Origin: an uncultured archaeon
GTDB taxonomy: Archaea > Asgardarchaeota > Lokiarchaeia > Sigyniarchaeales > SOKP01
DNA: 20,206 nucleotides
Direction: 5' to 3'
Assembly: GCA_964447495.1 (NCBI GenBank)
Contig: CAYUTF010000060.1
Coordinates: forward strand, 1 to 20,206
Made by a program: the position numbers and the translations under genes. Positions 1-20,206 of the stretch are shown in pieces. How positions within the stretch are numbered: position 1 is the stretch's first letter; each line of letters starts with the position of its first letter. The notes below the pieces were generated by a model. The model was not told the DNA's origin. It searched no databases and worked only from the letters and a program-made list of their open reading frames with translations.

Positions 1-278
1 TTTCGAAATTCGATTTTTTTGATGTAATCGATTATTAAGGTAAATATAACAAATCCAACTAATAACAGAGGAAATAACCAATACCACCATTCTCTTACTA
101 AGAATATATTAATTATGGCTATAATTAAAGTAGGAATTCCAAGCGCTATATTAAATATACCTATTTTTCTCGATAATTCTGGCTTTTTAACCCGAGAGAG
201 AAATAGGACAAACACAGTCAAATTGAATATGTTTATTATGACAAATTCAATTAAATCTATTATATATAGGATACTCAT
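1..278 (-). CDS. Hypothetical integral membrane protein, 3' end runs off the window (not in ORF track)
   Basis: ATG at 278 opens a frame to the window edge: MSILYIIDLIEFVIINIFNLTVFVLFLSRVKKPELSRKIGIFNIALGIPTLIIAIINIFLVREWWYWLFPLLLVGFVIFTLIIDYIKKIEFR; three hydrophobic segments; co-oriented with neighbours. Confidence 0.75.
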   Translation of the reverse strand, partial: MSILYIIDLIEFVIINIFNLTVFVLFLSRVKKPELSRKIGIFNIALGIPTLIIAIINIFLVREWWYWLFPLLLVGFVIFTLIIDYIKKIEFR

Positions 279-347
279 TACTTAGAATTGAATTTTAAAG
301 GATAAATAAAATTAAGAAATTAAGGTTCTTAATTAATAAAAAGTTAT

Positions 348-599
348 TTACTGTTTTTTTGGATCAATCCATTCAGAATAGATTTCTTCAATAACTAATG
401 TATTGGTTTTGTTACATTTTTCGCAATGTTCTTCTGATAATGATTTATATGTATAGTCTCCAACTTTGAAGGGACGATCAAATTTTGCTTTACATTCTTT
501 ACATTTTATTACTGTGGTAATCTTCTCAACAAAGCGCTTTTTTCTATCAAGAATATCTCCAATATCTGGCAAAGAGGGGAGCTGTGGTTCTTCCGACAT
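348..599 (-). CDS. Small archaeal Zn-ribbon protein (CxxC...CxxC)
   Basis: CKEC and CEKC pairs with RPFKVGDY and IEEIYSE segments, resembling a conserved uncharacterised archaeal Zn-binding family. Confidence 0.75.
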   Translation of the reverse strand: MSEEPQLPSLPDIGDILDRKKRFVEKITTVIKCKECKAKFDRPFKVGDYTYKSLSEEHCEKCNKTNTLVIEEIYSEWIDPKKQ

Positions 600-737
600 A
601 TTAACTCATTTAAATTTTATCTTTATGTTTATAAATAAATTTATCCTAATAATTTTTTAGATTTTTAAATATAAATGCAGGTAAAAATAGTTAAAAATAT
701 ATAGATACAATTAATTCTAAGTAGGTCTAAATTATAA

Positions 738-1268
738 TCAATTACGCTTCCTTGAATCAATAATTCTTCTTGTTAATTCTGTAAATGCTTCATCAACGTT
801 TACACCAGTTTTTGCAGAAGTCTCGATATAGATCGAGCCTTCTTTCTCTGCAAATGATCTTGCTTCATACCTATCTATTGCTGGTTTATTATTTTCTATC
901 AAATCGGCTTTATTCCCAATTAGAACAAAAGGAATATTTTCACCAGCAAATTGCTGTATTTCTGTTAACCATTTCCTCACTTCGATATAAGTTTGTTCGC
1001 GTGTTAAATCAAAAACTAATAATGCTCCTGCTGCACCCTTATAGAAACTGGATCGGATAAATTCGAATCTCTGTTGACCACCTATATCCCAAATGGAGAG
1101 TGTTGCGATTTCACCCTGTCGGAATTCGACATCCTTAGTAAGAATATCTACGCCTACAGTTAGTCTATAATTTGCTGCGAATCGATTCTTAATGAATCTA
1201 TTTACTAAATCTTCCTTACCAACCGCAGCTGCGCCAATTAGCAACACTTTTAATTTAAAACTTGACAT
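738..1268 (-). CDS. Rab-like small GTPase (Ras superfamily) with atypical P-loop
   Basis: G1 GAAAVGKE, G2 YRLTVGVD, G3 WDIGGQ, G4 NKAD, G5 ETSAK; FYKGAAGALLVFD Rab-type segment; no C-terminal cysteine prenylation motif; SD-like GTGAGG just upstream. Confidence 0.95.
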   Translation of the reverse strand: MSSFKLKVLLIGAAAVGKEDLVNRFIKNRFAANYRLTVGVDILTKDVEFRQGEIATLSIWDIGGQQRFEFIRSSFYKGAAGALLVFDLTREQTYIEVRKWLTEIQQFAGENIPFVLIGNKADLIENNKPAIDRYEARSFAEKEGSIYIETSAKTGVNVDEAFTELTRRIIDSRKRN

Positions 1269-1515
1269 AAAGCCTCACTTTAAGAATCTTTTTAAAATAT
1301 CTTTCCGATATCGAATCTCGACTTGCTATTTAATGAGTTTTTTATTCTGAAGCTTTTATGTAAGTTGTCCTTTTAATCACTAAACTGCGTATAAAATATA
1401 TATGGATAACTCTTTCCTAACATGTAACAAGAAAATACAGGTATTTAAATCTATTATTTCTCTAAAAGAAGCTTAAATGAATTTAAAGTAATTCAAATTT
1501 ATTATAAAAAAGCGA

Positions 1516-2100
1516 TTATTTTTTTGATGTTCTATTTAACCAATCTTCTTTAAAAAGCCGGTACTTACGAGAATCAACATATTCTCCATCAATATACATA
1601 GCTTTTTTCTGAATTCCTTCCAGAGCAAAACCATCTTTTTCTGCTACGGTCCAAGACCGGATATTAGGCTCAAAAACTCCAGCATAAATCTTGAAAAAGT
1701 TTAACTCCTTAAAGCCGTAATCGATTAATAGATGTGATGCTTCTGTACCTAAGTTCATATTCCAGTATTTCGGCTCTCCAATGCTCATATAAATGTTAGC
1801 GTTGCGATCAACCCAATCAATTCTTCCAAACCCGCAAGTTCCAATTGGGACTTGATCTTTTTTATACCATATTTCAAACCCCACATGACGTGACAATCCT
1901 TGTCGTGGTTCAAACCATTTTTTCATCTCTTCAGTAGTGTGTGGGATCATATTTCTGGCATAAAGCCTTGCTTTTGGGTTATTATTCCATTTAGCATATA
2001 AAGGTACATGATCTAGATTAGTTGGAGCGAGTGCTACATTCTCTCCCTCAATAAATGGAATATATACCAACTCTTTCTTTTTTTCTTTATTTTCGCTCAT
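1516..2100 (-). CDS. GNAT N-acetyltransferase, RimJ/RimL family
   Basis: YWNMNLGTEA acetyl-CoA binding motif, FKELNFFKIYA, NIRSWTVAEKDGF, YIDGEYVD. Start placed at ATG 2100 (MSENKE) by alignment with the two paralogs; 2112 is possible, 2172 overlaps the upstream gene. Confidence 0.9.
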   Translation of the reverse strand: MSENKEKKKELVYIPFIEGENVALAPTNLDHVPLYAKWNNNPKARLYARNMIPHTTEEMKKWFEPRQGLSRHVGFEIWYKKDQVPIGTCGFGRIDWVDRNANIYMSIGEPKYWNMNLGTEASHLLIDYGFKELNFFKIYAGVFEPNIRSWTVAEKDGFALEGIQKKAMYIDGEYVDSRKYRLFKEDWLNRTSKK

Positions 2101-2131
2101 GATTAATATCATATAATTTATTTTAGAGGAA

Positions 2132-2707
2132 TTATTTATAGTCAAATTTCTGTCGTAATTGGTTCCATTCATCCTTAAATATACTGTATTCGTATTCGTC
2201 TACGTATTTTCCTTTTACAAATGCATTTTTCTTCAACATTAACTCACGTTTCATACCTATCTTCTCACAAATTTTCCATGAACCGTAATTCATCTCATAC
2301 ATATTACCGGTTATTTTTTGCAAGTTTAATTCATTAAATCCATAATCCAGAATTAAGCAAGTTGCTTCAAATCCCAAATTTTGTCTCCAATATGCGGGAT
2401 CTCCAATAGATAAACCTATATTACCGACTTTATCAGCCCAACTAATAAAATTAAACCCTACATATCCAATGGGTTTCTTATCTGCATTATGCCAAACTTC
2501 AAGGCCAATTTCTCTAGGAATACGCCCTTGGCTCTCCTCAAACGCCTTTTTAAAATCTTCTGCTAATATAGGAAAGAGATTACGACCATATTTACGGACT
2601 TCAGGATTATTCTCCCATGAAGCATATAATTTAATATTATCCAAATTGAGGGCACATAAGGAAAGATTTTTTCCCTCTATAAAAGGATACAATTTTACAT
2701 CTGACAT
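2132..2707 (-). CDS. GNAT N-acetyltransferase, RimJ/RimL family
   Basis: YWRQNLGFEA, GFNELNLQKI, NYGSWKICEKIGM; start at 2707 (MSDVKL) preceded by SD GAGGT that overlaps the upstream TGA stop. Confidence 0.9.
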   Translation of the reverse strand: MSDVKLYPFIEGKNLSLCALNLDNIKLYASWENNPEVRKYGRNLFPILAEDFKKAFEESQGRIPREIGLEVWHNADKKPIGYVGFNFISWADKVGNIGLSIGDPAYWRQNLGFEATCLILDYGFNELNLQKITGNMYEMNYGSWKICEKIGMKRELMLKKNAFVKGKYVDEYEYSIFKDEWNQLRQKFDYK

Positions 2708-2717
2708 TTTTAATACC

Positions 2718-3284
2718 TCATTTCTCCATTCTTTCAAACCACTCTTTTTTAAATACCCTATATTTCAATGCATCATAATATGTACCATCAACATACATTT
2801 CTTCTTTTAATGTTGCTTCATGAATGAGTCCTAATTTCTCAAGTACCCGAATAGACTGCTTATTCGGAGTAAATACACCTGTATATAATTTGTGTAAATT
2901 CAAATCTTCAAAAGAATAGATGATTAATAATTTTAAGCTCTCAACAGCAAGTCCTTTACCCCAATATTCAGGTTCTCCAATATTCACGAAAAAATGTGCG
3001 TTTCTATTAAGCCAATTGATATCTGATAATCCAACTATCCCAATAGACTTCATATCTTTTTTATGATAAATCTCAAAATAAATACTTGTCTTGATTGAAT
3101 CTTCTGATTGTGGTTCAAGTATTTTTTTCAATTGACTAATGCTTTGAGGTAGAGGTGTTCGAGAGTAAAGTCTGCCCGAGGGTAAATTTATCCACTTAGC
3201 ATAAAGTTCTACATTTTCGACCGAAGGGGCCCATAATTCTACATTTTCTCCAGCAATAAATGTAAGACTAACTTTCTTTTCCAA
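2718..3284 (-). CDS. GNAT N-acetyltransferase, RimJ/RimL family
   Basis: YWGKGLAVE, LNLHKL, NKQSIRVLEKLG, YVDGTYYD; TTG start with upstream AGGTTGA. Confidence 0.92.
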   Translation of the reverse strand: MEKKVSLTFIAGENVELWAPSVENVELYAKWINLPSGRLYSRTPLPQSISQLKKILEPQSEDSIKTSIYFEIYHKKDMKSIGIVGLSDINWLNRNAHFFVNIGEPEYWGKGLAVESLKLLIIYSFEDLNLHKLYTGVFTPNKQSIRVLEKLGLIHEATLKEEMYVDGTYYDALKYRVFKKEWFERMEK

Positions 3285-3454
3285 GATTATTCAACCTAAT
3301 TCAATATATACGATTATGCTTATATTCTATTGTTTAAATTTTTTGTGTTTGAGTACAAAACTAAATTTAAATAGGATAAAAAGAGAGAGTAAAAATAAGA
3401 TTTTTTAAGAATATAGAACCCTTTAAGGAACCAAGTAAAAATTTTGTTCTGAGT

Positions 3455-4306
3455 TCAATGCTTGATAAAAGTACCATTCTGATACTCTTGAAATGCAATT
3501 CTTAATTCTTCTTCGGTATTCATAACAATTGGTCCGCGCCATGCAACTGGTTCCCTTAATGGTTTTCCAGAGACTAAAAGAAAGCGAACTGGATTTTCAC
3601 GGGTTCTAATAAGGATATCTTCACCCTCCCGATATATAACAAGGTTTTCCACACCAATAAGTTTTGAAGCATCCTCATCAAAATATGCTTCCCCACTTAT
3701 CACATACGCGAATACATTATGTCCATCCTTGATAGAATGTCGAAAGTGGTGATTGGAACCGATGCTTACATCAAGATATTCAGGTTCAGTGATAATATCT
3801 CGGACAGGTCCCTTGATACCATTAATTTCACCTGAAATTACTTTCACTTTAACATGATCATCAATATACACCTCAGGAATATCACTACTCTTGATATCTC
3901 GATAACGAGGATTCATCATTTTATGAGATGAAGGAAGATTCGCCCATAACTGGAATCCCGCCAACTTAGGGTCATTGGGAAGGGGTTTCGGCATCTCTTG
4001 GTGAATAATTCCTGACCCAGCGGTCATCCATTGAACCTCCCCTGTTTTAATTACACCCCCATTTCCTAAACTATCCTTATGTTCTACATTACCATGGGTG
4101 ATATAAGTTATAGTTTCAATACCTCGATGGGGGTGCCATGGAAATCCTGCAATATAATCATTAGGATTATCTGAATGAAAATCATCTAATAGTAAAAATG
4201 GATCTAATGAAGAATCAGCATAACCAAAGGCACGCTTTAATCTCACACCCGCTCCTTCTAAAGTTGGCCTGCTTTGTAATGATAATTTAATTTTTCTTAT
4301 TGACAT
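3455..4306 (-). CDS. Pirin family bicupin protein
   Basis: DPFLLLD, GFPWHPHRGIETITY, WMTAGSGIIHQE, GFQLWANLP, GPIVMN motifs; iron ligands H/H/H/E intact. Confidence 0.97.
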   Translation of the reverse strand: MSIRKIKLSLQSRPTLEGAGVRLKRAFGYADSSLDPFLLLDDFHSDNPNDYIAGFPWHPHRGIETITYITHGNVEHKDSLGNGGVIKTGEVQWMTAGSGIIHQEMPKPLPNDPKLAGFQLWANLPSSHKMMNPRYRDIKSSDIPEVYIDDHVKVKVISGEINGIKGPVRDIITEPEYLDVSIGSNHHFRHSIKDGHNVFAYVISGEAYFDEDASKLIGVENLVIYREGEDILIRTRENPVRFLLVSGKPLREPVAWRGPIVMNTEEELRIAFQEYQNGTFIKH

Positions 4307-4584
4307 TATTCTTGTTTATTATAGTTTTAAATTTTCTATCAAGGGTAGTATCTTTAATTAGTCTAAAAAAAATTTTGATTATAAGAAATAAATATTTGTC
4401 AAAAACACCCAATCAAATATAATCGAAGGGGAAAATGTTTTTCAAATATTTAAAAAGAAACGTAGATTATTCATTGTATTCTTCTTTAGAAATTATACTG
4501 ATTTAGTGAGTTTATATTAAAGTTATAGCTACTAGTAAAGAAGAGATAAGCATAGCAGCAATTGATTTTTTTAGTTTCGCCCAT

Positions 4585-4932
4585 ATGATCATTGGATTTA
4601 TTCTTTACTTGATAATTAATAGCATTGTGTATGTTATAATCCAAACAATTCTCCCTTGGTTTTGCTTGCTAATCATTTTTTGTTTGAGTCTTATCTGGGA
4701 ACTTATTGAAAATTTTGTTTTTATACGATTTGAAATTAAATTTGGGAATAGACGAGATTCACTATTCAATTCGGCAACAGATATGTTATTCTTTTTCTTT
4801 GGAGGTGCCTATGCTTCACTAATGAGTCTATTAGAAAGAAGCTTCATCATTGTATACATTTTGGCATTTCTCTATGGAACTACTTTCGTAATGGCTTTGT
4901 ATGCCTACATCATTATAATTAAAAAAAAATAA
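4585..4932 (+). CDS. DUF2585-like small membrane protein (true start probably upstream, about 4516)
   Basis: Several TM segments, WELIEN and RDSLFNSATD motifs; in-frame DFFSFAH lies immediately upstream of the first ATG. Confidence 0.65.
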   Translation: MIIGFILYLIINSIVYVIIQTILPWFCLLIIFCLSLIWELIENFVFIRFEIKFGNRRDSLFNSATDMLFFFFGGAYASLMSLLERSFIIVYILAFLYGTTFVMALYAYIIIIKKK

Positions 4933-4974
4933 TAAATAAGTGTTAGGTATCAATATCAGGGATATAACCAGATG

Positions 4975-5727
4975 CTAAAAACCAGCATAAGCTCTACCAA
5001 TAACGTATAATATTGGCAAGAGAATTGTGCATGGTAAAAAAAGTATTCCAAATGTAGGTAAGAAACTAATTACAGGAAGCTCAAATCCTACGCAAATCGC
5101 TGCGGATATGATGAAATCGACGATAGCGACGGCAATGAAATATCCTACTATTTTGAGAATCCTTTTTTTCCCAAAGTAATGTTGCTCTTCAATATGAACT
5201 CCGGATTCTTTTAGAACTTTGGCTTTTTCTTTTGGTAAAGCACTTTTTCGCCCTAGATCAAATCGCTTCAAATTCTTCAAATGTCCAATGCCACTTACGT
5301 CTATTATTTTATTTCCTTCTAAATACAATGCGTTTAGTTTATATAAATTATCTAATCCTTTTATTTCTTCAATATCATTATTATTTAAATAGAGTGTCAT
5401 CAAATTGGTGAGAGCATTCAATCCAGTAATTTCTCTAATTTGATTTCCTGACAACCACAAATACCGTAACATCTTTTGGTTTTCTAATCCTTTGATTTCA
5501 GTGATAAGATTATTAGAGAGATTTAAGTATAATAAATTACTTAGATTCTCTAAATTTTTAATCTCAGTTATATTATTATTCGACAAATCTAATTCCTTTA
5601 AGTCGTTAAGATATTCTAACCCCTCGATCTCAGAAATATCAATAATTCCCTTATTTACTAGCGAAAGCTTATTTTTTTTGACATTATAATTTCTATTTCT
5701 AAATATTACATATTGCATTTTTTTCAC
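4975..5727 (-). CDS. SDS22/internalin-like leucine-rich repeat protein with two C-terminal TM helices
   Basis: About six 22-aa repeats LxxLxLSNNxIxEIKGLENL; two hydrophobic segments at the C-terminus; GTG start (ATG three codons later is also possible). Confidence 0.93.
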   Translation of the reverse strand: MKKMQYVIFRNRNYNVKKNKLSLVNKGIIDISEIEGLEYLNDLKELDLSNNNITEIKNLENLSNLLYLNLSNNLITEIKGLENQKMLRYLWLSGNQIREITGLNALTNLMTLYLNNNDIEEIKGLDNLYKLNALYLEGNKIIDVSGIGHLKNLKRFDLGRKSALPKEKAKVLKESGVHIEEQHYFGKKRILKIVGYFIAVAIVDFIISAAICVGFELPVISFLPTFGILFLPCTILLPILYVIGRAYAGF

Positions 5728-5748
5728 TCTTTTTTTTTAATGTAATTT

Positions 5749-6417
5749 TTAATTATTAAGTTTAGCTCCACAATTTGAGCAAAACTGAGTAGTAGAATCT
5801 ATTTTTGTGCCACACTCTGGACAAAATTTTGATTGTATTAACTTTATGAAATCTTGAGTGAATTCCTCAATTTGTTGCCAATCCCGAAAATCATTATATC
5901 CTTTGTAATCAAATTCAAGCCCTGTTTTTTTAGAAATTCTTTTAGCATCAAGCCTTTTCCTTTTACGAGAATCATGATCAAGTTTTGATCTAGAAGAAAA
6001 ATCTAATACTGGTCCAAATACCTGATATAATGGTAGATTGAACCCAAAATGTCGTAACATAGATTTTTCCAAGTCTTTTCGTGCTTTATCCGGATCCAAT
6101 AACATTTCTGAATATATAGGATCACTTCTGAAAAATGCGAACGGTAATTTCGAAGTTAGGAGATTATCTAAATTAGATTTAATGAAAAATAGCATTTTAC
6201 CTGGCAAGAATTTGAATTTTCCCGCATTAGAACCAAAAATTACGCCATTATATTCACTAATATTTGGCCAATTGCTTTCCTTGCTTTTTGAAATATCGAC
6301 GATATGCGATTCTATATCATGTTCTTTGAGCTTTTTTGAAATTGCATCAATAATTTCCTTTACGTAGCCATATTTCGAATTATACACTAATAATACTTTC
6401 CTGTTTAAATTAACCAT
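5749..6417 (-). CDS. Flavodoxin-domain (HemG-like) protein with C-terminal Zn-ribbon
   Basis: VLLVYNSKYGYVKEI flavodoxin N-terminus, YNGVIFGS, DFRDWQQIEEF end motif, then CPECG-x9-CSNCG. Confidence 0.85.
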   Translation of the reverse strand: MVNLNRKVLLVYNSKYGYVKEIIDAISKKLKEHDIESHIVDISKSKESNWPNISEYNGVIFGSNAGKFKFLPGKMLFFIKSNLDNLLTSKLPFAFFRSDPIYSEMLLDPDKARKDLEKSMLRHFGFNLPLYQVFGPVLDFSSRSKLDHDSRKRKRLDAKRISKKTGLEFDYKGYNDFRDWQQIEEFTQDFIKLIQSKFCPECGTKIDSTTQFCSNCGAKLNN

Positions 6418-6456
6418 TCTTTAACTCAACTATTCGCAATAATTTGATCTCGTTAA

Positions 6457-6487
6457 ATATACATTTGTGTGTATAGTATATACATTT
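6457..6487. promoter_or_regulatory. Candidate palindromic operator upstream of the flavodoxin gene
   Basis: TATACA(6458)-N6-TGTATA(6470)-N3-TATACA(6479); ATATACATTT repeated at 21-bp spacing. Confidence 0.4.
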
Positions 6488-6596
6488 TAAAATTCACATT
6501 TAAAACAATAAGGACTGAATTTCTACAGATGACAGTTTTGTAAATAAGATTAAAAGTTGATAAAAATAAGATTGAATGTAATTATACTATTCGTTT

Positions 6597-7445
6597 CTAA
6601 ACTACTTTATTATCATCATTAGGTTCATTTGATTTTGAAGATTGTTTATCCTTTCCATCAGGGGTGTCTTTTGTTTGTTTGGAATCAGCTTCTATTTTAT
6701 CTGATTCTGTCTCCGATTCGAGTTCAGAGTCTGGCTCTGGCTCAGGTTCAGGGGGCTTAGGTCCCCTAGAGATAACAACTTTTGCATATCTAAGCACTTC
6801 TTTATCGAATTTCCAACCATCCTGAATTATTTCTAAAATAGTATTATTTGAAACATCATCTTTTTCTATAGACGTTAGAGCTTCTTGAGAGGAATAATTG
6901 AAAGGTTCATCAACTTTTACGTCCATAGGTTCTGCTTTATGACCTTTCAAAATATTCATGAATTGGTCATAAAACCCCTTTAACAGTTTCATGTTCTCCT
7001 TATCCTCGGAAAGAGCTTTTTTAAACGAATCATAGAGAGGTAAGAAGCTTTTTAAAACAGAAGCGGTATACTCTATCCGTAAAATTTGTCGGTTCTTATC
7101 CCAGCGTTTCTGAGCATTTTCAAATTCTGCCTGTAAGCGCATATATTTATTTTTCCAGTTTTCTGATTCTTCTTTTGCTTTCTTAAGATTTGCTTGAAGG
7201 GTTTTTAATTCTGTTTCTAATTTGCTCACTTTCTCGACTAAATACTCTTTTGAATAATATTCTAATTTTCCTGGCTCTTTGCCCTCGATTTGCTTTTGCT
7301 TTATTTCTGTTGATTCCTTTGGAATATCAATATCTTCTTTTACTTCTGAATTACCTTCTGTGTTTTCTTTCATGATTGATTCCTCACTTTCCACATCCTT
7401 TTGAGTTGCATGAGCTTCTTGTTCAGTATCTTTTTTCCGAGTCAT
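6597..7445 (-). CDS. grpE: Nucleotide exchange factor GrpE
   Basis: Coiled coil then YMRLQAEFENAQKR, FLPLYDSF, EPFNYSSQEAL, IQDGWKFDKEVLRYAKVVIS; adjacent to dnaK. Confidence 0.95.
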   Translation of the reverse strand: MTRKKDTEQEAHATQKDVESEESIMKENTEGNSEVKEDIDIPKESTEIKQKQIEGKEPGKLEYYSKEYLVEKVSKLETELKTLQANLKKAKEESENWKNKYMRLQAEFENAQKRWDKNRQILRIEYTASVLKSFLPLYDSFKKALSEDKENMKLLKGFYDQFMNILKGHKAEPMDVKVDEPFNYSSQEALTSIEKDDVSNNTILEIIQDGWKFDKEVLRYAKVVISRGPKPPEPEPEPDSELESETESDKIEADSKQTKDTPDGKDKQSSKSNEPNDDNKVV

Positions 7446-7616
7446 TGCTAATCCCTATTCCAAACCATAAAATCTTAATATGATATAATGATCTCTATAT
7501 CATAAAAATTCATAAAAATTTTAAATTTTTCTATATTATATAGTTCATAAGAATAAAACAATTATATCATAATTTAATAGTATAAACTAATATTGCAAAT
7601 AAAGTGAAATTGTAAA
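7446..7616. promoter_or_regulatory. Divergent grpE/dnaK promoter region with inverted repeats
   Basis: TATGATATA(7479-7487)-N8-TATATCATA(7496-7504); ATTATATCATA at 7561-7571 is the reverse complement of 7479-7489; central palindromes at 7514-7530 and 7531-7543. Confidence 0.6.
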
Positions 7617-9632
7617 ATGAGTGAAAATAAATCTGATGCGAAAAAAAGACGCGAACGCATTATTGGCATAGACCTGGGTACATCAAATAGTGCATGCGCC
7701 GTTTTGAGTGGTACGGGTCAGCCCGAGATTATTCCCGCTGCTGAGGGAAGAACATTGGGCGGTAAGGCTTTTCCATCATATGTCGCCTTTGATGAGAACG
7801 GGAGAAAAATTGTGGGCGAGCCAGCACGAAGACAAGCAGTAAGCAACCCCGATGGTACCGTAACCGCGATTAAACGTAAGATGGGCTTATCATATAAGGC
7901 AAAGGTGAAAGTAGGAAAAGAGTGGAAGGAATTTTCTCCAGAAGAGATTTCGGCTATGATTCTTACCAAGATCAAAAATGACGCTAGCGCATATCTTGGT
8001 GAGCAAGTTAAAAAAGCAGTAATTACTGTTCCCGCCTATTTTAACGACGCACAGCGCACCGCAACCAAAAACGCAGGTGAGATCGCGGGACTCGAGGTAG
8101 TACGAATGATTAATGAACCCACCGCAGCATGTTTAGCATATGGATTAGATAAGGATACCAAAAATAAGCTTTTGAAGATCTGTGTACTTGATTTAGGTGG
8201 TGGAACCTTCGATATTACGTTAATGGAATATGGAGAGGGTGTAGTTGAGGTTTTATCTACTGCTGGCGATACTCAGCTAGGTGGTACTGATATGGACAAT
8301 TTTATTATCGATTGGATAACAGAAGAGTTCAAGAAGAAAGAGGGAATTGATCTGAGAGGCGATTCAAAAGCAATGATACGTATCAAGGATGCAGGTGAGA
8401 AAGCAAAGATTGAATTGTCAACAACCATCTCAACTACAATCAATTTACCGTATATTTCCCAGAAAGAGGGAAATCCAGTTCATTTAGAGATGGAAATTAC
8501 ACGAGCTAAATTAGAATCACTAATCGAACCAGTCCTCAAGCGACTTGATCCAATTATGAGACGAGCAGTTTCAGATGCCAAATTATCGGTAAATGACATG
8601 GATAAGATTATTTTAGTTGGTGGACCGACAAGGATGCCTTCAGTTCAAAAAAGATTTAAAGATTACTTCGGAAAGGAGCCAGAACACTCAGTAGATCCTA
8701 TGGAATGTGTTGCGATTGGAGCAGCAATCCAAGGTGGAGTCATTGCTGGCGATGTAGAAGATTTGCTCTTATTAGATGTCACTCCTTTATCTTTAGGAGT
8801 AGAGACTCTTGGGGGCGTATTTACAAAATTAATTGAAAGAAATACCACCATTCCGACTGAGAAAAAGCAGACCTTTAGTACTGCAGCTGATAATCAACCC
8901 GCAGTAACCATTAACGTACTTCAAGGAGAGCGTGCTATGGCAAAAGACAATATCTCATTAGGAATGTTTCATCTCACGGGAATTCCGCCAGCACCTCGAG
9001 GAATACCCCAAATAGAAGTCAAATTCTCTATTGATGCCGATGGAATTGTCAACGTAAAAGCAAAAGATTTAGGCACTGGAAAAGAAACAGGTATTACAGT
9101 AACTGGCGCGAGAGGATTAACTCCTGAAGAAATTGAACAAAAAGTAAGAAATGCAGAACAATATGAAGAAGAAGATAAGAAAGTACGAGAATTAATTGAA
9201 GTAAAAAATAACGCAGATTCAATGATATATCAGACAAGGAAGTTAATGGAAGATAACAAAGAAAAGATTCAAGAAAACGAGAAGAAAGAAATTGAAGCTG
9301 CGATAAAGTCATTAGAAGAAGACATTAAAACGGATGATGTACAAAGGATTAAAATGGGAGTAGAGAATTTACAAAAATCTATGTATAGCTTTTCACAGAG
9401 AATCTATGCCTCACAAGCTCAAGACCAGGTATATCAGCAAGCTGCGGAACAAGCCCAACGTGCGGCAAGTGGAATGGGCGGTGTACCCCCAGGTGGTATG
9501 GGTGGTGTCCCTCCGGGAGGAGCAACAGAAGCAGGTCAAGGAAGTGGTGGCGCATCTTATAAGTCCGAAAAAGAAGAGAAAAAGGATAAGAAGAAAGTCG
9601 TAGACGTTGAATGGGACGAGGAAAATGATTAA
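7617..9632 (+). CDS. dnaK: Molecular chaperone DnaK (Hsp70)
   Basis: [65 protein letters not shown]; Gly/Pro-rich tail ending [11 protein letters not shown]. Confidence 0.99.
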
Positions 9633-9679
9633 TTTAATAATTTCTTTCTTATAATTTATTCTATTTTTTCATGTATTAC

Positions 9680-9689
9680 TTTTTTTTTT
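9680..9689 (+). terminator. Candidate archaeal oligo-T terminator after dnaK
   Basis: Run of 10 T about 50 nt after the stop, in a T-rich 278-nt gap before dnaJ. Confidence 0.4.
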
Positions 9690-9910
9690 ACGAAATAGGT
9701 TTTTTAATGATAGAATTCAGGTTCTATTAAGGAATTTATAGATTTAATTATGTTTTTGCAATATTTGTTTTTTCGTAGAGATTAAATTTATTTAATATAA
9801 TTTTATTTTGAAAAATGCCACTATTCACAAATCTAAAAAAATAAATTTTAGTGCAGATTTATTAAAATTGATAAATAATCTATAACGATGTTTTTAAGTG
9901 ATAAAGAATC

Positions 9911-11047
9911 ATGAGTTCTAGTAAGAAGAGAGATTACTACGAGGTACTTGGGGTAAGCAAGGATGCAAGTGAAAATGATATCAAGCTAGCATATCGTAAA
10001 TTGGCTCGTAAGTATCATCCCGATGTAAACAAAACAGATCCTAAAGCGAAGGAAAAATTTATAGAAGTTCAAGAAGCTTATGAAGTACTAAGTGATGCTA
10101 ATAAAAGAAGAAACTATGATCAATTTGGATTTAGTGGTGTAGATATTGACATGAGTGATTACTTTCGAGGCGGAATTCCGGGTATCGATGAGCTACTGAA
10201 ATCAATCTTTGGCGGTTTTTCCCATTTTGGCGGGTTTGATGATTTTGGATTTGGGAGTTTTGGATCAAGAGCAAGAGGAAGGTCGGTTCCTCGTAGAGAA
10301 GTGGGACAAGACTTGGAAGAACATATAACCATAAGTTTTGAAGAAGCGATGTTTGGAGTAAAAAAAGATATCCCCATCCAGAGATACACTCCCTGTGATG
10401 CTTGTGAAGGTACTGGAGCAGAAGACCCTTCGAGTGTGAAAACATGTCCTCAATGTGAAGGTTCAGGAAGAATACGAAAAATGACTCAGTCTGGATTTGG
10501 AACAATAATACGCGAATCAGAGTGTTATAGCTGTAATGGAACAGGGAAAGTTATTGAGAAAAAATGCAAAGTATGTAATGGCTCAAAAGTACTACCAGAG
10601 AAGAAAAAGATACATGTAAGTATTCCCCCTGGTGTGGAAAATGGCGTTCACTTAAAAGTGCAAGGTGCGGGTCATGTACCCTCAGTAAATGCAATACCTG
10701 GAGATTTATATGTAGGAATTCGTATTGAAGAAAATGAAAATTTTATAAGACGGGGTAATGACCTTTATACACGTGCAGATATTGATATTGTGACCGCTAT
10801 TATAGGAGGTAAAATTAAAGTTCCTACATTGGACTATAAAAATGAAACTATAAAGGAAAAAGAATTAGCAATTCCTCCCGGAACGCAATATGGTACTGAA
10901 TTCCGCATTAAGAATAGAGGCGTTTCTTATTTAAGGGGAAAAGGAAAAGGAGATCAATATGTTATCATTAATATTGAAATCCCTAAAAAACTTTCTGAGG
11001 AACAAAAGAAAGTATTAATGAAGTTCAAAGAGTTAAGCGATATTTAA
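9911..11047 (+). CDS. dnaJ: Molecular chaperone DnaJ (class A)
   Basis: J-domain with HPD, G/F-rich region, four CxxCxGxG-type repeats ([32 protein letters not shown]) and C-terminal domains. Confidence 0.99.
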
Positions 11048-11153
11048 AGGTTTATTCTTGTTCTTCTTCATCTTCATAAACTTATCGAGTTATTATGTAA
11101 TAATTCAAAAGGAAAAAATATAAACTCCCTTTTACCATATTTTAATCATAATA

Positions 11154-11624
11154 ATGACCAATTTGAACCCTGAAAAATTACATGTTGTTTACAAGGATTT
11201 AGTAGATGATTCTAAGGATTTAATCCCTCGTAAATATACATTAACTCATTCTGATTCAACTGGAGATCTTTTCCTAACCATAGGAGCCGAATATGATTAT
11301 GAGCAAATATCAAAATTATACACACGATTTATGAGAGATGAAGTATTAGCTGAATGGCGAAAGAAGGATAAGCATTATGAGATCCATCTCTATTTGCATG
11401 TTAGTGGGCGATTTTGTTTTGGATGGGCAGGATTAAGAGATAGAATCTTTCGACACCATTTACCACTTGTTTTACAAGCAATAAAATATGGCGATAAGAT
11501 TTTATTCGATTATATGCCAGAGCTTGAAGATTCTTACATTTTAATTCATTTCAAGTCTCATAGGAAAAAATATAACTTAATAGAAAATTTTGGGATAATT
11601 AAAGAGATCTCATTATTTTCTTAA
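11154..11624 (+). CDS. Staygreen (SGR) family protein
   Basis: NPEKLHV, PRKYTLTHSDSTGDLFLTIG, RDEVLAEW, RIFRHHLPLVLQAIKYGD, HFKS motifs. Confidence 0.92.
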   Translation: MTNLNPEKLHVVYKDLVDDSKDLIPRKYTLTHSDSTGDLFLTIGAEYDYEQISKLYTRFMRDEVLAEWRKKDKHYEIHLYLHVSGRFCFGWAGLRDRIFRHHLPLVLQAIKYGDKILFDYMPELEDSYILIHFKSHRKKYNLIENFGIIKEISLFS

Positions 11625-11658
11625 AGAACTCAATCTAGCTAAAAATATCTTCTGCAAA

Positions 11659-13674
11659 TTACTTAATTATATGTGGTTGGGTTTTCTTTAATGGATGTGG
11701 TTGGGTTTCCTTTAATGGATGTGGTTGGGTTTTCTTAAACTGATTACTTTTTGAGGGATCTTTCAAATTTTGGATTGCATTTTCGATGGTTTCAAGTTTA
11801 ATAGAATATTTCTCGAACAGCTCAGTAAAACTATTAACATCGATGTCATTATTTTCATAAAGAATTTGCAATTGCTTTAATGTTCTTCCCACTCCTGCCT
11901 TATTATTTCTTAATTCTTCGATCCTATTAAAATTAATCAGTACTTCTGACATTATATTTTTATAACGTAAATAGGCATCGAAATTAAGATCTTTTTGGTC
12001 ATATTTGGTTAAAAAATTGGTAGTTCTTGGAATAAAGGGCGCTAGGTTTTCCGGAATTATTATCAAGGGCTCGGGATCTTGAATTTCCATTGCTTCTGCT
12101 TCACTTATTTCCTCAACGTCATTTTCCATAATATTTTCATTTACTACTGACAAATTATAGTTTAATTTCTGTTTTGCAGCTTCTGATATATTAGGATACT
12201 TTTTGAGTATAAATTCCCATAAATCCTCTGCTTTAAAGTAGTAATAATTTGCTTTTTTCTTCAGTTTTTCTATAATATCTTCATTTTCATTGGCATCTGG
12301 TGATTTCGATAAAAATGTGGCCTTCAAATGACAAGCTTTTCCAATATCATAATTATATTGTGCTTTTAGTTGATAATGTTTTGTTTGACCATAAGTTCTT
12401 AAAAATGCTAACCTTTTGGTTAATGCACTCAGTCCTGCGGATAATTTTGCTGCAATTGAATAGTTTTCTCTCTGAATCTCGCTTAATGTAGCGAGATTTT
12501 GAGCAAGAATACGAGATTGTTCGGAATTTAATTCAAGAATTTCAACAGACAATGCTGATCCCTTATCTTGTTGTCGAGTGCAAGCAGCACTAAAGTAAGC
12601 AGCAGTTTTATACATTTTACTACATTCAACCATTGCAACTATTGCATTTTCCATTAAACCATCCACTTCAAATTTTCTGGATAGATAAGAATATGCTTGA
12701 GCAGAGAGCCATAGTGCTCGTGCGCACTCAAAAATTAGATCCCATATTTGAATATCTCTTCTTTCGATTGGATCGTAAAATGTTGATGAAATATCTAATT
12801 CCTTTAAAAGTCTAATTTGACTTTGGGTTTTATAATTAATATTTAAGATTTTTATATATTCTATGATATAATTAAGTTCAGAAAAAGCGAAATCTTCCTT
12901 TCGCTGCACGTAAGTTTCTAAATGCTTCATTTTGTAATGTAGAAAACGAATCCTCTGCATTATTTCTTCTGTGAAAAATGGTTTGCCTTTGTATTGCTTA
13001 ATTATTTGGTCAGTTTTTATTGGCTTTTTTTCAACTTTTTGTTTTAATTTTTTATTATCAGGAGAGGTTTTCTTTTTTATCTGGGAAATAACATCTGAAT
13101 TAAGCTGTGTTTTATTTTCTATAGGTTTAAATGGAACAAAATCAGAGATTTGTGTTTTTTTTGGTAATTCTTTAACTTTTGGGACTTTAACTTCATTCTT
13201 TGTAACTTTGGGGACCTTAGTTTCATTCTTTGGGATGGAAACAATAAGATTTTCTTCTTTCTCTTTTATCCTCATACTTTCCAGATATTTTTGTGCTATT
13301 TCGATATATCTTTTTGCATTAGATATCCCAATGCCCTTAGTTCGTGATAAATCTTCAATATTGGAACTTGCCAATTTTTCTATAGATTCGAGAGGGACTT
13401 TTGCTATATTCTTAATGTTTTCTGATTCTAACTCTTTTGAAGGAATACGTTCTTTTATTATTTTATTAATGGCTTCTTTTGTTTCTATGTTTTTTAAATG
13501 TCTGTTTGCAATCAATATATACTTTTTTGCATCTTGTACACTAATTCCTTCTATTTTTGATATTCTTTCTACGCTACTATTTGCTAATTCCTCTATTGAA
13601 TTAATATTATGCTGTTTCAATTTCTCTACAGTTGATTTTCCAATCCCTTTAACCATGTCCGCTATCGAAATCAT
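11659..13674 (-). CDS. HhH-domain protein with putative Bro1-like domain and steadiness-box-like C-terminus (paralog 1)
   Basis: N-terminal VKGIG..IEGIS HhH pair plus a second partial copy (TKGIG); Lys-rich linker; roughly 400-aa helical region colinear with 14542..16722. HhH call is solid, Bro1/SB calls are by-eye inference. Confidence 0.8.
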   Translation of the reverse strand: MISIADMVKGIGKSTVEKLKQHNINSIEELANSSVERISKIEGISVQDAKKYILIANRHLKNIETKEAINKIIKERIPSKELESENIKNIAKVPLESIEKLASSNIEDLSRTKGIGISNAKRYIEIAQKYLESMRIKEKEENLIVSIPKNETKVPKVTKNEVKVPKVKELPKKTQISDFVPFKPIENKTQLNSDVISQIKKKTSPDNKKLKQKVEKKPIKTDQIIKQYKGKPFFTEEIMQRIRFLHYKMKHLETYVQRKEDFAFSELNYIIEYIKILNINYKTQSQIRLLKELDISSTFYDPIERRDIQIWDLIFECARALWLSAQAYSYLSRKFEVDGLMENAIVAMVECSKMYKTAAYFSAACTRQQDKGSALSVEILELNSEQSRILAQNLATLSEIQRENYSIAAKLSAGLSALTKRLAFLRTYGQTKHYQLKAQYNYDIGKACHLKATFLSKSPDANENEDIIEKLKKKANYYYFKAEDLWEFILKKYPNISEAAKQKLNYNLSVVNENIMENDVEEISEAEAMEIQDPEPLIIIPENLAPFIPRTTNFLTKYDQKDLNFDAYLRYKNIMSEVLINFNRIEELRNNKAGVGRTLKQLQILYENNDIDVNSFTELFEKYSIKLETIENAIQNLKDPSKSNQFKKTQPHPLKETQPHPLKKTQPHIIK
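11671..11736. repeat. 24-bp tandem repeat x2.75 encoding K(K/E)TQPHPL at the protein C-terminus
   Basis: ATGTGGTTGGGTTT(T/C)CTTTAATGG at 11671 and 11695, partial at 11719; one mismatch. Confidence 0.95.
13173..13232. repeat. 30-bp tandem duplication in the linker (KNETKVPKV / KNEVKVPKV)
   Basis: Two copies, 13173-13202 and 13203-13232, 26/30 identical. Confidence 0.85.
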
Positions 13675-13695
13675 ATTAATCAGATAATAAAATAG

Positions 13696-13737
13696 ATTTC
13701 AATATATATACTTATTCAATTCTTTTTTTTAAACTTA
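13696..13737 (-). promoter_or_regulatory. Promoter of paralog 1: TATA box plus conserved upstream motif
   Basis: Minus strand TAAGTTTAAAAAAAA-N14-TATATA-N2-GAAAT-N21-ATG; same layout upstream of paralog 2. Confidence 0.7.
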
Positions 13738-13900
13738 ATCAAATCACTCTTGATTTTGTTGGATAAATTGAAGTATCTTTAAGCAGGATTTTTTGTACAC
13801 AAGATTTTAACACAAATTAGAAAAATGCTTGAATTATGATTTCCAATTACATAAAGATTATTAAATTTAAAAAAATAATATTTTACGTTTTATACCAATT

Positions 13901-14443
13901 TTAATATTGTATAGATTTATTTAAATTACGATTCTCAATTAAAGTGGGATGTTCTTTTTCTAAAATTCTTTTACTTCTAGTGAGAGTATCTTTAATAGCT
14001 TTAATTTCTGCCCTAGTTTTTAAATTTATGTTTTTTTTCAAACATTCAAGGATTTTTTTTTCCTGATATCCATACCCATAAAGTTTTAAAAATTCTTGGA
14101 TAGCTTTTTTACTGTAGAATATATAACGTTTATCTAAATATACAATGAGCCATTTTTTATGTCTTTGACGTTTTGAGAGCTTATACATATAGTTTTGAAC
14201 TATAGGTATTGATCGACTAATTTTCCTAGAAACCATGAAATCTTCAATTTTATCATATTTATTCATTAATTTAATTAGCCTTTTCCTAAAGGAAAGAGAG
14301 GGAATATAAGAAACAATAAACCCAAATATAAAAGTTAATGTTATAAGTATTGCAAATACTCTATTATAAACAAAAATTGCTAATATTACTAAAATTAACA
14401 AAAAGAACCAAGATTTACTAAATATTGTACCAATTTTACTCAT
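13901..14443 (-). CDS. Membrane-anchored basic protein, two N-terminal TM helices and putative tandem winged-helix domains
   Basis: Hydrophobic residues about 10-48; then a three-helix plus beta-hairpin pattern (KRLIKLMNKY/EDFMVSRKI/SIPIVQNYMYKLS/WLIVYL-RYIFY) and a second three-helix unit; SD-like GAGG upstream. Confidence 0.7.
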   Translation of the reverse strand: MSKIGTIFSKSWFFLLILVILAIFVYNRVFAILITLTFIFGFIVSYIPSLSFRKRLIKLMNKYDKIEDFMVSRKISRSIPIVQNYMYKLSKRQRHKKWLIVYLDKRYIFYSKKAIQEFLKLYGYGYQEKKILECLKKNINLKTRAEIKAIKDTLTRSKRILEKEHPTLIENRNLNKSIQY

Positions 14444-14541
14444 ACCTTCTCCCTCAACAATTTATTAGGTAATTAACAAAAAGATGAAATTATTTATATA
14501 TTTTACATATATGCTTATAAATTTAATTTAAATTCATTAAT

Positions 14542-16722
14542 TCAAGATTTATTATACTCCTCGATGGCACTATTTATATCATTAATCTTTATTCTATATT
14601 TTTCTAAAAGTTCCATATATTTATCAATATCAATGTCGTTATTATCATATAAATATTCTAATTCATTAATAAGACGTCCTAAAGCCGCTTTTCTATTTAA
14701 AAGTCCAGACTTCTTATTTAGAACTATTTTTTCTTCAAACTGCATACTTCTAAATCTTTTCAATCTTTTTACACTATGATCTCTATAAGAATACCTTCGT
14801 AAAAAACAAACAACTTTAGGTACGTGCTCCGATAAATTTTCTGGCACTATAATAATTGGATCAGGATCTTGAATATTTTTTACATTTTTATAATCTAAAA
14901 TCTCTACATCGTTTTCCATTATATTTTCATTAACAACTTTTAGGTTTTTTTCTATGTCGCTTTTTTCTTCTTTTGAAAGGTCTTTAAAATTTTGAATAAT
15001 ATTTTCCCATAATCCCTCAGCAATAGAATAATAATAATTAGCTTTTAGTAATTTTTGATTGCCTTTTTCCATAGCTTGTTTATTTTTCTCTTTTGGGAAT
15101 AATGAAGCTATAATTGCTCTGGCTTTTAAATGACATGATTTCCCCAAATCATAAGTAAATTGTGCTTTTATTTTCATTTTCGTTTTTTCATCATGTGGCT
15201 TCAAATAGTATAATCTTTTTGACAATGCGCTTAAACCAGCATACAATTTAGATGCTAAATAAAAGTTATTATTTCTTTCTTCCTTTAGAGCAGCAACACT
15301 CTGAGCTATAATTCTAGTTTCTTCAGATTTAAATTCTAAGTATTCTGGATTTAAACTAGATCCAATATATTTTTGATTAACCGCAGCTCCGCTAAAATAT
15401 GATGCTGCTTTATACGATTTGCTACATTCAACCATTGTTACTACAGCATGCTCCCAATTTCCTTCACTCTCATATTTTTCTGACAAATTAGCACAGAATA
15501 ATGCCATAACCCATAGAGTACGAGCGCATTCAAACATTATATCATAAATGTTTATATCTACTCTTTCAACAGGGTCATAATAAGATAAAGTTAAATCTAG
15601 TTCTCTTAGGATTAAATTTTGATTTTTTGTTTTATAGTTCAAGTTAAGTAATGTTATATATTCATGAAATAGCTCAATATCTTTTATAGAATAAGAACTT
15701 TCTCCTCTAAAAACTTCTTTCTCTATTTTTTTAATTTTAAAATGTAAAAATCGAATCCTTCGGACAGTCTCCACTTCAAAAAAAACTTTAGAATAATCAA
15801 TAGAAATTTCTTTTTCTTTAATTTCTGAAGCTGTATTACTATTTTCGGGTTCTTTACTTACTTGCGATGCAGTAGCTTTTACACGTTGCTTTTTTTCCTT
15901 TCTTTTCACATGTCGAGTTTTTTTAGGAATAACAGTAGTTGTCTCTTGATAAGAAGATACTTTCTCCATTGATAGTAAATTTTTCTTTCGTTTTTCAACA
16001 ATCTTTTTCCCTTTTGATTTATTTTTTGATTTTCCGAGTTCTGAAAGTTCTTTCTTGGCAACAGCAATTTTTCCTTCTTTTAATGAAATATACGCTTTAA
16101 TAGGTTGTTCAGATGAGTATTCCTCCTTCATTGATTTTGGAATATCTAATATCTTTTCTGAAGTAGATGGATTTGAAGTATCTAAAAACTCTCTTAAAAT
16201 AAGATGATTTGAGTTTTTCTCATATTCTTGAACATATTCAAAATTTTCTTCAGAAGGCGTTAGAGATTTAGAAATTCTTTCTCCCTGGGAGGCATTTTTT
16301 TCTTTAGATTTGTTTTTTTCTATTTCATTTCCTTGAGCAATATCATCATAATCATTGGGAGATATTTGATTTGGAACATTCAATGTTTTTCGTGAAAAAT
16401 ATGATTGAGAGTTGTTCAAATGAGAGTTGTTTAAATTATCTTCGAATTCTCGAATTGGATGGTTTAATATTGAATTAATCGGAATTGGGTTATTACTTCT
16501 TAAAGTGATGTTTTTCTCAATCTTCCTATCAATCATACTTTCAAGAAAGTTTTGGGCAAAAGAGATATATCTATTCGCCATTGAATTCCCAATACCGTGA
16601 ATTTTTAATAAATCTTCAACGCTCGATGACGCAAGTTTGGTTATTGAGTCAATTCCGTGCCCTTTCATCCTTTCTGCTGTCTTTTTTCCAATTCCCTTAA
16701 CCAGTTGTAAATCTAATGTCAT
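14542..16722 (-). CDS. HhH-domain protein with putative Bro1-like domain and steadiness-box-like C-terminus (paralog 2)
   Basis: VKGIGKKTAERM...IHGIG HhH pair; long charged low-complexity linker; conserved blocks RIRFLH, YDPxER, FECAR, MVECSK, AGLSAL, CHLKA, KANYYY, VVNENIMENDVE, IQDP, PENL, LYxNNDID shared with paralog 1. Confidence 0.8.
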   Translation of the reverse strand: MTLDLQLVKGIGKKTAERMKGHGIDSITKLASSSVEDLLKIHGIGNSMANRYISFAQNFLESMIDRKIEKNITLRSNNPIPINSILNHPIREFEDNLNNSHLNNSQSYFSRKTLNVPNQISPNDYDDIAQGNEIEKNKSKEKNASQGERISKSLTPSEENFEYVQEYEKNSNHLILREFLDTSNPSTSEKILDIPKSMKEEYSSEQPIKAYISLKEGKIAVAKKELSELGKSKNKSKGKKIVEKRKKNLLSMEKVSSYQETTTVIPKKTRHVKRKEKKQRVKATASQVSKEPENSNTASEIKEKEISIDYSKVFFEVETVRRIRFLHFKIKKIEKEVFRGESSYSIKDIELFHEYITLLNLNYKTKNQNLILRELDLTLSYYDPVERVDINIYDIMFECARTLWVMALFCANLSEKYESEGNWEHAVVTMVECSKSYKAASYFSGAAVNQKYIGSSLNPEYLEFKSEETRIIAQSVAALKEERNNNFYLASKLYAGLSALSKRLYYLKPHDEKTKMKIKAQFTYDLGKSCHLKARAIIASLFPKEKNKQAMEKGNQKLLKANYYYSIAEGLWENIIQNFKDLSKEEKSDIEKNLKVVNENIMENDVEILDYKNVKNIQDPDPIIIVPENLSEHVPKVVCFLRRYSYRDHSVKRLKRFRSMQFEEKIVLNKKSGLLNRKAALGRLINELEYLYDNNDIDIDKYMELLEKYRIKINDINSAIEEYNKS

Positions 16723-16743
16723 ATAAAGAAAAAATCACATTCA

Positions 16744-16785
16744 ATTTCGGTATATAATATTATGCTACTTTTTTTTTTAAACTTA
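16744..16785 (-). promoter_or_regulatory. Promoter of paralog 2: TATA box plus conserved upstream motif
   Basis: Minus strand TAAGTTTAAAAAAAA-N14-TATATA-N2-GAAAT-N21-ATG, identical spacing to 13696..13737. Confidence 0.7.
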
Positions 16786-16887
16786 TTTATATTAATTTTG
16801 GAATATAAATTCGGTTTCTTAATTTAGGTAAAAAAGAAAATCATAAATTAGATTAATTACCATGCAATAATTTGATTATATAATTAA

Positions 16888-17035
16888 TTAGTATTACAAA
16901 AGCATAAATTTTGTTATTCAAAAAACATATCTTATGATTATTTGATGAATTGTTATTACAAAAAAACAATTTGTTGTACTTATTTGATGAATTGTTAATA
17001 CAAAAATAAATAAAACGTTAATTTTGTAATCAAAA
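16888..17035. repeat. Intergenic array of imperfect palindromes TTGTTATTACAA including a 27-bp direct repeat
   Basis: TTATTTGATGAATTGTTA(T/A)TACAAAAA at 16938-16964 and 16980-17006; core variants at 16888, 16911, 16950, 16971, 16992 and 17024. Confidence 0.75.
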
Positions 17036-17138
17036 TAGACTATACATAATGTTTAAATATTAGAAAAACACATTCATTATTTGGATTTCAATTTGCATTC
17101 TTAGGTGGTTAAGAAAAGTTAAATTTGTGTAATATGCA

Positions 17139-17918
17139 ATGGATATAGATACTGAAGATGAAATAGTTCTGAGCCGATTTTCTAAGATTATTGCTGGGAT
17201 TCTGCTAGGGTTTTTTGCATCTTTAATTATAGTCCTTGCGCTAGGAGTTGGTGGATTTCAAGTGTTTTCCCACAGTGGTGTTTCACCCATAAATATGGCG
17301 ACACCAATAAACACTGCCGGAAACACTACGCCCGAGTTACCTCCCATAGAGGGCGATGTCTGGGAATTCTTTCCCGAGCCAGGAGCTGAAGGATGTTATG
17401 ATGTATGTCATGATACTGAAGCTGGTAGAATGAATATTTATTATGATATTCCTGATGTATTCCCTCTCTGCATAGACGAGGCTTATATTGATGCAAATTT
17501 TGGATTAAAAGTAGGGTCTTTCGGTGGTTATCATCCTGAAGATCTTGGTTACAATATGATGTATATAAATCAACCAAAGACCGGATTAGGTGGTGCTGTT
17601 AAAATTACATGGACAGAAGTTGGCATTGTTCAAGGGCCATTAGGTTGCGATACTGTCCTGTATGAAGCTTCATTCGATTTAGTTGATGGACCTATACAAA
17701 TTGATAGTAATCATTTACCAGAACCCGTTTGTGTTTCTGGCTGTGACATTCCATTCATGCTTGATTGTCCTGCTTCAGAAAACCTAGGTAAATGGGTAAT
17801 GGTCACGATCATAACCAGCTGGGAAGGCTGTCATGATTTAGATCAAAAATTCCAGTTAATTCTGGCACATTTGAGTGAAATATGTCCCCAGAATCCCCAA
17901 CTCCCAATGAATATATAA
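17139..17918 (+). CDS. Hypothetical exported or membrane-anchored acidic Cys-rich protein
   Basis: N-terminal hydrophobic segment IIAGILLGFFASLIIVLALGVGG, Pro/Thr linker, nine Cys, acidic composition, higher GC than its flanks. Confidence 0.75.
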   Translation: MDIDTEDEIVLSRFSKIIAGILLGFFASLIIVLALGVGGFQVFSHSGVSPINMATPINTAGNTTPELPPIEGDVWEFFPEPGAEGCYDVCHDTEAGRMNIYYDIPDVFPLCIDEAYIDANFGLKVGSFGGYHPEDLGYNMMYINQPKTGLGGAVKITWTEVGIVQGPLGCDTVLYEASFDLVDGPIQIDSNHLPEPVCVSGCDIPFMLDCPASENLGKWVMVTIITSWEGCHDLDQKFQLILAHLSEICPQNPQLPMNI

Positions 17919-17959
17919 TTATTCATTTGTTAGTATGAATGCAATTGTCTATCCTATAC

Positions 17960-17975
17960 TTTTTTTTTTTTTTTT
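17960..17975 (+). terminator. Oligo-T terminator candidate
   Basis: 16 consecutive T about 40 nt after the stop of 17139..17918. Confidence 0.5.
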
Positions 17976-18413
17976 CTTGATAAACGACTTCATTAGTTTT
18001 ATTTCATTTATATTTTAATGTTTTAAAGTAAAATTTTCTTTATTTTTTCTTCTTAAATAATATATTATAACTCATTTTAACTCTTTTTATGATAGTAAGA
18101 TACATACATCTATAGTAATGTAAAAGATTGATTATAAAAATTCCATTATTATATTTAGTATTAGGGAATTTTAAATTAAAATAAAATCCTAATTCTACCT
18201 AAGTACATAAGTAGATAACTCATTTTCTATTTTCTTTTAATTAAATTGATGATTTTGTCTTTCTAACAATTAAGATTAGAAACCAATTTTTATTTTTCAT
18301 TTTACTAATATGAAAAAAAGGAATTATTAAAGCATTAACATAGATTTAAATACTTTTCCATCAAAGTAATTTTATCTTTTAAAAAGAAATTTTAAAAAGA
18401 GAGGGTTGAAAAA

Positions 18414-20206
18414 ATGAATACCCAATTTAAAAAAAAAATAGTTTTACTAGTAACTTTAATAGGCATATTTATGCTTATAGGATTTATTCCTTTCGAAAGA
18501 AATGCAAATATAATAAATAGGTTTGGTAATTCGGTAATTGATGATGATACTATAGATGATATAAGAAAATCAGATTATTGGCCTGATCTTACATTTATCC
18601 ATATCGATGGCAATTGGTCGTATACAGTGGGTAATTATACTTGGTGTTCAGGATCAGGGGTGTGGAATGACCCATATCTTATTGAGAATGTATCTGTTAA
18701 TGCTGGCGGGACAAATCATGGTATATTCATTAATAATTCGAAATCTGAATATTTTATAATTCGAAATTCCACGGTTCGTAATTCAGGATCTAGTCCCACG
18801 GACGCGGGAATAAGATTAGAAAACACTAATAATGGAACAATAATTAATAGCGATTTTTCAACTAATAATCTTGGAATCTTATTATTGAATAGTGATAACA
18901 ATACGATTTCTAATAATAACGTAAGTAATTGTAATTCCGGAGATTATGGATATGGAATAGAGTTAGATCAAGGTAGCGACGATAATATCATTTCTGGAAA
19001 CATCGTACATAATAACCATAAATATGGAATAGTGGTGAGCAATAGTGATAGAAATAATATCTCTGAAAATGATATCTATAAGAATGGTCTTGATGGTATT
19101 TATATTTATCAGTCTGATGATTGTATAGTGTGGGGTAATTCTCTCAAAAATAATACTAGATATGGAGTAGATCTGTGGAAATGTGATAATACTCTCGTCT
19201 ATGACAATTATTTTATAGGAAATGAGCTATCAAATGCTTGGGATCAAAGTACTTTTGATAATTATTGGAATAACACTAACATAGGTAATTATTGGGATAA
19301 TTATACTGGTGTTGACTCAGATGACGATGGTATTGGAGATACGCCTTATACTTATCTTTTAAAAACTTTCCCAGATTATCTCCCAATATTTGGAGATCCC
19401 TTCCATGATGGCAGCAAAATTCATATTGATGGGAATCAGATTAGTGGAAATAAAAGTTGGATATGGTCATCAACTCGTGCTTGGTGTTCTGGTTCTGGAA
19501 CATTAGATGATCCTTATATTATATCGGATTTAGAAATAGATGCTGGCGATGTTGGAAATTGTATTTTAATTGGAAACTCGAGTGTGTATTTTAAAATTGA
19601 AAATTGTCTACTTACTAATTCAGGATCTAGTTCCATGGACGCGGGAATCAAATTAGATAATGTTATTAATGCTGAATTAATTGGAAATAATTGTTCTGAT
19701 AATTATTGTGGTATATGTTTAGATTTGAGTGATAATAATGATATTACGGAGAATATATTACAAGGCAATTACTATGGAATCCGTCTGAACTATAGTGATT
19801 CTAACACAATTTCGGAAAATAATTTTATATATAACACTGAGAATGCTCTCCAAGAAAATAGTGTAGGGAATATATTTGAAAATAATTATTGTACACCTTC
19901 TCTAACAATAATCAATGTTAGCTCAACTAATACCAATGGAACTTATAGGTATGAGGATGTAATCGAAATTACGATAGAATTTTCTGATTCAGTCTATGTT
20001 ACAGGCAATCCACAATTGACTCTTGAAACAGATGTTACTGATGCTGTTGTTGATTATACAAGTGGAGATGGGACAGATACATTATCCTTCAACTATACAG
20101 TTGAGTTGGACCATTATTCTTCCGATCTTGATTACATTTCAACTGATGCATTAGATTTAAATGGTGGAATGATAGAGGGTATTGTTGGAAACGCTGCTGA
20201 TTTAAC
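18414..20206 (+). CDS. Large cell-surface protein with two NosD-type right-handed beta-helix modules and a bacterial-type Ig-like repeat; truncated by window end (not in ORF track)
   Basis: GAGGGTTGA SD then ATG 18414: MNTQFKKKIVLLVTLIGIFMLIGF signal/anchor; IHIDGN..WCSGSG...DPY.I module twice; GIxLxxSxxNxIxxN repeats; GNYWDNYTGVDSDDDGIGDTPY; then VTGNPQLTLET...YTSGDGTDTLSFNYTV...DLDY...LDLNGG; no stop seen. Confidence 0.9.
   Translation, partial: MNTQFKKKIVLLVTLIGIFMLIGFIPFERNANIINRFGNSVIDDDTIDDIRKSDYWPDLTFIHIDGNWSYTVGNYTWCSGSGVWNDPYLIENVSVNAGGTNHGIFINNSKSEYFIIRNSTVRNSGSSPTDAGIRLENTNNGTIINSDFSTNNLGILLLNSDNNTISNNNVSNCNSGDYGYGIELDQGSDDNIISGNIVHNNHKYGIVVSNSDRNNISENDIYKNGLDGIYIYQSDDCIVWGNSLKNNTRYGVDLWKCDNTLVYDNYFIGNELSNAWDQSTFDNYWNNTNIGNYWDNYTGVDSDDDGIGDTPYTYLLKTFPDYLPIFGDPFHDGSKIHIDGNQISGNKSWIWSSTRAWCSGSGTLDDPYIISDLEIDAGDVGNCILIGNSSVYFKIENCLLTNSGSSSMDAGIKLDNVINAELIGNNCSDNYCGICLDLSDNNDITENILQGNYYGIRLNYSDSNTISENNFIYNTENALQENSVGNIFENNYCTPSLTIINVSSTNTNGTYRYEDVIEITIEFSDSVYVTGNPQLTLETDVTDAVVDYTSGDGTDTLSFNYTVELDHYSSDLDYISTDALDLNGGMIEGIVGNAADL

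What the first reader, a model, noticed from the sequence alone, without database searches (positions are those of the whole stretch)
12040..12980. Bro1-like signature in the conserved core of both paralogs
By eye, four ordered blocks match my recollection of the HD-PTP/ALIX Bro1 domain: FYDPIERRDIQIWDLIFECARALWLSAQAYSYL vs WTEIFSGKSVAHEDIKYEQACILYNLGALHSML (no gap needed); AMVECSKMYKTAAYF vs GMKVSCTHFQCAAGAF; LSVEILELNSEQSRILAQ vs MSRQILTLNVNLMLGQAQ; IAAKLSAGL vs LVARISAQV / IIAKLANQA. The same blocks are conserved in paralog 2 (about 14830-15790). The terminal KDNDFIY motif is only loosely echoed (NIMENDVE). The reference sequences are from memory.
Basis: partly seen in the sequence, partly recalled or inferred. 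Interest (0 to 1): 0.85.

Follow-up and report, generated by a model that had tools for sequence, protein, structure and literature searches.

The report
Bro1-like ESCRT adaptor domain in Lokiarchaeia
Two neighbouring genes of a Lokiarchaeia-type archaeon encode proteins whose conserved core is predicted to fold like the eukaryotic Bro1 domain, the module that recruits the ESCRT membrane-cutting machinery, here joined to a DNA-binding-type head and an ESCRT-I-like tail.

Summary
All quoted blocks lie in two paralogous genes, 11659-13674(-) and 14542-16722(-), which are 44% identical over 444 residues.

The Bro1 reading holds at the level of fold.
- AlphaFold2 models of the window core and of a 22-25% identical relative were made (pLDDT 86.5 and 86.0).
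- In both, every PDB match with Foldseek E<=0.001 is a Bro1 domain: yeast Bro1, ALIX, HD-PTP, BROX. TM is 0.42-0.55 and the alignments run almost full length.
- Generic repeats and Sec17 come 10-100 times weaker.
- The order of elements matches the published Bro1 plan.

Sequence support is soft. The window proteins do not hit Pfam BRO1. One distant member reaches 33.3 bits against a cut-off of 35.1.

New here:
- The C-terminal helical hairpin resembles the steadiness-box region of an Asgard ESCRT-I-like protein (hhalign E 3e-7, with controls).
- The N-termini carry HhH_5 domains.
- A third, core-only paralog lies elsewhere in the genome.

The family was found in 67 of 68 genomes of one Asgard family.

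Most likely it is an ESCRT adaptor. Binding partners are untested.

The parts
11659..13674 (-). Gene of paralog 1 (P0001, 671 aa): two HhH stretches, Lys-rich linker, Bro1-like domain, SB-like hairpin, short repeat tail
   Evidence: ORF list and translation. 696 database relatives at E<=0.001 among 7420 candidates scored.
13522..13656 (-). First helix-hairpin-helix module of P0001 (aa 7-51)
   Evidence: Pfam HHH_5 PF14520, E 2.1e-14, 54.2 bits against a cut-off of 27, 2 stretches, best 7-51.
13282..13398 (-). Second HhH-like stretch of P0001 (about aa 93-131)
   Evidence: Pfam reports 2 HHH_5 stretches but prints only the best. I placed this one by eye, on the second 'GIG' hairpin in the translation.
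13003..13257 (-). Lys-rich low-complexity linker of P0001 (aa 140-224)
   Evidence: Translation. It does not align between the paralogs.
12019..12969 (-). Bro1-like domain of P0001 (aa 236-552; core 12-328): three-helix bundle, beta-hairpin, seven long helices (six of them the three TPR-like hairpins a4-a9), one short helix, conserved Pro-rich extended segment
   Evidence: AF2 model, pLDDT 86.5. Foldseek PDB matches with E<=0.001 are all Bro1 domains. ESM Atlas leads to PF03097 clusters at 0.86 and 0.85.
11761..11931 (-). C-terminal helical hairpin of P0001 (aa 582-638; core 358-414), steadiness-box-like
   Evidence: Model helices 358-383 and 389-414. hhalign of the family's hairpin profile against the C-termini of 30 orthologs of an Asgard Zn-ribbon...SB protein gives Prob 93.2, E 3e-7, with controls far lower.
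11662..11754 (-). C-terminal tail of P0001 with three copies of a TQPHPLK-like repeat
   Evidence: Translation. It is absent from P0002.
14542..16722 (-). Gene of paralog 2 (P0002, 726 aa): one HhH module, long low-complexity linker, Bro1-like domain, SB-like hairpin
   Evidence: 44% identical to P0001 over 444 aa.
16555..16713 (-). HhH module of P0002 (aa 4-56)
   Evidence: Pfam HHH_5, E 2.4e-11, 44.4 bits; HHH PF00633 at 26.6 bits against a cut-off of 24.
14809..15774 (-). Bro1-like domain of P0002 (aa 317-638)
   Evidence: Placed by alignment to P0001, not modelled on its own. ESM Atlas leads for this paralog: PF03097 clusters at 0.86, 0.85 and 0.85.
14551..14721 (-). SB-like C-terminal hairpin of P0002 (aa 668-724)
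   Evidence: Placed by alignment to P0001.

Best explanation
The conserved core of both paralogs, about 320 residues, is a divergent Bro1-type domain. It has an N-terminal three-helix bundle, a beta-hairpin, a solenoid of TPR-like helical hairpins, and a conserved proline-rich extended segment. [quoted passage not shown]

The proteins belong to a family found in nearly all genomes of one Lokiarchaeia-type family. The basal form is core-only, about 413 aa, and this genome holds a copy on another contig. The two window genes are derived forms that gained N-terminal helix-hairpin-helix modules and a Lys-rich linker.

Proposed mechanism:
- The concave face of the Bro1-like domain (helices a5-a7 plus the Pro-rich segment, the family's most conserved parts) binds an amphipathic helix of a partner. 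The partner is most likely an ESCRT-III tail, as in ALIX, HD-PTP and BROX.
- The C-terminal hairpin docks the protein onto ESCRT-I-like steadiness-box partners.
- In the HhH-bearing paralogs, the head and basic linker tie this adaptor to nucleic acid.

Shown here: the genes, their paralogy, the HhH domains, the predicted Bro1-like fold, the profile similarity of the hairpin to an Asgard SB-bearing protein, the phyletic spread, and the presence of ESCRT-III, Vps4 and an SB-like protein in the same genome.

Inferred: homology with eukaryotic Bro1, every binding partner, and the DNA link.
For: **Fold**
- AF2 without templates gave pLDDT 86.5, pTM 0.75 for the window core and 86.0, 0.75 for the distant member P0157.
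- For each model, all PDB matches with Foldseek E<=0.001 (21 each; 18 and 17 rows printed) are Bro1 domains of yeast Bro1, ALIX, HD-PTP and BROX. Probability is 1.00. The alignments span 319-380 columns against 355-389-residue Bro1-domain chains (full-length ALIX 2oev: 496 and 393 columns). The next hits are designed repeats at 4.3e-3 and 4.3e-2.

**Order of elements**
- The model has H12-33, H40-53, H62-69, strands 74-77 and 82-85, then seven long helices and a high-confidence extended segment at 307-325.
- This matches the published plan: an a1-3 bundle, a b1-b2 hairpin, three TPR-like hairpins a4-9, and an extended loop (PMC3230590, passages read).

**Language model**
- ESM Atlas leads for both paralogs point to eukaryotic PF03097 clusters, at 0.86 and 0.85 with 179-183 shared features.

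**Sequence chain**
- Window core to P0157: E 1.3e-17, nearly full length.
- P0157 to Pfam BRO1: E 3.2e-8, 33.3 bits, profile positions 33-208.

**Conservation**
- It peaks on a4-a7 (0.67-0.71) and on the Pro-rich segment (0.70), against 0.59 overall.
- Helices H5-H7 and a Pro-rich C-terminal region are the elements that hold CHMP4 peptides in HD-PTP (PMC5501724, passages read).

**ESCRT link independent of the Bro1 fold**
- The C-terminal hairpin profile matches the C-termini of 30 orthologs of a 715-aa Zn-ribbon...SB-like protein: hhalign Prob 93.2, E 3e-7, score 39.8.
- Controls: reversed template 11.7; column shuffles 17.7 or less in 99 of 100; ESCRT-III alignment 15.5.
- That 715-aa protein sits beside an ESCRT-III gene and carries the genome's best Vps23_core hit, which is itself sub-threshold.

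**Same genome**
- It encodes two Snf7-family proteins above the Pfam cut-off. A 405-aa ORF that I read by eye as Vps4 lies beside one of them.
Against: **Sequence**
- No Pfam BRO1 hit for either window protein at E<=10, nor for the core-only paralog.
- None in the genome at E<=1.
- BRO1 is not among the 25 families matched by most of the 58 aligned members. P0157 is the only member I saw match.
- Family and subfamily profiles find no Bro1 chain in the PDB sequences at E<=10.
- 0 of 301 Asgard genomes reach the BRO1 cut-off.

**Sub-threshold BRO1 scores are not specific**
- A TPR protein of another Asgard genome scores 32.4 bits yet is unrelated to this family.
- The BRO1 matches of P0157 (aa 9-182 to profile 33-208) and of a related 520-aa protein (aa 153-261 to profile 189-287), mapped onto each other through, disagree by about 60-70 profile positions. 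That is about one helical hairpin, so at least one is register-shifted.

**Fold match is only moderate**
- TM scores are moderate (0.39-0.55) and rmsd is 7-12 A.

**ESM Atlas**
- Scores are under 0.9, which the tool rates as leads only. Recognition for P0002 is 2279, under the tool's 2300 mark.

**Steadiness box**
- The link to eukaryotic Vps23 itself is not significant: PDB E 0.5-1.5, Pfam Vps23_core E 0.087.

**Context and partners**
- No ESCRT gene lies in the window or beside the third paralog.
- The two ESCRT-III tails end in MIM-like helices without the Leu/Trp anchors described for CHMP4.
Confidence: 0.6

Rival explanations
1. The core is a generic TPR-like helical solenoid scaffold with no evolutionary or functional tie to Bro1 or ESCRT. 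It resembles Bro1 only because Bro1 domains have a TPR-like centre. AlphaFold2 may also have drawn an ambiguous helical protein towards a fold it knows.
For: - The window proteins miss Pfam BRO1.
- An unrelated TPR protein reaches 32.4 bits on BRO1.
- Two sub-threshold BRO1 matches disagree in register by about one hairpin.
- TM is only 0.39-0.55.
- Family members give weak TPR and MIT hits.
- There is no ESCRT neighbour.
Against: - Ordinary TPR proteins, Sec17 and designed repeats score 10-100 times weaker in E-value, with TM 0.41 or less, in both searches.
- The match covers nearly whole Bro1 domains, including the non-TPR bundle, the beta-hairpin and the extended segment.
- Neither window protein has a Pfam TPR hit at E<=10.
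- The attached SB-like hairpin links the family to an ESCRT-adjacent protein by another route.
Confidence: 0.2
2. The proteins act mainly on DNA, in repair, recombination or chromatin organisation, through their HhH modules. The helical core is merely an oligomerisation or partner-binding scaffold for DNA transactions, unrelated to membrane remodelling.
For: - HHH_5 is the only family above the Pfam cut-off in P0001. In P0002, HHH_5 and HHH are the only two.
- 40 of 58 aligned members carry HHH_5.
- The nearest PDB sequence matches are the RadA/Rad51 N-terminal and NusA C-terminal HhH domains, all weak.
- The linkers are Lys-rich.
Against: - The conserved, nearly universal part of the family is the core. 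In a quick, midpoint-rooted tree the core-only form branches at the base, and the HhH-bearing forms make one derived clade.
- NusA-type HhH repeats can also bind proteins (recalled).
- Nothing in the window is a repair gene.
Confidence: 0.12
3. The ORFs are not real genes, or the block similarity is a chance effect of AT-rich composition.
For: The window has low G+C, 0.24-0.41, and the linkers are low-complexity.
Against: - 696 relatives at E<=0.001, many 68-87% identical.
- 67 of 68 genomes of the family hold a copy.
- The models are confident.
- Near-identical short contigs occur in RNA libraries of three runs. This does not prove transcription.
Confidence: 0.01

Closest known systems
Eukaryotic Bro1 domains (yeast Bro1p, ALIX, HD-PTP, BROX; Pfam PF03097)
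   Same: - The predicted fold and the order of elements: bundle, beta-hairpin, TPR-like hairpins, extended Pro-rich segment.
- Bro1 domains are the exclusive top structural matches.
- Conservation is concentrated on a5-a7 and the Pro-rich segment, the elements that bind CHMP4 in HD-PTP.
   Different: - 11-15% identity in the structural alignments.
- No Pfam BRO1 hit for the window proteins.
- No V domain and no proline-rich region. Instead there is an SB-like hairpin at the C-terminus and, in the window paralogs, HhH modules at the N-terminus.
- The host's ESCRT-III tails lack the CHMP4 Leu/Trp anchor.
Asgard ESCRT-I-like proteins with a steadiness box, e.g. the Zn-ribbon/PH/coiled-coil/SB family described by Makarova et al. 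2024 (PMC10936438; section 6 and passages read)
   Same: The C-terminal helical hairpin shows profile similarity (hhalign E 3e-7) to the C-terminus of the 715-aa Zn-ribbon protein that lies beside ESCRT-III in this genome. The paper notes Asgard multidomain proteins that combine SB with TPR repeats.
   Different: - The rest of the protein is unrelated.
- I equate the 715-aa protein with that published family by its architecture as read from the sequence, and by a sub-threshold Vps23_core hit (18.4 bits). This is not a test.
[quoted passage not shown]
Asgard 'Bro1 homologues' announced by Eme et al. 2023 (PMC10307638; two passages read)
   Same: The paper claims that Asgard archaea have homologues of the ESCRT-III regulator Bro1.
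   Different: The main text gives no accession, lineage or architecture. I cannot tell whether this family is what they found.
CdvA of Thermoproteota (Crenarchaeota)
   Same: As a working analogy only: CdvA combines DNA or membrane contact with recruitment of ESCRT-III (recalled, not from a call). Makarova et al. report HHpred similarity between the SB hairpin and CdvA. The P0001 C-terminal piece gives a weak CdvA coiled-coil hit, E 0.025.
   Different: The folds and the partner interface are different, and the Pfam hit is not significant.

Membership tests
Bro1 domain (PF03097) | Sequence match to the Pfam BRO1 profile at or above the gathering score (35.1 bits) | tested here: not met
   No hit at E<=10 for P0001, P0002 or the core-only paralog. 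None at E<=1 in the genome. The distant member P0157 scores 33.3 bits. 0 of 301 Asgard genomes are over the cut-off.
Bro1 domain (PF03097) | Fold: a1-3 helical bundle, two-stranded hairpin, three TPR-like hairpins a4-9 in a curved solenoid (PMC3230590) | tested here: met
   The AF2 models show this order of elements. All Foldseek PDB matches with E<=0.001 are Bro1 domains, with near full-length alignments. This rests on predicted, not solved, structures, and TM is only 0.39-0.55.
Bro1 domain (PF03097) | Extended proline-rich segment after the last helix that runs along the concave face | tested here: inconclusive
   A conserved extended segment exists (core 307-328; P312, P317, E318, N319 and P325 invariant or nearly so; pLDDT above 90). 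Where it lies on the domain could not be seen, because no coordinates are given out.
Bro1 domain (PF03097) | Exposed hydrophobic Surface 1 on H5-H7 that binds the CHMP4 C-terminal helix | not testable with these tools
   No residue-level structural alignment was available. Only an indirect pointer exists: conservation peaks on a4-a7.
Bro1 domain (PF03097) | Physical binding to an ESCRT-III subunit | not testable with these tools
Needs a binding experiment.
ESCRT-I steadiness box (Pfam Vps23_core PF09454) | Match to the Vps23_core profile at or above 26.8 bits | tested here: not met
   Pieces of the window proteins give no hit at E<=10. The P0157 piece gives E 0.087, 13.3 bits. The genome search at E<=1 lists no place on the window's contig.
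ESCRT-I steadiness box (Pfam Vps23_core PF09454) | Helical hairpin with profile similarity to a recognised SB-bearing protein | tested here: met
   The hairpin is H358-383 and H389-414. hhalign against 30 C-termini of the ESCRT-III-adjacent Zn-ribbon protein gives Prob 93.2, E 3e-7, and the controls stay at 17.7 or less apart from one 6-column artefact. That protein's own SB status rests on a sub-threshold Pfam hit and on the literature.
Helix-hairpin-helix domain HHH_5 (PF14520) | Pfam match above the cut-off (27 bits) | tested here: met
   P0001 54.2 bits, P0002 44.4 bits. 40 of 58 aligned members match.
TPR / alpha-SNAP (rival filing) | Better profile or structural match to TPR or SNAP proteins than to Bro1 | tested here: not met
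   Sec17 chains score E 0.06-0.24 with TM 0.21 or less. TPR proteins (OGT, LGN, IFIT5, Pex5) score E 0.1 or weaker. Neither window protein has a Pfam TPR hit.

The most novel reading that the evidence does not exclude
Lokiarchaeia carry a true, ancient homologue of the eukaryotic Bro1/ALIX adaptor. Its original form is a Bro1 domain joined directly to an ESCRT-I steadiness-box hairpin, so one protein bridges ESCRT-I and ESCRT-III. In the HhH-bearing paralogs of this window, that bridge is anchored to DNA. It would then couple chromosome position or DNA-containing cargo to ESCRT-mediated membrane scission. This would be an archaeal counterpart of what CdvA does in Thermoproteota and of what chromatin-linked ESCRT adaptors do in eukaryotes.
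Probability: 0.15. Interest if true: 0.85.

Novelty: new variant of a known kind. Interest (0 to 1): 0.64.

Why it matters
Bro1-family adaptors (ALIX, HD-PTP, BROX, Bro1p) bring ESCRT-III to the place where a membrane must be cut. Whether they predate eukaryotes is unsettled in print:
- One survey states that Bro1/Alix orthologs are not identifiable in Asgard archaea (PMC10936438).
- Another announces Asgard Bro1 homologues in a single sentence (PMC10307638).

This finding offers a concrete protein family that would make the question testable at the bench. The family is near-universal within one Lokiarchaeia-type family. It has a confident Bro1-like predicted fold, an ESCRT-I-type hairpin and, in some paralogs, DNA-binding-type modules.

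If the binding partners are confirmed, the ESCRT adaptor layer would move back before eukaryogenesis. It would also show an architecture (HhH, Bro1-like, SB) that eukaryotes do not have.

Tried and rejected
**Searches that found no Bro1**
- phmmer and hmmsearch of P0001, of the family profile A2, of P0157 and of the three-member subfamily A3 against PDB sequences found no Bro1 chain at E<=10.
- A profile of six C-terminal pieces (A6) against PDB sequences listed yeast Vps23 constructs only at E 0.5-1.5, among coiled-coil noise. That is not significant.
- hhalign of A4 against the single 715-aa protein picked the same hairpin, but at E 0.084. Only the profile-profile version was significant.

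**Other Asgard candidates**
- The 410-aa TPR protein of G160 (BRO1 32.4 bits) is unrelated to the family. It serves as a warning about sub-threshold BRO1 hits.
- The 520-aa (f18) and 375-aa (f29) proteins are relatives by hhalign, E 6.7e-10 and 1e-10. The BRO1 hit of the first (17.5 bits) is in a different register from that of P0157, so I do not count it as independent support.

**Other negative or unfinished steps**
- The 'longer' search for fused forms above 1175 aa found none. The tool rates that as weak evidence.
- Complex prediction of the core (A2) with residues 125-208 of the Vps4-adjacent ESCRT-III (A5) returned 'no answer', score 0.00.
- Read laying: most of the stretch has no cover in the three RNA-library runs. 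That says nothing.
- The tree is the quick version, because the careful search did not finish. It is midpoint-rooted. My labels 'HhH_fused' and 'other_Nterm' came from a crude pattern and are unreliable, so I use only the position of the core-only rows and the clade of N-extended rows. Two of the 58 rows, with fewer than 330 core residues, were left out.
- In one search, 2 of 58 rows with under 80% coverage were dropped.
This call repeats it with that field filled in.

- Supplements of PMC10307638 and PMC10936438, which may list the Asgard Bro1 candidates and the SB/TPR architectures, could not be seen.
- Figures are not held, so I could not check whether Fig. 6B of PMC10936438 already shows this family.

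**Literature searches for prior description**
- 'Asgard'+'Bro1'
- 'Bro1'+'Lokiarchae'
- 'steadiness box'+'Asgard'+'TPR'

None of the listed papers describes an HhH/Bro1-like/SB protein in the passages I read.
Full report
**What is there**

The window has low G+C, 0.24-0.41. Two long minus-strand ORFs lie close together: 11659-13674 (P0001, 671 aa) and 14542-16722 (P0002, 726 aa). They are paralogs. BLASTP gives 44% identity over 444 residues (E 7e-121), plus a separate match of the first ~60 residues.

In P0001 they fall at 12112-12780, and in P0002 at 14902-15582.

Pfam finds helix-hairpin-helix domains at the N-termini: HHH_5 at 54.2 and 44.4 bits, against a cut-off of 27. It finds nothing else above threshold. 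In particular there is no BRO1 hit at E<=10.

Between the HhH part and the conserved core lie Lys-rich, low-complexity linkers. These do not align between the paralogs.

**Organism and neighbourhood**

Database relatives carry source names such as Lokiarchaeota and Promethearchaeota MAG proteins, annotated 'helix-hairpin-helix domain-containing protein' or 'hypothetical protein'.

The neighbours are:
- GrpE, DnaK, DnaJ
- a Staygreen-family protein
- an LRR protein
- a flavodoxin/Zn-ribbon protein
- Pirin
- three GNAT acetyltransferases
- a Ras-family GTPase
- a NosD/beta-helix protein
- two ORFs without a family

None is an ESCRT gene.

The assembly holding the window is rated 98.4% complete. 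It has a third paralog on another contig (L002:1495-2736, 413 aa) that consists of the core alone, without HhH. Its neighbours are an ATP-grasp protein and membrane proteins.

**The family**

The core (P0001 aa 225-640) has 696 relatives at E<=0.001 in the word-indexed search. The 120 listed are 68-100% identical.

In the exhaustive search of 50%-identity representatives, 53 clusters match at E<=0.001. 46 of them match at E<=1e-10 and 27 at E<=1e-30. Three are distant, core-only proteins of about 400 aa, 25% identical:
- P0151, E 3.9e-24
- P0157, E 1.3e-17
- P0160, E 6.6e-13

All three align over nearly the full length.

Among 301 genomes sampled from the phylum, 72 have a match at E<=0.001. 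That includes 67 of 68 genomes of the window's own family, 3 of 5 in family f18, and 1 of 11 in f29. No match was found with this query in the other sampled families. Most genomes hold a frame of roughly 410-440 aa, and a subset also holds longer frames of 500-730 aa.

The f18 protein (520 aa) and the f29 protein (375 aa) are relatives by profile comparison: hhalign Prob 96.6, E 6.7e-10 over 295 columns, and Prob 97.0, E 1e-10 over 138 columns.

A quick, midpoint-rooted tree puts the three distant proteins outside. It puts this genome's core-only paralog and P0127 at the base. All N-terminally extended proteins fall in one clade (SH-aLRT 100). This suggests, but does not prove, that the core-only form is ancestral and that the HhH fusion arose once and was then duplicated.

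No form longer than 1175 aa was found, which is weak evidence.

**Is the core Bro1-like? Structure**

AlphaFold2 was run without templates on a 58-row alignment. For the window core it gave mean pLDDT 86.5 and pTM 0.75. Only residues 1-5 and 333-355 fell below 50.

The model has, in order:
- three helices (12-33, 40-53, 62-69)
- a two-stranded hairpin (74-77, 82-85)
- seven long helices (89-113, 117-140, 153-177, 181-201, 206-232, 241-268, 274-294)
- a short helix
- a non-helical but confident segment, about 307-325
- a disordered stretch
- a final helical hairpin (358-383, 389-414)

The BROX structure paper describes Bro1 domains in these terms (PMC3230590, passages read):
- three TPR-like hairpins (a4-9) in a right-handed solenoid
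- flanked by a two-stranded hairpin and a helical bundle (a1-3)
- with an extended loop traversing the concave face

The order of elements is the same.

Foldseek against the PDB gives 21 matches with E<=0.001, and all are Bro1 domains. The 18 printed rows are 1zb1 yeast Bro1 (7.3e-6), then HD-PTP, ALIX and BROX entries. The ranks left out are further chains of listed entries. Probability is 1.00. Alignments span 332-380 columns against chains of 355-389 residues, and TM normalised to the target is 0.45-0.55. Full-length ALIX 2oev is the exception, at 496 columns and TMt 0.28. The next match is a designed helical repeat at 4.3e-3. After that come sNASP and Sec17, at 0.03-0.2 with TM of 0.41 or less.

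A second model, of the distant member P0157, used a 43-row alignment and reached pLDDT 86.0. It gives the same result. All 21 matches with E<=0.001 (17 rows printed) are Bro1 domains, from 2.2e-5. The next match is at 4.3e-2.

**Is the core Bro1-like? Sequence**

Here the support is thin, and I report it as such.
- Pfam BRO1 does not match P0001, P0002 or the core-only paralog at E<=10.
- It does not match the genome in six frames at E<=1.
- BRO1 is not among the 25 families that most of the 58 aligned members match.
- Only P0157 scores: 33.3 bits, E 3.2e-8, residues 9-182 on profile positions 33-208, just under the 35.1-bit cut-off. The database also carries a precomputed PF03097 label for it.
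- Profiles of the family or of the distant trio find no Bro1 chain among PDB sequences at E<=10.
- 0 of 301 Asgard genomes reach the BRO1 cut-off, and 8 have weak matches.

Two cautions follow.

First, one of those weak matches is a 410-aa TPR protein with 32.4 bits on BRO1 and real TPR_2 hits. It is unrelated to this family (hhalign Prob 0.1). So near-threshold BRO1 scores can come from ordinary TPR proteins.

Second, the 520-aa relative has its own weak BRO1 hit: 17.5 bits, residues 153-261 on profile 189-287. Carried through the alignment, it disagrees with P0157's register by about 60-70 profile positions, roughly one helical hairpin. At least one of the two is therefore shifted.

The protein language-model search gives leads in the same direction for both paralogs. 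Eukaryotic PF03097 clusters score 0.86 and 0.85, with 179-183 of 256 shared features, and palC-type clusters score 0.83. The family's own cluster is auto-named 'putative BRO1 domain-containing protein'.

**Where the conservation lies**

With position-based weights on 56 of the 58 rows, mean conservation is as follows:

| Element | Mean conservation |
|---|---|
| a4 | 0.67 |
| a5 | 0.71 |
| a6 | 0.68 |
| a7 | 0.71 |
| Pro-rich extended segment | 0.70 |
| a8-a10 | 0.52-0.57 |
| Overall | 0.59 |

Columns invariant in all 58 rows are F137, L156, E161, R164, Q168, G190, L191, R197 and W262. P312, P317, E318, N319 and P325 are invariant or nearly so.

On a6, the conserved residues 156, 157, 160, 161, 164, 167, 168, 171 and 175 follow an i/i+3/i+4 rhythm. 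They therefore line one face of the helix, and they include charged residues. This points to a conserved interaction face. That is an inference.

[quoted passage not shown] The parallel is suggestive.

**A second tie to ESCRT: the C-terminal hairpin**

The trio profile's third-best PDB sequence match was the ESCRT-I core fragment of yeast Vps23, at E 0.6, which is not significant. That led me to look at the hairpin.

Pfam Vps23_core gives only E 0.087 on the P0157 piece, and nothing on the window pieces. In this genome the best Vps23_core match is itself sub-threshold: 18.4 bits, E 0.0077. It lies at the C-terminus of a 715-aa protein with N-terminal Cys-pair motifs. That protein is encoded next to the second ESCRT-III gene. 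Its layout fits the Zn-ribbon/PH/coiled-coil/SB family that Makarova et al. regard as a likely Asgard ESCRT-I component (PMC10936438, section 6 read). I equate the two by architecture, not by a test.

I collected the C-termini of 30 orthologs and compared their profile with the profile of 42 family hairpins. hhalign gives Prob 93.2, E 3e-7, score 39.8 over 68 columns.

Controls:
- Reversed template: 11.7.
- 100 column shuffles: median 9.8, and 17.7 or less in 99. One 6-column end artefact scored 132.
- ESCRT-III alignment: 15.5.

The same paper reports HHpred similarity between SB hairpins and CdvA. The P0001 piece gives a weak CdvA coiled-coil hit, E 0.025.

I conclude that the hairpin is steadiness-box-like with moderate confidence. 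The direct link to eukaryotic Vps23 is not significant.

**ESCRT in the same genome**

Two Snf7-family proteins pass the Pfam cut-off, at 63 and 42.8 bits. One lies head-to-head with a 405-aa ORF that I read by eye as Vps4, with an MIT-like N-terminus and AAA motifs; it was not scanned. Both ESCRT-III tails end in acidic, MIM-like helices and lack the Leu/Trp anchors described for CHMP4. If the Bro1-like domain binds an ESCRT-III tail, the details must therefore differ from ALIX.

**Expression hint**

Near-identical DNA is held by several salt-marsh metagenome runs, and run X2 was laid with pieces at 99% or more.

Contigs from three metatranscriptome libraries match P0001:
- 13271-13421, 13521-13671 and 13270-13500, with 1-2 differences each
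- 12317-12474, with 2 differences

One contig matches P0002's core at about 94%, so it comes from a relative. The tool warns that DNA can be present in such libraries, so this is a weak hint of transcription at most.

**Reading**

The best-supported reading is a divergent Bro1-type adaptor domain, followed by an ESCRT-I-type hairpin. In the two window paralogs it is preceded by HhH modules and a basic linker.

My estimates:
- about 0.8 that the fold is Bro1-like
- about 0.6 that this reflects homology and an ESCRT-linked role
- about 0.3 that the HhH forms tie that role to DNA

The main rival is a generic TPR-like scaffold (0.2). It explains the weak sequence signals. It does not explain the exclusive, full-length Bro1 matches, the non-TPR elements, or the SB-like hairpin.

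**Prior knowledge and novelty**

Bro1 domains are textbook in eukaryotes. For Asgard archaea, one paper says that Bro1/Alix orthologs are not identifiable. Another states in one sentence that Bro1 homologues were found. The supplements that might name them are closed.

My three literature searches turned up no description of an HhH/Bro1-like/SB architecture in the passages I read. I rate the finding as a new variant of a known kind, with the caveat that the family may already sit in a supplementary table.

Noticed in passing
window 11154-11624 (+): A 156-aa protein matches the Staygreen family (PF12638, 167 bits, E 2.7e-49). From recall, that family is known from plant chlorophyll breakdown (Mg-dechelatase) and from some bacteria. 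Finding it in a Lokiarchaeia-type genome, next to DnaJ, is odd.
   Followed up: no
window 6597-11047: A GrpE(-)/DnaK(+)/DnaJ(+) cluster sits where G+C rises to 0.33-0.41, against 0.24-0.32 in much of the rest. This fits a bacterial-type Hsp70 system acquired by an archaeon (recalled idea, not tested).
   Followed up: no
window 738-1268 (-): A Ras-family small GTPase (PF00071, 167.6 bits), a typical Asgard 'eukaryotic signature' gene.
   Followed up: no
window 1516-3284 (-): Three GNAT acetyltransferase genes in tandem, slightly overlapping (Acetyltransf_3, 63-74 bits).
   Followed up: no
window 11662-11754 (-): The C-terminal tail of P0001 holds three copies of a TQPHPLK-like peptide repeat. 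P0002 lacks it.
   Followed up: no
window 13901-14443 (-) and 17139-17918 (+): Two ORFs, of 180 and 259 aa, flank paralog 2 and match no Pfam family. The 180-aa ORF lies between the two paralogs.
   Followed up: partly
L052:851-2998 (+) (G000 contig C106): A 715-aa protein with N-terminal Cys-pair (Zn-ribbon-like) motifs, a long Asn/Pro/Gln-rich stretch and an SB-like C-terminus. It lies next to the second ESCRT-III gene. It has no Pfam hit at E<=0.01.
   Followed up: partly
L016:856-1980 (+) (genome G292, family f29): A 375-aa relative of the family's C-terminal half, including the DPxP...PE segment (hhalign E 1e-10). It ends in a weak RING/zinc-ribbon-like motif (E 0.008-0.05), which could hint at a ubiquitin link.
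   Followed up: partly
L004:1456-2685 (-) (genome G160): A 410-aa TPR protein scores 32.4 bits on Pfam BRO1 as well as passing TPR_2. It is unrelated to the family studied. This is a caution for anyone calling Asgard 'Bro1 homologues' from sub-threshold Pfam hits.
   Followed up: yes
window 11100-16800: Near-identical DNA occurs in several salt-marsh metagenome runs (X1-X8 hold 0.28-1.00 of the sampled words). X2 was laid and 9 of its 15 pieces are at least 99% alike. X1 may be the source sample.
   Followed up: partly
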